Shown: positions 1 to 50,359 of the stretch, one piece after another
Position numbering within the stretch: position 1 is the first letter of the stretch
Layout of the letters: each line of letters begins with the position of its first letter
Position numbers and translations under genes: made by a program
The notes under the pieces: generated by a model
What the model was told of the DNA's origin: nothing
The model's input: the letters and a program-made list of their open reading frames with translations, nothing else
Database searches by the model: none
Origin: an uncultured Candidatus Poseidoniales archaeon
GTDB taxonomy: Archaea; Thermoplasmatota; Poseidoniia; Poseidoniales; Thalassarchaeaceae
Length of the DNA stretch: 50,359 nt
Reading direction: 5' to 3'
Assembly: GCA_964586945.1 (NCBI GenBank)
Contig: CAZPJQ010000002.1
Location: forward strand, 1 to 50,359

Positions 1-425
1 ATTATGTCGAAGGAACCCCACCCGTCGAAGCCGTTGCTCTGCTTGGCTCGGAGTAGTTCTGTCTGTTGGGTCTGATCGGTATACACTACCAAGTCGCACT
101 TCATGAAGGGCAGATTGAAGCCACGGTGAGCGTATCCTGCCGCCTCCTCCGCTCCGGGTGTGTAGATGTCGTACTGCTGGCCGAATTTGAAGATTGAGCG
201 GATTCGCTGCTTCACCTCCAACTCATTGTTGTCATAGCGTGGGTCTGCGCTCGCTTGCGCCACAGGTGCCGCTGCTGCGACTGGTGCTGCAACCTCTGTA
301 TCTGCGGTGGGCTCGACGGTAGCCTCGGGTGTAGGTGTCGGTGAGTTTTCTGCAGAGGGAGCCTGATCCGCAGGAATCCAATCCGTGCCATTCCAATAGA
401 ATTGTCCATCTTCACTGAAAGTCAT
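1..425 (-). CDS. hypothetical protein, N-terminal part only (ORF runs off the left edge)
   Basis: My own minus-strand translation from ATG (complement of 423-425) gives MTFSEDGQFYWNGTDWIPADQAPSAENSPTPTPEATVEP...GFDGWGSFDI. It stays open to position 1, and is absent from the track probably because no stop lies in the window. No family recognised. Confidence 0.4.
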   Translation of the reverse strand, partial: MTFSEDGQFYWNGTDWIPADQAPSAENSPTPTPEATVEPTADTEVAAPVAAAAPVAQASADPRYDNNELEVKQRIRSIFKFGQQYDIYTPGAEEAAGYAHRGFNLPFMKCDLVVYTDQTQQTELLRAKQSNGFDGWGSFDI

Positions 426-490
426 GTATGTGACTCAAGGTGGCCTCGGCTTTGAATGATTCTCCTAGATAATCAGTGGACCACGCCTCC

Positions 491-856
491 TCACTGAGTA
501 GGGGGTTTGGGTGGTGACTGTGGTGAAATTTCCTCTGTTGGTACTTCAGGCACAGATGGTGGTTGTACCGTTGGGGCGTAGTGATAGACCGCTTCGGGAG
601 TTCGAACTGCGATGGTTCCCGGCTGCTCCGTCCTGTTGGCTATTGACGAGCCGGAGGTGTTCATACCAGCCCCCACGCCCAACACCACGAGACCGAGTAG
701 AAATAGCCCGCAACCTATAGTGAACAGGTAACTGATGTCAAAGTCGGGTGATGTTACCATCAAGCCGACGGACAGTATTAGAACAACGAAACCAAATCCC
801 GCTGATGCGCCGCCTCCGAGCATCAATTGACGGCCTAATTCATTGTCCATTGACAC
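491..856 (-). CDS. small membrane protein with Pro-rich C-terminal tail (hypothetical)
   Basis: 121-aa ORF starting 4 nt after the MMPL stop. Two hydrophobic helices (FGFVVLILSVGLMV, IGCGLFLLGLVVLGVGAG) precede the tail PPSVPEVPTEEISPQSPPKPPTQ. No family recognised. Confidence 0.45.
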   Translation of the reverse strand: MSMDNELGRQLMLGGGASAGFGFVVLILSVGLMVTSPDFDISYLFTIGCGLFLLGLVVLGVGAGMNTSGSSIANRTEQPGTIAVRTPEAVYHYAPTVQPPSVPEVPTEEISPQSPPKPPTQ

Positions 857-859
857 CTG

Positions 860-3130
860 TCACTCCTCACTCGGTTGGGATGGCCCGCCCCCTAACCATC
901 TTGGAGACCACCAGTTTGCTCTTCCCATCAGTCGCATCGCAGCCGGCACCACGAGAGCTCGTACGAGGGTGGCATCGATGAATATGGCGAGCGCGAGACC
1001 GAGCCCAATCGCCTTGATTATCTGAACCTCAGCCAGTACGAATGAGCCGAACACCACGACCATGACTGCTGCTGCACCGGTGATCAGCCGGCCGGTGCGC
1101 TGTAGACCGAGGCTGACCGCAAGCGTGTTGTCGCCGGTCTCCACCCATGTCTCATGGATGCGACTTAGCATCAGAACCTCATAGTCCATCGACAATCCAA
1201 ACACGATGCAGAACAAAATGACGGGTGTGCTAGGATCGACAGGTTGAGGTGTGAAGTTGAGAATATTCTCGAACCCATGACCCTCTTGAAAAACAAAGAC
1301 GAGCATGCCGAAGGACGCTGTGAGGGAGAGTACATTCATCGCTATCGCCTTGAGTGGAATCAACACGCTCCGAACCTGCAAGAAAATCAGAATTGTGGTG
1401 GTGATGAGAATGTAGGCAACCGCTTTGGGGGTCTGACCTACAACCTCCTCGATGACATCGACACCGAGAGCAGCAAAGCCACCCACCTTGCCATCCAAAC
1501 CATCAGAGGCCACCAAGGCACGCACTTCTCGCACGAGTTGTTTGGCCTCCATGCTCCCGGGGTCCCCCCGATATTCGATGTAGAGAATGGCTATTTCCTC
1601 AGTCGAGGTAGTATTGGATATCTCCTGGATTTCAGGCGGCCAGTACTCCTCTGAAAGCGAATAGAGTTGTTGTAGGTCACTGGCGCTCATCGAAGGGCCT
1701 GGATGATGAATTCCCACAACCCTCGTAACGGCTGGCATCTGTTGCACAGTTGCTGCGAAGGCGTGCATCTCGCTGATTGTGCCGTTGTCGAACCTATTCT
1801 CGCCCTCCTCGAAGTTGAAGGCGACGATAATCGAGTTACTGGCATATTCGGCCCACTCATCCTCCTGCACCTCAACGCCTAGGCGGGCCTCATCGTGGGG
1901 GGCCAGGAGTTTCACTCCACCAAGCCCGAGATTGACATTCATGAAGGGGGCGGCAGCCGAGATGAGGAGGATGACAATCGGGATGAGTGTCGCCCATGGG
2001 TGGCGCATCACCCACTCCGCTATGTTCGCCCACATCCCTTCTCCGTCGACCTGGCGCTTCATGCCAAGTGGCACCTTCCAACTGTTGACCCGCTCACCCA
2101 ACAGGGCGAGAATGGCCATTAGGAAGGTAGTAGAGAAAAACACCGCGAGAGCAACCGCAAAAGTACCTCCAATACCAATACTCGGCAATCCTGTGCCTCG
2201 ATAGAAGAGCAATCCCGTAAGCCCGACCGCAACCGTCAGACCGGAGAAGAATACCGCCTTGCCGGCAGTGCCACTGGTCTTGACCAACGCTGCACGGACC
2301 TCAAGGCCATTATCCAGTTCCTCCCGGAACCTGTTTACTATGAACAACGAGTAGTCTATTGAAACGGCGATGCCGACGAGGGAGATGATGTTCATCGCGT
2401 AGGCATTGACATCAGTTTGGTGGCTGAGCCAGTATATGCAACCAATGCCGCTGAGTACGGTTGGAAGAGATATGGCGAGGGGAAGCAGGGCTGCCACCAC
2501 GGATGCGAACACGATGATGAGGATGGCTAGGGTGATGGGAGCGGCAACCTCCTCTGCGTGCCATAGGTCGTTCAGCATTCGGGTGTCGAAAGTCCAATCG
2601 ATAGCTACATCGCCAGTCCGCCAGCACTCCAGTTCACCACAGTCGAGTAGTTCGCTGACCTCAGCATACTCGTTCTTCTCATCGTAGGCCGGGTCAAAAC
2701 GAACGATGACCTTGACATGGCTGCCGTCGTCACTGATTAGTCCGGCGCCCGACGACATCATCTCTTCGGGTACATTCCATGGTGTTGACACATTCTCGAT
2801 GCTCTCGTGCTCAGCGATTTCGCGCATCGCATCATTGACGGCCACCACCAACTCTGGGCTCGATGCGTTCCACTCTTCATGAGTGAATATCACCTCGAAG
2901 ATGCGGCCCCCACTTTGTTCGACTGAGAACGCCTCATCTACCCTCTCCCACGCCTCCATCGACTCCATGTCCTCACCGGTGAAGGTCTCGCCGAAGTTGC
3001 TGCCCATGCCAATCAAGCTTGAGAGGCTGAGGGCGAGCAGAAGCGAGACTGAGATGACCAACCAACGGTGGTCGTAACTGAACCCGCCGAGCCTGCCGAG
3101 CAGGTTCGACTCGGCCGCTGATGCAAGCAT
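860..3130 (-). CDS. MMPL/RND-superfamily membrane transporter
   Basis: Long ORF with two ~6-helix bundles separated by large soluble loops. It carries duplicated MMPL-type signatures (SIDYSLFIVNRFREEL and GLSMDYEVLMLSRIHE). The track start at 3145 is TTG; the first ATG at 3130 gives MLASAAESNLL. Confidence 0.85.
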   Translation of the reverse strand: MLASAAESNLLGRLGGFSYDHRWLVISVSLLLALSLSSLIGMGSNFGETFTGEDMESMEAWERVDEAFSVEQSGGRIFEVIFTHEEWNASSPELVVAVNDAMREIAEHESIENVSTPWNVPEEMMSSGAGLISDDGSHVKVIVRFDPAYDEKNEYAEVSELLDCGELECWRTGDVAIDWTFDTRMLNDLWHAEEVAAPITLAILIIVFASVVAALLPLAISLPTVLSGIGCIYWLSHQTDVNAYAMNIISLVGIAVSIDYSLFIVNRFREELDNGLEVRAALVKTSGTAGKAVFFSGLTVAVGLTGLLFYRGTGLPSIGIGGTFAVALAVFFSTTFLMAILALLGERVNSWKVPLGMKRQVDGEGMWANIAEWVMRHPWATLIPIVILLISAAAPFMNVNLGLGGVKLLAPHDEARLGVEVQEDEWAEYASNSIIVAFNFEEGENRFDNGTISEMHAFAATVQQMPAVTRVVGIHHPGPSMSASDLQQLYSLSEEYWPPEIQEISNTTSTEEIAILYIEYRGDPGSMEAKQLVREVRALVASDGLDGKVGGFAALGVDVIEEVVGQTPKAVAYILITTTILIFLQVRSVLIPLKAIAMNVLSLTASFGMLVFVFQEGHGFENILNFTPQPVDPSTPVILFCIVFGLSMDYEVLMLSRIHETWVETGDNTLAVSLGLQRTGRLITGAAAVMVVVFGSFVLAEVQIIKAIGLGLALAIFIDATLVRALVVPAAMRLMGRANWWSPRWLGGGPSQPSEE

Positions 3131-3281
3131 ATGGTAGGGGCACAAACCGCACTATTTGAGCACTCACTACTCTAAAGTCTGAGGTACGGAGAGCATGCTT
3201 CTTCAGTCACTGTGATGTTTGTGGGTGAGCATGGGTAGGTAGAGGGAGGGTTATCTCCCAGTGGCCGGTGGCGGCGGGTGC

Positions 3282-4316
3282 ATGGAAGAGGTTGTACTAG
3301 TAACCGGGGCGAGCGGTTTCATCGGTAGCCACATCGTCGCTAACCTGCTAGTGAAGGGAAAAACAGTTCGTGCTTCGGTCCGCAACCTTGACGACCCCGA
3401 AAAGGTGGATCATCTGAAGGCACTCCCTGTAGCAGCAGGAGGGTTACTGGAACTGGTGGAGATGGATCTCTTCGACGATGCGGCCGTGAACTCCGCGGTC
3501 GCTGGTTGCAGTGATGTAATCCACGCAGCAGCAGCACTCCACATCGGCAACATGGACAAGCAGAAGGATGTCGTTGACCCCTCTCTCATCGGCACTCAGA
3601 ACATCTGTGATGCAATCGACTCTGCTGGCACCGTCAAGCGGCTCGTACACACCTCCTCGACCGCAGCGATCCGCACGACCCACTACGATGACGGACAGGT
3701 ATTCACCGCCGAGATGTGGGCTGACGACAAGCCCCTGACGCTCGGGGACAACGCCTACGGCCTCGCAAAGACGGGAGCGGAGCGTCTCGTTCGGAAATGG
3801 CACTCAAACTCCGACCCGGCAACCCGCCCCCGACTCGTCACGATTCACCCTTGTGTCGTGTTCGGCCCCCCACTCACCAAACGCCACCTCTCGGGCAGCC
3901 TCTCCTATGTCGAAGCCCTCGTTAAACGGACACTTCCAAAGTCGCTACCCGTTCACATAAACATCGTCGATGTCAGGGATGTTGCCGAAGCTCATGTCAG
4001 AGCACTTTCCGGTGGTGCGGAGGAAGGTAGGTACCTAGTGGTAGGCGGCGACATGTGGATGGTCGATTTGGCGAATGTCCTACGCGATGGGCACCCCGAG
4101 AGAAAGTGGCCAAAGGGGGTGCTTCCATACTGGATATGTCTCATCGCCGCGGTATTCCACCCCAAGATGAGTCTGAAGTGGGCGCGCAACCATTTGAGGA
4201 AGAGTTGCACCTTCGATGCAAGACCGGCTCAGCGGGAGTTAGAGATGACTTTTCGGAGCCCAGCGGAGGCGGCAATAGACAGTGTCCCTCCAATGGTTCA
4301 GAACGGGTGGGTCTGA
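3282..4316 (+). CDS. NAD(P)-dependent epimerase/dehydratase-family SDR (aldehyde / cinnamoyl-CoA / dihydroflavonol reductase-like)
   Basis: Rossmann motif VLVTGASGFIGSHIV, then TVRASVRNLDDPEKVDHL (typical of this extended-SDR subgroup), and a YxxxK catalytic pair (YGLAK). The track start at 3261 is GTG; the ATG at 3282 gives MEEVVLVTGASG. Confidence 0.85.
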   Translation: MEEVVLVTGASGFIGSHIVANLLVKGKTVRASVRNLDDPEKVDHLKALPVAAGGLLELVEMDLFDDAAVNSAVAGCSDVIHAAAALHIGNMDKQKDVVDPSLIGTQNICDAIDSAGTVKRLVHTSSTAAIRTTHYDDGQVFTAEMWADDKPLTLGDNAYGLAKTGAERLVRKWHSNSDPATRPRLVTIHPCVVFGPPLTKRHLSGSLSYVEALVKRTLPKSLPVHINIVDVRDVAEAHVRALSGGAEEGRYLVVGGDMWMVDLANVLRDGHPERKWPKGVLPYWICLIAAVFHPKMSLKWARNHLRKSCTFDARPAQRELEMTFRSPAEAAIDSVPPMVQNGWV

Positions 4317-4355
4317 GCGAAGGATTGAGGGATGGCTGCTCGCCCGGTGAGGTGA

Positions 4356-5156
4356 ATGCAGCCCGAGGAAGTATGGGGAACCCGTTGGACGGCGGCTTCT
4401 GACCCTCTTGCTCGTCGTTGGATGACAACTGTCGTCAACAAGCAGAGCATGGTGGTGCTCGCGGCTGACCGACAGACGATGGCTGGACTCAACGAACTTC
4501 TCGATGAAGTTGCACCATATGTCTCGGCACTCAAGACTCATGTCGACCTTGTCGAGGATTGGACCCCAGAGGCTTGGGCTGACTTCTGCGCCCGTGCGAA
4601 AGCAGAAGACATGCTGATTTTCGAGGATAGGAAACATGGCGACATAGGGAAGATCGCCCGGGACCAGATGGGTGGCGTCTATGACTCCCGCTCATGGTCT
4701 GACCTGATGACTGCTCACCTAATCTCGGGCCCGTCCGTACTCGATGGCATGGCTGATGGGTGGCTGAGCGTAGGTCGAACTGGTGGTGTTCTGCTTCTCG
4801 CCCAAATGAGTTCGGCGGGGAATCTTCTCGAAATACCAGGTTACACTGATGCCGTGGTTGCTGCAGGAAAAGGGCACCCCGCCTGCTTCGGCTTCATAGG
4901 CAACGGTTCGCGGGCGAACGAGTTGGCCGAACTACGAGGGAAGGTCGGAGATGGAAAGATGATTTGGACGCCGGGAGTAAATATTGTCACCGGGGATGCT
5001 GAGTTGGGTCAGCGCTACGGCGACCCTCGCGAGGCGGTTTTGGTGGGCTCGGACGGAATCATCGTCGGAAGTGGGATCCACAGGGCTGACGACCCCTCGA
5101 CCGCAGCCAAGCAGTACGCTGAAGTCTCATGGGATGCGCTTCTCGAGCGGGTATAA
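4356..5156 (+). CDS. pyrF: orotidine 5'-phosphate decarboxylase, URA3 (eukaryote-like) type
   Basis: Motifs LKTHVDLVEDW and LIFEDRKHGDIG resemble yeast THVDILTDF and LLFEDRKFADIG. The C-terminus GDAELGQRYGDPREAVLVGSDGIIVGSGI resembles GDALGQQYRTVDDVV..SDIIIVGRGL. Confidence 0.85.
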   Translation: MQPEEVWGTRWTAASDPLARRWMTTVVNKQSMVVLAADRQTMAGLNELLDEVAPYVSALKTHVDLVEDWTPEAWADFCARAKAEDMLIFEDRKHGDIGKIARDQMGGVYDSRSWSDLMTAHLISGPSVLDGMADGWLSVGRTGGVLLLAQMSSAGNLLEIPGYTDAVVAAGKGHPACFGFIGNGSRANELAELRGKVGDGKMIWTPGVNIVTGDAELGQRYGDPREAVLVGSDGIIVGSGIHRADDPSTAAKQYAEVSWDALLERV

Positions 5157-5201
5157 AACTGGTGACCAAAACTTGAGGGGCGACGCCCCTCTCCCGTTAC
5201 T

Positions 5202-5564
5202 GTGACTGAAGCTGAGTTCATCCTCTGGCTGTTCGCAGCCGCGTTGACGGTTGGTCTTGTCACACTCGCCGCTTGGCAAGTCTGGATACACAGACGGCTC
5301 GATGAGCGAATTGCTGCCTGTGACCCCTCACTGCTCAGCAGCGTCTCACACAAGGTCGAGACCACGACCGATGCGCCTCCCGGCTCGGCAATCATGCCGT
5401 ACGTCCCGGTTCAGATGGTCCCGATAGCAGCTCTCGGTGCCCCTCAGACTGAGCAGCCGGGTACTCCTATTCTTCAGCAACCAACCACCCAAAGAGCGGC
5501 TCTGCCGGCACCATCTACAGAAGGAGAGAGTGGGGGAAATGGGTTGGGATTCTCAGATGGGTAG
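5202..5564 (+). CDS. small membrane protein, hypothetical
   Basis: GTG-start ORF with one N-terminal TM helix (FILWLFAAALTVGLVTLAAWQVWI) and a Pro/Gln/Thr-rich tail. Its 3' end overlaps the convergent receiver gene by 12 nt. Coding status is not certain. Confidence 0.35.
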   Translation: MTEAEFILWLFAAALTVGLVTLAAWQVWIHRRLDERIAACDPSLLSSVSHKVETTTDAPPGSAIMPYVPVQMVPIAALGAPQTEQPGTPILQQPTTQRAALPAPSTEGESGGNGLGFSDG

Positions 5565-6188
5565 GTAACCCATCGTGTAGAGCCCGTAACCTATTGCTCC
5601 GAGCGCCCCGACAAACAGCAACATCGCGAGGAAGAGGAGACCGCGGCCCTTCTTCCGCCGTTTGGGGGGTGGGCCGAGTGCTGGTAACGCAGAGGGTGGC
5701 GGTGGTAGAGGAAGGTCGCCAAGATCGATTTCAACTTCCTCCTCCAATTCAGGGTAGAGTTTGTCCAAGTCCGCCAAGCCAGGTGCCTCGGGAATATCAC
5801 CCTCGATGGCCTCCCAGACTGCCTCCACGGCCGACCTGCTTACTGGCTTCTCCAGTACTGCAACCGCACCTGCGCTGAATGCCGCATCTCGTGCCAATTC
5901 CGCCTGGCTTCGTGGAGCGGTGAAAATTATCCTTGCATCATTGCGGGACTCTCGCATCTCCAAGGCAGCGATATGGCCGTCAAGGGTTGGAATGTCCAAG
6001 GAGATGAACACCAAATCTGGCTTCTCGGTGACAAACAGGTCGACTGCCGCATCACCATCTTCACACTCGAGGACTCGGTAGCCACGCTGCCGCAATATGC
6101 CGTTCATTCGGTGGATGGCCATCTGATTATTGTCGACGAGCAGAGCGACTGGCGCTTCGTCGTCAGTAACCTCTCCAACACGGACCAT
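5553..6188 (-). CDS. CheY-like receiver-domain protein with Pro-rich linker and C-terminal TM anchor
   Basis: Receiver motifs: ALLVDNN, the phospho-acceptor context DLVFISLDIPTLDG, IIFTAP and LEKP. These are followed by LPLPPPPSALPALGPPPKRRKKGRG and the TM helix LLFLAMLLFVGALGAIGYGLY. I chose the ATG at 6188 because GGAGGGGA lies just upstream; the track start at 6218 is GTG. Confidence 0.75.
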   Translation of the reverse strand: MVRVGEVTDDEAPVALLVDNNQMAIHRMNGILRQRGYRVLECEDGDAAVDLFVTEKPDLVFISLDIPTLDGHIAALEMRESRNDARIIFTAPRSQAELARDAAFSAGAVAVLEKPVSRSAVEAVWEAIEGDIPEAPGLADLDKLYPELEEEVEIDLGDLPLPPPPSALPALGPPPKRRKKGRGLLFLAMLLFVGALGAIGYGLYTMGYLPI

Positions 6189-6282
6189 GGCTCCCCTCCA
6201 ACTCCATCCAACCTGCACCCGCTCATCAATCGAGCGGTGTGTGGGAGAGAGGCGTCGGCCGGTGCAGAACGGTAGTGGGTGC

Positions 6283-6657
6283 TTACTCCTCTGAATCGTC
6301 GACCACCGTGTCTACAGGCGCGGTTGCGGGCTCGGTGAAGGTCTGCTTGAGCTCCTCGGCGTCCTTCTCCTCAGTCTCCATCTTGGCCGTCTCGCGCGGT
6401 GCTTGGACGAACTTCATGCGGAGTTCCGTGACGATTCCCAGGAGGAACTTGGACTCCATCTCCTCGAGGTTCCCCTCCGTTCTCTTCTGTAGGACTGAGA
6501 CCAAGTCTATGGCCGCCTTCGCCTCGGCGAGATTGACGCTGAACTTCCCCTCTTGGTCGGGTAACTGACCCATAGCAACCATCGCCGAGCGCTGTAGCAT
6601 CTGGACTAGGCCGAAGAACTGCTGGCTCTCCTCGCTCTGTAGGAATTCATCAGTCAT
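6283..6657 (-). CDS. DUF1844-like small acidic protein
   Basis: FFGLVQMLQRSAMVAMGQLPDQEGKFSVNLAEAKAAIDLVSVLQKRTEGNLEEMESKFLLGIVTELRMKFVQ matches the DUF1844 pattern as I remember it (F..L...L...A...LG......dL..AK..IDLL..L..KT.GNL..EE..LL...L..LR..YV). Its start ATG overlaps the ftsY stop (ATGA). Confidence 0.6.
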   Translation of the reverse strand: MTDEFLQSEESQQFFGLVQMLQRSAMVAMGQLPDQEGKFSVNLAEAKAAIDLVSVLQKRTEGNLEEMESKFLLGIVTELRMKFVQAPRETAKMETEEKDAEELKQTFTEPATAPVDTVVDDSEE

Positions 6658-8099
6658 GAGAACACCTCATCGATGAGCCAATCGGGGTCGAATTGCTTGA
6701 GGTCATCATAGCCCTGGCCGATGCCGGCGAGCACGATTGGGCGGTTCGTAGCATGGGAAATTGATAGGGCGGCACCCCCCTTGGCGTCGGTGTCGAGCTT
6801 GCACAGGACAGCGCCGTCGAACTTCAGCATCCTCTGGAACTCGACCGCTTGGTCAACTGCGTCGTTTCCAGCCAATGCGTCGCCCACGAAGAGAACGAGA
6901 TGCGGTTTTGTCACTCTGTGGACCTTTCTCAATTCCTCCATCAAGTTCGCCTTGTTCTGCATCCTGCCTGCTGTGTCAATTATCACGACATCCATTCGGC
7001 GTGCCTTCGCGTGCTCGATGGCATCTCTGGCAATCGCTGCAGAATCGCCCCCTCGCTGACTGCTGATGCAACGAATGTCGAGACGCTCCGCGTGGGTCTC
7101 CAACTGGTCGATTGCTCCGGCCCGGAAGGTGTCTGATGCGGCAAGCACAACTCGGCGGCCCTTCTTCTTCAGTCGGTGGGCGATCTTCGCAGTGGTCGTC
7201 GTCTTTCCAGTTCCGTTGACCCCTACCATCATGATGATGACGGGCAGGTCGCCCGCTTCTATCAGCCCCTCGACCGTAGCGTCGAAGTCCCAGTAACCTA
7301 TGTTCAGGAGTGTGCGAATAGCTCTCTTGAGTGATGCTTCCACGACCTTTGACAGGTCTGCGCCCCTGCGAAGTCTGCTGCCCACGAGTTCACTCCGTAG
7401 TGCGGTTATCACCTCATCGATGCTCGCTCGGCCCATGTCTGACTCGAGCATAACAAGTTCAAGCTCTTCGAGTAGATGGTCCAAGGCATTTCCTTCCTTG
7501 ATGACTCGACCGCCCTTGGTGACGACCCCTCCTCCAAGGTCGATCTCTAGGCTCTTGCCTGTCTCAGTTTCTACTTCGGACGGCCCGCTAGAGCCGCGCG
7601 GTGCGCTCTTCACCTCGACGAGCTTCCTTCCTGTGGTCGAACGCATGATGTGAAGATCCACCTTTGAGCCGTCAGGGCGTACTTCTTGATCGATGTCAAA
7701 GCCGGCCTTCTTCAGCCGCTTTCGCTCCTTCTCGGCTTCGCGGCGCTCTCTTTCGAGCCGCTTCCGCTCCTTCTTCTCGAGTGATGGGTCGATTGGTGCC
7801 TCGACCGGTTCGTCGTCCCAGTCCTCCCACTCCTCCTCGGCTTCGGTGGTCTCCTCTATCGCATCGAGTTCGGTGAGGTCTTCCCAATCATCATCGGAGG
7901 ATTCGGAATCTGTATCGCCTTCTATTGCATCATTTGCTTCTGCTTCTGCTTCGGCCGCCACCCGTTCCGCTTCGATTCGCTCCTTCTCGGCCAACGCCAC
8001 TGCTGCCTCATCGGTGTCCTCCTCCGCGGTCAACTCCTCAAGGTCGGCCCCCTCGGCTACCTCGGTGACCCGCTTGCGAAACCTGTCAAAGAATCCCAT
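6654..8099 (-). CDS. ftsY: signal recognition particle receptor FtsY
   Basis: Long acidic/charged N-terminal domain followed by an NG domain: VIIMMVGVNGTGKTTTTAKIA, AASDTFRAGAIDQL, VVIIDTAGR, LCKLDTDAKGG. I used the ATG at 8099 (GAGGT lies upstream); the track start at 8105 is TTG. Confidence 0.95.
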   Translation of the reverse strand: MGFFDRFRKRVTEVAEGADLEELTAEEDTDEAAVALAEKERIEAERVAAEAEAEANDAIEGDTDSESSDDDWEDLTELDAIEETTEAEEEWEDWDDEPVEAPIDPSLEKKERKRLERERREAEKERKRLKKAGFDIDQEVRPDGSKVDLHIMRSTTGRKLVEVKSAPRGSSGPSEVETETGKSLEIDLGGGVVTKGGRVIKEGNALDHLLEELELVMLESDMGRASIDEVITALRSELVGSRLRRGADLSKVVEASLKRAIRTLLNIGYWDFDATVEGLIEAGDLPVIIMMVGVNGTGKTTTTAKIAHRLKKKGRRVVLAASDTFRAGAIDQLETHAERLDIRCISSQRGGDSAAIARDAIEHAKARRMDVVIIDTAGRMQNKANLMEELRKVHRVTKPHLVLFVGDALAGNDAVDQAVEFQRMLKFDGAVLCKLDTDAKGGAALSISHATNRPIVLAGIGQGYDDLKQFDPDWLIDEVFS

Positions 8100-8108
8100 G
8101 CTCAAACC

Positions 8109-8666
8109 TCAGTCATCGAGTGTCAGTTCACCGCCGATTGAACGGCGTCTCTTCTTTTGAGTGGAACTTGATTTGTCCTCCACCTCTTCATCGGATTCAT
8201 CCTGCTTGGCTACTGCCTGAAGTTGTGCGACCCCTTGGTTGAAGGTTTGTGCGAGTTCTGCCACTTGGCCCTCGGTCTCGTCAAACTCGGCTTGAAGTGT
8301 GTCGACGAGTTGTACGATGTCGGCTGCCCTCTTTTCCAGCATCGTGATCGCTTCTGTAATCGGGCGCTCAGCTTGAATCCCAGAACCAATGTCCATCACG
8401 ACTCCGCCATCCTCCGGCCTGTCAACGACCAACTGGATGCCCGCGCCGAGTGGGACCATCGTCTTGGCGCCGTCATTCTCTGAGAGTGCCTTCAAGCCGA
8501 CGAGTACCTCTCGGTGATCGTCAACGGCAGCGTTCAATCGCTGAATCTGCTCACCTAGACGCTCCAACTTCTGGCGGTTCAACTCGACGAGTTGTGCCAT
8601 CTGCTGGAGTTCGCCGCCGTCTACCATGTCCTCACCGCAAACCGCCACGGGGTGCCGCCCTGTCAT
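8109..8666 (-). CDS. pfdA: prefoldin alpha subunit with charged C-terminal extension
   Basis: Coiled coil, beta hairpins, coiled coil layout (QQMAQLVELNRQKLERLGEQIQRLN ... KTMVPLGAGIQLVVDRP ... LEKRAADIVQLVDTLQAEF). It lies directly upstream of ftsY, as in the conserved archaeal pfdA-ftsY pair. An alternative start at 8627 is possible. Confidence 0.8.
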   Translation of the reverse strand: MTGRHPVAVCGEDMVDGGELQQMAQLVELNRQKLERLGEQIQRLNAAVDDHREVLVGLKALSENDGAKTMVPLGAGIQLVVDRPEDGGVVMDIGSGIQAERPITEAITMLEKRAADIVQLVDTLQAEFDETEGQVAELAQTFNQGVAQLQAVAKQDESDEEVEDKSSSTQKKRRRSIGGELTLDD

Positions 8667-8768
8667 GAAGCCGTCGATATGGAGGATTTGAATGGATTAG
8701 AATACGGTAGGCTAAAACACACACTCTACGGGCCTCGGAGCAGTGCGGTTGCAAATTGAGGATATCAG

Positions 8769-9413
8769 ATGATGGGGCGATTCAAGAGAGCGTATCTCAG
8801 ATTCCGCTATCGGAACAGCCCATTCCCTGGGTCTGCAGAATATTGGGAAAGAAGGTACGCCACCGGGGGCACCTCTGGAGATGGTTCCTATGGTGAATTG
8901 GCTAAGTTCAAGGCGAAGGTCATCAACGACTTCGTCACTAACCAGAGGGTTGGTGGTGTGATAGAACTCGGTTGTGGTGATGGAAATCAACTAAGCTTGT
9001 TGAAAATCCCACGGTACCTTGGATTGGATGTTTCAGAAACCGCTGTCGAAATTTGTGAAAAGATATTTAGCGGGGATGAGACAAAAACATTCAGGCATTA
9101 TTCTCCTAGTGACTATGAGGGTGAATCACTAGCTGAACTTGCGTTGTCGCTTGATATCATCTTCCATCTTGTGGAAGATGAGATTTTTCACACCTACATG
9201 ACACATCTCTTCCAAATGGCTAGTGATTGGGTCATCATTTACTCAAGCGACTCGGAAGAGCCGTTTGGTGACGGTACCGTACATTGTCGAAATAGGAAAT
9301 TCACAAGTTGGGTTGAAGATAATGTGAATGGGTGGGAATTCGACGAAAAGATAGACAACATCTATCCTGATCAATCGGTAGCAGACTTCTACATCTACAA
9401 GAAGAGGGCGTGA
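8769..9413 (+). CDS. class I SAM-dependent methyltransferase
   Basis: Motif I VIELGCGDGNQLSLL followed by LGLDVSETAV. The gene is visibly AT-richer than its flanks. Confidence 0.75.
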   Translation: MMGRFKRAYLRFRYRNSPFPGSAEYWERRYATGGTSGDGSYGELAKFKAKVINDFVTNQRVGGVIELGCGDGNQLSLLKIPRYLGLDVSETAVEICEKIFSGDETKTFRHYSPSDYEGESLAELALSLDIIFHLVEDEIFHTYMTHLFQMASDWVIIYSSDSEEPFGDGTVHCRNRKFTSWVEDNVNGWEFDEKIDNIYPDQSVADFYIYKKRA

Positions 9414-9477
9414 CTAGCATGGCCTCCCACATATTGGGGGTGAAACGCTGACTGCTCGCCCGGTTTGGTCAGAAGCC

Positions 9478-11523
9478 TTGCGCCACCACTGGGGTGAAAC
9501 TGCATCGAGCCATTGGATATCGACTCTCGATGGATTCGAGGCACGATTCGGTAAGGCTCTGCTCTGGGCTGTAGAGGTGCCTGGGCGAGTCTGTATTTTG
9601 GGTGACCATTCTGATTATGTTCCGTATTTGCGGGCGAACATCATCACTTTCGCATCGGATAACCAACGAATGAGGGCTTTGGTTTCGCCTCGAGATGATG
9701 GCCGGATCCGAATCGCTAGTTCCCTTGATGGCTGTGAGTTGACGGAATTCGAAATTGAAGGGGAACGATATGATGGTGATTGGTTAGATGGACTTGACGA
9801 AAGAGGTGCTCCCGATTCGCACTGGTCAAATTATGTCAGGGGGGCTGTCGCACACACACAATCACTGAATGAACTCAGATTCGGGTTCGATATGTTTGTC
9901 GATTCGGCCATCCCCCCCGCCTCTGGATCATCATCATCATCCGCACTCACCTTGTGCTCACTCCTAGCCACCCACCTTTCCAATGGCCTAACTTGGGATA
10001 GAGAGAATTTGGCTAGAATGGGGGGGCGCGCGGAATGGTATGTTGGTACACGCGGGGGGATGATGGACCACGCTACGATGGTTTACGCTGAAGATGGAAG
10101 TATGTTGAATCTGCAATTCCGCCCCTTTGGGGTGATGTCAATACCAGACCTACCAAGTGAATTTTGTTGGTATAGCAAATTTACCCACCCGGCAGACAAA
10201 GGCGGTCCGATGTTGGCAGCATTCAACGAACTCGCCTTCGTCCAACAGAAGCTGATACCTTCGTCTCTCGATGAAGTAGGGTTTCAACATCCGAGAGATC
10301 AATCAGAATGGGAAGTTGTAGAGAACAATCTGGATGAGTATTTTGAATACCCCGAGATGGGGGTGCTGAGAGTACGGGATCGCTTTCGGTATGTGATGAA
10401 GGAATATCAGAGAGTAATTGATTTCGAACGGGCACTTGCGAGTTCGGACATGACAACGATTGGAAGGCTACTCAATGAGGCCTGGGGAGATACTCGTGAC
10501 TTGTTGGGAACTCACACACCCATGATGGAGGAGGAAGCGGCGCGTCTCAAGAAAATTGAGGGGGTGGTCGGAGTCAAGGTATTGGGTGCGGGGTTCGGGG
10601 GTAATCTGTTGATTCTTGCGAAAGCGGGGGTTGACCTTGGTGTAGGTGTTGTCTGCCAAACTCCTGGGAAGGGTGTTTCGATTCTTGACATGAACGAAGA
10701 TGTTCGTCCACCCAACACCCGGTGCGCCGCGGTTCTACTTTGTGGAGGGAAGGGGAGTAGGATGGTCTCGCAAGGAATTGATGTACACAAACCATTGATT
10801 CCAATATCGGAAATTCCTTCCCTAATTCGCGTGTTGAATCAACTCAATGGTTGCGGAATTGACTTCTCCACTCGAATAGTTGTAGTGCCACCAAACAGAG
10901 TCGAAGAATACGAAGTGGTGTTGAAAGGGATGAATTGCTCAGTCGTCGCTCAACCAAATGCCCTTGGAACTGGAGATGCTGTTCATTGTACTCTGAATGC
11001 AATACCGGAGGATGTCGAGCATGTCTATGTCTCATTCGGGACCCAGCCGTTGGTGCAGAATGAATCCGTGCTCGCATCGCTCAAACATCACATCGATAAC
11101 CACCTAGGTTTCACACTTCCCACGACAATTACCCCAAACCCCTACGCGCCGTTGATTCGGGGTGTTGGTGGTAAAGTGACGGATTCGGTCGAAACGCATC
11201 TCGAAGGTGTTGAGAAACCATCAGTTGGTGAAGCGAACATAGGGGCATACTGGGTATCGGTGTCTGCGCTTAAGCAGGTCTTGGTGCCACTCGTTGAATC
11301 CAAGTGGAACGGAGAAGGCTACGACACCACTTCTGGTGAGTTGGGGTTCCCAAATGAGATGGTCCGAGCGTGCCTAGAAGCGGGCGTCGGTGTAGATGGA
11401 TTCCCCTGCGCTGAACCTAGTGAAATGATTGGGATCAAACGAATCGAGGATGTTGCCATAGTCGAGAGAGAGTATGAAAGGCGAACCCGGTGGGCAGCGG
11501 GTGGTCAGACCAGTGAGTTGTAG
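9478..11523 (+). CDS. fusion protein: galactokinase-like GHMP sugar kinase (N-terminal) plus sugar-1-phosphate nucleotidyltransferase (C-terminal)
   Basis: N-terminal half has the galactokinase signature PGRVCILGDHSDYV and the GHMP motif PPASGSSSSSALTLCS. From about residue 415 (nt ~10720) come NTP-transferase motifs AAVLLCGGKGSRM..KPL and QPNALGTGDAV. The start is TTG, with no in-frame ATG nearby. Confidence 0.8.
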   Translation: MRHHWGETASSHWISTLDGFEARFGKALLWAVEVPGRVCILGDHSDYVPYLRANIITFASDNQRMRALVSPRDDGRIRIASSLDGCELTEFEIEGERYDGDWLDGLDERGAPDSHWSNYVRGAVAHTQSLNELRFGFDMFVDSAIPPASGSSSSSALTLCSLLATHLSNGLTWDRENLARMGGRAEWYVGTRGGMMDHATMVYAEDGSMLNLQFRPFGVMSIPDLPSEFCWYSKFTHPADKGGPMLAAFNELAFVQQKLIPSSLDEVGFQHPRDQSEWEVVENNLDEYFEYPEMGVLRVRDRFRYVMKEYQRVIDFERALASSDMTTIGRLLNEAWGDTRDLLGTHTPMMEEEAARLKKIEGVVGVKVLGAGFGGNLLILAKAGVDLGVGVVCQTPGKGVSILDMNEDVRPPNTRCAAVLLCGGKGSRMVSQGIDVHKPLIPISEIPSLIRVLNQLNGCGIDFSTRIVVVPPNRVEEYEVVLKGMNCSVVAQPNALGTGDAVHCTLNAIPEDVEHVYVSFGTQPLVQNESVLASLKHHIDNHLGFTLPTTITPNPYAPLIRGVGGKVTDSVETHLEGVEKPSVGEANIGAYWVSVSALKQVLVPLVESKWNGEGYDTTSGELGFPNEMVRACLEAGVGVDGFPCAEPSEMIGIKRIEDVAIVEREYERRTRWAAGGQTSEL

Positions 11524-12680
11524 ATGGTGAGTAACTGCTCTCTGATTATCTCCTTCGTGTATCGTTCTTCGACACCCGCGCGCATCGCTGAGAAATCCCA
11601 TTGATGTGAACGGGCCTCGTTCATGGATGAAGCAAGTCCAGACACATCGTCCACGGCTACTAGAATGCCGTCCTGTTCGCGAACTATGTCATTTGGGCCG
11701 CCACAACGGGTTGCCACTACGGGCCTACCACTCGCTAGTGATTCAACCAATACTATCCCGAAAGTTTCGTATCTACTAGGGTGAACGAAGGCGTTGATTC
11801 CTTGGAAGAAATTCGGTGCTTCTTCCCTTGGTATTGTGCCGAGGAATGATACTCGATTTGAGAGGCCTAACTCGGAAGCTAAATTCTCAAGGCCCCCACG
11901 CAATGGCCCGTCACCTGCTAACTGAAGTGTACCCCCATCGACTGACGCGAAAGCGCGCAGAAGCGTTTCGTGGCCTTTGTCGGCGACCATGTTCGCCATG
12001 TAGCCCCAAATGAACTCATCATCTTGGCGCTGTGGAGTCAATGGAAAGTTACCGATGTCTATCATGTTGGGAACCAAAGTGAATAATTCCTGGGGGATGC
12101 CTAGAATCCGATCCAAGTCCTCTGAGAGAGAATTGCTTACCGACGCTAGATATGACGCTGAATCGAGTGTTTTTGATGCTGTCATCCGTTCACGGGGTCC
12201 CGCAATGCCTCTGGCAAAGATGCTGGCGCCAACGGTGACAACCCACGGAATTCCTTCCCGCTCAGCGATGGCTCTCGCGAGAATCGCCCCCCACATCGTG
12301 CACTTTGCGTGGATGATGTCCGGCTTTCCGTTGACTTCAGAATATGCATCATACATCTTCAGTGCGAGTCGCTCTCTCTGTCTAACCGCAGCTCGATAGA
12401 CCGGTGGGATCCGTTGCAATGGACCGGGTTGCCTCATCCGTTGAACAGCGCGCACGACTGTAAGGCCGTTCTCAACTCTTACTTGGACACCATGAGTTGT
12501 TCCACCAAACCACCTCTTCGAGGGCAAATCGATAAACTGGGCGTACAAGACTCCTACCTTGTGACCCACCTCCTCAAACATCTCAGCCTGTTCTTGGAAG
12601 AATGTGCCCAAAAGTGGGGCCTCGTCACTCGGATACCATGACGGTACGAACAGAATGTGTAGTCGGCTCAAGCCACTCAC
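11505..12680 (-). CDS. GT4-family (GT-B) glycosyltransferase
   Basis: C-terminal signature FVHPSRYETFGIVLVESLASGRPVVATRCGGPNDIV and N-terminus ILFVPSWYP. GTG start. It overlaps the convergent kinase/NT gene by 19 nt. Confidence 0.85.
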   Translation of the reverse strand: MSGLSRLHILFVPSWYPSDEAPLLGTFFQEQAEMFEEVGHKVGVLYAQFIDLPSKRWFGGTTHGVQVRVENGLTVVRAVQRMRQPGPLQRIPPVYRAAVRQRERLALKMYDAYSEVNGKPDIIHAKCTMWGAILARAIAEREGIPWVVTVGASIFARGIAGPRERMTASKTLDSASYLASVSNSLSEDLDRILGIPQELFTLVPNMIDIGNFPLTPQRQDDEFIWGYMANMVADKGHETLLRAFASVDGGTLQLAGDGPLRGGLENLASELGLSNRVSFLGTIPREEAPNFFQGINAFVHPSRYETFGIVLVESLASGRPVVATRCGGPNDIVREQDGILVAVDDVSGLASSMNEARSHQWDFSAMRAGVEERYTKEIIREQLLTIYNSLV

Positions 12681-12729
12681 CTAAACTCCGCTCAGGCCGG
12701 GGCGGTCATCACGGTTGTGGAGAAGTTAC

Positions 12730-13011
12730 TCACTCTTCTTCGGAAGCAGCAGAACTCTCAGTGGCCACGGCGGCCGAAGGTGATGTGTCACCACGGAAGG
12801 CGGAGATGACCTTCGGCTCTTTCGAATCGGATGGGTCAATGACCTCGATGCTTGCGATGTTCACGAATCGCCGAGAGACCCGGTGTCGGCTACCGAAATT
12901 AGACTCAACACGGTGTCGGGCATCAGCCTCGTCGCTCGCTACAACATCCATCGTGAACTCTTGGATGTTCTTGCCATTGGGGAAGGACCCCAGCACTCGG
13001 TAGGCCTGCAT
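12730..13011 (-). CDS. rplX: 50S ribosomal protein LX (eL20 / L18Ae family) with short acidic C-terminal extension
   Basis: MQAYRVLGSFPNGKNIQEFTMDVVASDEADARHRVESNFGSRHRVSRRFVNIASIEVI fits the archaeal LX pattern M..F.V.G.F......Q.F.KE......E.A.E...S..GS.H...R..I.I..V.EI. Confidence 0.75.
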   Translation of the reverse strand: MQAYRVLGSFPNGKNIQEFTMDVVASDEADARHRVESNFGSRHRVSRRFVNIASIEVIDPSDSKEPKVISAFRGDTSPSAAVATESSAASEEE

Positions 13012-13035
13012 CGATGCGCCGACCTAGGGTGCCGT

Positions 13036-13043
13036 CTTAAACG
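13036..13043. promoter_or_regulatory. candidate shared TATA-like element (TCTTAAAC / GTTTAAGA) between divergent rplX and the S8 protease gene
   Basis: This is the only A/T-rich element in the 34-52 nt divergent gap. It lies about 25-32 nt upstream of the rplX ATG (13011), which would imply a leaderless transcript, and about 21-28 nt upstream of the second in-frame ATG of the protease (13064). Confidence 0.25.
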
Positions 13044-13045
13044 CG

Positions 13046-15208
13046 ATGGGGCTTGAAGTGGACATGGGTTCAAGCTCCGCACCCCTCGCATTGGCGCTCC
13101 TGCTCATGTTTTCTCTCGCTTCTACCCTCCCCGCGCCTACGGGCGCGCTTGGGAACGGGTTTTCGAACGAGGGGGTGTCTAACGAGGGGACTGGAAGCAC
13201 GCAAGAAGATGAACAGGGTGTGGATTACGCTCAATTTGAGGGCAGCTTGGCTTCGGGCAGAAACTCCGTCGCCGCCTCGATCAGCCAACATGGTGAACTG
13301 GACGGACATCCAGCGTGGCTGCTCGGAATCGACGGTACTGGGGTCATCATCGCCAGCGCCGACTCTGGAATCGACCGCGACCACGCCTGCTTCCGTGATG
13401 CGACAGAACCTGGGGCATCTGGTAGTGAATGGAACAATGCCACCGGCACTCCTGGAGTTGCGCATCGGAAAATCCTCTTCCTCGACGAATCAATCGACAA
13501 TTGGGATAGCCAAGGTCACGAGCATTTCACCCACGGGACCCATGTGGCGGGAAGTCTGGTCTGTAGGTCGGTCTACGAGCAAGCGGCCGAGGATGTGGAG
13601 GATTGGCTGAACGCAACACCGGGTGAGGGGACTTCTCTTTCTCACGGCGCAAAACTGGTCTTCACGGATGTTGTTGGGGATGATGGGTGGGTGGTCCCGG
13701 AACCTTCGGTTCTGTTCACCACCGCGGCCGAAAACGGGGCGGTTATTCGCTCAGACTCCTGGGGGGATGCGACCACTGACTATACTGAAAGAACACGCCA
13801 ATTCGACTCGTGGCTCCACTCCGTTCCATGGGCCCTCTCGATAGTCGCCCCGGGAAACACCGGCAACGAGGTGCAAGAGCCTGCCAACGGATTCAATGTC
13901 GTCTCAGTTGGAGTCGCCAAGAAGGATGGTAGTGATGACCTCTGGATGTTGACACCACACTCACCTACTGCCCAAGGTCGGCAGGGGGTGGAATTCGTGG
14001 TCCCTGGAGTTTCGATAGTATCGGCCACATCTGATGGTGAGCATAATTCGTACAATGATGGGTGGAAGAGCAACTCCGGTAGTTCGATGGCCGCCCCTCA
14101 AGCGGCTGCTGCTGCTGCGTTGGTTCAACAGATGGTACAGGGTGGTTGGATCGCAGGTGGTGATGAACGGTTTGTGGTGGTTTTGAATCGGCCGGGCTGG
14201 GCGACTGTAGTCGACGAGAACCTGAGTGATGGGGAGTTACTCCTTGCAGAAGGCTTCACCCCCTCTGGCTCTCTCCTGCGGGCGCTCCTCTCCTTGAGTG
14301 CTGAATCGATAGAGGGGGGCAGACAAGGTAGCATCGTGCTTGGCCCGGGGCCCGATGACTCGCAGGGTTGGGGACTCGTCAACCTCTCCAGACTGGTCGA
14401 CTTCACCGGGGTCGGGGATTCTCTTGGGGATGAGCCTCTTGACCCGGCCCCAAATATCTGGATTCATGACTCCTTCCGACTCAAAGATGACAACTGGCAG
14501 GAGGTCGTAGCGTCGTGGCTCGATGGTGAGGCTAATTCAGCTGCTGCTCTGCAAGAAAATGAGTGGCGGGGTGAGGGTGCTGAAGGACCATTTCTTAGCA
14601 ATGGTGAATCACAGTCATGGCTCATGCCGTTAGTGCCTGGTGAGGATTTTGAGGTGAGGTTGGCTTGGACATCGACCCCTCATCCAAATCTCGACGATCT
14701 GGACCTTGTCGTTGAGGTAGATGGTGAATGGTATCATGGGAACCAATTCGACGGTTGGAACAGCAGCGCCTCAGAAGAACTTGGTTTAGGACAACAGAAC
14801 AGTACTTTGGAGGGTGTTCGAATCTCCGCAGAACGGTTGGTCGGAATTGAGAGCGTGACGGTCACGGTCAAGGCGGTCAGTGTGGTGGAATCCTCACGAT
14901 TGGGAGTGGTCGGTATGAATGGTGATAGTGTTGGGTTTGCTCTTGCGGTAAAGGGTGTTCTGAGCGCTGATGTGAGGCCTGAATCTAGTTGGGAGGTTGG
15001 GCCTAATGTTGTTGGAGATGGAGAGGTGAGTAGTCTTTGGCCACTCTTCATCGCTGTCCTCTTGATAGGGGTCGCAGTAGTCATAGAAGTGGGTTGGACT
15101 CGAGGGGTGACTGTCGAGGAGGCCGGAGTGACTAAAGGTCAACCTTCAAACCCTCAAGGGGTCTCGCTGTCCTCAGCGGTAGCACCGCACACAGGTGAAG
15201 AAGAATGA
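13046..15208 (+). CDS. subtilisin-like serine protease (peptidase S8), secreted and C-terminally membrane-anchored
   Basis: Signal peptide APLALALLLMFSLASTLPA. Catalytic triad contexts IIASADSGIDRDH (Asp), HGTHVAGS (His) and SGSSMAAPQAAAAAALV (Ser). A C-terminal TM helix LWPLFIAVLLIGVAVVIEVGW is followed by a ~40-aa tail. The start may be 13064. Confidence 0.9.
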   Translation: MGLEVDMGSSSAPLALALLLMFSLASTLPAPTGALGNGFSNEGVSNEGTGSTQEDEQGVDYAQFEGSLASGRNSVAASISQHGELDGHPAWLLGIDGTGVIIASADSGIDRDHACFRDATEPGASGSEWNNATGTPGVAHRKILFLDESIDNWDSQGHEHFTHGTHVAGSLVCRSVYEQAAEDVEDWLNATPGEGTSLSHGAKLVFTDVVGDDGWVVPEPSVLFTTAAENGAVIRSDSWGDATTDYTERTRQFDSWLHSVPWALSIVAPGNTGNEVQEPANGFNVVSVGVAKKDGSDDLWMLTPHSPTAQGRQGVEFVVPGVSIVSATSDGEHNSYNDGWKSNSGSSMAAPQAAAAAALVQQMVQGGWIAGGDERFVVVLNRPGWATVVDENLSDGELLLAEGFTPSGSLLRALLSLSAESIEGGRQGSIVLGPGPDDSQGWGLVNLSRLVDFTGVGDSLGDEPLDPAPNIWIHDSFRLKDDNWQEVVASWLDGEANSAAALQENEWRGEGAEGPFLSNGESQSWLMPLVPGEDFEVRLAWTSTPHPNLDDLDLVVEVDGEWYHGNQFDGWNSSASEELGLGQQNSTLEGVRISAERLVGIESVTVTVKAVSVVESSRLGVVGMNGDSVGFALAVKGVLSADVRPESSWEVGPNVVGDGEVSSLWPLFIAVLLIGVAVVIEVGWTRGVTVEEAGVTKGQPSNPQGVSLSSAVAPHTGEEE

Positions 15209-16209
15209 GCGAGCGACTATATCTCGGAATCGATTTGGGAACCTTCCAAAGCACGATTTCAGCATCTAATGGAGAAGTACACACGGTGGAAACCGTGGTT
15301 GGAAAGCCGAAGGACCCGATTGCGAGGAACTTCTTGAAGAGAGATACTCTGTTCGGTTCGGAAGCTCTGAAGAACAAACTCGCCTGCAACCTATACCACC
15401 CACTGGCGGCTGGTGTTGCACAGGATGACGAGAATAACCTCGCCGCGGCGAAGTCGTTCGTTACCCACCTGGTCGAAACGGTCGACCCGGAAGAGTTCGA
15501 TGAGGTGTTTGGTGTGATTTGCTCACCCTCACACATCTCATTCGTGGACAAGAGCAATCTCGTTAGCATTCTACGCGGTCAGGTCAATGCAATCATGGTC
15601 GTCAGTGAGCCGTTTGCAGTAGCCTTCGGACTTGATGAGATAGGTGGTTCCATTGTCGTCGACATAGGTGCGGGAACCACAGACATCGCCCGAGTCTACG
15701 GAACCTTCCCAAGTGAAGAAGACCAGGACACTGTATCTGAAGCTGGAGACTGGATTGACGAGCGACTCATGGAGCTCGTTGCCAAGAAGTACACTGGTGC
15801 GCAACTCACCAAGGATATGGTGCGACGCTGGAAGGAGGATGGTTCCTATGTTGGCGGTGATGTTCGAGAGCAAATGGTCGAACTTTCAGTGGATGGTAAG
15901 AAACAGGTTGTCGATGTTGGCGACCTCGTACAGATTGCATGTGAGGAGTTGATTCCACACATGGTTGGTGCGATTAAGCGAATTGTTTCATCTGCAGATC
16001 CGGAGTACCAACCAATCCTACGCAACAACATCATCCTCTCAGGGGGGGGTTCTCTAATCGATGGCATCTCCGATAGGATAGCTGATGAGTTGGCTGACAT
16101 AGGGGATGTACGTGTTTGGTGCTGCGACGAGCCCATCGTTCGTGTCGCTGATGGTGCTCTAAAACTGTCAATGGTCATGCCAGATGACCAATACACAGCC
16201 ATCAGTTAA
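15205..16209 (+). CDS. actin-family ATPase, MamK-like (MreB/MamK clade)
   Basis: Actin-fold motifs: LGIDLGTFQS (phosphate 1), VVSEPFAVAFGL..IVVDIGAGTTDI (phosphate 2) and ILSGGGSLIDG (adenosine). Several strings match MamK as I remember it (VVGKPKD, YHPLAAGV, PSEEDQDTVSEAGDWIDERL, IACEELIPHMV, PEYQ). AGGTGA lies 7 nt upstream, and the ATG overlaps the protease stop (ATGA). Confidence 0.85.
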   Translation: MSERLYLGIDLGTFQSTISASNGEVHTVETVVGKPKDPIARNFLKRDTLFGSEALKNKLACNLYHPLAAGVAQDDENNLAAAKSFVTHLVETVDPEEFDEVFGVICSPSHISFVDKSNLVSILRGQVNAIMVVSEPFAVAFGLDEIGGSIVVDIGAGTTDIARVYGTFPSEEDQDTVSEAGDWIDERLMELVAKKYTGAQLTKDMVRRWKEDGSYVGGDVREQMVELSVDGKKQVVDVGDLVQIACEELIPHMVGAIKRIVSSADPEYQPILRNNIILSGGGSLIDGISDRIADELADIGDVRVWCCDEPIVRVADGALKLSMVMPDDQYTAIS

Positions 16210-16222
16210 ACGCCGATTCCGG

Positions 16223-16240
16223 CAGACCCTAGGGGGTCTG
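16223..16240 (+). other. perfect 7-bp stem / 4-nt loop hairpin just after the actin-like gene's stop codon
   Basis: CAGACCC-TAGG-GGGTCTG begins 14 nt after the TAA at 16207-16209. No T-tract follows, so it is not a classical archaeal terminator; it could be an RNA processing or stability element. Confidence 0.3.
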
Positions 16241-16316
16241 TAGAAAGGCCTTACCACCCCGTTGGCTAGCGCAGGGTTCAAGAATGGTATTGCGCCGATA
16301 GGATTGTTGATTGAGT

Positions 16317-17483
16317 ATGGCGACCCCCTCCACCTCCTCTGAATCGAGCAACGGGGCCGGTGACATGGACCGTGCTGCTCTGTCTGGAATGTTGTCCTCA
16401 TATGACTCCAAGCAACTGGTTGACGAGGTCATTACTGCATGGGAGGAGTTGGCGGCGGCCAACAAGGACCTCGCCACATCAAGCCAACGAAACCGCGTTC
16501 TCGAGCTCGACCTCGCGGAGAGAGATGAGTTGGGTGTCCCTGAGCGCGCTCGTCTACTCAAAATGGAGGAAGATATGCGCGAGAGGGAAGCGCGTATTAT
16601 CCATCTTGAGAGAATGTTGGATGAGGTACGGCGTGAGAAAGAGGGTGTTGAGAACTCGGTTGGGGCGATTCGGGTTGACGATCTTGAGAGGAACAATGCT
16701 GAACTCTCAGAGAGAAGTGAGTCTCAGGCAACGATGATTTCCGAAATGGAGGGTAAGTTGGACCAATTGGTTGACGCGTTAGAGAAAGCTGCGGAAGCTG
16801 GCCTCACTTCAATCACTGCTGACGAGGTTCGCACCTTGAACAGAGAACTTGAAGAGGCTCATCGAAGAATTGAGACAGAACAGTCTGAGAGTAACGCAGT
16901 TGGGGGTGAGCGTGACCAGTTGCGTGAGATGGTTGAACAGACCGGGAGTCTGCTCGAACAGCGAGATCTTCGAATAAAGGAGATGGAAGGGCAACTTCAG
17001 AGAATCATGGAAGGGCCCCGCTCAATCTCTGCAGAGCATGACTACCTAGTGGAGCAAATCGAGGAGTTGAAGCGCCGCCTTCTTGAGCGGAATCGTGAGT
17101 ATGAGGCTCTGCGCCGACGGGAGAGAAGACTACACAGAGAGGTATTCGAGCGGGATGAGAGAATCCAACAGATGCAATTGACGATGTCGGATATCGAAGG
17201 TGGTCTGTCAGACCGTACCGCGGAGATGAAGACGCTTGAAGAGAGTCACGAGCGCTTGTTGGCTGAAGTGGAAGGACTTCGCCGTTCAGAGAGAACGAGG
17301 GAAGTGGTCAGTGGAGCATTCCAAGACACTCTTGGAGTTCTTCGCTCCCATGAACAACGCAAAGCACGGCGCGAGGCGTTGGGAATCGAGGAAGATGATT
17401 CGATTCCTGAACCCGGAGATGGTAATATGCCTGGAGGAACAGCACCAGCGGCCTTGCGTGACATCGATGAATTGGATGAATGA
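16317..17483 (+). CDS. long coiled-coil protein (hypothetical; E/R/L-rich heptad-like sequence throughout)
   Basis: About 390 aa that is almost entirely charged/Leu-rich helix-former sequence (e.g. RNREYEALRRRERRLHREVFERDERIQQMQL). It has an S/T-rich N-terminus and an acidic C-terminal peptide LRDIDELDE. No enzymatic motif. The track start at 16311 is TTG; an ATG lies at 16317. Confidence 0.7.
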   Translation: MATPSTSSESSNGAGDMDRAALSGMLSSYDSKQLVDEVITAWEELAAANKDLATSSQRNRVLELDLAERDELGVPERARLLKMEEDMREREARIIHLERMLDEVRREKEGVENSVGAIRVDDLERNNAELSERSESQATMISEMEGKLDQLVDALEKAAEAGLTSITADEVRTLNRELEEAHRRIETEQSESNAVGGERDQLREMVEQTGSLLEQRDLRIKEMEGQLQRIMEGPRSISAEHDYLVEQIEELKRRLLERNREYEALRRRERRLHREVFERDERIQQMQLTMSDIEGGLSDRTAEMKTLEESHERLLAEVEGLRRSERTREVVSGAFQDTLGVLRSHEQRKARREALGIEEDDSIPEPGDGNMPGGTAPAALRDIDELDE

Positions 17484-17489
17484 GGTTGT

Positions 17490-18332
17490 TCATCCCCTCA
17501 TTTCTGTGATCAAAACACTCAGTGCCTTGCGTAGATTTTCGATGTCGTCGAACTGTTCGGTGAGATTTCCCGTTACGACATAATCCGCTCCGGCCTCTAC
17601 CGCAGCGCGCGCGGACTGGCCGTCCCTAATTCCCCCACCAACGATGAGAACCAATTTCTCCGACGCATTCCTTGCCGCTTGAATCAATCTGGTGGAAACC
17701 GGTGTTTCTGCCCCACTACCCGCTTCAAGATAGAGAAGAGAAAAACCGTACGCCTCGGCACATACCGCATACGCTGCTGCAAGTTCCTCATCATCTACTT
17801 GTAGAAGGTCAGCTCTGCCAACCTCACCGACCTTACCACCTGGAGCACATATGACATAACCCATCGAAAGTGGTGTCACTCCTGCCTCCTTGATGTAAGG
17901 GGCGCCCATCACCTGTTCGCCAACAAGAAATTGACGCTCTCTACTATTCATGAGCATCATGAAAGTGATACCATCTGCAGCAGAGGAAAGCGCGTGGGCA
18001 CCTGCGGGAAAGAGAACCACAGGGACCTTCCAATCATCTTCAGACATGCCTGCATCCTGACTTGCATTCCAGGAACAAAGTTCGAGTGCTTCTTGGATTG
18101 ACTCCACAGTGGCATGGACATTATCTCCATCCGTTCCTGTTGAGCCGCCAACAAACACCATTCGACTCCCGGCACTGACCGCAGCTACGGCTCGCTTAGC
18201 AGCATCTTCGTGACTCTGTAAATTAGGGTCAATGAGAATCACATGGCCGGCGCCACGACTACTATCTCGCACATATGACAACAAGTCTAGGTGTGAAGAT
18301 GGACGCATGGCCACCCGAAGTGGAGCCGGCAT
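17490..18332 (-). CDS. geranylgeranylglyceryl phosphate synthase (PcrB/GGGPS family)
   Basis: VILIDPN, VFVGGSTG and LIVGGGIRDGQSARAAVEAGADYVVTGN are the TIM-barrel GGGPS/PcrB signatures. Confidence 0.85.
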   Translation of the reverse strand: MPAPLRVAMRPSSHLDLLSYVRDSSRGAGHVILIDPNLQSHEDAAKRAVAAVSAGSRMVFVGGSTGTDGDNVHATVESIQEALELCSWNASQDAGMSEDDWKVPVVLFPAGAHALSSAADGITFMMLMNSRERQFLVGEQVMGAPYIKEAGVTPLSMGYVICAPGGKVGEVGRADLLQVDDEELAAAYAVCAEAYGFSLLYLEAGSGAETPVSTRLIQAARNASEKLVLIVGGGIRDGQSARAAVEAGADYVVTGNLTEQFDDIENLRKALSVLITEMRG

Positions 18333-18345
18333 TTGGATTGTCTCA

Positions 18346-18981
18346 TCAAAATGAATTGGTTAATTCATCAAATAACACTACTGCGCGTGTTAGAGAGCCG
18401 TCGATTGTAGTAGTTTCAAAAGAGGAAAAATTAGTCTCAATCAATTCGATGAAAATATCCGTAGTGGACATCTGTGAGGGATTTTGGATCCAAGTCTCCC
18501 ATGTACCATCATCCCGAGGCCATCCTCCAACCACTTCACGAGAGGTTACCATTCCAGTCCAAGAATGGTTTCCAGGTTCATGTTCTGGAACATTAATGAT
18601 GAAATCTCCTTCCCAATGCGTAGAACCCCCTGCACCTTGTAATTTCAAACTGACTTCTTCACTCTTCTCAACTCGAGTTCGGAGAAGTATGGAAGCACCT
18701 TTTTCGACAAGCGAGAGTGAAATATTCTTCTCCAACCAGGCACGACGGAAAGAAACTGAACCATCATCGAGTGAATGGCCTACTTCCTGAATTGAAATGC
18801 CCCAATCTTGGAAGTATGATTTCCAAAGATTTGAATCGTATAGAATTCCAGGAGATTTACAGGGAAATCCAATCTCAGCTCGTTCTTCAATTACTGTGAC
18901 ATCAACAATATGATCAGAATCAAGAAACATGTGAGCTAATGCGAGGCCGGTAAGATTCCCGCCGATGATGGCTATTCGCAT
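18346..18981 (-). CDS. short FAD/NAD(P)-binding-like protein, about half the length of a geranylgeranyl reductase (hypothetical)
   Basis: N-terminal dinucleotide-fold-like MRIAIIGGNLTGLALAHMF...VTVIEER. It is only 211 aa and markedly AT-richer than its neighbours. GAGGT lies 8 nt upstream of the ATG. It sits between the ferredoxin and GGGPS genes with 9-nt and 13-nt gaps. Confidence 0.5.
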   Translation of the reverse strand: MRIAIIGGNLTGLALAHMFLDSDHIVDVTVIEERAEIGFPCKSPGILYDSNLWKSYFQDWGISIQEVGHSLDDGSVSFRRAWLEKNISLSLVEKGASILLRTRVEKSEEVSLKLQGAGGSTHWEGDFIINVPEHEPGNHSWTGMVTSREVVGGWPRDDGTWETWIQNPSQMSTTDIFIELIETNFSSFETTTIDGSLTRAVVLFDELTNSF

Positions 18982-18990
18982 ATCAAAACC

Positions 18991-19251
18991 TCAAGATTTT
19001 GCAGCCACGATATCCAAAGCGAAAACAGGACAAGCTGGAATGCATATCTCACAATGTGTACAAGTTGGCTCATCTACGATGACCAACCAACCTTCGAGTA
19101 TGAGAGCATCAACAGGACAGAGAGCGACACACGCGGCGCAACCGTAGCAACGATCCTCGTCGACAACGAACACCGCCCCTGCTTTTCGGCCCATGACAAC
19201 CGATGGGGTGGTCCACTTCAATGAGCCGACCACCCACCCCCTCTTTTCCAC
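18991..19251 (-). CDS. 2x[4Fe-4S] ferredoxin
   Basis: Two CxxCxxCxxxCP motifs: CYGCAACVALCP and CTHCEICIPACP. The track start at 19251 is GTG; an internal ATG at 19194 would give a typical 67-aa ferredoxin. Confidence 0.85.
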   Translation of the reverse strand: MEKRGWVVGSLKWTTPSVVMGRKAGAVFVVDEDRCYGCAACVALCPVDALILEGWLVIVDEPTCTHCEICIPACPVFALDIVAAKS

Positions 19252-19256
19252 TGGAA
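19242..19256. promoter_or_regulatory. copy 1 of a 15-bp direct repeat containing the 11-bp palindrome TTCCAcTGGAA
   Basis: TCTTTTCCACTGGAA overlaps the GTG start of the ferredoxin ORF. An identical copy lies 153 bp away in the same divergent intergenic region. Confidence 0.3.
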
Positions 19257-19394
19257 CTAACGAATAAAATCAGCAATGGTGGCAAGATGATGAAAATAGC
19301 AGCATCAGCAATGGATGTTCAAGTTGAAGCGCGGGACGAACATAAACATTGACGGACAAGAATCAAATTTAATTGAGGTAAACTCCTATCGAAT

Positions 19395-19409
19395 TCTTTT
19401 CCACTGGAA
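19395..19409. promoter_or_regulatory. copy 2 of the 15-bp repeat / palindrome TTCCAcTGGAA
   Basis: TCTTTTCCACTGGAA lies 38-68 nt upstream of the candidate starts of the beta-CASP gene. A half-site-like GGTTCCACT follows at about 19418. Confidence 0.3.
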
Positions 19410-19446
19410 GTAGAGGGGTTCCACTCTTCCTTCTCCGAAAGTTGAT

Positions 19447-20793
19447 TTGAGTCACCCGCGAGCCACACTTGTTCCCATGGTCCTCTACACTCCAGGTTCC
19501 ACTACGAGTTATGATGATTCACCGATAGATGGGGATTCACTTCGTTACCATTTCCTTGGCGGTGGAGAAGAAGTTGGCAATGTCGGTTGTATTCTCGAGG
19601 ACACCACTGGAACTAGGATCCAAATTGACTATGGCTTCGTCCCTTCTAATCCCCCTCGTTATCCAGATGAAGGTCCTTCAGTGGATGACGCTATTCTCAC
19701 CCATTCCCACATTGACCATGTTGGACTCGCCCCTTGGCTAGTTGCCTCTCACGGCACCACTCTGCACTGCACCAAACTTGTCGCTGACCTCCTCGAGATG
19801 ATTTGGCGTGATACCTACAAGGTCAGCTCAATCGAAAGACAACCACTCCCTTGGGATAAACGCGATTTGGAAGAGGCTCTTGACCACTTAGTGGTTCATC
19901 CATTCGATGAGTGGGTCGAGATTGGAGCCTGGCGATGGCGGTTTTTGCGTGCTGGTCACATACCAGGGGCGGCAATGGTAGAAATTGAGACCCCGAGCCG
20001 ACGCATTCTCTGGTCTGGTGATTTTGATACTCGCGACTCCCCATGTGTGAAGGGAGCTATACCGATCAAGGCAGATACCCTGTTTTTGGAATCAACCTAT
20101 GGTGGAAGAGAGCAACCCGAACGTGAAGTAGAGGTGGAGCGCTTCATCGAGCGTGTCGTGGAAGTTGTTGAGCGAGGTGGAACATGTCTGATACCGGCCT
20201 TTGCAAATGGACGTGGTCAAGACATTCTTCTGATGCTCTGGCGCAGTGGGTTGGACTTGGATGTCCACTATGATGGGATGGGGAAGAAAATCATGGAACA
20301 TTATCTCCGTAATGGGGAATTCCTAGCTGACGCCGATGCTATGGCCAAGGTGAAGCGTTGGTGCAGGAGAGTAAGTAGTAAATCGGATCGCAAGAAGGCG
20401 TTGGACGCTGATGTCATCGTGACCACTAGTGGGATGCTCGATGGAGGCCCTGCACATTGGTATCTCAACAGACTTCGCCACGACCAGCGCAACGCAATCC
20501 TACTCACTGGGTATCAGGCCGAAGGAAGCGGTGGAAGGATGTTGCAAGATGACAATCGCATGCTAATATTCGGTAAGATGGCGGACATCAACCTAGAAGT
20601 CGACCAATTCTCTTTCTCGAACCACGCCGACCATCCTCTGTTGGTATCTTTTGCTCAAGATGTTTCGGCCAAAGACATAATCCTCTTTCATGGGGACAGG
20701 GATGATGCTCAACCAGCACTCTCCAAAGCGCTTTCAGAAGTTGGATTGAGAGTTCACATGCCGGAGAATGGGCATTCCTATCTTCTCTCTTGA
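19447..20793 (+). CDS. metallo-beta-lactamase / beta-CASP ribonuclease (aCPSF2-like, no KH domains)
   Basis: HSHIDHVG (HxHxDH), GHIPGAA, SGDFD, ESTYGGRE, LIPAFANGRGQD and FSNHADH give the full MBL plus beta-CASP motif set. The track start is TTG; an ATG at 19477 is an alternative. Confidence 0.85.
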   Translation: MSHPRATLVPMVLYTPGSTTSYDDSPIDGDSLRYHFLGGGEEVGNVGCILEDTTGTRIQIDYGFVPSNPPRYPDEGPSVDDAILTHSHIDHVGLAPWLVASHGTTLHCTKLVADLLEMIWRDTYKVSSIERQPLPWDKRDLEEALDHLVVHPFDEWVEIGAWRWRFLRAGHIPGAAMVEIETPSRRILWSGDFDTRDSPCVKGAIPIKADTLFLESTYGGREQPEREVEVERFIERVVEVVERGGTCLIPAFANGRGQDILLMLWRSGLDLDVHYDGMGKKIMEHYLRNGEFLADADAMAKVKRWCRRVSSKSDRKKALDADVIVTTSGMLDGGPAHWYLNRLRHDQRNAILLTGYQAEGSGGRMLQDDNRMLIFGKMADINLEVDQFSFSNHADHPLLVSFAQDVSAKDIILFHGDRDDAQPALSKALSEVGLRVHMPENGHSYLLS

Positions 20794-20856
20794 ATCAACA
20801 ACATCTAGTTAGCCCAACCGTCTAATAGGGTGGCTTAGGTGGCCACTTCGTTAGAC

Positions 20857-21159
20857 ATGGCGAAGAAACCTCTCAAGAAGAAGGCGGGTGGCAAGAAGCG
20901 CCGCCGAAGGAAGTTGAAGTTGACTCTCAGAAGCAAGGGAATCAAAGGTAAGACTGACTATCACGACAAGGTCGGCTGGTCCACTGATGACGCTGGACAT
21001 GTGTTGGGTGATGAGGATAAATCTACTGAGCCTAAAGAAATCGAGCACCAATGTTCGATGTGTGGGAGTATGATGCGCATCCCACGCCCCAAACGGGAAC
21101 ACTACAAGGTGGTCTGCGCTCACCCTGAATGTGGGCACGAGGATGAAGGCGGCGCCTGA
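20857..21159 (+). CDS. small basic protein with C-terminal zinc ribbon (hypothetical)
   Basis: Lys/Arg-rich N-terminus KKPLKKKAGGKKRRRRKLKL, then CSMCGSMM...VVCAHPECGH (CxxC...CxxxxC). I took the ATG at 20857; the track start at 20839 is GTG. Confidence 0.5.
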   Translation: MAKKPLKKKAGGKKRRRRKLKLTLRSKGIKGKTDYHDKVGWSTDDAGHVLGDEDKSTEPKEIEHQCSMCGSMMRIPRPKREHYKVVCAHPECGHEDEGGA

Positions 21160-21192
21160 AGCGGCACACCTCGATATGTCTAGAGGTCACAG

Positions 21193-21966
21193 TCAGACCA
21201 TCTCGAGCAACCGCTTCACTGCGGCTATGACTAAAACGGCAACCAGTAATTTTTTGACCAGTTGTTGAGGGGCGATATCAGAACCATAACGAGAACCCAG
21301 TAGTCCACCGATGAGAACGACCAAGGTGAACGGCGCCAACACCAGGATGTCAAGATCGAGTTGCCTCGACAGTCCTGCACCGACCAGTCCAGCCATTGAG
21401 TTCACCCAGATGAAGAGGGCTGCTGTTGCAGCTGCTACCTTCGGTGTTGCCCATCTTTTGAGAAGTAGCACGGGAGAGAGGAAGATTCCACCCCCGACAC
21501 CGACGATTCCACTCACAAGACCGATGACTCCTCCAACCGGGAGGGCACTCTTCAGTTCGACTGGTTCAAGAGAATCCTCAGGAATATCGGACTTCACCCA
21601 AAACAGGCGCCATGCAGCCCACAGAAGAGCGATAGAGAGGAGGACATCATATGCGCCCCCATCAACTATCAGGTATCCTCCTAGCAGAGCGAACGGAATG
21701 CTTGCAGCGATGAAGGGGAAAGTCAGTTTGGGATTGTGGTGGCCTGATTTTCGGTAGTGATAGAAAGCGATGGACGCGACTACCAGATTGAGACACCAGA
21801 CCTGTTGTTTCAACCACGAACTCTCCATCACTCCGTAGGAGGTCAGAGAGAGAATGGCGAGATAACCAGATGCCCCACCATGGCCTACACTCGAGTAGAG
21901 AGTCGCCACCAACAATAGCCCGATGAGTATCAGGAGGAATTCAACATTCACTGGAGTCTCACCCAC
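21193..21966 (-). CDS. TauE/SafE (TSUP, DUF81) family anion exporter
   Basis: An 8-TM, internally duplicated protein with VGHGGASGYLAILSL and VGGGIFLSPVLLL motifs. Confidence 0.8.
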   Translation of the reverse strand: MGETPVNVEFLLILIGLLLVATLYSSVGHGGASGYLAILSLTSYGVMESSWLKQQVWCLNLVVASIAFYHYRKSGHHNPKLTFPFIAASIPFALLGGYLIVDGGAYDVLLSIALLWAAWRLFWVKSDIPEDSLEPVELKSALPVGGVIGLVSGIVGVGGGIFLSPVLLLKRWATPKVAAATAALFIWVNSMAGLVGAGLSRQLDLDILVLAPFTLVVLIGGLLGSRYGSDIAPQQLVKKLLVAVLVIAAVKRLLEMV

Positions 21967-22025
21967 CCATCTTGCTTATCATAGATTTGCGACGGTATCA
22001 AGCGAGCATCCACCATCGGGCGCTC

Positions 22026-23243
22026 ATGGAGAAAGGTGTGACCATCGAAAGGGCCCTCGAACTATCTCTGCCTTACACCTTCACACCAGACAATGAGACA
22101 ATCCCCCTCACCGAGGCACATGGGCGCATACTCGCAGTTCCGTTGGCTTCCAAAGTTGACGATCCGGGGTTCGACAATTCAGCGATGGACGGATGGGCGG
22201 TCAGGGCGGTCGATGTTTCTGTTGATGGCGGGCCTACATCGTTGCGAATCGTGGGCACAAGTCAGGCTGGTGGCGGGGTATCTCTGCCAACAGTAGGCTC
22301 TGGCGAAGCGTGTAGGATCATGACGGGGGCCCCTATACCAGAGGGTGCGGATGCGATTGTGATGGTCGAGGATTCCGAGTTGGAGGGGGAATGCGTGTCA
22401 ATAACAGGAATCGCAAGACCCCATTACATTCGTCGGCGTGGCGAGAATTTCACGACCGGCGAAGAGATTCTTCCCCCCGGCTCCTTGCTGACCCCGGCGC
22501 GTCTAGCGCTTGCCGGGGCGATGGGGCACGGTGAAGTGGCGGTCTTGTCCCCTCCGACGATTGCAATCATTGGCACCGGCGACGAGTTGGTTGTGCCAGG
22601 CCAACCACTTAGTGAGGGACAGCTCTACGAATCGAATACCACTGCGTTGGCAGGTTTAGTGCGTGCATTGGGTTGTGAACCCGTCATTTTTCCACTCATC
22701 ACAGATTCACTCTCTCAACTTCGTGAGACCTTAGATGTGGCAACTTCGAGTTGTGATGCCATCATCACCAGCGGAGGAGTCAGCATGGGGGAATGGGATT
22801 TGGTACGCAAGATCATGGAAGAGGAGGGTGAGATGATATTTTGGCGAATGCGAATTAGGCCGGGCGGCCCGCCACTCTTCGGAACTTGGGCTGGGACCCC
22901 CCTGTTCGGTCTTCCGGGGAATCCAGTCAGCAGCCAAGTGGTGTTTCTGACATTGGTCGCACCCTGGCTGTCCAGTGCCTGTTCACACGACTCTAACTTC
23001 GGTCCGAAGTTGTACGACAAGGTTCGTGTGCGCCTTCTCTCATCAGTCAGGTGTGCTAAAGGAAAAGTAGCGCTTCAACGAATCTTGATCACTACCGAAG
23101 GAGATGAGCTGGTCGCTTCCACCCCCTCCCACCAAGGAAGTGGAAACCTGCTGAGCATGGTGGCGGGCAACGGATTGACTCTACTCCCACCCGATGTCGA
23201 TGGAGAAGCGGGCGAAGTCATCGACGCGTTTTGGTTCAGATGA
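22026..23243 (+). CDS. moeA: molybdopterin molybdenumtransferase MoeA
   Basis: AMDGWAVRA, IMTGAPIPEGADAIVMVE, ITSGGVSMGEWDLV and GLPGNPVSSQVVF. I used the ATG at 22026 (MEKGVTIERAL); the track start at 21972 is TTG. Confidence 0.9.
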   Translation: MEKGVTIERALELSLPYTFTPDNETIPLTEAHGRILAVPLASKVDDPGFDNSAMDGWAVRAVDVSVDGGPTSLRIVGTSQAGGGVSLPTVGSGEACRIMTGAPIPEGADAIVMVEDSELEGECVSITGIARPHYIRRRGENFTTGEEILPPGSLLTPARLALAGAMGHGEVAVLSPPTIAIIGTGDELVVPGQPLSEGQLYESNTTALAGLVRALGCEPVIFPLITDSLSQLRETLDVATSSCDAIITSGGVSMGEWDLVRKIMEEEGEMIFWRMRIRPGGPPLFGTWAGTPLFGLPGNPVSSQVVFLTLVAPWLSSACSHDSNFGPKLYDKVRVRLLSSVRCAKGKVALQRILITTEGDELVASTPSHQGSGNLLSMVAGNGLTLLPPDVDGEAGEVIDAFWFR

Positions 23244-23316
23244 GCGTTTGACACTCTCTCCAAGCATCAATTCAAGAACAGCGGAGGCGCGACCCCACTC
23301 ATACGAGGGGTTTGAG

Positions 23317-26298
23317 GTGGAACAGAACGGCAGTCAACTTCCCCGAGACGAAGGATGGATTGTGGTAAAGGGTGCTCGCACACACAACCTGCAGGACATC
23401 GATGTCAACATCCCACGCGGTCGCTTCGTAGTCATCTCTGGAGTTTCTGGCTCCGGCAAGTCGAGTCTTGCCTTCGACACACTCTACGCAGAGGGACAGC
23501 GGCGCTATGTGGAATCCCTCTCCTCCTATGCCAGACAGTTCCTCGGACAGATGAAAAAGCCGGATTGCGACTCTATCGAAGGTCTCTCACCAGCGATTTC
23601 CATCGACCAGAAACAGGGCTCTCACAACCCTCGTTCCACAGTTGCCACTACCACAGAGATCCAAGATTACCTCAGGCTTCTCTATGCTCGGGTTGGTCAG
23701 CCCCATTGCCCTGAATGTGGTGACGAGGTAGCTAGGCGAACGGTGCAGGAAATAGTCGATGATGCCGTTTGGCGGTTGGAGGAACACGCGGTTTCCGTTT
23801 GGTCCCCAGTAGTTCGTAACAGAAAGGGAACCCATGCCGACCTGTTCAGCCATTTGGCCGAACAGGGTTACCTGCATGGCAAGGTGAACGGCCGCGAGGT
23901 CGAGTTTGACAATCCACCAGAGTTGGAGAAGAATCTGCGCCACGACATCGATGTTCGTGTTGACCGGATGAAGTTGAGAAAGTCAGCGAGGCAACGGTTG
24001 ACAGAAGCCGTCGAAGCGGGTCTGTTACTCGGCGGGGGGGCCGTCGCGTTGGAGAGTTTGGAAGGCCCAGACAAGGATATTGAGTTGCAAGAAGGCTCCC
24101 TTTCTCGTGAAACTGAAGTCGGCGAGGCAATAGCCTACTCCGAGGAGTTCGCATGCCCCACTCACGGAGCGTTCATGCCCGAAATGACCCCACGAGTATT
24201 CTCTTTCAACAATCCGTTGGGTGCTTGCCCGTCATGTCACGGCCTTGGTGTCAACCGCGCGTTCTCTCCGCATCTCGTGATTAACGAGGGGCGCTCCGTG
24301 GAGGAGGGTTGTATCCGACCGTTCCAATCCTCGATGATGGCTGGTTGGTATCGAAGTCAGATGCGGCAGGTGTGTGAACACTACGGAATCCCTGTCGACA
24401 CATCATTCAACGAATTGGATGATGACTCCCGAGATATTCTGTTGCACGGCTCCGGTTCCACTGACATTCGCTTCGTGTTTGAAAGCCAGAAAGGCTCGAC
24501 ATACCATATGGTGAAGCCGTGGGAAGGAGTTTTCAAGCGGTTGAAGCGGACCTATCAGGACACTCAGAGTGACCGGACTAGAAACCGGCTTCATTCGTTC
24601 ATGACTGATGAGCAGTGTCCCGATTGTGAAGGTGACAAACTCAATCCTGCGGTCCGCGCTGTCACGGTCGGAGAGGTATCGCTTCCACAACTTTCGAGTT
24701 GCAGTGTGCTCGAATCACTCGCAGTAGTCCAAACTTGGAGGCTGGGCAATCCTCTCTCTGAGACTTGGGAGAAGGTTGGCCGTGAGCCACCCAGCGGGCC
24801 GGCGATATCCTCATCCATCCCACTTGTCGGTCGCGACCTCTTCATCGCGAGAGAGGTGCTCAAGGAGATAGAATCTCGACTCCGCTTCCTCGCTCTCGTC
24901 GGTCTTGACTACCTCACACTTGACCGTCGTTCAAACACTCTGTCTGGGGGTGAGAGTCAACGAATCCGCCTCGCCACCCAAATCGGAACCCGGCTGACAG
25001 GGGTTACTTATGTTCTAGACGAGCCGTCGATAGGACTGCACGCCCGCGACAACGCTCGCCTCCTCTCAACCTTGAGGGAATTGTGTGAGATTGGGAACAC
25101 CCTTCTCGTGGTCGAGCACGACGAGGCCACTCTGAGGCAGGCTGACTGGCTGGTCGACTTGGGTCCCGGGGCTGGTAAAAAAGGAGGAAAACTTCTCGTC
25201 AGCGGGCCGTTGGAGGAACTTCTCGGCAATGAGGAGAGTGTAACAGGAGCGTACCTTTCAGGTCGCCGGAAAATCCCCCTTCCATCGAGTAGAATCGAGC
25301 CGAATGGAGAGTGGTTGACCGTTCACGGAGCGGCGTTAAACAACCTCAAGTCAATCAACGCGAAGTTTCCACTCGGCTGCATGGTTGCGGTGACTGGTGT
25401 GTCGGGTTCAGGGAAATCGAGTTTGGTCAGCGACATCTTGGCCCCAGTCCTGCTTAGGGACTTGAACGGTAGCGATTCATCTCCCGGTGCCCACGATAGG
25501 GTGAGTGGAGCCGATGAAATCGACAAGGTCATCGTGATCGACCAGTCACCAATCGGTAGAACTCCGCGTTCCAACGCAGCGACCTACACAGGTGCTTTCG
25601 ATGGCATTCGTCTCCTTTTCTCTGAAACTTCGCTGGCGCGCGAACGAGGCTACAAACCCGGCCACTTCTCATTCAATGTCCGCGGTGGCCGGTGCGAGGC
25701 GTGCAAGGGCGCCGGCGCAGTCAAAATGGAGATGCATTTCCTCGCTGATGTATGGGTCACCTGCGACATTTGCTCAGGGTCCCGTTATACTCGAGAGACT
25801 CTCGAGGTCACCTGGAAGGGCAGGACCATCCACGACATCTTGGAGATGAGTGCCGCCGAAGGTGCGGTGTTCTTCGCCAGCCATCGGAAGATTCACCGAA
25901 TTCTGCAGACGATCGTAGATGTCGGTCTGGGCTATATTAGACTCGGTCAGCCAGCAACTACCCTGTCCGGTGGCGAAGCTCAGCGGGTGAAACTCGCTAC
26001 ACAACTACATCGACCGGCGAATCGCCACACAGTCTACTTGCTCGACGAGCCAACCACCGGCCTCGCTCTCTCTGATGTCCAGCAGCTGATCGAGGTACTA
26101 CACCGTATTCGCTCGAACGGCCACACAGTAATCATCATCGAACATCACATGGATGTCATCAAGTCGGCGGACTGGATTGTCGACCTTGGCCCGGAAGGTG
26201 GTGAGGGGGGCGGGGAGATAGTAGCAGAAGGAACTCCTGAGGAGATTTCCAAACACCCCACATCCCACACCGGGCACCACCTCAAGACCGTGATTTGA
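23317..26298 (+). CDS. uvrA: excinuclease ABC subunit A
   Basis: GARTHNLQDIDVNIPRGRFVVISGVSGSGKSSLAFDTLYAEGQRRYVESLSSYARQFLGQM is near-identical to bacterial UvrA. Two ABC modules and zinc-finger Cys clusters are present. The track start at 23194 overlaps moeA by 50 nt; an in-frame GTG at 23317 preceded by GAGGGG fits the usual UvrA N-terminus better. Confidence 0.93.
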   Translation: MEQNGSQLPRDEGWIVVKGARTHNLQDIDVNIPRGRFVVISGVSGSGKSSLAFDTLYAEGQRRYVESLSSYARQFLGQMKKPDCDSIEGLSPAISIDQKQGSHNPRSTVATTTEIQDYLRLLYARVGQPHCPECGDEVARRTVQEIVDDAVWRLEEHAVSVWSPVVRNRKGTHADLFSHLAEQGYLHGKVNGREVEFDNPPELEKNLRHDIDVRVDRMKLRKSARQRLTEAVEAGLLLGGGAVALESLEGPDKDIELQEGSLSRETEVGEAIAYSEEFACPTHGAFMPEMTPRVFSFNNPLGACPSCHGLGVNRAFSPHLVINEGRSVEEGCIRPFQSSMMAGWYRSQMRQVCEHYGIPVDTSFNELDDDSRDILLHGSGSTDIRFVFESQKGSTYHMVKPWEGVFKRLKRTYQDTQSDRTRNRLHSFMTDEQCPDCEGDKLNPAVRAVTVGEVSLPQLSSCSVLESLAVVQTWRLGNPLSETWEKVGREPPSGPAISSSIPLVGRDLFIAREVLKEIESRLRFLALVGLDYLTLDRRSNTLSGGESQRIRLATQIGTRLTGVTYVLDEPSIGLHARDNARLLSTLRELCEIGNTLLVVEHDEATLRQADWLVDLGPGAGKKGGKLLVSGPLEELLGNEESVTGAYLSGRRKIPLPSSRIEPNGEWLTVHGAALNNLKSINAKFPLGCMVAVTGVSGSGKSSLVSDILAPVLLRDLNGSDSSPGAHDRVSGADEIDKVIVIDQSPIGRTPRSNAATYTGAFDGIRLLFSETSLARERGYKPGHFSFNVRGGRCEACKGAGAVKMEMHFLADVWVTCDICSGSRYTRETLEVTWKGRTIHDILEMSAAEGAVFFASHRKIHRILQTIVDVGLGYIRLGQPATTLSGGEAQRVKLATQLHRPANRHTVYLLDEPTTGLALSDVQQLIEVLHRIRSNGHTVIIIEHHMDVIKSADWIVDLGPEGGEGGGEIVAEGTPEEISKHPTSHTGHHLKTVI

Positions 26299-26372
26299 GG
26301 TTTCATCACATCAGCGGCTTTGGCCGCTGCATTGATGGACGGCCGGCGGGCGCCGTCGGAGTGAGGGATTGG

Positions 26373-29300
26373 ATGGAGGGTCCAGCACTCCACCGAGTTG
26401 AGGTCACCCCAAAGGCTCTGGCCGGGCTACAGGACACCCGAGGTGAGAGCGTCAAGAGACAACTGGCGGTCGACCATGGCATCCACCTCGAAAAGGTTCG
26501 CAGCATCACAGGTTACCATGTCAAGGCCGACCTCTCCGACAAACAGTTGGAACGGATGGTTTCCAACCTTTTCTGCGACCCAGTGATTGAGCACGGTTCA
26601 GTCAACCAGGCCATGTTGAATGACCCCTCCCTCTTCCCCAAGCCGCCAGATATGGTAATTCAAATCGGCTTCAAGCCGGGAGTCACCGACAATGCAGCAC
26701 AGGCAGGTTTGGATGGGCTGCGAACCCTCTTTCCCGAGCAGACGGAAAACGCCGAAGTGGCGACCACGATGACCTACATCTTCTACGGCGTTCCCGAGGG
26801 AGTAGACTGTGATTTCATCGCCGACCAACTTCACAATCAGATGATTGAAAGGGCCGCTCTTGCCGGTCGCCGCGGCTGTGCATCAGCCCAGTGGCCCGAA
26901 CTCATCTTCCCGGACCGGCCAGCCACGGTGTTCGAAGAGCCATCAACCATCGATTTGGAGGTTAGTGACGAGGAGTTGTTAGAGATTAGCGACAGCGGTG
27001 TCCTGGCTCTCAACTTGGTGGAGATGAAGGCTATTCAGGCACACTACCGCAACCCCGAAGTTCAACGAGTTCGGGAGGTAGAGGGGCTACCACCAAACGC
27101 CCCGACTGATGTTGAGTTGGAGTGTCTGGCACAGACTTGGAGCGAGCACTGCAAGCACAAGATTTTCGCCGCTAAAATCCACCATGTAGACACCGAGACT
27201 GGTGAGGATAGCGAAATCGACTCGCTCTTCAAAACCCACATCGTGAAGCCCACACTCGACATCGGCAACGAGGTCGACTGGCTGCTCAGCGTTTTCCACG
27301 ACAACTCCGGAGTCATCGAATGGAATGAGGACTGGAGCCTGTGCATCAAAGCGGAGACGCACAACTCACCAAGCGCCCTCGATCCCTTCGGCGGGGCGAT
27401 TACCGGCATCGTCGGCGTCAACCGCGACATTCTCGGAACAGGGCTAGGAGCCCGCCCAATCGCCAACACAGATGTCTTCTGTTTCGGCCCCCCCGACTAC
27501 GACGGCCACCTTCCAGAAGGCCTGTTCCACCCTTCCCGAGTATTTCGAGGGGTACACGCCGGGGTTCGCTCTGGTGGCAACGAATCTGGCATTCCGACAG
27601 TCAACGGGGCGATGGTGTTCGATGAGCGATACATAGGCAAACCGCTGGTCTACTGCGGCACGGTCGGGATAATGCCGCGCCGACTTCCCGACGGACGTGA
27701 GAGCCATGACAAGACTCCGAGTCCCGGAGATATCGTCTACATGGTTGGCGGCCGGGTGGGGAGCGATGGGATTCACGGTGCCACCTTCTCCAGTCAGGAG
27801 CTGACCGAGGAATCACCCTCTTCAGCGGTCCAAATCGGCGACCCAATCACTCAGAAGAAGATGATTGACATGATTCTACAGGCGCGCGATGACGGCATCA
27901 TCCAAGTCATCACGGACAATGGGGCGGGGGGCCTCTCAAGCAGTATCGGCGAGATGGCGGAACTGACCGGTGGGGCGCTTATCGATCTCTCAGTAGTCCC
28001 TCTCAAGCAGGTCGGTTTGTCAGCCTGGGAGATTCTCGTCTCCGAGTCGCAGGAACGGATGACTGTTGGGGTGAATCCAGCGGATTGTGCCGCATTCGAG
28101 GATCTGGCTGAGCTGCACGAAGTCGAAGCGACAGCGGTTGGGTCCTTCACCGACGATGGAATATTCCATGTCAAGTATGGTGAGCACACCGTTGCACACC
28201 TCCCTATAGGGTTCCTTCACGAGGGGGTTCCCCAACTACAACTTGAGAGCGAGTGGACTCCCCCCGTACACGACTCACCTAACTTTCCCGACTTCAACTC
28301 CGAGGAGATGGGTGAGTTGCTAAGTCAGTTGATGGCTCGGCCGAACATAGCGAGCAAGGAGTGGTGGGTTCGCTCCTACGACCACGAGGTCATCGCCCAG
28401 TCAGTCATCAAGCCGTTCTGCGGCGTCAACCACGACGCTCCCGGAGACGCCGCGGTCATCGCGCCCATTCATGGTGGCACCCAAGGGGCGGTCATCTCCT
28501 GTGGAATTACTCCCCGATACTCTGACATCGACACCTACGCAATGGCTGCGGCGAGCATCGACGAGGCGGTTCGAAACGCGGTCTGTGTAGGGGTAGACCT
28601 CGAGCGGATGGCTGGCTTGGACAACTTCTGTTGGCCCGATTCCGTCGAGTCCGAGAAGACCCCGGACGGCCGCTACAAGTTGGCCCAACTAGTTAGAGCC
28701 AATCGAGCAATCGACGATGTCTGCAGAGCCTACCAACTACCCTGCATTAGTGGCAAGGACTCGATGAAGAATGATGTCACACTCGATGGCAAGAAAATCA
28801 GCGTCCCCCCTACACTGCTCTACAGTCTTCTCGGAAATCATCATGATGTTCGCAAGGCCGTTTCAAGCGACTTCAAGCAGATTGGAGACATCATCTATCT
28901 GTTGGGTGAGACCCACCAGGAGTTGGGTGCGAGCGAACTCGCATTCATGTTGAGAGATGAGACTGGTGGCGGCATCGGCGGCCGAATACCACAGATTGAC
29001 ACATCGAGAAACTTAGGACTCTACAAAGCGCTAACCGCGGCAATGGAGGCCGAACTAGTCGCCTCAGCCCACGACTGCAGCGACGGCGGCCTCGCCACAG
29101 CCCTCGCCGAATCCTGCTTCGGCGCCGACGCCGGCTGTTCGGCCGACCTCACCCCAATCACCGTCGGCCGAGAAAATCTCGACAAGTGGGGGCTCCTGTT
29201 TGGTGAGAGTTTGGGTCGAATCATCGTCAGTGTCACCCCGGCAAACTCAATTGCGTTCGAGGAGGCTATGACCGGCCACTCATGCCATCGAATAGGCGAA

Positions 29301-29414
29301 GTGGAACTTGGAGATTCAATTACCTTCAGCAGTAGTGGGGGGGGTATTCTCTCCGCTAGCATGTCAGCACTCAGAGCCGCTTGGAAGGGTACCTTGGATG
29401 GAGGGAGTCCCTGA
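26373..29414 (+). CDS. purL: phosphoribosylformylglycinamidine synthase, synthetase subunit, with large-PurL-type (PurS-like) N-terminal domain and no glutaminase domain
   Basis: N-terminal ~200 aa has two PurS-like repeats (RVEVTPKALAGLQDTRGESVKRQL... and MVIQIGFKPGVTDNAAQAGLDGL...). Next comes the linker PTDVELECLAQTWSEHCKHKIF (compare E. coli lgPurL IELYMFAQANSEHCRHKIF), then the duplicated AIR-synthase-like core. I chose the ATG at 26373 (GGAGTGAGGG upstream); the track start at 26295 is TTG. Confidence 0.9.
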   Translation: MEGPALHRVEVTPKALAGLQDTRGESVKRQLAVDHGIHLEKVRSITGYHVKADLSDKQLERMVSNLFCDPVIEHGSVNQAMLNDPSLFPKPPDMVIQIGFKPGVTDNAAQAGLDGLRTLFPEQTENAEVATTMTYIFYGVPEGVDCDFIADQLHNQMIERAALAGRRGCASAQWPELIFPDRPATVFEEPSTIDLEVSDEELLEISDSGVLALNLVEMKAIQAHYRNPEVQRVREVEGLPPNAPTDVELECLAQTWSEHCKHKIFAAKIHHVDTETGEDSEIDSLFKTHIVKPTLDIGNEVDWLLSVFHDNSGVIEWNEDWSLCIKAETHNSPSALDPFGGAITGIVGVNRDILGTGLGARPIANTDVFCFGPPDYDGHLPEGLFHPSRVFRGVHAGVRSGGNESGIPTVNGAMVFDERYIGKPLVYCGTVGIMPRRLPDGRESHDKTPSPGDIVYMVGGRVGSDGIHGATFSSQELTEESPSSAVQIGDPITQKKMIDMILQARDDGIIQVITDNGAGGLSSSIGEMAELTGGALIDLSVVPLKQVGLSAWEILVSESQERMTVGVNPADCAAFEDLAELHEVEATAVGSFTDDGIFHVKYGEHTVAHLPIGFLHEGVPQLQLESEWTPPVHDSPNFPDFNSEEMGELLSQLMARPNIASKEWWVRSYDHEVIAQSVIKPFCGVNHDAPGDAAVIAPIHGGTQGAVISCGITPRYSDIDTYAMAAASIDEAVRNAVCVGVDLERMAGLDNFCWPDSVESEKTPDGRYKLAQLVRANRAIDDVCRAYQLPCISGKDSMKNDVTLDGKKISVPPTLLYSLLGNHHDVRKAVSSDFKQIGDIIYLLGETHQELGASELAFMLRDETGGGIGGRIPQIDTSRNLGLYKALTAAMEAELVASAHDCSDGGLATALAESCFGADAGCSADLTPITVGRENLDKWGLLFGESLGRIIVSVTPANSIAFEEAMTGHSCHRIGEVELGDSITFSSSGGGILSASMSALRAAWKGTLDGGSP

Positions 29415-30233
29415 ATGGTCGATGTACCACAAGTTGCCGTACTCACCGGCTTTGGAATCAACTGCGATCTGGAGACCATGGCGGTCTTCGACATGGCGGG
29501 GGCGAAGGCACACAGAGTCCACATCAACTCTCTCGTCAATGGCGTCGACAGCCTCGAAAACTACCACATCATGGCGGTCCCGGGCGGCTTCTCTTTTGGT
29601 GACCATTTGGGCAGTGGCAGGCTTTTGGGCAACCGTTTACGCTTTGGAATCCGAGAGCAGATGCGTAAGTTCGTAGAGGATGGAAAGCCGGTTATTGGGA
29701 TTTGCAACGGATTCCAGGTTCTCGTCAAAATGGGGTTGCTGCCAGGTGACGAAGGGGTCAGTCTCGAGCAGACAGCGTCACTCACTCTCAACGATTCAGG
29801 TCACTACGAAGATCGCTGGGTCACCCTAGAGTTCAGTGAGGGCAGTCCGTGCATTTGGACCAAGGGTGTGGAGAGAATGCGGACACCGGTGCGTCACGGA
29901 GAAGGCAAGTTCGTCGTCCCAGACAGCGAACTGATGGACACCTACGCCGAGGCCGGCCAACTCGTCTGCAGATATGTCGACCCCACCGACCAATTCCCGA
30001 GTGCTTCCGACGAACCGCTGGCTTACCCCCTCTGTCCCAATGCATCAATGAGAAATGTTGCAGGCGTCTGCGACCCCTCCGGATTGGTGTTCGGGCTGAT
30101 GCCTCACCCCGAGGCCAACCACTCGAAATGGTTGGGTGCGACTTGGACTCGCGAAGAAGTCCCCAAGGACTGGATAGGTGAGGGGATGGTGATCTTCCTC
30201 AATGGTGTCGAATACGCGAAAAACCATCTTTGA
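29415..30233 (+). CDS. purQ: phosphoribosylformylglycinamidine synthase, glutamine amidotransferase subunit
   Basis: VAVLTGFGINCDLE, the nucleophile context GICNGFQVL, and MPHPE. The ATG immediately follows the purL stop, with GGAGGGAG upstream. Confidence 0.9.
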   Translation: MVDVPQVAVLTGFGINCDLETMAVFDMAGAKAHRVHINSLVNGVDSLENYHIMAVPGGFSFGDHLGSGRLLGNRLRFGIREQMRKFVEDGKPVIGICNGFQVLVKMGLLPGDEGVSLEQTASLTLNDSGHYEDRWVTLEFSEGSPCIWTKGVERMRTPVRHGEGKFVVPDSELMDTYAEAGQLVCRYVDPTDQFPSASDEPLAYPLCPNASMRNVAGVCDPSGLVFGLMPHPEANHSKWLGATWTREEVPKDWIGEGMVIFLNGVEYAKNHL

Positions 30234-30267
30234 AAGTCAATTGGATAATTGATTATCCAATTGGTAT

Positions 30268-30954
30268 TCAATCATCATCCAAGAGGTCATCAAGACCCTC
30301 GACGAGGTCAACCCACTGCTTTCTCTCGGCTCGCTTCTCACCGACCTCCAAGTCGACGAGAACATCTCGTAGATCATCAGGAGCATCTTGCTGCGCGGCG
30401 TGTGCCGCGACCCGCGCAGACAGCTCGTGGTCTTCTCCAGACCTTTCGGAAATGTCGACCTTTTCGATTAGTTTACTTGGGACAGTCCTGACACCCGAGG
30501 CATCGACGATATCTGTGGGTAACTCTGCCGAGAGGCGCTCCAAGTCCTCTTCACTCGGCTCTTGGTCGCGCCACGGGCTTTGGTTGGCGATGTCCCTAAG
30601 TGGATTCACCTTGCGTTTGTCACGCGCCGCTTCAAATGCGGCCTTCACATCTTCCAAAGTAATCGTGCTTTGTTTGGATGCTGGACCTTGGAGCAGAGTC
30701 GAGTAGACCTCCATGTGTGGTCCGTGGCTCTCATGGTGTTCGTATGACCCCGGCTTCGCCAGCATGTGGAGGAGCTCTCTCGCCCATTGAGAGGCGAGTG
30801 ATTCCGGGGGTAGATTCCCCACCCGTTCACGCATTTCCTTGTGGAGGCCGATACAATCCTTACAACGCTGAGAACCAACATCATCCGGCGCATCACAGAG
30901 TAGGCAACAGGTCGCCAAACCCATGTCGAGCATGGCTCGACGCACACCGGACAT
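30268..30954 (-). CDS. hypothetical protein: N-terminal Cys4 zinc-ribbon-like motif, His-rich patch, strongly acidic C-terminus
   Basis: CCLLCDAPDDVGSQRCKDC, then YEHHESHGPH, then a C-terminus ending DLLDDD. No TM helix and no recognised family. Confidence 0.5.
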   Translation of the reverse strand: MSGVRRAMLDMGLATCCLLCDAPDDVGSQRCKDCIGLHKEMRERVGNLPPESLASQWARELLHMLAKPGSYEHHESHGPHMEVYSTLLQGPASKQSTITLEDVKAAFEAARDKRKVNPLRDIANQSPWRDQEPSEEDLERLSAELPTDIVDASGVRTVPSKLIEKVDISERSGEDHELSARVAAHAAQQDAPDDLRDVLVDLEVGEKRAERKQWVDLVEGLDDLLDDD

Positions 30955-31054
30955 CGAACCCCCCTAGACTCCCTCATTCATCAATCCTGCCGGCTGCTGA
31001 ACATCGCCTCGACCCCTGCGAACCCTCAAGGGGGTCGCACCACTGCACGGTGGT

Positions 31055-31906
31055 ATGACGCAGGGACGTCGGCCGATTCGACTTGAGAAGGACCCCTTCG
31101 ATAGGGTCGCCGAATCACCCCCACCACGCAAGCAGTCGGTGCGCGTCATCATCCAGCCTGGTCAGGGCAGCCCATTCGAGCCGTTTCTACGCGGCTTCTT
31201 TGATGTGAGTGGCCAACAGGTTGCCCAACACAAAGGCTCATTCTTCCACTTTTCAGAGCGTGAACTGAAGGATTTGGCGATGGCGACATTCGCCTTCAGC
31301 TTCGCAATATCAATAGTCTTGCATGGTGGCATCTTCGGAATGCTGAACTTGCCGATGGGGGTGTTGCTCGGCAGTCTAGTTCGGAGTACGGTATTCGCTC
31401 TTGCTGCCCTCGCGCCGGCCTTCATTCTCCACGAATTGGCGCACAAGTATGTCGCCCGCCATTTCGGTTGTTGGGCGGAGTTTCGGGCAGATCCCCGCGG
31501 ACTCAAGATAGGGATTCTCATCGCTCTCGCCATCGGTTTCGTTTTCATGGCCCCTGGAGCCGTAATGGTGGCTGGGAGGGTGTCAAGGAAGGAGAACGGA
31601 ATCATCGCCTTGGCAGGCCCCATTTCAAATATCATTCTGTTCGGATTCGGTCTACTCGCAGGTGGCTTCCTCATCTCCCTCACCACCACTTCTTGGGTCA
31701 CCGACCTCGTCCTCTTCTGGCTTTGGGGTAACGCCATCCTCGGCGCCTTCAACATGCTTCCATTCGGGCCGCTTGACGGCCGTAAAGTGAAGGACTGGTC
31801 AGAACCAATATTTTGGTCGTTTCTAACCTTGACAATCGGGTTAGTCTATCTCGCCTTCAGCGGCAAGGCAGAATTGCTGCTCGGGCAGGTCTCAAACTTT
31901 TTCTGA
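31055..31906 (+). CDS. M50 (site-2 protease family) membrane metalloprotease
   Basis: An HExxH motif inside a TM helix (FILHELAHKYVARHFG) and the second metal-ligand motif FNMLPFGPLDG. Multiple TM helices. Confidence 0.85.
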   Translation: MTQGRRPIRLEKDPFDRVAESPPPRKQSVRVIIQPGQGSPFEPFLRGFFDVSGQQVAQHKGSFFHFSERELKDLAMATFAFSFAISIVLHGGIFGMLNLPMGVLLGSLVRSTVFALAALAPAFILHELAHKYVARHFGCWAEFRADPRGLKIGILIALAIGFVFMAPGAVMVAGRVSRKENGIIALAGPISNIILFGFGLLAGGFLISLTTTSWVTDLVLFWLWGNAILGAFNMLPFGPLDGRKVKDWSEPIFWSFLTLTIGLVYLAFSGKAELLLGQVSNFF

Positions 31907-31909
31907 GGC

Positions 31910-33637
31910 TCACAGCAGAGCGTTCTCTATCGGTTCTTCATCGAGATGGAAGAATGAGTAGACGGCCCACCAGGTAATCAGGTCGAGGCTGTTAGCTAGA
32001 TTGGTCACCCCACTGTTTTCCTCTCCATATCCCTTCCCTTCGGTGGACATCCAATCCTCCATCTCCTCCAATGTATCACAGATTTGGTGGTAACACCAGT
32101 AGCCGTCGACGAGGCCACCGAAGCCGATGGTGACGGTGCCGAGGTTGTCTTGGAAGGCGGCGTGGTCCGAGCGAGCAGTCGTGTCTTCGTAGATGATGAT
32201 TTCAGAGCGATTGCCCTCCATCCAGGAGTCGTACTTCCAAGTGTCACCATCGTGCCCCGCCCCGGTGAGAGTCCCCATCTGCTCCTCTAACCCGAGTGCG
32301 TCTGACCCAATCCACTCAGAGAGGTGTACAATGCCGGGCTGGCTCAGATTTTCGTACGAGTCGGTCGGTCCGATGTAGACCCGCATCGGCCACACCTCGT
32401 CGTCCTTAGGGTAACCGTCCTCATCCGGCGCAGGATCCGGATCGCTGTGTGGAGCGCCACCCCCTCCCGGCCAGTTGACGCCCGCCATGTCGAGGTTGAT
32501 GTAGTTCGTAACGGTGACTTCGGGGTTGTCTTCCTTGACATAGAAATCTGTCCAGTAGTCACTGCCCCGCTTGCCACCCTCTTCACCTGACCAGAGGCAG
32601 AATACCATCGTTCTTCGTGACTTGAAGTTGGCCATCATCTCGGCGGTCTCTAGGACCATGCTCGTGCCGGCCGTGTTGTCGTACGCCCCCACTCGCGTGC
32701 CGTAGGTTCGCTCTCCAGTGATGTGCGGGTCGAGCAGCGGGATTGCGGCGTTGGCGGGTGGAGCGATGTCGAAGTGAGCCCCAAACACAAGCCACTCATC
32801 GGGGGTTTCCTCACCCCACCGATAGCCGCAGATGTTGAGCGCCTCAGGATTCTGCTTGTCGAAGAAGTCGGTGAACTCAAAGCGATGTTTGACGACTTCA
32901 AGACCGAACGACTCCAACTCCCCGAAGATATAGTCGCCTGCGTCCTCGTACGCCTCATTGCCCTGACCTGCCCAGCGATCCCAGTAACCCTGTCGACGGT
33001 CGATGTCGGTTAGGTCATAGGCCGGGTTGGTGATTTCGTGGAGTCGGTCGTAGACCGCCCTGCCATTGATGATTCCAGTAGCGTAGTCACCTCCTCCATC
33101 AGGTCCGAAGCCAGGTGCCGAAGGGCGCGTGATTGGGATGGTGAGGTACGCCACCTTACCACCATCATCAACAGAGTGGTTCACTCGGTCAAGGGTGCTG
33201 TTCTCAACAGAGACTCGTTCAATCGCGCTACCGCCCGGTGAATTAGGTCCACCCCGTTGCGCCCAACTACGCCACGACTCAGTTGAATCCCTGGTCGGCC
33301 AATTCTGTCTCCCATTTTCACCGATGAGGAGGAATGCCTCCGAGATTCGTGGCGGGGCCAATATCGAAATTTGGACCGATTCCCCATTCGACAAGTCGAT
33401 CACAGTCGAGTTCTGCACAAACCCATTGTACGGATTCATGAGAAGATAGGGAATGTAGACGGCCATGCTCGAGTCAGCGGTCAGTTTGACATTTTGGAAG
33501 ACTCCACCAGTGAGTGTCATCACCCCAACATCGAGGTCGTCGGCAGAGGGGGGTCCATCATCACCGGAGCTGAAGCAACCGGAGAGCATCGAGGCGCAGA
33601 AGAGCATCGTGAGAAGGAGTGCCTTGAGACGCATCAA
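31910..33637 (-). CDS. M28-family aminopeptidase-like zinc peptidase, probable lipoprotein
   Basis: Signal plus lipobox LFCASMLSGC. M28 metal-ligand contexts FGAHFDIAP, GAYDNTAGTSMVLETAEMM and FCLWSGEEGGKRGSDYW. Confidence 0.85.
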   Translation of the reverse strand: MMRLKALLLTMLFCASMLSGCFSSGDDGPPSADDLDVGVMTLTGGVFQNVKLTADSSMAVYIPYLLMNPYNGFVQNSTVIDLSNGESVQISILAPPRISEAFLLIGENGRQNWPTRDSTESWRSWAQRGGPNSPGGSAIERVSVENSTLDRVNHSVDDGGKVAYLTIPITRPSAPGFGPDGGGDYATGIINGRAVYDRLHEITNPAYDLTDIDRRQGYWDRWAGQGNEAYEDAGDYIFGELESFGLEVVKHRFEFTDFFDKQNPEALNICGYRWGEETPDEWLVFGAHFDIAPPANAAIPLLDPHITGERTYGTRVGAYDNTAGTSMVLETAEMMANFKSRRTMVFCLWSGEEGGKRGSDYWTDFYVKEDNPEVTVTNYINLDMAGVNWPGGGGAPHSDPDPAPDEDGYPKDDEVWPMRVYIGPTDSYENLSQPGIVHLSEWIGSDALGLEEQMGTLTGAGHDGDTWKYDSWMEGNRSEIIIYEDTTARSDHAAFQDNLGTVTIGFGGLVDGYWCYHQICDTLEEMEDWMSTEGKGYGEENSGVTNLANSLDLITWWAVYSFFHLDEEPIENALL

Positions 33638-33690
33638 CTAGGGGAGTGGAGAGGTGCTGTTGAACCCAACGGCTGACGGTTTACATCAAC

Positions 33691-34521
33691 TCAGGCGTAG
33701 AACAGACATAGACAGGTGAGTGAGCCATCCGCGGAGCGAATGTGCTCCATATCAACTTCAGTGAGTGAAAAACCATGCTCGATGAGAGCGGCAGAAGTCT
33801 GAGGATAGTCCGATGACACGATGACACGGTCGCCCTCAAACCCGATGGTGTTTGCACCATACGATTCCTCATGAGGCACCCAGATGATGTCCCCCCCGAG
33901 AGGCTCAAGTTGCTCCGGTGTGAAGAATCCCTCCGCTGCCAAAAGCACACCAGGCGCCGGGGACGAACAAACCGTCGATAGATGAAGTGTCGTCGAGGGC
34001 ACATCCACCACCGCAGAGGCAAACCCCCGCTCATCCATGACACCCTGAATGAACTCAACACCAGCATCGTTGGTACGGGTGGACTTGCCTATCATGAAGA
34101 GGTCATCATAGAACAGCACGTCTCCTCCGTCTAGATGCGCGTTTTCGGGCATGTGAATGACCTCCAAAGCGCCGTTCAAGGCGTTGCGGATCCCTTCCAC
34201 CTCACCTCTCCGGGATGGGTGACCAAGATTGCACATCACTACTGCGCCATCTACCACAACCGCCGCATCCTCGACAAAGCAACAATCTGGGTATTCGGAA
34301 AGACCCGGGAGAGTTCGGACCTCCAACCCATGGCTCTTGAGGGCGACGATGTACTCTTCATGAGCGATTCGAGAGGCGTCCAGATTGGTCGGCCCACTGC
34401 CGTAGTAATTGGCCAGAGCGTGTGTGAACCGAGGTGAAATTTCTCGGGTCAGCGCCTTTGACCGGCGCCTCTGGCTCCAATTTCCCATTGATTGGCCGCT
34501 CGGTAATGGGGTCATAAGCAT
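33691..34521 (-). CDS. dimethylarginine dimethylaminohydrolase / amidinotransferase-superfamily (guanidino-group modifying) enzyme
   Basis: N-terminus ALTREISPRFTHAL, CCFVEDAAVV, and the C-terminal nucleophile context SADGSLTCLCLF. The track start at 34608 is only 3 nt from the tRNA, so an internal Met is more likely (34521, 34515 or 34488); the exact start is uncertain. Confidence 0.78.
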   Translation of the reverse strand: MLMTPLPSGQSMGNWSQRRRSKALTREISPRFTHALANYYGSGPTNLDASRIAHEEYIVALKSHGLEVRTLPGLSEYPDCCFVEDAAVVVDGAVVMCNLGHPSRRGEVEGIRNALNGALEVIHMPENAHLDGGDVLFYDDLFMIGKSTRTNDAGVEFIQGVMDERGFASAVVDVPSTTLHLSTVCSSPAPGVLLAAEGFFTPEQLEPLGGDIIWVPHEESYGANTIGFEGDRVIVSSDYPQTSAALIEHGFSLTEVDMEHIRSADGSLTCLCLFYA

Positions 34522-34611
34522 TCGGAATCCGGCAAGGATGAAACCTTTCCCGGAAAGCGGTGAATAGTTATACCAAATTATCCGGCTTACGGAAATATCC
34601 GAAGTCAATGA

Positions 34612-34695
34612 TGCAGAGGGCAGGATTTGAACCTGCGAACCGCTAAGGACTGGGACCTCATCCCAGCGCCGTTGACCAAGCTTGGCAACCCCTGC
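34612..34695 (-). tRNA. tRNA-Leu, anticodon GAG (type II, long variable arm; CCA not encoded)
   Basis: Folded by hand from the reverse complement GCAGGGGTTGCCAAGCTTGGTCAACGGCGCTGGGATGAGGTCCCAGTCCTTAGCGGTTCGCAGGTTCAAATCCTGCCCTCTGCA. It has a 7-bp acceptor stem (one G-U), anticodon stem CTGGG/CCCAG with loop ATGAGGT, a 13-nt variable arm, and T arm GCAGG-TTCAAAT-CCTGC. Confidence 0.9.
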
Positions 34696-34830
34696 TCAAG
34701 TTTCGGGGAGTGCGAATCAGCCTTGAATGCAACGGAATTATCCGGTGGTTTATCGGGCCCAGTGGGCTTGCTCCCATCGTCCCCTGCTATCAAGTAGGGA
34801 TGACCCACCCGCCGCCACATCGGTGAGTGC

Positions 34831-35931
34831 ATGGGAGACGAAAAAGTACCCCTCGGTCGGATGTTCATCAACGACGAGATGCGTGCGGTCGCAGCAGAGG
34901 TGTTGGACTCCGGTCGATGGATTAAGGGTCCACACGGCAAAGCATTCGGCGCAGAATGGGCGGCCTACTGCGGTGCACTTTCTGGCACCCCCTGCTCGAA
35001 CGGTTCCGTTGCGTTAATCGCCGCCCTCAGGCTGCTTGAAGTCGGTTCGGGCGACGAGGTCATAGTCCCCTCACACACCTTCATTGCCAGTGCCACTTGC
35101 ATAGATCAAGTTGGCGCGTCGGCGGTGTTCGTCGATGTGGAGGAGGAGTTCCACACCCTCTGTCCCGAGCAGGTCGAGGCGGCAATCACCCCGGCCACCA
35201 AGGCGATCATCGCAGTCCACCTCTACGGCCAGCCGGTCAGCCCTAGGATATTCGAAATCGGCAAGACCCACGGCATCCCGGTCATCGAGGATAGTGCACA
35301 GGCGCATGGGGCAGAGTTGAACGGCAAGAGAATCGGCAGCATCGGCGAGTTGGCGACCTTCTCATTCTTCCCGAGCAAGAACATGGCGGTCGGTGGCGAC
35401 GGAGGAGCAATCCTCGCCAACACAGAGGAACTCGCACCGCGCATATCGATGGCCATCGACCACGGCCGTCAAGACAAGTATCGGCACGACTTCCTAGGCT
35501 CCAACTTTCGGCTCTCGGAAATTCAGTGCGCTCTCGGAAGGGTCCAACTCAAACACCTCGACTCATGGGTTGCCCGCCGAAACGAGATAGCCGCCCGCTA
35601 CAATACCGCTTTCGAAAACCTTGGATGGACTTCCACTCCCACCACCAGAGAAGGAGCACTGCACGGCTGGCATCAGTATGTTCTGCGCGTTGCAGACCGC
35701 GATGGATTTCAGGCGCACATGGACACCAACGGTGTATCCACTGGTGTCCACTATCCAATTCCTTGCCACCTTCAGCCGCTGTATGAGGGCCATCCACAGT
35801 CAGCAGCAGGATCCCTGCCCGTGACCGAAGCAATCTGTGACAGCGTGGTATCGATTCCAGTTCACCCCCACCTCACTGAAGATGAGGTCGAACGGGTCAT
35901 TGCAGCTGTCTCCTCGTATGCGCCGGCTTGA
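34831..35931 (+). CDS. DegT/DnrJ/EryC1/StrS-family PLP-dependent sugar aminotransferase
   Basis: N-terminus INDEMRAVAAEVLDSGRWIKGPHGKAFGAEWAAY, IPVIEDSAQAHGA, and the PLP-lysine context FSFFPSKNM. Confidence 0.9.
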   Translation: MGDEKVPLGRMFINDEMRAVAAEVLDSGRWIKGPHGKAFGAEWAAYCGALSGTPCSNGSVALIAALRLLEVGSGDEVIVPSHTFIASATCIDQVGASAVFVDVEEEFHTLCPEQVEAAITPATKAIIAVHLYGQPVSPRIFEIGKTHGIPVIEDSAQAHGAELNGKRIGSIGELATFSFFPSKNMAVGGDGGAILANTEELAPRISMAIDHGRQDKYRHDFLGSNFRLSEIQCALGRVQLKHLDSWVARRNEIAARYNTAFENLGWTSTPTTREGALHGWHQYVLRVADRDGFQAHMDTNGVSTGVHYPIPCHLQPLYEGHPQSAAGSLPVTEAICDSVVSIPVHPHLTEDEVERVIAAVSSYAPA

Positions 35932-35957
35932 AGTGCGAACGTCTCCAGCCCTCTCAC

Positions 35958-36413
35958 ATGGGTGAGCCCCGCAAGTTGCAGTCCGGTATCGTCGATGTCG
36001 AGTTCGGTGATGGTGTCACGGTGGTTGAACCGGTGAACCTCTACGGCTGCACATTTGGTGACGGAGTGTTCGTGGGTCCGTTCGTCGAGATTCAGAAGGG
36101 AGTGAGCGTCGGCGCGCGCACGAGAGTGCAGAGCCACGCCTTCATCTGCGAGCTCGTTAGCATCGGCGAGGACTGCTTCATCTCTCACGGTGCCAAGTTC
36201 ATCAACGACCCCTTCAGCATCGGGGGTCCCGCACGAGGTGACAAGACACAGTGGAAGGAAACAGTCGTCGGTGACCGAGTCAGCATCGGCACCAACGCCA
36301 CCATCATGCCAGTCACAATCTGCGATGATGTGGTCGTCGGGGCGGGAGCAGTGGTGACCAAGGACATCACAGAATCAGGCACCTATGCAGGTAATCCGGC
36401 TCGAAGGTTCTAA
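35958..36413 (+). CDS. left-handed beta-helix (hexapeptide-repeat) sugar N-acetyltransferase
   Basis: Hexapeptide repeats: GVFVGPFVEIQKGVSVGARTRVQSHAFICELVSIGEDCFISHGAKF ... VGDRVSIGTNATIMPVTICDDVVVGAGAVV. I used the ATG at 35958; a TTG at 35928 overlaps the aminotransferase stop and is an alternative. Confidence 0.85.
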   Translation: MGEPRKLQSGIVDVEFGDGVTVVEPVNLYGCTFGDGVFVGPFVEIQKGVSVGARTRVQSHAFICELVSIGEDCFISHGAKFINDPFSIGGPARGDKTQWKETVVGDRVSIGTNATIMPVTICDDVVVGAGAVVTKDITESGTYAGNPARRF

Positions 36414-36417
36414 CGAG

Positions 36418-37335
36418 TCAGAACGGGAGTGGTTTGTCCAATCGGGCAGTCATCTCGAGATAGCGGTCAGCGTGCTCGGTATCGGGGATGTTCATCACGA
36501 ACTGCCAATAGCGCCAGGCGGCAACCGACAATGTAGCGAAGCGATGCAGAATAGGCAGTGCGGCGCGCTCGGTTTCGGTTATTTCCCGTTCAGATTCATA
36601 GCCGGACAATATCGCTTGCCAGCGTTCTGTGACCGGCTCACCATCCTGCCAGCCGAAGCCAACGAAGGCCATCACCAGATCGAGAGCGATTGCCCCCACA
36701 CACATCTCCTCGAAGTCGAGCACTGCGAGCACTTTTCCAGATGTGCCGAGAACATTGTCAGGAAACAGGTCACCATGGATGATGCCGTTCGGCAGTCCAT
36801 CAGGAATGTCTTCCTTTAACCGCAAAGCTTCTTGTTCCAACTGGCGCAGAAAAGGGGACCAAGTACCCCCAGCATCAGCGTGTTCGAACATATCCTCCCA
36901 GAGTCTAAATCCCATATAATAGGATGAACTGAGTCCATCACAAACAGGTATCGCGTGTAGTTGAGCCATTACTTTACCCAATGAATACAGTGATTCAGAA
37001 TCTGAGGCAAGCCAGCCCGCATCCACGAACGGCAGCAGCATCCAAGCGAGTCCATCCTTGGTCAACATTCGTTCTCCCCCGGTCAATTGTAATGGAACGG
37101 GCGTCGGGAATCCATGCTCAGCAATCCAACAAGTGTGTTCAATCAGCTCTTGAACTTGATCTGGTGTTCTCTCGTTCCAGACCTTGAGGACCACCCGCGT
37201 ATCGTCAACGAGTAGTAATTGAAAATTCGAATTTGCCCAGCCACCTTTCAGTGGCGAGATGCTCACGAGGTCTGCCAACCCGGCAGCATCGAGCAGTTCA
37301 GTGGCCTGTTCACGGCTCACTTCGGTGTATGCCAT
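36418..37335 (-). CDS. APH-family (aminoglycoside / choline / homoserine-kinase-II-like) phosphotransferase
   Basis: Catalytic loop IIHGDLFPDNVL and metal-binding VLDFEEMC. N-terminal lobe with GGWANSNF...VVLKVW. Confidence 0.8.
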   Translation of the reverse strand: MAYTEVSREQATELLDAAGLADLVSISPLKGGWANSNFQLLLVDDTRVVLKVWNERTPDQVQELIEHTCWIAEHGFPTPVPLQLTGGERMLTKDGLAWMLLPFVDAGWLASDSESLYSLGKVMAQLHAIPVCDGLSSSYYMGFRLWEDMFEHADAGGTWSPFLRQLEQEALRLKEDIPDGLPNGIIHGDLFPDNVLGTSGKVLAVLDFEEMCVGAIALDLVMAFVGFGWQDGEPVTERWQAILSGYESEREITETERAALPILHRFATLSVAAWRYWQFVMNIPDTEHADRYLEMTARLDKPLPF

Positions 37336-37339
37336 TTGG

Positions 37340-38599
37340 TCACCCTATGAATTCGTGGAGAACACTTCTGAAGGCGGCGATTGAACTTCTGTGGTCGACT
37401 ACCCCGGCGTGCAGACGGGCCGCCTCGCCAAGCGCCACTCTGTTCTCGTAGGTGGTACGCAGAGCCGATGTCCAATCCTCCAGACTTCCCGCTTCCGGCA
37501 CGACAATTCCTCCCGCACCGACCGCTTCGGGTTGTGATCCGATTGCGACCGATACGGAGGGTACTCCGAACAGACCGGCTTCGTTGATGACTCGTCCCCA
37601 TGAGCCGGTGCTGGCGACGGTCAGCAGGTGGACGTCACACTTCGAAAAGACCTCTTCGACAGCCGTGTGACCGTACCATGTCGCATTGTCGTGGTTGCCG
37701 AGTGATTCTGCGTAGGAGCCCCCACCATGGATATCGATTTGCGCCTCTGGCCAGTGAGCGGCGAGGTGGGGTAGCAGTCGTTGGTAGAACTCGTAGCCCT
37801 TCTCCGGTGTGACGCCGACGATGGCGATTCGGGGAGTTTCGGCGCCGCCCGACTGAAGGCGGGTGGCTAGTCCAGCAGCTCGTTGGGCGGTAACCTCGTC
37901 GGCGCTTCCGAAGCGACCAGCGAAGTCGACGGGAAGCCGGACATTTCTAATTGCCTTGACATTGAATGTGGCTGCGACTTGGGCCCCTAACCCCTCACCC
38001 GCACAGCAGACCGCGGCGGCGTTCTCAAGGCTCGAGCGGTATATGTCTGGTTGACGAAATTGCAGTTCGTCCCTGACGAATACGATATATGGAATCCCAA
38101 GGGACTGGAAGCATTCAGCCGCTCCTGCCGACCAATGGAGTTGTGTGACGCCGACGACAGGGAGCCCAGCGGCCCCACCCCTTCCTACTGAAGTTTCGAT
38201 GGCGGGTGAGATTTTCTTGCAGAAGCTACGATTTGCCTTGTTGAGGTGTCGAGCCTGTAATCCACTGTTTGGCTGACCATCCTTACCACGCAGCCGCCAC
38301 GCAAGACCAGACCAGATATCCTCAATTTTGAGAGAGTAGCCTATAATTCTCAATTCCGAAATATTTTCTAGATAGGTTCCCTCTCCACGCACCGAACTTT
38401 GGTGCACTCGAACTCGCCAACCCGACTTGAGCAGAGCGGGATCAACATCGGGGGAGGGGTGGCAGGGCGCGTAGAGTACCTCTGCTTCGACACCCGGCCC
38501 CGGCTCCGTGACCCCCCTGAGGAGAGTTGCAAGGCTCATCTCCGCCCCGCCCGCGGGAGGGTCGAGGTCGCGGAGTGCTGCGATGACCAACCCCGGCAT
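37340..38599 (-). CDS. GT-B fold glycosyltransferase-like protein (divergent)
   Basis: N-terminal DPPAGGAEMSLATLL resembles the GT4 N-domain glycine motif. C-terminal SWGRVINEAGLFGVPSVSVAIGSQPEAVGAGGIVV resembles the GT-B donor-binding region. It ends 4 nt before the kinase start. Confidence 0.55.
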   Translation of the reverse strand: MPGLVIAALRDLDPPAGGAEMSLATLLRGVTEPGPGVEAEVLYAPCHPSPDVDPALLKSGWRVRVHQSSVRGEGTYLENISELRIIGYSLKIEDIWSGLAWRLRGKDGQPNSGLQARHLNKANRSFCKKISPAIETSVGRGGAAGLPVVGVTQLHWSAGAAECFQSLGIPYIVFVRDELQFRQPDIYRSSLENAAAVCCAGEGLGAQVAATFNVKAIRNVRLPVDFAGRFGSADEVTAQRAAGLATRLQSGGAETPRIAIVGVTPEKGYEFYQRLLPHLAAHWPEAQIDIHGGGSYAESLGNHDNATWYGHTAVEEVFSKCDVHLLTVASTGSWGRVINEAGLFGVPSVSVAIGSQPEAVGAGGIVVPEAGSLEDWTSALRTTYENRVALGEAARLHAGVVDHRSSIAAFRSVLHEFIG

Positions 38600-38701
38600 G
38601 GCCGCCGCTATCTTCGACCACTTATCACTCCGACCGCCGCAATGAGCGCCTCAAATTCGGTTCCGGCAGCGTGATGAAGTGGGGCGGAGTCGCCCGCCCG
38701 C

Positions 38702-39715
38702 ATGGCTCTGACAGTTGCTGTTGTTGGAACCGGCTATTGGGGCCGTAACCATGTCCGCACACTCGCCGCGCTGCGAGATGAGGGAACGATAGCCGCTCTA
38801 GTCGTATGTGACTTGGACGAGGAGCGGGCGAAGAGCCTCGCTGGTGAGTTCGGCTGCGTCTGGGAGACCGACGCCGCCAAGTTGGCAACTGAGCACGGCG
38901 TGACCGCCGCAACCATTGCAACTCCGACACCGCAACACGCATCTTTGGCGATTTCACTGATGGAGCAGGGCGTCAATGTCCTCGTTGAGAAGCCGCTGGC
39001 GATGAACGAGGTCGAGGCCAAGTCGGTGTTGGATGCGGCGCAGCGAACTGGAAGTGTGCTGATGGTAGGACATCTGTTCCGCTACCACGCAGCGGTTAGA
39101 AAGGCGGCCGAGTTGATTGCAGAAGGAGCGCTCGGTCCGGTTCTGCACATAGAATCTGAGCGTCTCTCAGTACGCGAACCCCGACCCGACATAGGTGTCA
39201 TTGCGGCGCTGGGAATCCACGACATGGACATCACCTGCGATTTGATGGGTGATATCGACCCAATCAAAATCAGGGCGATTGCACTTCCGTCAGACGAGCC
39301 CGGCATCGAAGACCACGCCGTCCTCAAGTTGGAGTATCCAGCCGGTGCAGGAGGAAACCCGGACGGCGTCACAGCCATTGTCACGGTCTCTTGGCGGAGC
39401 CGCATCCAGGGAAAGGTGCGCGAACTGCGCATCATCGGCCGCGACGCCTCTCTCGCCATCGACTACCTCGACCATGCCGGCCTCTGGATTCATCACCACC
39501 CGGGTAACGCGCGCGGCCAGCAATGGGGCGGCTTTGACGCCGCACCTCGAGAGAGAGTTGAGCTCCCGCTCGGTGAGCCCAGCCTGACCGCGGAACTACG
39601 CGCTTTCATCCTCCATTCATCTGGAGCCGACGACGGCGAACCACTCGCCTCCGGTCAAGTCGGGCTACACGGTGTCCGCCTCGTCGATGCGGCGCTGCGC
39701 GCCGCAGATGAGTGA
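38702..39715 (+). CDS. Gfo/Idh/MocA-family NAD-dependent sugar oxidoreductase (WbpB-like)
   Basis: VAVVGTGYWGRNHV Rossmann start, the family motif VEKPLAMNEVEA, and GHLFRYH. Confidence 0.88.
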   Translation: MALTVAVVGTGYWGRNHVRTLAALRDEGTIAALVVCDLDEERAKSLAGEFGCVWETDAAKLATEHGVTAATIATPTPQHASLAISLMEQGVNVLVEKPLAMNEVEAKSVLDAAQRTGSVLMVGHLFRYHAAVRKAAELIAEGALGPVLHIESERLSVREPRPDIGVIAALGIHDMDITCDLMGDIDPIKIRAIALPSDEPGIEDHAVLKLEYPAGAGGNPDGVTAIVTVSWRSRIQGKVRELRIIGRDASLAIDYLDHAGLWIHHHPGNARGQQWGGFDAAPRERVELPLGEPSLTAELRAFILHSSGADDGEPLASGQVGLHGVRLVDAALRAADE

Positions 39716-39750
39716 CAACACCGCTCCATTCTCGGAGAGAGGGGTCAAGA

Positions 39751-40110
39751 ATGTCCCTTAGGTGGGCACAGAACATGAATCCAGCAGCCTCTCTGCTCGG
39801 TCCGCTCTACAACCTGTACGAGGGTGCCTTGGGAAGCACTGGGGCATGGCTGCTCGGCCAGTTGACTCTGGTGGGGTTCTTGGCGCTGTTCTGGTGGGCT
39901 GTCTCAAACCGCGAGGAAATCATCTCAGGGCTCGACATCAGGCCTAAGACCATGGGTTCTCTAGTCGTTTTGGTATTCTTCACCGGCCTCTTCTTCTTCT
40001 TCTTCAACGACACTTTGGGCTTCCCCGTCGTGGGTTCCATCGTGGTTGCCGCCAGCAGCATCGGATTCCTCCTTTGGTGCTATGTCACTCTTGAGGGTGA
40101 ACCAGTCTGA
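39751..40110 (+). CDS. small membrane protein, hypothetical
   Basis: Three hydrophobic helices (WLLGQLTLVGFLALFWWAV, LVVLVFFTGLFFFFF, VVGSIVVAASSIGFLLWCYV). I took the ATG at 39751, preceded by GAGAGAGGGG; the track start at 39712 is GTG. Confidence 0.45.
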   Translation: MSLRWAQNMNPAASLLGPLYNLYEGALGSTGAWLLGQLTLVGFLALFWWAVSNREEIISGLDIRPKTMGSLVVLVFFTGLFFFFFNDTLGFPVVGSIVVAASSIGFLLWCYVTLEGEPV

Positions 40111-40120
40111 GTTGACCAAA

Positions 40121-41497
40121 ATGGCAAAATTCGGTGACCGACCCCCGCTCCCAGCCAATTTGGAGGGGTTGCTTGCTGACGAATCGGTCAGCACCATCTT
40201 CCTGAAGTCGGAATGTCCTCCTCGTGTCAAGCGTGGCCACATCACCGAACTCGAGGTCGTAGAACTGGATGATGGGCCGTGGTCCGGTTCTATGATTCAG
40301 GAGTTGGCCGAGGCCCTCGAAATGACGGTCGAGCAGCACAACGAGGCGCGCAGTGACTGCTTCGTGGAAATTGATCGCCACGGCTGCAAGGTGATGCAGA
40401 TTGGAGACCTCAGGGTCACAGCATCATGGCCCCCATTCTCAGACGGCTGGGAAATCATCGTTGTCCGGCCAGTCGCCCAACCGAGTTTGGAGGAGTATGG
40501 CCTCGATGACAAGTTGCTTGCACTGATTGCAGATCTACAGAATCAGGGAACTCTGGTCAGTGGCATGCCCGGTTCAGGAAAGTCGACTCTTGCCTCAGCC
40601 ATCGCTAGGTGGCTCGATGGAAAGGGGGCCGTTGTCAAGACGATGGAGAGCCCCCGCGACCTGCAACTGCCACAGCGAGTAACCCAATACGCCCCGCTCG
40701 CCGAAAACGAACACTCCCGAGGTTCGATGGAACTCACCGCTGACATTCTCTTCCTCGCTCGTCCCGACTTCATCGTCTTCGACGAAGTGAGGAAGACCCC
40801 CGACTTCGAGGTCTTCGGAGACTGCCGCCTAGCCGGGCTCGGTTTGCTCGGAGTAACCCATTCCGCCTCAGCCCTCGAGGCCATTCAGCGGATGATAGGG
40901 CGGGTTGAACTAGGCATCCTCGCCCAGATTCTGACCACAGTCATACATGTTGAGAAGGGGAGTGTTGCAGAAGTCCTCCAACTGGCGATGACGGTAAAGG
41001 CACCGAAGGGAATGCAGGCCGACCTCGCCCGTCCAGTGATTCAGGTGAAGCGCTTCCCGGACGGCAAGGTACTCAACGAAATATTCTCATTCGGCGAGCA
41101 GATTTGCATCGTCGACGCAGATGGCGAGAGTGAAGGTGACGAAGGAACACCCGCCCAACTGCTCGCCGCCGCCCAACTCAAGAGCAGCATCTCGGCGGAT
41201 CTAGGAATCCGCGTCCACCATGTCAAGTTCGGGGGCGACGCCCACGCCGAGATATTCGTAGACGAGAGTGCCATCGGAGCGGTCGTCGGCCCAAGCGGCT
41301 CCACAATCAAGGAGTTGGAGAAGGAATATGGAATCAAACTCCGAGTGCAGTCTTCCCGTGACCTTCCGCGTGGGTTCAGGCCACCAGAGGACAAGTTCCG
41401 CAGCTCGCATGACAGCCAGTTGGACCGTTCAATGGGCGGCCGCGCGTGGGAGGACTCGCGAGGCAGAGGAAAGAGGCGGAAGGGTCGCAGACGCTGA
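40121..41497 (+). CDS. PilT-like P-loop ATPase with C-terminal KH domain (COG1855-like), basic tail
   Basis: ASWPPFSDGWEIIVVRPV, Walker A SGMPGSGKST, MESPRDLQL, Walker B IVFDEVRK, and the KH GxxG context VVGPSGSTIKELEKEYGIKLRV. The tail is RGRGKRRKGRRR. I chose the ATG at 40121, just after the upstream gene's stop; the track start at 40046 is TTG. Confidence 0.8.
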   Translation: MAKFGDRPPLPANLEGLLADESVSTIFLKSECPPRVKRGHITELEVVELDDGPWSGSMIQELAEALEMTVEQHNEARSDCFVEIDRHGCKVMQIGDLRVTASWPPFSDGWEIIVVRPVAQPSLEEYGLDDKLLALIADLQNQGTLVSGMPGSGKSTLASAIARWLDGKGAVVKTMESPRDLQLPQRVTQYAPLAENEHSRGSMELTADILFLARPDFIVFDEVRKTPDFEVFGDCRLAGLGLLGVTHSASALEAIQRMIGRVELGILAQILTTVIHVEKGSVAEVLQLAMTVKAPKGMQADLARPVIQVKRFPDGKVLNEIFSFGEQICIVDADGESEGDEGTPAQLLAAAQLKSSISADLGIRVHHVKFGGDAHAEIFVDESAIGAVVGPSGSTIKELEKEYGIKLRVQSSRDLPRGFRPPEDKFRSSHDSQLDRSMGGRAWEDSRGRGKRRKGRRR

Positions 41498-41566
41498 AAC
41501 CCCATTCACAGAGCCGCTCAAAGGTTCTTCAAGGCGGCCCGGGTCGGCCAACTCGGAGTGAGTGCC

Positions 41567-43144
41567 ATGCAAGGGGGGGAAAGTGGCCCAGTCACCATCG
41601 TTCGCGAGCAGACTAATGTCACCAGTGGCCCCGAGGTGCAACAGAAGATAATCGCCGCAGCACGCGCTCTAGCCTCCATTCTGAGGGGAACTCTCGGACC
41701 CCGCGGTCTCGACAAGGGGTTGTACAAGACAAACGGGGAATTCGCCGTTACCTCAGACGGAGCGCGCATCCTCTCTGGTCTTCTCATCAAGAATCCCGGT
41801 GCCAAGATGTTGGTCTCACTGGGTCGCTCTCAGGAGTCGAATGTGGGTGACGGCGTCACCTCCACCGTACTACTCGCAGGAGCGTTGCTCGACGAGGCGG
41901 GGCGACTTCTTCGGAAGGGCGTCCACCCGCTCATCATAGTTGACGGATACCAAGCGGCAACAAAAATCGCCATTGAGAGACTCGAATCGATTACCACCCC
42001 CTGCTCAATCGACGATACCGACCTCCTCTCGAGAGTGGTGGCAACTTCCCTGACCGGTCGGGCCGCTGAGGCAGAGTGCGAGAGATTCGGGGAGATGATG
42101 GTGGAGGCCTTGGCCCATGTCAGCCATGTGGATGGCAACAGAGACACCTGCGACGCCGAGGATGTGCTGTTCGACAAGTCGGGTGAAGGTGGATTGGCTG
42201 ACAGCCGGCTGATTCGTGGCACCCACTGGAAGCAGAGGATTCCTCTGGAAAGGATGACAGGTTTGCGAGAAGACGTCTCAATAGCGATTCTGAATTGCGA
42301 CCTCAAGCAGAGGGAGAGCAAGCGAGACACAGAAATCGAACTTACTACAGCAGAGGACCTTGAGACATTCATCGCTGCCCAGGAGGCACTCAATGAGAAG
42401 ATGGCCGACCAACTAATCGCCAGCGGGGCCGATGGCTTCTGTGGCCCGGGCGAGGTAGAGAGAGCGGTTCTTCACCGGCTTGCGCTCGCCGACAAGGTGG
42501 TCATCGCCGACCTTGACATCAAGCAACTCCGCCACATTGCGAAGGCTTCGGGCGGCAGGATGGTCGAGCATTCACCCGACCTCTCCCTCAGTGACTTGGG
42601 CCACGCCGGCAGCATTTCCTGCGAGCGCCGTCCGGCGACCGAAGAGGTTCAGGACAGAATCATCATCGATGGCTGTGAAGGGCCACTAGTCACCTGCCTC
42701 ATCGGCAGTTCGATGGGCACCGAGGAGGTCATTCGTGGGCTCTACGACTCCTTGAGAGCATGCACCCTTGCAATATCTGAAGGAACTCTCCTGCACGGCG
42801 GCGGCAGCGCCCACATGAGTGCGGCATTCTCCGTCAAGGAAGCGGCGGAAAAGGTGGCAGACAGAACCCGGCTCGGAATGGAGGCGTTCGCCCGCGCCCT
42901 CGAGGCGATTCCTTGGATGCTGGCAAGCAACGCCGGAGTCGACCCCCTCGACGCACTTCTCGAACTGCGCGCCCAAGCGAGAGCGAGCGACGAGCCAGTA
43001 GGAATCACAATCGACGGCAGCATAGGGGGTGTAACCGATGTTCTCGAACCCGCTGAAAACCTCCTGCACGGTCTGACAACAGCCTCGGAAACCGCCTGCG
43101 GCTTACTCCGCTGCGACCAGGTCATCAGCGCCCGCGGCGACTGA
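41567..43144 (+). CDS. group II chaperonin (thermosome / TCP-1 family), divergent paralogue
   Basis: LGPRGLDKGL, VTSDGARIL, NPGAKML, VGDGVTSTVLLAGALL, GVHP and LHGGGSAHM align to the thermosome motifs LGPKGMDKML, NDGATIL, HPAAKM, GDGTTTAVVL and GGGAxE. The ATG at 41567 is preceded by GGAGTGA; the track start at 41558 is GTG. Confidence 0.85.
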   Translation: MQGGESGPVTIVREQTNVTSGPEVQQKIIAAARALASILRGTLGPRGLDKGLYKTNGEFAVTSDGARILSGLLIKNPGAKMLVSLGRSQESNVGDGVTSTVLLAGALLDEAGRLLRKGVHPLIIVDGYQAATKIAIERLESITTPCSIDDTDLLSRVVATSLTGRAAEAECERFGEMMVEALAHVSHVDGNRDTCDAEDVLFDKSGEGGLADSRLIRGTHWKQRIPLERMTGLREDVSIAILNCDLKQRESKRDTEIELTTAEDLETFIAAQEALNEKMADQLIASGADGFCGPGEVERAVLHRLALADKVVIADLDIKQLRHIAKASGGRMVEHSPDLSLSDLGHAGSISCERRPATEEVQDRIIIDGCEGPLVTCLIGSSMGTEEVIRGLYDSLRACTLAISEGTLLHGGGSAHMSAAFSVKEAAEKVADRTRLGMEAFARALEAIPWMLASNAGVDPLDALLELRAQARASDEPVGITIDGSIGGVTDVLEPAENLLHGLTTASETACGLLRCDQVISARGD

Positions 43145-43223
43145 ATTCGGCCGCCGAACAAGATTATGACCACCCTCAAAGGTCAAGAACACCCCACTCA
43201 TCGCCGTTCAACGGGTTCCTTTG

Positions 43224-44885
43224 ATGGACGCGACCGAGCAGCCCGGAACTCAGGCAGAAGTGCCGGACAGAACCGGCGACGATGCACCCCGTGCACTAAT
43301 CTCAGTGTACGACAAGGAAGGGGTCTCAGCACTTGCTGTGGCGCTGGAGGCGATGGGTTGGAGAATCGTGAGCACCGGGGGGACTGCGAGGCTGCTTCGG
43401 GAGTCTGGAATAGAGGTCTCCGATGTATCGTCGGTTACCGAACACCCCGAGGTTTTCGATGGTCGAGTGAAGACCCTCCACCCGGCGATTCACGCCCCAA
43501 TTCTGGCTCGCGGAAACAACCCGGACGATCGAGAAACTCTAGCCAAACTGGGCTACCCTAGAATCGACATGGTGGTAGTCAACCTCTACCCCTTCGAAGA
43601 GGTGGCTGCCCGAGAACCGCCCGTGGAAATGTCCGAGCTCATCGAGATGATTGACATCGGCGGCCCTACCCTTATCCGTGCTGCTGCGAAGAACCACGCC
43701 GATGTATTGGTGATGGCTGACCCGAGTCAATACGACCTCGTCCTTGAACTTCTCCAGAGCACGGACGGCGACCCCGCATCCATTCCCCTAGATGTTAGAG
43801 AGAGGTTGGCCCTGACCGCATTTCAGCGCACCGCGGCCTACGATGTGGCGCTCTCCAACACTCTCGCCCAGCGTTTTGAGGGTGTGAAGTTGGAAGGCGA
43901 CTTGCCGCCGAGACTGCTGATATCAGGTGGTGAGTTGGACCGTCTGCGATACGGTGAGAATCCCCATCAGATTGCGGGATTTTACGATGGTGCTCGCAGG
44001 GGTGAGGCACCATCGGGGCTTGCTGCTGCCGAGCAACATGGCGGCAAGGAACTCTCATTCAACAATTACCTCGACCTCGAGGCCGCCCTCCGCTACGCCC
44101 GCTCATTGACTGGCGATGAGTGGAGCGAGTGGCCGCACTGCTGCGTTGTCATCAAGCACACGAACGCCTGCGGTGTCGCAGTGTCGACGAGCCAGGTGGA
44201 GGCTTGGCGTGATGCGCTTGCAAGCGACCCCGAATCGGCGTTTGGCTGTGTAATCGCATTCAACCAAACAGTGAGCGCTGAGGTGGCTGAAGAGATTGGT
44301 GACCATTTCATCGAATGCGTCATCGCCCCTGGCTTCGAGGCGGCGGCACTTGAGCGGCTCTCAACCAAGAAGAACAGACGGATGCTTACTCTCCCGGAAT
44401 TCTCTCCTCTTGATGCCGAACTGCGCTGGCGACAGGTGGATGGGGGTTGGCTTTCACAGAGCGAGGGCGCACCGGTGGTTGACTGGGATAATGTGCAGTG
44501 TGTGACAAAGGCCCAACCCGAACCGGGCTTGATTGACCTCGCCCGCTTTGGCGTGGCGGTATGTGCTCAAGTGAAGAGCAACAGCGTCATCTTCGTCCAA
44601 CCGACTGAAACCGGATTGGCAACGGTAGGAATAGGGCCGGGCCAGACCAGTAGGGTCGAGGCGGTAAGAATCGCAGCTCGACGCGCCGGTGAGCGGGCGG
44701 TGGGTGCGATGATGGTGTCTGACGCCTTCTTCCCGTTCCGAGACGGCATCGACACATCCCACGATATCGGCATCACAAGTGTGGTTCAGCCGGGCGGCTC
44801 AATTCGTGATGGGGAGGCCATCGAGGCTGCTGACGAGCACGGAATGACCATGCTCTTCACAGGAGTACGATTGTTTAGGCATTAG
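43224..44885 (+). CDS. purH: bifunctional AICAR transformylase / IMP cyclohydrolase
   Basis: ALISVYDKEGV, IVSTGGTARLL, GRVKTLHPAIHAPILAR and MIDIGGPTLIRAAAKNH, with a C-terminus ending TGVRLFRH. Confidence 0.95.
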   Translation: MDATEQPGTQAEVPDRTGDDAPRALISVYDKEGVSALAVALEAMGWRIVSTGGTARLLRESGIEVSDVSSVTEHPEVFDGRVKTLHPAIHAPILARGNNPDDRETLAKLGYPRIDMVVVNLYPFEEVAAREPPVEMSELIEMIDIGGPTLIRAAAKNHADVLVMADPSQYDLVLELLQSTDGDPASIPLDVRERLALTAFQRTAAYDVALSNTLAQRFEGVKLEGDLPPRLLISGGELDRLRYGENPHQIAGFYDGARRGEAPSGLAAAEQHGGKELSFNNYLDLEAALRYARSLTGDEWSEWPHCCVVIKHTNACGVAVSTSQVEAWRDALASDPESAFGCVIAFNQTVSAEVAEEIGDHFIECVIAPGFEAAALERLSTKKNRRMLTLPEFSPLDAELRWRQVDGGWLSQSEGAPVVDWDNVQCVTKAQPEPGLIDLARFGVAVCAQVKSNSVIFVQPTETGLATVGIGPGQTSRVEAVRIAARRAGERAVGAMMVSDAFFPFRDGIDTSHDIGITSVVQPGGSIRDGEAIEAADEHGMTMLFTGVRLFRH

Positions 44886-44893
44886 TGATTAAC

Positions 44894-45361
44894 ATGAATT
44901 GGAAACACACTTTGGCTGCTGGTGCGGGAACTGGAGCAATATTAGCAGCGTTGGTGGCGCTGATTATGTTGAAGATAGGACTCGAACCACCCTCCTTCGG
45001 AGCCGCTCTAGCGATATTCATTGGAATGATACTCATCTCCGCATTTGCCGTGAAAAAAATATCGCAAGCCATTGGTTGTTGTAATCCGAGTCTAAAGCAG
45101 CTAATTCCGATTTCATTCCTAACTTTCTTTATACCTGTATTAGGTGCTTCATTCGGGGCCCCAAATAGTGATTTGACCACACTGGCAACTCTTATCCTAC
45201 TAGGTACGATTGGTGGCGTTTTTTGGAGCGCTCCCTTTGCGATTTGGAATTATTTCAAGAGTCGTGGCAACGATTCAGGGGATGTACCAGAACAAGTTGT
45301 TTTAATCCCTAGTGGGGACTTTGCAGTAGACATACCAGATACCGATCAATCCGACGAGTAG
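44894..45361 (+). CDS. 4-TM membrane protein, hypothetical (AT-richer gene)
   Basis: Hydrophobic helices (GAILAALVALIMLKI, ALAIFIGMILISAFAV, IPISFLTFFIPVLGA, LILLGTIGGVFWSAPFAIW) with an acidic C-terminus. No family recognised. Confidence 0.5.
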   Translation: MNWKHTLAAGAGTGAILAALVALIMLKIGLEPPSFGAALAIFIGMILISAFAVKKISQAIGCCNPSLKQLIPISFLTFFIPVLGASFGAPNSDLTTLATLILLGTIGGVFWSAPFAIWNYFKSRGNDSGDVPEQVVLIPSGDFAVDIPDTDQSDE

Positions 45362-45790
45362 TATTGTTCCTGCTCCGAACCCGGGGTCTGCTCCGCTCCA
45401 AGAAGACGGGTTGGTCAGGACTCCATCACCCTTGGTTGAGACATGCCAGACGAAGTAGGACGAAGATGAGGCCATTAGGGCGATCATGCCGATGATTCCC
45501 ATCTTCGCGTGTTTTGGCACGGTCTTATCAGTGGCGTAGTAGTCGAACATCGCAGTTCCGAAGAAGCGATTGGTAAGCGTCCAGCGGAACATCCGCTCGC
45601 TTGAAATCGAGAACAGGAAGGCCGCTGGGACCGCCCACGACACCGTGGGCCAACCAGGAATCACGATTCCAATCAGGGAAAAGACAGTGAACAGGCACCC
45701 CAGGCCAATGTACAACTTGCTTTTGACCGGGTCGTTGGAGACACAATACCTCTCTACGATGGCGTCGAGGCTCTCCAATCTCTCCCCCAT
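45302..45790 (-). CDS. DUF454 / YbaN-like inner-membrane protein
   Basis: IGIVIPGWPTVSWAVPAAFLFSISSERMFRWTL resembles the YbaN motif G..LP.LPTTPF.LLAA.CF.RSS.R...WL. The track start at 45946 would overlap divergent purN, so I used the internal Met at 45790 (MGERLESL). Its 3' end overlaps the convergent upstream gene by 60 nt. Confidence 0.5.
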   Translation of the reverse strand: MGERLESLDAIVERYCVSNDPVKSKLYIGLGCLFTVFSLIGIVIPGWPTVSWAVPAAFLFSISSERMFRWTLTNRFFGTAMFDYYATDKTVPKHAKMGIIGMIALMASSSSYFVWHVSTKGDGVLTNPSSWSGADPGFGAGTILLVGLIGIWYVYCKVPTRD

Positions 45791-45874
45791 TATTCCACTC
45801 TCTGTTCCGTCGGCCTCACCATCTCGATAAAAAGAACCCGTTTCACCACTTAGGAATCGCCCAAGACAAGCCTC

Positions 45875-46612
45875 ATGGAACAACTCCCCCTGCCACTTGT
45901 TGACAGGTGCCCCAACATGACAGGTTCGTACGCCCCCCCTCGCCATTCCTCTACCGATGATCCGTTGCGTCTCGGTGTCCTAATATCCGGTTCAGGAACG
46001 GGCCTTGAAGCACTTCTTCGTCACCAAGAATCGAATGACTGCTCCCATGAGACGGTTGTCGTGATTTCTGACAACCCCGGAGTGAGGGGGCTCGACCGAG
46101 CCGCCAACCATGGGGTGATGGGGGTCTGTGTGCCGCTGCCGGCAAGAGACGAATTTGAGGCAGGTTCGGCCGGTGCGGCTTTGCGGCGGCTTGCACATGA
46201 GAAGGCGGTTTCCGCAGTTCTCGACGAGTATGATGTCGAGTTGGTGGTCTGCAGCGGGTACATGCGGATTCTCACCGAATCCTTCCTCAACCCGAGGTTA
46301 GGGTGTGTGGTCAACATCCATCCGAGTCCGTGGGGGGATGACGGGGCGTTGTATCCCGGAGCCCACGGCATTAGGGACACGCTTGCTTCCGGGTCGGCCA
46401 CTGCTGGGGCCTCGGTTCACTTCGTGAGTCCTGGGGTCGACGATGGGCCGATGATCGCCAGCGAGACCACCGCGATTCTGCCCGACGAAGATGAGGATTC
46501 ACTCGGCGAGAGGATTCGAATGGAGATAGAGCATCACCTCTACCCGGCGGTCATCGATGCACTGGCCGAAGGGCGGGTTGAATCCGATGGCGAGCGATTC
46601 CGAATCAATTGA
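45875..46612 (+). CDS. purN: phosphoribosylglycinamide formyltransferase
   Basis: LGVLISGSGTGLEALL, VVCSGYMRIL, VNIHPS and ASVHFVSPGVDDGPMI. The start may be the ATG at about 45917. Confidence 0.9.
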   Translation: MEQLPLPLVDRCPNMTGSYAPPRHSSTDDPLRLGVLISGSGTGLEALLRHQESNDCSHETVVVISDNPGVRGLDRAANHGVMGVCVPLPARDEFEAGSAGAALRRLAHEKAVSAVLDEYDVELVVCSGYMRILTESFLNPRLGCVVNIHPSPWGDDGALYPGAHGIRDTLASGSATAGASVHFVSPGVDDGPMIASETTAILPDEDEDSLGERIRMEIEHHLYPAVIDALAEGRVESDGERFRIN

Positions 46613-47270
46613 TGGATTCCAGGTCTTCCCTTGTGTTCACATTAGTGAAGCAGCGTTCGGAGATGCCTGCTGCAGCCCACTCATCAGGTCCTACTTCGAC
46701 AGCCCCCATCTTGGCAATGACTTGGTGGGCGGCAACTCCCATGTCGTCGAGGGCTGCGTCGAGGGATTCGGTCTTGGCACAGAACAGCAGCGGTTCCAAA
46801 CCAGTGGCAGAACGGGCGACGGCACAATTCTGCCCGCCCGTCAACTTGCTGTAGAGCAGTGCAGGCAATCTTGGGTCGAGGAACGGCAAATCGCAGGGCA
46901 CCATCTGAATCGAGACCCACCCTTGATTGCGAGCGAGTGACACTGCGCCACTCATCCCCCGCACTGCAGAGTTCTCCTCTCGATTCACCGCTTCATCAAC
47001 GATTATCTGAAAGGGAATTCCGTCAGCACCCACCTTGAGCAACTCCGCAGTTGTCTTTTCACAAGGAAGTTTTCCGAGGATGTCAGATGCCTGCCCCTCG
47101 CTTTTCATCGAGAGAATAGCCTTGTCGATACCAGACTGCCCGAGCGCTTCCATGACTAGTTGTAGCATGGGTTTGCCAGCGACTTCGACGAGAGCCTTCG
47201 CCTCTCCCATTCGACTCGATGGACCTCCGGCGAGGATGATCGCGCCGTCGGGGACGAGCCGCTCCACCAT
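46605..47270 (-). CDS. MobA-like molybdenum cofactor nucleotidyltransferase
   Basis: AIILAGGPSSRMGEAKALVEVAGKPML is the MobA/MocA NTP-transferase signature. It overlaps the convergent purN 3' end by 8 nt. Confidence 0.8.
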   Translation of the reverse strand: MVERLVPDGAIILAGGPSSRMGEAKALVEVAGKPMLQLVMEALGQSGIDKAILSMKSEGQASDILGKLPCEKTTAELLKVGADGIPFQIIVDEAVNREENSAVRGMSGAVSLARNQGWVSIQMVPCDLPFLDPRLPALLYSKLTGGQNCAVARSATGLEPLLFCAKTESLDAALDDMGVAAHQVIAKMGAVEVGPDEWAAAGISERCFTNVNTREDLESIN

Positions 47271-47474
47271 TCACTCAACCTCGGCGATGCGCTCGATTGC
47301 GTGTTCCAATTCGCGCATCAGGGCGCATACCCGCTCAAGAATTGCCTTTCGGTCACGAACAGAACGCGCCGCGGGTAGCCATTCCAGCAACTTGCGGACA
47401 TCAGCAGCGTCTCTCTCAAGCACATATTCGAGCGCTGCGAGGGCGATGGGGTCCTCCGCCTCGAGGAATCGCAT
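47271..47474 (-). CDS. small helical protein, hypothetical
   Basis: 67-aa ORF whose TGA directly abuts the mobA-like ATG (TGAATG). No family recognised. Confidence 0.4.
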   Translation of the reverse strand: MRFLEAEDPIALAALEYVLERDAADVRKLLEWLPAARSVRDRKAILERVCALMRELEHAIERIAEVE

Positions 47475-47531
47475 GGCCGCCCATTGATGGGGTGATTCAT
47501 CTTCATTGCGGAAAAACGCTAGAGAAGCATC

Positions 47532-48125
47532 CTACCGTATGATTGAATCGAACATGCCACCAACCTTGTCGAGAACCGAGGTGAGGTCTTCTTTCACCTT
47601 GTCGAAGAGTTTCGGTTCGACGCTCTCTTCAATCGTCTTCTCCATGATTTCAATCAGCAATTCATGCTCACTCTCATCGATGTCCAACGCTGAGCGCAGC
47701 ATTGCAATTGCAGCTAACTCATCCTGGCTGAGCGAGGAGTTCATGAACGCCGTCTCAAACATCTCTCGGTAGATTTGCAGACGCTCACCGCGACCGATGA
47801 TTCTCCCCCCCTCAACTTCACGCCCATCGACCACAGATTGGTAGATCAGTGCTGGCTGTTCCTGCAACTCATCCGCCTGTTTGAAGAGCAGAGTACCCAA
47901 CTTGATTGCAAGTCGCTGTTCCTCGCGGGTCAACTCCCCGTCATCGAGCATCACTTGGATGACAGCGTGGAAGACTGGGCGGGTGCGTAGAGGCTCGGAG
48001 CCATCAGGCATGACAGAAGCAGCGCCGCTCGCTCTTTTCACCTTGTTTGATGCATCCGGTGGGTTCATAGCGGGGAGGTAGGTCGGCGGAAACACAGGTT
48101 CTCCTGTCCCAATCACCGGGCGCAT
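47532..48125 (-). CDS. hypothetical protein with two TerB-like helical repeats
   Basis: DDGELTREEQRLAIKLGTLL and LSQDELAAIAMLRSALDIDESEHELL resemble the TerB / DjlA-N type 'DG.l...E' repeats. This is weak recognition only. Confidence 0.4.
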   Translation of the reverse strand: MRPVIGTGEPVFPPTYLPAMNPPDASNKVKRASGAASVMPDGSEPLRTRPVFHAVIQVMLDDGELTREEQRLAIKLGTLLFKQADELQEQPALIYQSVVDGREVEGGRIIGRGERLQIYREMFETAFMNSSLSQDELAAIAMLRSALDIDESEHELLIEIMEKTIEESVEPKLFDKVKEDLTSVLDKVGGMFDSIIR

Positions 48126-48194
48126 CGGCGCTCGTCCAAGACAAGACCAGCCTCCGTGGGGAGGGTTCGGGTAGAATCTAAGGAAGGAAAAAGT

Positions 48195-49352
48195 ATGGCA
48201 GATTCAAGCAATGCAAAGTACATGATTAGAGTCAAAGTTCATCTCGATGGACAGGCTCAACGAAAGGACATAATCGGGGCCATTTTCGGCCAGACCGAGG
48301 GGCTCATGCCAGAGGCGCTGGACCTGCGCAAGTTGCAGCGTTCAGGCCGCATCGGGCACATCGATGTCACAACTGACAGCAAGAAGGGCAAAATCAGCGG
48401 TCTCATCGAAATCCCCTCATCTCTGGAGAATGTGGAGAGCGCCATCATCGGTGCGGCTCTAGAGACAATAGAGAGGATTGGACCGGCAAAGGCTACTTTG
48501 AAGGTGGCGGAGATAACCAACATTCGCTCATCAAAGAGAGAGGCAATGGTGGACCGTGCGAAGGACTTGTTGTTGGACATCGTCCAACAGCGTGACACGG
48601 ATGCAAGCGGTCTCATCGACGAGGTTCGCAGCGTGCTCACGACTAGTGAGGTAACGACCTACAAGGATACAGGAATGACCTGTGGCCCCAATGTCGAGGG
48701 CTCAGACGCCCTCATCATCGTAGAGGGACGCAACGACGTTCTGAACCTAGCGAAGTGCGGCATCAAGAACTCAATCGCCGTGATGGGCGCAGGAGTCGAT
48801 AATGCCCTGGTTGATTTGGTGGAGTCGAAATCCATGGTGACCGCCTTTTTGGACGGTGACCGTGGTGGCAAGATGATTGCTCTCGAATTGGCTGGCGTAC
48901 TCGAAGACAAACTGACTCGAATCGCATTCGCACCGGCGGGGCGAGAGGTCGAGCACCTAGAGAAGAAGTTGGTCGGCAAGCATCTCGGACAAGCAGAGGC
49001 CACAGCCCGCACAGTTGCGCGGATCCAAGCCGAGGACGGTGGCAACGGTGCTGCCAAGAAGACAGTGGAAGTCCCCGATGAAGTGAAGGCATGGGCCGAG
49101 CAGATGCCGAAGGCACGCCAGGCGGTCTTCATCCTTGAGGATGGCTCGGTGTCAGATGCGATTGGCGCAAGTAAGCTCGCAGAATTCGCTGCGGAGAACA
49201 AGGGTTTACAGGCGATTGTCATCAACAGCCCCGCAACCGACAGAGTTCTCGAAATCGCTTCGGAAAACGGCATTTCATCTGTCGTTGCCAAGAAGGTCAG
49301 CGGCAAGGCGCCAACAGGCGTTGATGCGTACGCCCTCTCCGACCTCAAGTGA
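48195..49352 (+). CDS. dnaG: archaeal DnaG (Toprim-domain primase-like, exosome-associated)
   Basis: KYMIRVKVHLDGQAQRKDIIGAIFGQTEGLM..LDLRKLQRSGRIGHIDV matches the archaeal DnaG N-terminus. Toprim motifs LIIVEGRNDV and LDGDRGG are present. The ATG at 48195 is preceded by AAGGAAGG; the track start at 48156 is GTG. Confidence 0.9.
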   Translation: MADSSNAKYMIRVKVHLDGQAQRKDIIGAIFGQTEGLMPEALDLRKLQRSGRIGHIDVTTDSKKGKISGLIEIPSSLENVESAIIGAALETIERIGPAKATLKVAEITNIRSSKREAMVDRAKDLLLDIVQQRDTDASGLIDEVRSVLTTSEVTTYKDTGMTCGPNVEGSDALIIVEGRNDVLNLAKCGIKNSIAVMGAGVDNALVDLVESKSMVTAFLDGDRGGKMIALELAGVLEDKLTRIAFAPAGREVEHLEKKLVGKHLGQAEATARTVARIQAEDGGNGAAKKTVEVPDEVKAWAEQMPKARQAVFILEDGSVSDAIGASKLAEFAAENKGLQAIVINSPATDRVLEIASENGISSVVAKKVSGKAPTGVDAYALSDLK

Positions 49353-49485
49353 GGAAGAGTCCCCCCCCGGGGTGACCCGAAGACTTTGCGCATTCGCACA
49401 TTGGACTTGGCGTGAGTGAACCTTTGTGAAGAGTCAAATTCACGCTTCGCGTGACTGATAAGCGAGCGAACCTCTCGTCGGCGCA

Positions 49486-50359
49486 ATGCAGGCGGCACCA
49501 CCCCCAACTTCGGCACCCGAAGTCGGGCCCACGACAGAGCCCAGTGCGAATCCGGCAGATTCGTCGATAGCTGGTGTCAGCGGGCTAGGACGGGGCGTTC
49601 GCGCACTTGACGCCGAGGAGCAGTCCAGGGAGTTTGTTCTGAGGGAGTCAAAGAGGGGGAATCGCACTCTGTCAGTCATCGAAGACGATGATTTGGTGCG
49701 GATTTCCCTTGCAAGGAGGGAGGCCCACGGAGTCGTGGTCGAAGAGCAGTTCATGGCTAGAAAAGAAGCACTTCTCGGCTTTTCTCACTACCGATACGAC
49801 TGGCTCGATGGAGGGAAGTATGGTTGGTGGGCTACGACAGGAATTGGAATTATTCTCCTCCTCTTCGCCCCCGGAATCGGCTCCCTCATATTCCTCGCGG
49901 GGGTCCTACTCTCACTGGCTCAATTCACCGACCCGGAACTTCTTCTGTTTGAGACCAATGCCGGACAACATCGAGTACTTCTCTACAGAATTGGTTCAAA
50001 CCGCGCGTTAACAGATGCTAGTATGGATTTGATCGATGGCGCGATGGAGGGTTTGCTCTCAGGAAAACCACTCGATTGTGAGGCGCTGAATGAGCGGGCC
50101 GATGAGATAGCGGCACTCGTTGCAACAACCACACCACCACTGGTAGTGGAGACAGTCGCAGTAGCCGCACCAGTAGCAGCACCACTTCCCACACCGGTGG
50201 CAACCACTGCCCCATCCACGCCACCACCCTCTTCGCCGCCAATTCCGGCCGAACAGGTGCCCCCACCAACGCCAACACCAGCGGCCGAGCCAGAGCCCGA
50301 ACCGGAACCTGAGGTGGCACCAGAGCCAGAACAGGAACTCGAACCCGAACCCGAACCCG
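49486..50359 (+). CDS. membrane protein with Pro-rich / (Glu-Pro)n C-terminal region, partial (runs off the right edge)
   Basis: My own translation from the ATG at 49486 gives MQAAPPPTSAPEVGPTTEP...GWWATTGIGIILLLFAPGIGSLIFLAGVLLSLA...PPPSSPPIPAEQVPPPTPTPAAEPEPEPEPEV. It is open to the last base and absent from the track because no stop lies in the window. Confidence 0.55.
   Translation, partial: MQAAPPPTSAPEVGPTTEPSANPADSSIAGVSGLGRGVRALDAEEQSREFVLRESKRGNRTLSVIEDDDLVRISLARREAHGVVVEEQFMARKEALLGFSHYRYDWLDGGKYGWWATTGIGIILLLFAPGIGSLIFLAGVLLSLAQFTDPELLLFETNAGQHRVLLYRIGSNRALTDASMDLIDGAMEGLLSGKPLDCEALNERADEIAALVATTTPPLVVETVAVAAPVAAPLPTPVATTAPSTPPPSSPPIPAEQVPPPTPTPAAEPEPEPEPEVAPEPEQELEPEPEP
50287..50359 (+). 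repeat. imperfect hexanucleotide (GAR-CCN)n tract encoding (Glu-Pro)n
   Basis: gagccagagcccgaaccggaacct...gaacccgaacccgaacccg lies in frame with the partial CDS and continues past the window end. Confidence 0.7.

Follow-up and report, generated by a model that had tools for sequence, protein, structure and literature searches.

The stretch of DNA analyzed here, 50,359 nucleotides from a Poseidoniales (Marine Group II, MGII) archaeon and hereafter called the window, encodes an actin that, judged from its sequence and predicted structure, is a member of the MamK-like family and is neither MreB nor the magnetosome MamK. The explanation that best joins our observations, and in which we have moderate confidence, is that of a MamK-like filament actin of bacterial origin that is a core gene of Poseidoniales and would work with a coiled-coil partner under a regulator shared by both genes. 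The actin gene and its two immediate neighbors are the following:

13046..15208, + strand: membrane-anchored secreted S8 (subtilisin-type) peptidase (Pfam Peptidase_S8; D/H/S motifs in the translation)
15205..16209, + strand: MamK-like actin, Poseidoniales paralogue 1 (P1) (matched to MamK by HMM, PDB sequence and fold)
16317..17483, + strand: MGII-specific coiled-coil protein, probable actin partner (homologues, AF2 model, synteny)

An ORF scan of the window returned the actin gene as a frame of 334 aa running from ATG to TAA at 15205-16209 on the + strand, the very coordinates at which a preliminary description had placed an actin-fold protein. All strings quoted in that description were found in the ORF, with MamK counterparts in the HMMER alignment to PDB 5jyg/5ljv (LGIDLGT, PEYQ and ILSGGGSLIDG; and, window vs MamK, VVGKPKD vs VVGYPKD, IACEELIPHMV vs IACEALMPDII, VVSEPFAVAFGLDEIGGSIVVDIGAGTTDI vs VVSEPFMVGYGLDKLINTIIVDIGAGTTDI and EDQDTVSEAGDWIDERL vs EDQVTLTKAGNYVDERL). 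In profile searches the top model was NCBIfam MamK (NF040964; 335.2 bits, 3.9e-100, residues 5-332), followed by the BeeR model at 202.6 bits, below its cutoff of 530. MreB subfamily models scored 66-79 bits against cutoffs of 293-515 (TIGR00904, 65.7 bits, cutoff 365.75; PRK13927, 79.1 bits, cutoff 293), the salactin model NF053533 scored 40.1 bits against a cutoff of 400, and crenactin (14 bits), ParM (16.4), FtsA (13-16) and Hsp70/DnaK (14-21) scored lower still. Pfam MreB_Mbl, at 79.9 bits, was above its gathering score and was the sole Pfam family spanning the whole protein; Pfam PF25229 (salactin), at 33.8 bits, exceeded its own gathering score and stayed far under MreB_Mbl and MamK.

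The MamK score itself lies below the curated cutoff of NF040964 (335 vs 400 bits). Other P1 members score 321-331 bits, members of a second Poseidoniales paralogue group (P2) 366-375, an ANME-2 homologue 371, bacterial non-magnetotactic members 416-432 and P0160 508. Because the archaeal scores fall just under the NCBI cutoff, the homologues are labelled "MreB" (NCBI and JGI name them "rod shape-determining protein MreB"), a name that also follows from the full-length coverage by Pfam MreB_Mbl.

Among solved structures, MamK (5jyg/5ljv) was the best sequence match (E=6.5e-65, residues 3-328), with BeeR next (8r2n, E=2.7e-34); identity was 36% over the full length to the MamK of M. magneticum and 26% to MreB. 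We then compared an AF2 model of the protein (pLDDT 91.8) with 350,542 chains, and the top hit was the MamK filament subunit 5ljv_A (TM 0.93/0.96, rmsd 1.5 Å over 324 columns), with lesser matches to BeeR (TM 0.89) and to MreB or actin (TM ~0.80). MamK is thus the best model and the best structure among the actin-superfamily families, with a full-length alignment, and the predicted fold is of the MamK type. The protein resembles solved MamK (5jyg, 5ljv, 5ljw) in length class, in its ATPase residues and in being cytoplasmic and without an N-terminal extension. These results agree with the earlier view that it follows MamK more closely than other archaeal actins do (335 bits vs 66-79 for MreB, 40 for salactin and 14 for crenactin); neither an affinity to Hsp70/DnaK, FtsA or ParM nor a position inside ordinary archaeal MreB came out, and the structural comparison likewise ranked MamK first and BeeR second, ahead of MreB.

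We considered it very improbable that the protein is an archaeal MreB, that is, a membrane-associated rod-shape determinant guiding envelope synthesis. The database names and the Pfam MreB_Mbl match would fit such a role, the actin-superfamily fold is shared, and a function in cell shape is plausible for an archaeal actin, with volactin as a precedent. Against it stand the subfamily scores and TM values given above, the generic name being explained by a score just below the MamK cutoff. Moreover, a β-strand already starts at residue 4, so the membrane-targeting N-terminal amphipathic helix of MreB is absent, and annotation of the window ORFs found no mreC, mreD, rodZ or peptidoglycan-synthesis genes.

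The nucleotide-binding motifs are intact in the P1 actin: phosphate-1 DxGT, SEPF with the catalytic Glu, phosphate-2 DxGxGTT and adenosine GGG. In an alignment of 43 family sequences, no substitution occurs at D10, G12, T13, E135, D153, G155, G157, T158, G280 or G281. The MamK counterparts of E135 and D153 are E143 and D161, which we take to be the positions of the MamK ATPase mutants. The weak matches to HSP70, EutJ and FtsA could point instead to an actin-fold ATPase that does not polymerise (an Hsp70-like chaperone, a sugar kinase, or an EutJ or FtsA/PilM type), and P2 carries an Asp aligned with MamK A278, the solved A278D mutant of MamK being non-polymerising. However, the Asp concerns P2 only, the window protein having Pro at this position; those families reach 13-22 bits vs 335 for MamK; the AF2 model is nearer to the filament conformation of MamK (TM 0.93) than to the two chains of its monomeric crystal form (TM 0.85 and 0.75); and the close relatives MamK, BeeR and saltatorellin all form filaments, two-stranded and non-staggered ones in the case of MamK. 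We regard a non-polymerising protein as extremely improbable, and the P1 actin is predicted to polymerise.

To place the protein among its relatives we built a neighbor-joining (NJ) tree, a crude method whose deep nodes are weak here. P1 and P2 were each recovered at 100% bootstrap and together formed one Poseidoniales clade (86%). A separate MamK core clade (91%) contained AMB-1 MamK, with which P0160 groups, and the MamK-like protein of P. magneticum, and excluded the MGII proteins; BeeR and ANME-2 also fell apart from the MGII clade. Sister grouping of MGII and KSB1 received only 57% support and wider groupings at most 20%, and with such weak deep nodes the donor lineage and the direction of transfer are uncertain. 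The preliminary description had spoken of an actin of the MamK clade. This stands for the broad sense, since by sequence the P1 actin is part of a broad radiation of MamK-like proteins, most of them uncharacterised and from non-magnetotactic hosts, but not for the narrow one, as the magnetosome MamK clade excludes the protein and its score is below the NCBI cutoff. Hosts of the radiation include KSB1, Planctomycetota and Verrucomicrobiota, and BeeR and saltatorellin are its published members.

P1 and P2 are both present in the same metagenome assembly, and their split would reflect a duplication within Poseidoniales. The ancestral actin was most likely acquired from bacteria, its nearest relatives being KSB1 and other non-magnetotactic phyla. 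By sequence, the nearest known proteins are the MamK-family members of non-magnetotactic bacteria (KSB1, Planctomycetota, Firmicutes, Nitrospira and others; 39-45% identity), which are likewise unlinked to magnetosomes and often stand beside coiled-coil or large domainless proteins. They differ from the window actin in passing the NCBIfam cutoff, and many KSB1 members also carry an N-terminal extension of 190-900 aa (a coiled-coil head and a low-complexity linker) and adjoin Roadblock/LC7 and Ras-like GTPase genes. BeeR, a three-stranded tubular actin of Verrucomicrobiota, is also MamK-related and found in non-magnetotactic hosts, but is defined by a disordered N-terminal domain of 30-50 aa (PMC11929497) that the window actin lacks, and the window actin forms a separate clade and scores 203 bits against the BeeR cutoff of 530. 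Saltatorellin (Saltatorellota), which we compared by description only, is MamK-like and non-magnetotactic, forms filaments heterologously and has a proposed cytoskeletal or shape role, but is bacterial, of the PVC superphylum; the Planctomycetota clade of our tree is its likely home. Salactin (Methanotecta including Haloarchaea) is an archaeal actin for which MamK was reported as the closest subfamily, and shows that MamK-related actins exist in Euryarchaeota; unlike the MGII actin, it has a long charged N-terminal tail, and the MGII actin is much nearer to MamK.

Among GTDB species genomes we confirmed at least 515 relatives, the best 80 of which were all P1-type loci. Archaeal titles were carried by 79 of these best 80, mostly Poseidoniales, including the closed MG-II chromosome CM001443.1. 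The source had been taken from the sequence alone to be a planktonic euryarchaeon, and the names of the close homologues (Poseidoniales, Thalassarchaeaceae or Marine Group II) agree with this. Marine Group II are abundant, uncultured ocean archaea, and Poseidoniales are among the most abundant planktonic archaea. The actin is a core gene of the order, 74-98% identical across Poseidoniales, and no other gene of the locus is as well conserved: median identities against 53 distant lineages were 75% for the actin, 58% for FtsY, 56% for GGGP synthase, 51% for the coiled-coil protein, 48% for L18A, 41% for S8 and 32% for prefoldin. Sequence conservation of this kind is what one expects of a polymer, many of whose surfaces are constrained.

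About 30 ORFs of the window were annotated with Pfam, yielding housekeeping functions and no magnetosome (Mam-type) families, as the preliminary description had said; in particular, neighbors of the magnetosome signature set mamABIMQ (PMC10653835) were not found in the window. Because the MamK-like radiation is mostly non-magnetotactic, this absence is expected and poses no paradox. With its archaeal host, the locus thus differs from that of MamK in the lack of a magnetosome cluster. The block L18A, S8-actin-coiled-coil, GGGP synthase is syntenic order-wide (L18A and PcrB were present in 32/32 full loci), so that adjacency alone proves little.

The gene downstream of the actin encodes a coiled-coil protein of 388 aa when read from the ATG at 16317 (the mechanical ORF begins at TTG 16311), and P0410 matches it at 100% over 388 aa. 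It follows the actin in all 76 loci (76/76), unrelated small genes lying between the two in one subclade, and its best 120 homologues are all from MGII. The AF2 model consists of long helices (residues 31-162, 168-231 and 237-355) with disordered ends, which would measure ~45 nm if fully extended, and a near-invariant core lies at about residues 225-295. We found no TM segment, and Pfam and PDB searches of the protein returned no match. It is not homologous to the KSB1 N-terminal extension, and it is unrelated to MamJ, which distinguishes the MGII locus from that of MamK; a lineage-specific adaptor encoded alongside the filament gene is nonetheless common to both. MamK requires adaptors encoded next to it, among them MamJ and the product of a MamJ-like gene upstream of mamK-II (PMC10653835), and coiled-coil Mad proteins interact with MamK (PMC12748827). 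By analogy, the MGII filament would most likely pair with, and contact, the downstream coiled-coil protein.

A different use of such a pair would be DNA partitioning, by an actin akin to ParM or salactin and with the coiled-coil protein as its adaptor to chromosomal or plasmid DNA. Salactin, whose authors name MamK as its nearest subfamily, is linked to DNA partitioning; an actin with an adjacent adaptor is also the ParMR design, and JGI labels some homologues of the coiled-coil protein "chromosome segregation ATPase". We find this account unlikely, because the actin scores 40 bits with salactin and 16 bits with ParM, no DNA-binding or ATPase domain was detected in the 388-aa neighbor (Pfam, PDB, AF2) and the JGI name is one given to coiled-coil proteins in general. 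Furthermore, the locus is chromosomal with housekeeping genes on either side, and no centromere-like repeat array was seen, the conserved motifs being single promoter-proximal palindromes. These motifs, and the hairpins found with them, are the following:

15137..15149, + strand: upstream element GGTCAACCTTCAA, 68 nt ahead of the actin start codon; in this lineage it falls within the 3'-terminal part of the S8 ORF
15176-15188, + strand: inverted repeat GCGGTagcACCGC, followed by a Shine-Dalgarno (SD)-like GGTGA at 15194-15198, before the actin ATG
16223..16240, + strand: GC-rich inverted repeat CAGACCCtagGGGGTCTG, 14 nt downstream of the actin TAA
16273..16302, + strand: coiled-coil upstream element AGGGTTCAAGAATGGT...CGATAGG, ~40 nt before the coiled-coil ATG, in 70/74 loci

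The actin element has the palindromic core TGAA/TCAA-CC-TTCA. It is exact in 62/75 P1 loci, at -68 to -61, is single in the window, and occurs at the actin-upstream position in 65 of its 66 occurrences across ~800 kb of loci. The coiled-coil element belongs to the same palindrome family (TGAA-NN-TTCA), with a GG centre. Of the matches to a regular expression for the family, 54 precede the actin, 60 precede the coiled-coil gene and only 17 lie elsewhere (765 kb); in the window itself, where the two own copies deviate from it, the expression gave 0 hits vs 0.37 per shuffled window. Neither S8 nor the P2 actin is preceded by the palindrome. An element common to the actin and coiled-coil genes suggests, from sequence, a common dimeric regulator, in which case a transcription factor would control both genes at TGAA-NN-TTCA elements; instead of being an operator, the element could also act at the RNA level or belong to the promoter. 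Closer to the actin, GGTGA is invariant in the upstream alignments, and the corresponding 5-bp stem shows 91% pairing in the alignment of MGIIa-type loci, with compensatory changes in 2/5 pairs, which is weak support. On the other side of the gene, the first 55 nt from the actin stop fold to at most -10 kcal/mol in 59/72 loci (raw energies) and T-runs are rare; this hairpin may serve as an RNA end, in RNA stability or in termination. Given the hairpin and the separate upstream elements, the actin and coiled-coil genes need not be co-transcribed.

The S8 peptidase, which has a signal-like N-terminus and a single C-terminal TM segment, adjoins the actin upstream on the same strand in 69/69 loci, and in the window the S8 stop and the actin ATG overlap within ATGA. 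Together with a cytoplasmic tail that in many lineages measures 23-41 aa and ends in an acidic tip, this would be compatible with a tripartite S8-actin-coiled-coil envelope module, the filament being anchored by the tail of this single-pass membrane protein. Several features make this improbable. The flanking L18A and PcrB are equally kept in position, S8 lacks the cis-element common to the other two genes, and the tails are not homologous between lineages, measuring 7-9 aa in several. In the window lineage the codons of the tail coincide with the conserved element and the SD sequence that precede the actin, so that the conservation of the tail and the ATGA overlap are by-products of nucleotide-level constraint. 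S8 is also the least constrained of the three genes, and its role is likely extracellular proteolysis; it is probably a conserved neighbor and not a functional partner.

With S8 set aside, the preferred reading is that of a cytoplasmic, ATP-hydrolysing, filament-forming actin that would act through its coiled-coil adaptor on some cargo. Candidate roles are cell shape, envelope organisation, and the positioning or partitioning of a cellular component. Actins resembling MamK were already known from non-magnetotactic hosts, and what is new is the Poseidoniales member, for which our literature search found no descriptive paper; with the precedents of BeeR, saltatorellin and salactin, the surprise is smaller than first thought.

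A more far-reaching possibility, which we put forward tentatively, is that Poseidoniales have a dedicated MamK-type cytoskeleton made of a pair of ancient, paralogous filaments, of which one has an order-specific 45-nm adaptor and a private shared operator, as their main machinery for shape, positioning or segregation. If true, this system would be the main machinery in a lineage in which no MreB or crenactin was seen, and would be an archaeal analogue of the positioning of organelles by MamK and its adaptors, with a cargo other than the magnetosome and maybe a structure not yet described. The MGII actin and its coiled-coil neighbor hint at an unstudied archaeal cytoskeleton.

The open reading frame named in the preliminary description is present in the window and encodes the protein referred to here as the actin:

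15205-16209, forward strand, ATG to TAA: 334-aa MamK-like actin

We compared the actin with NCBI models and obtained the highest score for MamK (335 bits), followed by BeeR (203), MreB (66-79), salactin (40), DnaK (14-17), ParM (16), crenactin (14) and FtsA (13), while the only Pfam model spanning the whole protein was the generic MreB_Mbl family (79.9 bits). Comparison at the sequence level with solved structures gave the same ranking as the HMMs (MamK, about 1e-64; BeeR, 3e-34; MreB, about 1e-13). The HMMER alignment of the actin with the MamK structures 5jyg, 5ljv and 5ljw (residues 3-328, E = 6.5e-65) contained all strings quoted in the preliminary description, together with their MamK counterparts. 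We then used a 43-sequence alignment as input for an AlphaFold2 model of the actin, which was confident (pLDDT 91.8, pTM 0.88), and searched it against the PDB with Foldseek. The best match was the MamK filament subunit 5ljv (TM 0.93/0.96, rmsd of 1.5 Å over 324 columns), ahead of BeeR (0.89) and of MreB and eukaryotic actins (about 0.80). In the 43-sequence family alignment, the nucleotide-binding motifs showed no variation, nor did the catalytic Glu and Asp; E135 and D153 of the actin align with MamK E143 and D161. The first β-strand of the model starts at residue 4, so the actin has neither the amphipathic helix of MreB, nor the disordered N-terminal domain of BeeR, nor the charged tail of salactin. 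Profiles and predicted fold therefore agree with the original reading of a MamK-like actin, rather than an MreB, in a planktonic archaeon.

To place the actin among its relatives, we performed an exhaustive family search over 50%-identity cluster representatives, which yielded 119 clusters at E ≤ 1e-30. Many of the relatives, from candidate division KSB1, Planctomycetota, one Firmicute and Nitrospira, carry the NCBI name “MamK family actin-like protein”; others came from Verrucomicrobiota, Acidobacteriota, Gemmatimonadota and ANME-2/Methanosarcinales archaea. The nearest relatives beyond the Marine Group II (MGII) cluster were 41-45% identical proteins of 520-1230 aa with an N-terminal coiled-coil head, a long low-complexity linker and a C-terminal actin domain, and their closest named kin were KSB1 proteins. 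A neighbour-joining tree of 80 sequences (336 columns, 200 bootstraps, MreB outgroup) placed the actin in an MGII clade of its own (P1, 100% support), apart from MreB. A second MGII clade (P2, 100%) comprised proteins of 340-345 aa that were 45-49% identical to P1. P1 and P2 grouped together at 86%, with KSB1 as sister at only 57% support, and Magnetospirillum MamK formed a separate clade with its MamK-like paralogue (91%), the BeeR and ANME-2 proteins being likewise separate from MGII.

The NCBIfam MamK model NF040964 has a cutoff of 400 bits, against which magnetotactic-type proteins scored about 508 bits and non-magnetotactic bacterial members 416-432 bits. All the archaeal members tested fell below the cutoff (P2, 366-375 bits; ANME-2, 371 bits; P1, 321-335 bits), and because they score just below it, annotation pipelines default to “rod shape-determining protein MreB”. 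Together with the placement in the tree, these scores set the actin apart from magnetosome MamK, as a divergent member of a broad MamK-like radiation. The MGII proteins are a new archaeal clade within an already known kind of actin, and the ANME-2/Methanosarcinales clade is a second, independent archaeal MamK-like lineage. Since bacteria form the majority of the radiation, the gene may have been acquired from bacteria.

The closest 120 homologues of the actin (74-98% identity) came from metagenomes and MAGs, the MAGs being named Poseidoniales, Poseidoniaceae, Thalassarchaeaceae or Marine Group II; nearly all named homologues among these 120 were labelled “rod shape-determining protein MreB”. 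In GTDB species genomes, our scan confirmed no fewer than 515 relatives, of which the best 80 were all P1-type loci, including the closed MG-II chromosome CM001443.1. By title, 79 of these 80 were archaeal, mostly Poseidoniales. The remaining one, a 4-kb contig under Candidatus Microthrix (DLTU01000102.1), bears a typical Poseidoniaceae pair of actin and downstream coiled-coil gene and is probably mis-binned. The MAG ARS60 (NYZH01) contains two separate P1 loci with 76% identity to the window, which points to a mixed bin or else to a recent duplication. Compared with 53 distant Poseidoniales lineages, the actin had a median identity of 75%, against 58% for FtsY, 56% for GGGP synthase, 51% for the coiled-coil protein, 48% for L18A, 41% for the S8 (subtilisin-type) peptidase and 32% for prefoldin at the same loci. 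The actin is thus more conserved than adjoining housekeeping genes, as expected of a polymer whose surface is mostly interface. We assign its family, fold and distribution with high confidence.

P1 and P2 proteins are both labelled Poseidoniaceae and are about 48% identical to each other, and P1 alone keeps at least 74% identity across the order; by the logic of the tree, the two groups would have to be paralogues, and their monophyly would date the duplication within the order or at its base. We found the two together in one metagenome assembly (ERZ23487353). No single genome with both was found: the GTDB species-genome scan returned only P1, and the P2 MAG prefixes PBTA01 and DACK01 had no match in the P1 list. 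P2 genes occupy another conserved locus (L007-L009, L093-L114 and L125), not present in the window, which adjoins mevalonate-pathway genes and consists of a thiolase, one or two proteins without Pfam match and the actin. Pfam and PDB searches with the P2 neighbours gave nothing informative; in L007, one of the proteins without Pfam match carries Cys motifs resembling zinc ribbons at either end. At the position equivalent to MamK A278, P2 proteins such as P0369 have Asp (PEYQD), the window actin has Pro (PEYQP) and KSB1 proteins have Gln. The A278D mutant of MamK (solved structure 5ljw) is non-polymerising, but as this position varies across the family the Asp of P2 may mean nothing.

The remaining window genes are archaeal housekeeping genes (FtsY, prefoldin, L18A, GGGP synthase, β-CASP RNase, MoeA, UvrA, PurL, PurQ, PurH, thermosome) along with peptidases and sugar-modifying enzymes. 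None of the annotated window ORFs is a magnetosome-type gene, in line with what had been noted from the sequence. Three extra genes at 8769-12680 (methyltransferase-like, fused GHMP-kinase/nucleotidyltransferase and GT4 glycosyltransferase) separate prefoldin from L18A, which are adjacent in loci L001-L004, and look like a lineage-specific glycan-modification insertion. Around the actin, the order-wide arrangement is L18A on the reverse strand, then S8, actin and coiled-coil gene on the forward strand, then GGGP synthase on the reverse strand. The elements of this locus discussed below are the following:

15125-15208: 3' end of the S8 ORF, reading through the actin upstream element and Shine-Dalgarno sequence (window's lineage)
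15137-15149: actin upstream motif
16223-16240: GC-rich inverted repeat CAGACCCtagGGGGTCTG, 14 nt after the actin stop codon
16273-16282: coiled-coil gene upstream motif AGGGTTCAAG (whole element, 16273-16302)
ATG at 16317, forward strand: coiled-coil gene (388 aa; the homologue P0410 is identical)

The S8 gene lies directly upstream of the actin in all 69 loci with enough sequence, and a coiled-coil homologue lies downstream in 76 of 76. Five loci that apparently had none in a first count (71/76) carry it beyond small inserted genes. In one Thalassarchaeum-like subclade (L046, L048, L054, L057 and L070), one to three extra genes lie between actin and coiled-coil gene, encoding small membrane proteins, a secreted putative cupredoxin of about 175 aa (conserved His and Cys) and, in L048, a 395-aa ORF. 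We considered synteny as proof of an S8-actin-coiled-coil operon and downgraded it, because L18A and GGGP synthase (PcrB) are just as fixed in position (32/32 full loci), which makes adjacency a matter of order-wide synteny and weak evidence alone.

A more specific link came from the upstream regions. We aligned the 120 nt preceding the actin ATG from 75 loci and identified the motif GGT[G/C]AACCTT[G/C]AA at -68 to -61, exact in 62 of them; downstream of it come a short inverted repeat and the conserved Shine-Dalgarno sequence GGTGA. The motif is kept whether the region is intergenic or, as in the window's lineage, inside the S8 ORF. The 50-kb window holds a single copy; across about 800 kb of loci the motif was counted 66 times, 65 of them at the actin position. 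A related motif, G[G/T][G/A]AA[A/G]GTTCAAG, lies about 40-45 nt before the ATG of the coiled-coil gene in 70 of 74 loci and is followed by more conserved blocks. Using a joint regular expression covering both versions, we scanned 765 kb of loci on both strands, yielding 54 matches upstream of the actin, 60 upstream of the coiled-coil gene and 17 elsewhere, mostly AT-rich look-alikes. There were no matches upstream of S8 or upstream of the P2 actin, and P2 loci have no S8 gene, coiled-coil gene or shared element. The element is a link specific to the actin and the coiled-coil gene, to the exclusion of S8.

The two sites, which are conserved across Poseidoniales, share the palindromic core TGAA-NN-TTCA, whose two central nucleotides are CC in one site and GG in the other. 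There was little support for a structured RNA in the actin's 5' leader: folding of the whole leader gave a median z of -0.39, RNAalifold returned a 3-bp helix only, a hand-specified 5-bp hairpin had weak covariation and the element had no match in Rfam. With the RNA reading this weak, and given the palindrome, a DNA operator fits better, and the element is probably the operator of a dimeric regulator. It also accounts for the ATGA overlap and for the “conserved” S8 tail, once taken as a link between S8 and the actin. The S8 ORF of the window's lineage ends in some 24 residues (KGQPSNPQGVSLSSAVAPHTGEEE) that are encoded by the actin upstream element and Shine-Dalgarno sequence, so that this tail and the ATGA stop/start overlap are shaped by constraint at the nucleotide level. 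We therefore rejected, as the main idea, a cytoplasmic S8 tail whose acidic tip would serve as a binding motif. In other lineages, the S8 tails are short or unrelated, and in most of them the S8 ORF ends 45-220 nt before the actin. Downstream of the actin, the first 55 nt from the stop codon fold at -10 kcal/mol or below in 59 of 72 related loci (absolute energies), usually without a T-run; the repeat CAGACCCtagGGGGTCTG may be a transcript-end or stability element setting the levels of actin and coiled-coil protein apart.

The coiled-coil protein has no transmembrane segment, and Pfam and PDB searches returned no match. In the AlphaFold model, three long helices (31-162, 168-231 and 237-355) are joined by two short breaks bearing invariant residues, and both termini are disordered. 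Across the order the identity of the protein does not fall below 47%, residues at about 225-295 form a near-invariant core, and the top 120 matches of a database search were all from MGII. As a Rosetta-stone test of partnership, we compared the protein with the N-terminal extension found in KSB1 fused actins; hmmsearch scores were about 0, and homology was discarded.

In the open-access PMC and bioRxiv literature, we found no paper that connects MamK with Marine Group II or Poseidoniales, and none on a Poseidoniales “MreB”. BeeR of Verrucomicrobiota, which shares 25-30% identity with MamK and assembles into a three-stranded tube (PMC11929497), and saltatorellin of Saltatorellota, which forms filaments in E. 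coli and Magnetospirillum, are earlier cases of MamK-like actins outside magnetotactic bacteria. The authors describing salactin reported MamK as the subfamily closest to that archaeal actin; the MGII actin is far nearer to MamK than it is to salactin. MamK acts via fast-evolving, lineage-specific adaptors that are often encoded adjacently, such as MamJ and, immediately upstream of mamK-II, a MamJ-like gene (PMC10653835); in deep-branching magnetotactic bacteria, a network of coiled-coil proteins that interact with MamK plays this part (PMC12748827). This pattern of an adaptor next to the actin is echoed around MamK-like relatives in KSB1, Planctomycetota and ANME-2. In KSB1, tandem MamK-like actins adjoin Roadblock/LC7 genes and a Ras-like GTPase, and in Planctomycetota a putative coiled-coil gene lies upstream of the actin. 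In one KSB1 locus (GCA_016927835.1, 3755-10076), genes for two MamK-like actins, a fused one of 707 aa and then one of 345 aa, are followed by three Roadblock/LC7 genes, one of which includes a PatA_N domain, and by a gene for a Ras/Arf-like small GTPase; the locus may combine an actin with an MglA/MglB-type polarity module. Among related fused actins, which join a coiled-coil head to a long Pro/Glu/Ala/Lys-rich linker, lengths of up to 1232 aa occur. In an ANME-2 MAG (GCA_019429385.1, 6001-12925), the MamK-like actin (371 bits, labelled MreB) is directly followed by a 1940-aa protein without Pfam family or recognised domain.

Most likely, the actin would form an ATP-driven cytoplasmic filament working with the adjacent coiled-coil protein, whose gene has the same dedicated cis-element, and the two would act on some cargo. 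Within this mechanism, we consider it likely that the actin polymerises, and give the partnership with the coiled-coil protein an even chance.

The MamK-like actin family is thus mostly non-magnetotactic and extends to at least two archaeal lineages, MGII and ANME-2, whose members have been systematically mis-annotated and carried as “MreB”. Since non-magnetotactic bacterial members exceed the NF040964 cutoff and receive the MamK family name, mamK should be used with caution as a marker for magnetotactic organisms, as surveys could catch non-magnetotactic relatives. The surface ocean harbours Marine Group II archaea in very large numbers, but they are still uncultured, and to our knowledge their cell biology is for that reason essentially uncharted. 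The actin, its candidate coiled-coil partner, the second paralogue and the shared putative regulatory site make up a testable MGII cytoskeletal module, of moderate interest as a handle on the cell biology of this abundant uncultured lineage.

Follow-up and report, generated by a model that had tools for sequence, protein, structure and literature searches.

An S8 protease frame that probably overprints the promoter and leader of a MamK-like actin gene in a genus of Marine Group II archaea

In the window, the whole stretch of 50,359 nucleotides analysed here, the gene of a membrane-anchored S8 protease runs into the start of a gene for a MamK-like actin. We propose that the protease frame overprints the promoter and leader of the actin gene and that actin probably keeps a promoter of its own within the protease gene. 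The overlap of the two genes and the tail of the protease look like a local by-product, not proof of cooperation between protease and actin. The host belongs to the Marine Group II archaea, in the family Thalassarchaeaceae of the Poseidoniales (MGIIb). Marine Group II, an uncultured group, ranks with the most abundant archaea in surface seawater, and a conserved MamK-like actin beside an S8 protease raises the question of the role of a filament in a 0.7-µm coccus. We found no published description of the cassette in the literature searched for actin in these archaea. To argue from overlap to co-translation and from co-translation to partnership is tempting but weak, and that argument is now removed. 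We offer in its place a model in which the two genes have promoters of their own and the leader is structured, cis elements with coordinates, and a sharper docking idea with peptide motifs. The locus would be a clean case of an ORF overprinting its neighbor's promoter and leader, and it calls for caution before the conserved residues of a short tail are named protein motifs.

Organization of the protease-actin locus

The genes and protein segments of the locus are as follows.

13046..15208, + strand: membrane-anchored subtilase (S8), 720 aa (ORF list, Pfam, AlphaFold2, Foldseek).
13046..13126, + strand: N-terminal hydrophobic helix of S8, residues 12-27 (hydropathy; AlphaFold2 helix 12-27).
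13259..14980, + strand: predicted extracellular part of S8, with the catalytic domain at about residues 72-465 and a beta-sandwich at about 470-645 (pLDDT mostly >90).
15032..15103, + strand: single C-terminal transmembrane (TM) helix of S8, residues about 663-686 (hydropathy 2.62; AlphaFold2 helix 665-686).
15104..15205, + strand: disordered, predicted cytoplasmic tail of S8, residues 687-720 (pLDDT about 30, and below 50 over 684-720).
15205..16209, + strand: MamK-family actin-like ATPase, 334 aa (NCBIfam, PDB).
16223..16240, + strand: perfect hairpin CAGACCC-TAGG-GGGTCTG, 14 nt past the actin stop.
16311..17483, + strand: coiled-coil protein, 390 aa (ORF list; likely start at the ATG at 16317).

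From the N-terminus on, the S8 protein comprises a hydrophobic helix, the catalytic domain, a second domain rich in beta structure, the TM helix and the tail. It matches Pfam Peptidase_S8 (PF00082) over residues 97-366 with 79.1 bits against a cut-off of 21.8 (E 4.4e-22), and the triad D106/H166/S347 and the oxyanion residue N271 are invariant in 60/60 full-length orthologues. The AlphaFold2 model has a mean pLDDT of 78.6 and a pTM of 0.80, with confident domains from about residue 72 to 645. The sequence itself matched no PDB chain at E 0.001; Foldseek aligned the model to 333 PDB chains at E ≤0.001, and among the matches listed all of the top-ranked ones are subtilases. We take the protein to be, in all likelihood, an active KP-43/Tk-SP-like subtilase on the cell surface that is held in the membrane by one C-terminal TM helix. 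The topology proposed by the sequence-only reading is borne out: a hydrophobic helix at the N-terminus, a catalytic domain on the outside, and a single TM helix near the C-terminus followed by a tail of 34-38 aa. The tail sequence quoted in that reading is correct. The placement of the tail on the cytoplasmic side agrees with the AlphaFold2 model and with the presence of K or R within 6 residues after the TM helix in 73/78 distinct orthologue tails. The N-terminal helix may be either a signal peptide or a signal anchor. A basic n-region is absent from this helix in the window S8, and an alternative start lies at 13061. In other orthologues a conserved pro-region of some 100 aa comes ahead of the catalytic domain; this pro-region is mostly missing from the window S8 and its closest relative, and a Pfam I9 match was absent in all 6 S8 orthologues scanned. 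No PGF-CTERM/archaeosortase signal was found, with no such model at E ≤0.01 in the NCBIfam scan and no PGF before the TM helix; where such a signal would have a short basic tail, that of the window S8 is acidic and 34-38 aa long.

The actin-like protein scores 335.2 bits with the NCBIfam MamK model (NF040964), which is below the cut-off of 400 and still the best family, ahead of BeeR (203) and MreB (79). Its PDB matches are to MamK over residues 3-328 of 334, with E 6.5e-65 for 5jyg and values of about 7e-65 for all of 5jyg, 5ljv and 5ljw. Actin orthologues across the order share 66-94% identity. The hairpin at 16223..16240 may serve as a 3′ end element. Lacking a T run, it was not picked up by the terminator scan. 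Downstream, the coiled-coil protein ends in an acidic C-terminal peptide that is conserved in 77 distinct sequences.

Across the order, the genes form a string of LX on the minus strand, then the S8 protease, the MamK-like actin and the coiled-coil protein on the plus strand, and the GGGP synthase (GGGPS) on the minus strand. We found S8 5′ of the actin gene in 61/61 loci with enough flank, from across the order, which supports the sequence-only reading by its own test of adjacency in relatives, and the coiled-coil gene lies 3′ of the actin gene in 73/73 loci. Since the unrelated flanking genes are equally syntenic (LX in 57/57 and GGGPS in 55/57 loci), adjacency alone is no proof of a functional link between S8 and actin.

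Distribution of the S8/actin overlap

The actin ATG occupies 15205-15207 and the S8 TGA 15206-15208, yielding a 4-nt ATGA overlap. This overlap at 15205-15208 had been noticed from the sequence, as had the AGGTGA inside the S8 3′ end, which is present at 15193-15198 with a 6-nt spacer to the ATG. From the two, co-translation had been inferred, and conservation of the overlap in relatives had been proposed as a test. We observe the overlap in only 12/82 distinct loci, all of them members of the window's genus, in which the S8 ORF is open throughout and the overlap measures 4 or 8 nt. The long ORF ends 39-249 nt 5′ of actin in 66/82 distinct loci, and a long upstream ORF is undetectable in the other 4. 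Additionally, a crude ORF call of the whole genome places a 4-nt overlap at 79 of 832 same-strand neighbor pairs, and the ATGA overlap is not beyond chance in this genome. The case for co-translation is weakened both by the confinement of the overlap to one genus and by a promoter-like box and leader that make separate transcription of actin likely. Overall, the interpretation drawn from the sequence is partly supported, by the conserved adjacency and by the side of the membrane on which the tail lies.

Promoter-like box and structured leader

Three conserved elements precede the actin start.

15138..15149, + strand: conserved box GTCAACCTTCAA (consensus GTGAACCTTSAA), at -67 from the actin ATG.
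15176..15188, + strand: leader hairpin GCGGT-AGC-ACCGC, 5′ of the Shine-Dalgarno sequence and read as A-V-A-P-H in the S8 frame.
15193..15198, + strand: Shine-Dalgarno sequence AGGTGA of the actin gene, 6 nt before the ATG, read from the sequence.

The box codes for G-Q-P-S-N when it is translated as S8. At least 10 of its 12 positions match at -67..-60 in 67/82 distinct loci, and its TTSAA core is found in 79/82. In relatives, a sister box, GTGAAGGTTCAAG, lies 5′ of the coiled-coil gene, with 9-10 of 12 positions matching in 73/86 distinct upstream regions. TTSAAR is enriched at -40..-21 of starts, and one copy of the box stands 38 nt 5′ of the ATG of the RFC large subunit (C62:3277). A box-to-ATG distance of 38 nt at that gene is as expected for a leaderless gene. 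Because of its position, its conservation and this one other gene, we read the box as a promoter; it is most likely a BRE/TATA-type candidate promoter of the actin gene. It could be the site of a regulator instead of a general promoter. The composite motif GAA..TTSAAR occurs rarely in this genome: of 40 hits on both strands, only 3 lie in the 120 nt before a crudely called ORF start.

A leader hairpin, defined as at least 4 bp within -48..-9 with its 3′ end 9-36 nt before the ATG, is present in 69/72 distinct leaders and is built from 39 different stems. In a formal test within MGIIa, covariation is weak: both partners have changed in 3 pairs, and 5-7 of 500 shuffles reach the observed values. 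RNAalifold gave no consensus structure for the alignment of the whole order. The second actin paralogue shares this layout. We infer that the hairpin functions in the mRNA. GGTGA is conserved in the alignments, and a Shine-Dalgarno sequence ahead of the actin start is normal here because GGTGA is enriched genome-wide at -10..-1 of starts.

In the alignment, the coding sequence of the window's genus is in register with intergenic sequence of other genera. Elsewhere the conserved box and structured leader are intergenic, whereas here they fall within the 3′ end of S8, and separate transcription of actin is therefore likely. We infer that the direction of change was from separate genes to overlap. 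The ancestral form would be that of every other genus examined, in which S8 stops soon after the TM helix and is followed by 39-249 nt of non-coding sequence that would hold the control elements of actin: the box at about -60 to -67, the small leader hairpin and the GGTGA Shine-Dalgarno sequence. In the window's genus the S8 stop would have been lost. The frame passes the box, the hairpin and the Shine-Dalgarno sequence because the MGIIb form of the box, TTCAA and not TTGAA, has no in-frame TGA; at MGIIa locus L104 the S8 frame enters the box too and stops at the box TGA. The frame so extended would run on to its end 4 or 8 nt within the actin gene. Transcription of actin most likely still begins at its own promoter, now within the S8 gene, and termination-reinitiation at the ATGA would add to actin translation solely on read-through transcripts.

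Conservation of the S8 tail in the window's genus

By the upstream alignment, the tail DNA of the window's genus is the non-coding region 5′ of actin in other genera. Its conservation is at the nucleotide level. At codon positions 1, 2 and 3, the invariant columns of the tail number 12/26, 15/27 and 11/27; those of the actin gene number 41/50, 39/50 and 10/50. The pS value to the closest species is 0.10 for the tail, from only 7 differences, and 0.23 for the rest of S8. The spacer between the Shine-Dalgarno sequence and the ATG is GAN-rich in this genus and gives the tail an acidic end, GEEE or GDDDE. The cytoplasmic tail of the window's genus would thus be largely an overprint of the actin promoter and 5′ leader, with conserved residues that probably mirror constraints on DNA and RNA. 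In other genera, 50/61 long tails also have an acidic end (genome baseline, 18%), although it is encoded at a different place there, so some selection at the protein level is possible.

Relationship between the protease and the filament

S8 could be an ordinary extracellular peptide-degrading enzyme in an old, stable neighborhood, with tail motifs that are generic to anchored surface proteins. We give this slightly less than an even chance. The entire five-gene string is syntenic, and tails that are acidic and rich in aromatic residues are common on other proteins of the genome with a C-terminal anchor (38 candidates listed). Additionally, according to PMC6864105, every MGII MAG codes for between one and four extracellular subtilisins of family S8, which likely act on external peptides, and such proteases are thought to feed Marine Group II on dissolved protein. 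However, S8 stays beside actin even though insertions of 474-3126 nt separate actin from the coiled-coil gene in 6/73 loci. S8 and actin are also missing together, with no S8 orthologue found in G023 or in any of 10 MGIIb genomes that lack actin and are at least 91% complete. Finally, a P-x(0,1)-F motif persists in tails that are otherwise unalignable.

These same observations could point to a module in which the S8 tail peptide binds the actin-like filament or its coiled-coil partner and the filament positions or clusters the protease. This is a wider form of the docking suggested by the sequence-only reading, and we consider it unlikely. The module reading draws on the constant adjacency of S8 and actin, on their joint absence, and on two actin-less genomes that keep only a coiled-coil gene remnant of 162-164 aa between LX and GGGPS. 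The P-x(0,1)-F motif occurs in 36/61 long tails, above residue shuffles (mean 9.0, maximum 18 in 2000), and the acidic tail ends exceed the genome baseline. The conserved end of the coiled-coil protein, which in MGIIa can read DPVVFEDED, is similar to S8 tails like PPPFVEEE, YPFFEEE and GPYFEDE. There is also precedent: PMC5173319 describes C-terminal peptides of ParR and arcadin-2 that dock in a hydrophobic groove of ParM and crenactin. However, P-x-F is absent from all 12 tails of the window's genus, in which the conserved blocks fall on DNA elements. Short and basic tails make up 17/78 distinct tails, although the actin and coiled-coil genes persist at those loci, and the motif does not follow the kind of C-terminus found on the coiled-coil protein; L055 and L026, for instance, belong to MGIIb and have P-F tails. 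The abundance of acidic, aromatic-rich tails on other anchored proteins and the equal synteny of LX and GGGPS also count against docking. The joint loss may be one event in one clade, and none of seven distant actin homologues in other Thermoplasmatota has an S8 neighbor.

The strongest form of this idea, in which S8 is the cargo of the filament, its tail and the coiled-coil peptide dock on the same actin site, and the filament positions or clusters S8, seems to us improbable. The docking tail would be P-x-F with an acidic end in most genera and, in the window's genus, an acidic end that overprints the actin leader. If this were true, one stretch of DNA in the window's genus would serve as promoter, 5′ leader and docking peptide, and an internal filament would determine where an extracellular hydrolase sits on the envelope of these tiny cocci.

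There is a similarly small chance that the genes form an obligate operon, in which actin is made mainly from the S8 transcript by ATGA termination-reinitiation and the box is an RNA element or a regulator's site: the 4- or 8-nt stop/start overlap in 12/12 genus members, the strong Shine-Dalgarno sequence at a proper distance, the rarity of the composite box and a hairpin that a ribosome on S8 would open ahead of the Shine-Dalgarno sequence fit this, but the box, hairpin and Shine-Dalgarno sequence are unchanged relative to genera with separated genes, the box stands at a leaderless-promoter distance 5′ of another gene, and equal output of the two is unlikely because S8 is an exported membrane protein and actin a cytoplasmic, probably abundant filament protein.

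Comparison with known systems

Termination-reinitiation coupling at ATGA has been shown in bacteria and archaea. The window pair likewise shares ATGA, with a Shine-Dalgarno sequence inside the upstream gene; its overlap is limited to one genus and lies atop the apparent promoter and leader of actin.

Among subtilases, KP-43 (1wmd), SubHal (5fax) and Tk-SP (3afg) have, as in the window S8, an S8 catalytic D-H-S domain followed by a beta-rich domain, the extra domain in these three being a jelly roll. The Foldseek E values are 4.7e-25 for KP-43, 2.2e-24 for SubHal and 2.7e-18 for Tk-SP, with a TMt of 0.76 to the first two. Unlike these enzymes, the window S8 adds a C-terminal TM anchor and a predicted cytoplasmic tail.

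The MamK of magnetotactic bacteria, whose partners include MamJ, McaA/McaB and coiled-coil Mad proteins, is matched by the window actin over its full length, and here too there is a coiled-coil neighbor. Among the products of magnetosome operons are, in addition, two serine proteases bound to the membrane, MamE and MamO, of the trypsin/HtrA-like type. By contrast, the host here is archaeal and planktonic, the score falls below the NCBIfam cut-off of 400, and the protease belongs to S8. PMC12748827 deals with coiled-coil proteins that partner MamK-like actins.

In crenactin/arcadin-2 and ParM/ParR, the product of the actin-adjacent gene has a conserved C-terminal peptide behind a non-conserved linker (PMC5173319). 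The coiled-coil protein has a comparable conserved peptide and many S8 tails carry a motif; the S8 tail of the window's genus has no P-x-F motif.

The overprinting that we propose resembles known cases in that the coding sequence of one lineage aligns with non-coding DNA of its relatives and its conservation is independent of codon position. Unlike ORF-over-ORF overprinting, the DNA overprinted here is a promoter-like box, a 5′ leader and a Shine-Dalgarno sequence.

Conservation of the protease-actin junction

The membrane-anchored S8 subtilase gene (S8) and the downstream MamK-like actin gene meet in a short stretch of overlapping coding and regulatory sequence, followed by a coiled-coil gene:

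13046-15208, + strand: S8 protease ORF, 720 aa (ORF list, raw sequence)
15138-15149: box, candidate promoter element, reading G-Q-P-S-N in the S8 frame
15176-15188: leader hairpin, reading A-V-A-P-H in the S8 frame
15193-15198: SD AGGTGA (GGTGA block), reading T-G-E-E-E in the S8 frame
15205-16209, + strand: actin-like ORF, 334 aa (ORF list, raw sequence)
16311-17483: coiled-coil ORF, 390 aa, 3′ of the actin gene

The raw sequence agrees with the sequence-only reading that the actin ATG (15205-15207) and the S8 TGA (15206-15208) overlap as ATGA at 15205-15208 and that AGGTGA lies inside the S8 3′ end; AGGTGA stands six bases ahead of the actin ATG. However, a 4-nt overlap is found in 79 of 832 same-strand neighbor pairs of the genome by a crude ORF call, and GGTGA peaks directly upstream of starts genome-wide, so an overlap with an SD is not unusual in itself. 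We located the S8 end in 82 distinct sequences upstream of the actin gene. The long upstream ORF ends 4 or 8 nt into the actin gene in only 12 of them (the window, its closest relative, and ten others at 86-90% actin identity), stops 39-249 nt before the actin ATG in 66, and is undetectable in 4 owing to contig ends. The overlap is not conserved across relatives but restricted to the window's genus. Termination-reinitiation coupling occurs in archaea, and translational coupling of S8 and actin is possible on read-through transcripts, but co-translation is not implied by the overlap as had been argued.

Three metatranscriptome runs (shares 0.05, 0.05, and 0.00) yielded short assembled contigs of 90-99% likeness, which show neither transcript starts, ends, nor levels. 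The RNA contigs over the actin gene have their first letters at 15185 (X1) and 15203 (X2) and their last at 16250 and 16231, these being contig ends and not transcript ends, and one RNA contig lies on S8 (13366-13515). No RNA contig extends 31 letters to each side of the S8/actin junction. Uncovered parts prove nothing.

Conserved elements upstream of the actin gene

When the 90 nt that precede the actin ATG are aligned across 25 loci, the S8 coding sequence of the window falls in register with non-coding sequence of other genera, and three conserved blocks emerge: the box, the hairpin, and the SD. Of 82 distinct loci, 67 have the box GTGAACCTTSAA at -67 to -60 with at least 10 of 12 positions matching, and 79 have its TTSAA core. 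The box sequence GTGAACCTTCAA has only one other exact copy in the genome (G000:C62:3277-3288); it sits upstream of the replication factor C large subunit gene, 38 nt from the ATG, which is the promoter distance expected for a leaderless archaeal gene. A palindrome, GCGTCGACGC, lies 3′ of this second copy. TTSAAR is enriched at -40 to -21 of crude gene starts (25 and 27 per bin vs ~6-15 in other upstream bins). In relatives, the coiled-coil gene has a sister box, GTGAAGGTTCAAG, 40-47 nt (some 28 nt) before its chosen ATG. Of 86 distinct upstream regions, 73 score 9-10 of 12 for this box; its longer form, GTGAAGGTTCAAG(A/T)(A/G)TGG, resembles the actin-gene box, and only GGTTCAAGAATGG of it is kept in the window (16275-16287).

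These sequence comparisons make the box a candidate promoter of the actin gene. From its position at -67 to -60, the actin mRNA would carry a leader of ~30 nt whose 5′ end falls at the foot of the hairpin. As a general promoter of the genome the box was rejected: the full composite motif occurs 40 times, in only 3 cases close to an ORF start, and this rarity suggests that the box may be the site of a specific regulator. A sigma-70/terminator scan returned no promoter, and its 4 terminator-like sites equal the 4.0 expected. Separately, a perfect 7-bp hairpin (CAGACCC TAGG GGGTCTG, 16223-16240) without a T run lies 14 nt past the actin stop.

Of the 72 distinct leaders, 69 contain a hairpin within -48 to -9 whose stem has at least 4 bp and whose 3′ end falls 9-36 nt ahead of the actin ATG. 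These hairpins use 39 different stems, among them GCGGT/ACCGC (window), TCCGC/GCGGA, TCCC/GGGA, ATCCCC/GGGGAT, and CGCGC/GCGCG. Because the hairpins occupy different alignment columns, RNAalifold found no consensus structure for the 72 whole-order leaders. Covariation was weak in 37 MGIIa leaders by a count on named structures. An Rfam search over 12500-17600 with E values up to 5 gave two chance-level matches (a miRNA and snoRNA sR14) and none at the junction. The genome's second actin paralogue, on contig C3 (L035:5540-6574, 46% identical), has the same upstream layout, with an element richer in A/T, a hairpin of 5 bp, and GGTGA, which also speaks for the promoter reading of the box. Its neighbors differ, with a zinc-ribbon protein upstream and a convergent membrane protein ending in ...KFSEEE.

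Probable origin of the overlap and of the protease tail

The residues conserved within the genus in the S8 tail (the C-terminal segment after the TM helix, residues 687-720, cytoplasmic side) are exactly those encoded by the box, hairpin, and SD. In ten genus members sharing one register, the invariant columns of the last 80 nt of S8 number 12/26, 15/27, and 11/27 by codon position, whereas the same count over the opening 150 nt of the actin gene gives the usual coding pattern of 41/50, 39/50, and 10/50. Relative to the closest species, pS of the tail is 0.10, below the 0.23 of whole S8, on seven differences only. Given the even spread over codon positions and the low tail pS, conservation of the tail is best explained by a constraint on DNA or RNA.

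How the tail may have arisen is suggested by other genera. In the closest other genus within the family, S8 ends with the TM helix and RYPNRPRL, its stop lying 90 nt before the actin ATG, immediately upstream of the box. The MGIIa box GGTGAACCTTGAA holds a TGA in the frame GGT GAA CCT TGA, and in the MGIIa locus L104 the S8 frame enters the box and stops at the TGA in GGTGAACCTTGA, 49-61 nt before the actin ATG. In MGIIb, the branch of Marine Group II that includes the window, the box variant TTCAA has no stop in that frame. If the original S8 stop was lost in the window's genus, the frame would continue through the box as far as the following stop codon, which lies within the actin gene. We consider it reasonably probable that the overlap and tail represent a genus-specific extension of the S8 ORF over the promoter-like box, leader hairpin, and SD of the actin gene.

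The S8 protease and the coiled-coil protein

The profile scan identifies S8 as a subtilase (Pfam Peptidase_S8, 79 bits), and all 60 full-length orthologues share D106, H166, S347, and the oxyanion N271. An AlphaFold2 model built from 44 orthologues (mean pLDDT 78.6, pTM 0.80) contains the following parts:

Residues 12-27: N-terminal helix
Residues 22-71: low-confidence part
To ~residue 645: two confident domains
Residues 665-686: C-terminal helix
Tail: pLDDT ~30

The order first read from sequence, a signal peptide, a catalytic domain, one C-terminal TM helix, and then the tail, agrees with the model. Purifying selection acts on S8 as a whole (pN 0.033 and pS 0.23 vs the closest species). Upstream of the S8 gene itself, CTTAAAC is found ~25 nt before the second ATG, a further point for reading the actin-gene box as a promoter. 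We also observed that ~100 aa of a conserved N-terminal pro-region are absent from S8 of the window and its closest relative (window 13046-13260; cf. L041:2514-3010 in a relative), while all other S8 orthologues have the pro-region and are 819-1369 aa long; the short window gene is nevertheless under purifying selection relative to the closest species. Long cytoplasmic tails, acidic and aromatic with F-D/E-D-D-like repeats, are carried by many C-terminally anchored surface proteins of the window genome, for which 38 candidates are listed.

The coiled-coil protein has a C-terminal peptide that is conserved order-wide (window 17430-17480) behind a variable acidic linker. Its terminus reads PGG..AP.AL(R/K)DID.L.E in MGIIb and PGG(S/T)GDPV(V/I/L)(F/Y)(E/D)DED in MGIIa, the protein ending in ...PGGTAPAALRDIDELDE in the window and in ...PGGSGDPVVFEDED in MGIIa.

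Gene order and the relation of the protease to the filament

The proposed conservation of S8-actin adjacency holds: among 80 related loci, S8 lies upstream of actin on the same strand in all 61 with enough flank. The coiled-coil gene is downstream of actin in 73 of 73 loci, 6 of which have 474-3126 nt inserted between the two. Ribosomal protein LX (LX, - strand) flanks 57 of 57 loci and GGGP synthase (- strand) 55 of 57. Since these flanking genes are equally constant, adjacency is a property of the whole neighborhood and alone gives no argument for a protease-actin partnership. The actin orthologue was found in 37 of 41 close relatives. Among 301 genomes sampled from the phylum, it is present in all 42 that represent one family within the order (identity 74-77%) and in 7 of the 21 from the window's family, and the sister family has it in 0 of 8. 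A handful of distant Thermoplasmatota have actin homologues at 37-44% identity. Three distant homologues (41-44%; L122:5746-7035, L123:161-1831, and L124:8423-10279) are each followed by a protein without a Pfam match, whose N-terminal half is globular and conserved and whose C-terminal half is a long coiled coil.

That S8 is a mere neighbor of the actin pair, which is compatible with the ORF extension, falls a little short of an even chance in our estimate. The genes upstream of the distant actin homologues encode a DNA ligase, an Ig-like surface protein, Kae1, and a HAD hydrolase, S8 not being among them, and the single distant genome that has a fair S8 relative carries it on a different contig. 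Extracellular S8 proteases are a general feature of MGII (PMC6864105). Literature searches found no paper on the cassette, though supplementary tables such as Table S5 of PMC6864105, on peptidases, may include the protease. Against mere neighborhood, S8 keeps its place directly beside the actin gene, insertions occurring further down, and searches of all 10 actin-less MGIIb genomes (91-97% complete) and of genome G023 found no S8 orthologue. In two actin-less genomes, all that is left between LX and GGGP synthase is a 162-164 aa coiled-coil remnant (L119:3452-3946 and L120:4470-4958), which shares 37-39% identity with the N-terminal part of the coiled-coil protein. However, joint absence of S8 and actin may reflect one deletion in one clade. 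The remnants belong to an MGIIb genus with small genomes, from which the protease, actin, and the rest of the coiled-coil gene are gone.

Docking of the S8 tail on the actin filament, as earlier suggested, would give the protease a functional link to the filament system, and we regard it as unlikely; it draws on motifs of other genera and not on the window tail. Among 78 distinct tails, 61 are long, and 36 of these contain P-x(0,1)-F (shuffles: mean 9.0, maximum 18 in 2000), but P-x-F is found in 0 of 12 tails of the window's genus, and the 17 short, basic tails occur where the actin and coiled-coil genes are kept. An acidic end is present in 50 of the 61 long tails against a genome baseline of 18%, yet acidic, aromatic-rich tails are common among other anchored proteins of the genome, and the acidic end was rejected as specific to the S8 tail. 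The conserved end peptide of the coiled-coil protein recalls S8 tails such as PPPFVEEE and YPFFEEE, but P-x-F does not track the type of coiled-coil terminus. A change of tail motif with the coiled-coil C-terminus by lineage matched only in part, and was rejected as evidence because of counter-examples.

Comparison with known systems

The actin-like protein is of the MamK family (NCBIfam MamK 335 bits, under the cut-off of 400; BeeR 203 bits), and the MamK structure 5jyg in the PDB matches it at E 6.5e-65. MamJ and MamE/MamO are proteins of the magnetosome system. By sequence, S8 matched 0 chains of the PDB. By Foldseek, the S8 model is nearest to KP-43 (1wmd; E 4.7e-25, TMt 0.76), with SubHal and Tk-SP also among the nearest and kexin and furin ranking behind. 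The C-terminal peptide of FtsZ binds FtsA. For a tail that might dock on a filament, there are precedents in crenactin/arcadin-2 and ParM/ParR, where the C-terminal peptide of a neighboring gene's product docks in the actin groove (PMC5173319).

What the first reader, a model, noticed from the sequence alone, without database searches (positions are those of the whole stretch)
16210..17483. All-coiled-coil 390-aa partner downstream of the actin-like gene, preceded by a perfect hairpin
About 100 nt after the actin-like gene lies a protein that is essentially one long coiled coil. It has an S/T-rich N-terminus and a short acidic C-terminal peptide (AALRDIDELDE). In known prokaryotic actin systems the filament gene is accompanied by adaptor or coiled-coil partners. 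Examples are crenactin with arcadins (including an SMC-like coiled coil), where arcadin-2 binds through a C-terminal peptide, and MamK with acidic MamJ. The intergenic hairpin CAGACCC-TAGG-GGGTCTG (16223-16240) could set the stoichiometry between the two products. Protease, actin and coiled coil together look like a three-gene module that I cannot match to a described system.
Basis: partly seen in the sequence, partly recalled or inferred. Interest (0 to 1): 0.6.

Follow-up and report, generated by a model that had tools for sequence, protein, structure and literature searches.

The report
Coiled-coil partner of archaeal MamK-like actin
In this Marine Group II ocean archaeon, the gene after a MamK-like actin gene encodes a long helical rod protein of an unnamed family found only in this order; it is probably a partner of the actin filament, and no paper found here describes it.

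Summary
Positions 16317-17483 (+) encode a 388-aa protein; a TTG at 16311 would give 390 aa. It starts 107 nt after a MamK-family actin gene. It is about 90% helix with strong heptad periodicity, has a disordered N-terminus, and ends in an acidic tail. The 7-bp/4-nt hairpin at 16223-16240 is real.

The protein matches no Pfam, NCBIfam or PDB family and has no ATPase head. The family is confined to Poseidoniales. In about 76 sampled genomes with this actin, the gene lies downstream on the same contig and strand.

The protein is modular:
- a conserved head helix plus coil 1 (aa 14-160);
- two invariant breaks;
- an ultra-conserved block (aa 237-290);
- a variable linker and a conserved PGG..P.L..acidic C-terminal motif.

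One lineage of small-genome genera has neither actin nor the protease. It keeps only the N-terminal 150 aa, under purifying selection.

In relatives, the actin and rod genes carry related upstream motifs, so the rod gene probably has its own promoter. The hairpin varies in sequence and strength, and a stoichiometry role is not supported.

Best reading (about 0.55): a dimeric rod that is tied to the actin through its C-terminal two-thirds. Binding is untested. This scan has noted the same gene pair before in other genomes.

The parts
13046..15208 (+). Membrane-anchored S8 subtilase (720 aa). It is the upstream neighbour, and its stop overlaps the actin start (ATGA).
   Evidence: Pfam Peptidase_S8, 79 bits. 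Found on the same contig upstream of the actin in relatives, and not found where the actin is not found.
15137..15149 (+). GGTCAACCTTCAA: the window's own, diverged copy of the motif G[GT]GAA-NN-TT[CG]AA upstream of the actin gene. It lies inside the 3' end of the protease gene.
   Evidence: Unique in the 1.89-Mb genome. The motif sits at the equivalent place upstream of the actin gene in relatives.
15205..16209 (+). MamK-family actin-like gene (334 aa).
   Evidence: NCBIfam MamK NF040964 scores 335 bits (cutoff 400), BeeR 203, MreB 79. Best PDB matches are MamK 5jyg/5ljv/5ljw, E = 6.5e-65.
16223..16240 (+). Perfect hairpin, 7-bp stem and 4-nt loop, 14 nt after the actin stop codon.
   Evidence: Read directly. 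Local fold z = -3.3. Hairpins at this place in relatives differ in sequence and strength.
16275..16287 (+). GGTTCAAGAATGG: conserved motif 30-42 nt upstream of the rod gene's ATG; candidate promoter or operator.
   Evidence: Present in all 20 long-form loci, and as AAGGTTCAA in short-form loci. Related to the actin-upstream motif. One exact copy in the window.
16317..17483 (+). Coiled-coil rod protein gene (388 aa plus stop). An alternative TTG start at 16311 gives 390 aa.
16356..16796 (+). N-module, aa 14-160: conserved head helix (DRAALxGML..QLVxEVxxAW) plus coil 1. This is the part kept as a stand-alone gene of about 150 aa in actin-less genera.
   Evidence: Alignment A1. Short forms. Their dN/dS is 0.02-0.18.
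16797..16817 (+). Conserved helix break AGLTSIT (aa 161-167); boundary between the N- and C-modules.
   Evidence: Column identity 0.92. Low pLDDT at 162-164. The short forms end just before it.
16818..17012 (+). Coil 2 (aa 168-232).
   Evidence: Helix 168-232. Heptad windows above the shuffled null.
17013..17186 (+). Invariant GPRS break (aa 233-236) plus the ultra-conserved, charge-neutral coil block (aa 237-290: SAEHDYLVEQIEELKRRLLERNREYE...).
   Evidence: Mean column identity 0.93 and 67% invariant columns, against 0.67-0.68 in the other coils.
17187..17381 (+). Coil 3b (aa 291-355).
17382..17429 (+). Variable acidic linker of low predicted order (aa 356-371). It is 25-30 aa longer in family f3.
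   Evidence: No helix predicted; pLDDT falls to the mid-40s (under 50 from aa 363). Column identity 0.49 and an insertion in f3.
17430..17480 (+). Conserved C-terminal motif PGGxxxPxLxD/E followed by acidic residues (aa 372-388); candidate short linear binding motif.
   Evidence: P372, G373 and G374 are invariant; P378 is conserved in 90% or more of the sequences; the end is hydrophobic then acidic.

Best explanation
The gene encodes a lineage-specific, probably dimeric coiled-coil rod that works with the neighbouring MamK-like actin filament of Poseidoniales (Marine Group II archaea). The proposal is a two-module adaptor.

The C-terminal two-thirds is the part tied to the actin. It comprises coil 2, the ultra-conserved block at aa 237-290, coil 3b, a flexible acidic linker and the conserved PGG..P.L..acidic end. 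It could lie along the filament, or dock its terminal peptide on an actin subunit.

The N-terminal module (head helix plus coil 1, aa 14-160) has an actin-independent job, such as self-association or attachment to another cell component.

The rod gene is probably transcribed from its own conserved upstream element. That element resembles the one upstream of the actin gene, so the two genes would be co-regulated rather than strictly co-transcribed. The hairpin after the actin stop would then mark or stabilise the 3' end of the actin message.

Shown: fold type, family limits, synteny, modular conservation, phyletic pattern and motif sharing. Inferred: dimerisation, any contact with actin, the roles of the two modules, and the promoter and terminator functions.
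For: 1. Synteny.
- In 41 relatives, the rod gene is found in 30, the actin in 37 and the protease in 30. They lie in the same order on the same contig and strand in three families.
- In the class-level sample of 151 genomes, every genome with the orthologous actin also has the full-length rod gene downstream on the same contig and strand. This covers family f3 (65 of 65) and six genera of f1. The gap is about 75-200 nt in all but four genomes.
- All 20 fetched loci show actin then rod with gaps of 74-118 nt.

2. The family is narrow and specific.
- A profile search of 1.84 billion representative proteins gave only 139 hits, nearly all fragments of the same family.
- The other order of the class gave 1 of 43 genomes, and that one is a likely contaminant.

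3. Co-loss.
- In genera g4 and g12-g16 of family f1 (genomes of 1.2-1.6 Mb), 0 of 28 genomes have either actin and 1 of 28 has the protease.
- In those genera the rod gene is either not found or cut to the N-terminal 150-180 aa. It sits at the same site, convergent with the GGGP synthase gene in six of the eight fetched loci.
- The short gene is under purifying selection, dN/dS 0.02-0.18.

4. Conservation pattern.
- The peak is in the C-module: aa 237-290 has 0.93 column identity and 67% invariant columns, against 0.67-0.68 elsewhere in the rod. That is more than a spacer coil needs.
- The C-terminal motif is conserved beyond a variable linker. This is the layout of a tethered short linear motif.

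5. Shared upstream motif.
- G[GT]GAA-NN-TT[CG]AA occurs upstream of both the actin and the rod gene in 12 of 20 loci, at one of the two in 6 more, and nowhere else in those loci.

6. Precedent (established knowledge).
- Prokaryotic actins commonly work with coiled-coil or peptide-docking partners.
- Examples are the arcadin-2 C-terminal helix in crenactin's hydrophobic groove and ParR in ParM's groove (PMC5173319), and the coiled-coil proteins Mad20/23/25/26 with MamK and Mad28 (PMC12748827).
Against: - No experiment or computation here shows contact between the two proteins.
- The co-loss is a single evolutionary event. Short forms fall on one side of one branch of the N-module tree, and related genomes are not independent observations.
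- That lineage also has reduced genomes, so streamlining alone could have removed several things at once.
- The N-module survives without any actin, so at least part of the protein has another function.
- The rod gene appears to have its own upstream element, and it keeps its position next to the GGGP synthase gene when the actin is gone. Adjacency may therefore partly be historical.
- The protease is equally syntenic, yet it need not be functionally linked. This shows that conserved neighbourhood in this lineage is not proof of function.
- The window's own copies of the shared motif are diverged.
Confidence: 0.55

Rival explanations
1. It is an intermediate-filament-like (crescentin-like) scaffold that self-assembles on its own into a cytoskeletal element. 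It sits beside the actin gene only because both serve cell architecture and share regulation, without direct binding.
For: - The layout is head, rod with short conserved breaks, then an acidic tail.
- Language-model look-alikes outside its own family are crescentin rod-domain clusters, score 0.92 with 142-146 shared features. This is a lead only.
- One homologue carries a precomputed PF19220 hit.
- The N-module persists without any actin.
Against: - Rod_CreS scores 9-12 bits against a cutoff of 100, so membership fails.
- The loss of exactly the C-module together with the actins is not explained.
- Many unrelated coiled coils share the head-rod-tail plan.
Confidence: 0.17
2. It is a long-standing neighbour with an unrelated role, for example at the membrane or in lipid biogenesis with the convergent GGGP synthase operon. 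Synteny with the actin would then reflect low gene-order turnover in this order.
For: - In actin-less genera, the short form keeps its place convergent with the GGGP synthase gene in six of the eight fetched loci.
- The gene has its own conserved upstream motif.
- The equally syntenic protease shows that neighbourhood can persist.
Against: - In family f3 the downstream neighbour is a different gene, while the actin-rod adjacency is retained.
- The actin and rod genes share an upstream motif not seen elsewhere in the loci.
- The C-module disappears together with the actins.
Confidence: 0.15
3. It is an SMC/Rad50-like or chromosome-segregation coiled coil, as some database annotations suggest ('chromosome segregation ATPase'). 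It would act in DNA segregation, with the actin as a ParM-like motor.
For: - Source annotations on homologues read 'chromosome segregation ATPase'.
- There are weak NCBIfam hits to SMC, the archaea-specific SMC-related protein and Rad50.
Against: - Those hits cover only coil regions and score 12-29 bits against cutoffs of 300-1087.
- There is no Walker A/B head, no hinge and no DNA-binding domain. The protein is 388 aa with net charge -35.
- No PDB relative was found at E <= 0.01.
- No centromere-like repeat array was looked for here, so a segregation role for the pair is not excluded. Only SMC membership is excluded.
Confidence: 0.05

Closest known systems
MamK with its partners in magnetotactic bacteria: acidic MamJ, McaA/McaB, and the coiled-coil proteins Mad20/23/25/26 with MamK and Mad28 in Desulfovibrio magneticus RS-1 (PMC12748827)
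   Same: The neighbouring actin is MamK-family by sequence. NCBIfam MamK scores 335 bits, and the best PDB matches are MamK structures at E = 6.5e-65. As in those systems, an actin-like filament gene is accompanied by an acidic and/or coiled-coil protein encoded nearby.
   Different: The organism is an archaeon. This scan's earlier notes report no magnetosome genes, which I did not test. The rod protein has no detectable sequence similarity to any family in Pfam, NCBIfam or the PDB. The actin scores below the MamK family cutoff of 400. Mad and MamJ sequences were not compared directly.
Crenactin with arcadins, the arcade cluster of Crenarchaea (PMC5173319)
   Same: This is an archaeal actin whose gene neighbours encode its regulators. 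Arcadin-2 acts through a conserved C-terminal helix that docks in the actin's hydrophobic groove. Arcadin-4 is an SMC/Rad50-like coiled coil. The protein here likewise ends in a conserved short motif after a flexible linker.
   Different: The actin here is MamK-like, not crenactin-like: the crenactin model scores 13.6 bits. The rod has no ATPase head and is about twice the length of arcadin-2, which has 203 aa according to the paper. Peptide docking is only an analogy here.
Crescentin and bacterial IF-like coiled-coil-rich proteins (Pfam Rod_CreS, PF19220)
   Same: Head-rod-tail layout with short breaks in the rod. These are also the nearest non-self look-alikes by language-model features.
   Different: The family threshold is far from met: 9-12 bits against 100. 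Self-assembly is untested. Crescentin is not encoded next to an actin gene as a rule (from my own knowledge).
Tropomyosin (eukaryotic actin-binding dimeric coiled coil)
   Same: A parallel-dimer rod lying along an actin filament is one way the ultra-conserved block could work.
   Different: No homology: Pfam Tropomyosin scores 9.7 bits against 38.6 on one homologue. No actin-period repeat was looked for.

Membership tests
SMC / Rad50 / archaea-specific SMC-related protein | N- and C-terminal ABC-type ATPase head halves (Walker A, Walker B, signature motif) | tested here: not met
   The NCBIfam matches cover coil positions only (for example SMC_prok_B model positions 683-909). They score 29.2, 23.5, 18.7 and 11.8 bits against cutoffs of 567, 729, 300 and 1087. 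No P-loop family was found by Pfam.
SMC / Rad50 / archaea-specific SMC-related protein | Hinge or zinc-hook domain in the middle of an antiparallel coil | tested here: not met
   The two breaks are 7 and 4 residues long (AGLTSIT, GPRS). There is no globular insert and no CxxC.
Crescentin / IF-like (Pfam PF19220 Rod_CreS) | Score at or above the Pfam gathering threshold for the rod domain | tested here: not met
   9.0-11.7 bits against a cutoff of 100 on four homologues. The window's own protein gave no hit at E <= 0.1.
Crescentin / IF-like (Pfam PF19220 Rod_CreS) | Nucleotide-independent self-assembly into filaments | not testable with these tools
   This needs purified protein.
Arcadin-2-type actin regulator | Conserved C-terminal helix that binds the actin's hydrophobic groove and depolymerises filaments (PMC5173319) | tested here: inconclusive
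   A conserved C-terminal motif exists. Binding could not be assessed. No sequence relative was found in the PDB at E <= 0.01.
Partner of a MamK-type filament (functional class, not a sequence family) | Conserved genomic linkage and co-occurrence with a MamK-family actin | tested here: met
   The rod gene is on the same contig and strand, directly downstream, in all sampled genomes with the orthologous actin. The C-module is not found where the actins are not found.
Partner of a MamK-type filament (functional class, not a sequence family) | Physical interaction with the filament | not testable with these tools
   No experimental data are available.
Coiled-coil protein (structural class) | Long alpha-helices with heptad (3.5-residue) hydrophobic periodicity | tested here: met
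   Helices of 130, 65 and 119 residues. Periodicity at 3.5 residues has z = 9.5, against z = 2.4 at 3.6.

The most novel reading that the evidence does not exclude
Protease, actin and rod form one transmembrane machine. The short cytoplasmic tail of the surface-anchored S8 protease would be held or positioned by the MamK-like filament. The rod would be a two-ended adaptor: its C-module on the filament and its N-module on a membrane or envelope component. This would give these protein-degrading plankton a cytoskeleton-organised cell-surface digestive apparatus, a use of a prokaryotic actin with no described precedent.
Probability: 0.08. Interest if true: 0.85.

Novelty: new variant of a known kind. 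Interest (0 to 1): 0.55.

Why it matters
Poseidoniales (Marine Group II) are among the most abundant archaea of the surface ocean and have never been cultured, so their cell biology is known only from genomes.

- **A possible filament system.** A strongly conserved MamK-like actin with a dedicated, order-specific rod protein points to an internal filament system that databases label 'MreB', 'chromosome segregation ATPase' or 'hypothetical'.
- **Defined constructs.** The modular anatomy found here gives concrete pieces for biochemistry: the N-module that survives without actin, the ultra-conserved block at aa 237-290, and the tethered C-terminal motif.
- **A natural comparison.** Lineages with and without the system can be compared directly.
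- **Evolution of actin partners.** The case bears on how actin partners arise. A peptide-docking or filament-lining partner here would have evolved independently of arcadins, ParR and the magnetosome proteins.

Tried and rejected
- **Complex prediction.** I ran the actin (alignment A2) with the rod tail, aa 336-388 (alignment A1). The result was 'no answer', score 0.00 in both runs, and controls were not run. This is evidence neither for nor against binding.
- **Foldseek of the AF2 model against the PDB**. Nothing reached E <= 0.001, as expected for an extended helical rod.
- **Pfam, NCBIfam and PDB sequence searches**. These gave only sub-threshold hits of the kind coiled coils attract by composition (CheZ, EzrA, SMC coil, MCPsignal, Rod_CreS, Tropomyosin). 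A weak SAB (spectrin-actin-binding) hit on the ultra-conserved block in homologues (E 0.08-0.46) is at noise level and was not used.
- **RNA evidence**.
  - Nine marine RNA-library runs held only small shares of the sampled words (0.05-0.08), and four of them were laid. What was laid are Logan contigs of relatives, 90-95% alike.
  - They cover the actin gene and pieces of the rod gene. One 151-nt contig bridges 16181-16331, and other contigs stop at 16222-16250.
  - Cover follows sequence conservation, contigs cannot show RNA ends, and DNA may be present in these libraries. Nothing can be said about read-through of the hairpin, and uncovered parts mean nothing.
The context of the short forms was obtained through the genome search instead.
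- **Hairpin as a repeated (REP/MITE-like) element.** Rejected: the pattern occurs at two places in the genome.
- **The upstream motif as a general promoter consensus of this genome.** Rejected: there is one exact copy in the window, and near-matches are at chance level.
- **A coiled-coil partner next to the second actin paralogue.** Not there: its neighbour is a zinc-ribbon protein.
- **Literature.** Searches for an actin or MamK-like system in Marine Group II, Poseidoniales or Thermoplasmatota found no paper describing it in the held library.
Full report
**What is there**

The window comes from an archaeon. It carries genes for GGGP synthase, prefoldin, FtsY and a beta-CASP RNase. Named homologues place it in Poseidoniales, family Thalassarchaeaceae, that is Marine Group II.

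The frame 16311-17483 (+) is open. Database homologues are 388 aa and the first ATG is 16317, so the gene most likely runs 16317-17483. It begins 107 nt after a 334-aa actin-like gene (15205-16209). That actin scores 335 bits on the NCBIfam MamK model (cutoff 400), 203 on BeeR and 79 on MreB. Its best solved relatives are MamK structures 5jyg, 5ljv and 5ljw at E = 6.5e-65. Upstream lies an S8 subtilase (13046-15208) whose stop overlaps the actin start.

**Check of the observation**

- AlphaFold2 with an 11-sequence alignment gave mean pLDDT 80. It predicts helices at 14-27, 31-160, 168-232 and 237-355, and a tail with pLDDT under 50 at 363-382.
- My own heptad test gave a periodicity peak at 3.5 residues with z = 9.5 against shuffles, compared with 2.4 at 3.6 residues. 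41% of 28-residue windows lie above the 95th percentile of shuffled sequence.
- The protein is 24% D+E and 15% K+R, with net charge -35.
- The S/T-rich start is real but not conserved. The acidic end belongs to a conserved motif.
- The hairpin CAGACCC-TAGG-GGGTCTG sits at 16223-16240. Its local fold has z = -3.3.
- Perfect hairpins with stems of 7 bp or more are common by chance: 28 in the window against 19.8 +/- 5.3 in shuffles. The sequence is not a dispersed repeat.

**What family it is**

It belongs to no described family. Pfam and NCBIfam give only sub-threshold coil-on-coil hits. The SMC hit scores 29 bits against a cutoff of 567, and the crescentin rod 9-12 bits against 100. A profile of the family finds nothing in the PDB, and Foldseek finds nothing. 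There is no ATPase head, hinge or transmembrane segment.

A profile search of 1.84 billion representative proteins returned only 139 hits, nearly all fragments of this same family from marine metagenomes. In genome searches the family is confined to the order. The sister order gave 1 of 43 genomes. That genome has 5% contamination and carries an 87%-identical actin on the same small contig, so it is most likely a contaminant.

**Anatomy from the alignment across three families (A1)**

| Residues | Feature | Conservation |
|---|---|---|
| 1-13 | Variable N-terminus | column identity 0.37 |
| 14-30 | Head helix, DRAALxGML..QLVxEVxxAW | conserved |
| 31-160 | Coil 1 | 0.68 |
| 161-167 | Break AGLTSIT | 0.92 |
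| 168-232 | Coil 2 | 0.67 |
| 233-236 | Break GPRS | invariant |
| 237-290 | Ultra-conserved, charge-neutral block | 0.93; 67% invariant columns |
| 291-355 | Coil 3b | 0.68 |
| 356-371 | Variable acidic linker (25-30 aa longer in family f3) | 0.49 |
| 372-388 | C-terminal motif: PGG invariant, Pro378, a hydrophobic residue, then acidic residues | 0.65 |

This is more structure than 'one long coiled coil' suggests. The level of conservation in the 237-290 block is far above what a spacer rod needs.

**Synteny and phyletic pattern**

In 41 relatives, the rod gene (30 genomes), the actin (37) and the protease (30) lie in the same order, on the same contig and strand, in three families. All 20 fetched loci show actin then rod with gaps of 74-118 nt.

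In a class-level sample of 151 genomes, every genome with the orthologous actin has the full-length rod gene downstream on the same contig and strand. Four have larger gaps of 0.6-3.9 kb. Family f3 is 65 of 65 for all three genes.

A group of small-genome genera in family f1 (g4, g12-g16; 1.2-1.6 Mb) behaves differently:
- Neither this actin nor its 46%-identical paralogue is found (0 of 28 genomes).
- The protease is found in 1 of 28.
- The rod gene is either not found or is only 150-180 aa long, matching aa 14-160. It lies at the same site, and in six of the eight fetched loci it is still convergent with the GGGP synthase gene.
- These short genes are intact and under purifying selection, dN/dS 0.02-0.18 in unsaturated pairs.
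- They fall on one side of a single, fully supported branch of the N-module tree. The truncation was therefore probably one event.

So the C-terminal two-thirds disappeared together with the actins, while the N-module kept a function of its own. This is suggestive rather than statistical evidence, because it rests on one lineage that also underwent genome reduction.

**Regulatory signals**

All 20 long-form loci carry a conserved element 30-45 nt upstream of the rod ATG: AAGGTTCAAGAATGG in most, and GGTTCAAGAATGG at 16275-16287 here. The short forms keep AAGGTTCAA at the same distance.

A related element, GGTGAACCTTCAA, lies about 55-70 nt upstream of the actin ATG, inside the 3' end of the protease gene. 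The pattern G[GT]GAA-NN-TT[CG]AA occurs at both places in 12 of 20 loci, at one of them in 6 more, and nowhere else in those loci. The window's own copies are diverged. The actin-side copy (15137-15149) is unique in the genome. The element is not a general promoter consensus.

It suggests two similar, separately controlled starts rather than one obligatory operon.

The hairpin lies between the actin stop and this element. Hairpins occur there in most relatives, but with different sequences and very different strength. Seven of the eight other same-genus loci have weak ones, no better than shuffles. A role as the 3' end of the actin message is plausible. A tuned stoichiometry device is not supported.

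RNA-library contigs from four marine studies contain actin and rod sequences of close relatives. They cannot show transcript ends or read-through.

**How it most likely works**

I favour a dimeric rod that acts as a two-module adaptor of the MamK-like filament (confidence about 0.55). The C-module would be the actin-linked part. It could act through the ultra-conserved block lying on the filament, or through the tethered C-terminal motif docking on a subunit. The latter follows the precedent of arcadin-2 on crenactin and ParR on ParM (PMC5173319). The N-module would do something that does not need actin. The closest functional parallel is the network of coiled-coil Mad proteins with MamK and Mad28 in Desulfovibrio magneticus (PMC12748827).

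Nothing here shows contact. The one complex prediction returned no verdict and counts neither way.

Rivals:
- an IF-like self-assembling scaffold (0.17);
- a mere long-standing neighbour (0.15);
- an SMC-like segregation protein (0.05). Membership of that family fails on every defining feature tested.

**The three-gene module**

The co-occurrence of protease, actin and rod is confirmed. A functional link of the protease is not shown, and the actin seems to have its own upstream element inside the protease gene. I keep the machine-like reading only as the novel case (probability 0.08).

**Novelty**

No paper in the held library describes an actin system or this protein in Marine Group II. This scan has noted the same gene pair repeatedly in other Poseidoniales genomes. 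My results agree with those notes on the order-wide pair, the shared motif, the loss of the rear two-thirds with the actin, and the zinc-ribbon neighbour of the paralogue.

An actin with a coiled-coil partner is a known kind of system. The partner family and its modular behaviour are new, so I rate it a new variant of a known kind.

Noticed in passing
window 17474-17495: A second perfect hairpin, GGATGAA-(8 nt)-TTCATCC, spans the rod gene's stop codon. It lies in the 6-nt gap between the convergent rod and GGGP synthase genes and could be a shared 3'-end element.
   Followed up: no
L021:6540-7574 (-) and L021:7643-8719 (-), which is G000 contig C3: A second MamK-like actin paralogue (46% identical) is present in nearly all genomes that have the first. 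It is preceded by a 358-aa protein with Cys-rich zinc-ribbon-like ends and has no coiled-coil neighbour. Both actins are missing from the same small-genome genera.
   Followed up: partly
L022-L029 (genera g4, g12, g14, g15 of family f1): Stand-alone genes of 150-180 aa equal to the N-module of the rod protein. They sit at the same locus, convergent with the GGGP synthase gene in six of the eight loci, in genomes without any MamK-like actin. dN/dS is 0.02-0.18.
   Followed up: yes
window 15137-15149 and 16275-16287; relatives L003-L020: Related motifs of the form G[GT]GAA-NN-TT[CG]AA lie upstream of both the actin and the rod gene. The actin-side copy lies within the protease coding region, which suggests an internal promoter or operator for the actin.
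   Followed up: partly
G098:C38:36-2635 (a genome of the other order in the class): A small contig carries a protease fragment, an 87%-identical actin and a 402-aa rod gene. The genome has 5% contamination, so this is most likely a mis-binned Poseidoniales contig rather than presence of the system in that order.
   Followed up: no
window 15171-15183: GCGGTAGCACCGC, a small 5-bp stem-loop about 25-35 nt upstream of the actin ATG. It is conserved within the genus and followed by a GGTGA Shine-Dalgarno-like string. It lies inside the protease's C-terminal codons.
   Followed up: no
G027 (family f2): C24:7022-9195 and C4:20006-22253: Two copies of the actin-rod pair lie on different contigs of one genome that has 6% contamination. 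This could be a duplication or two strains in one bin.
   Followed up: no
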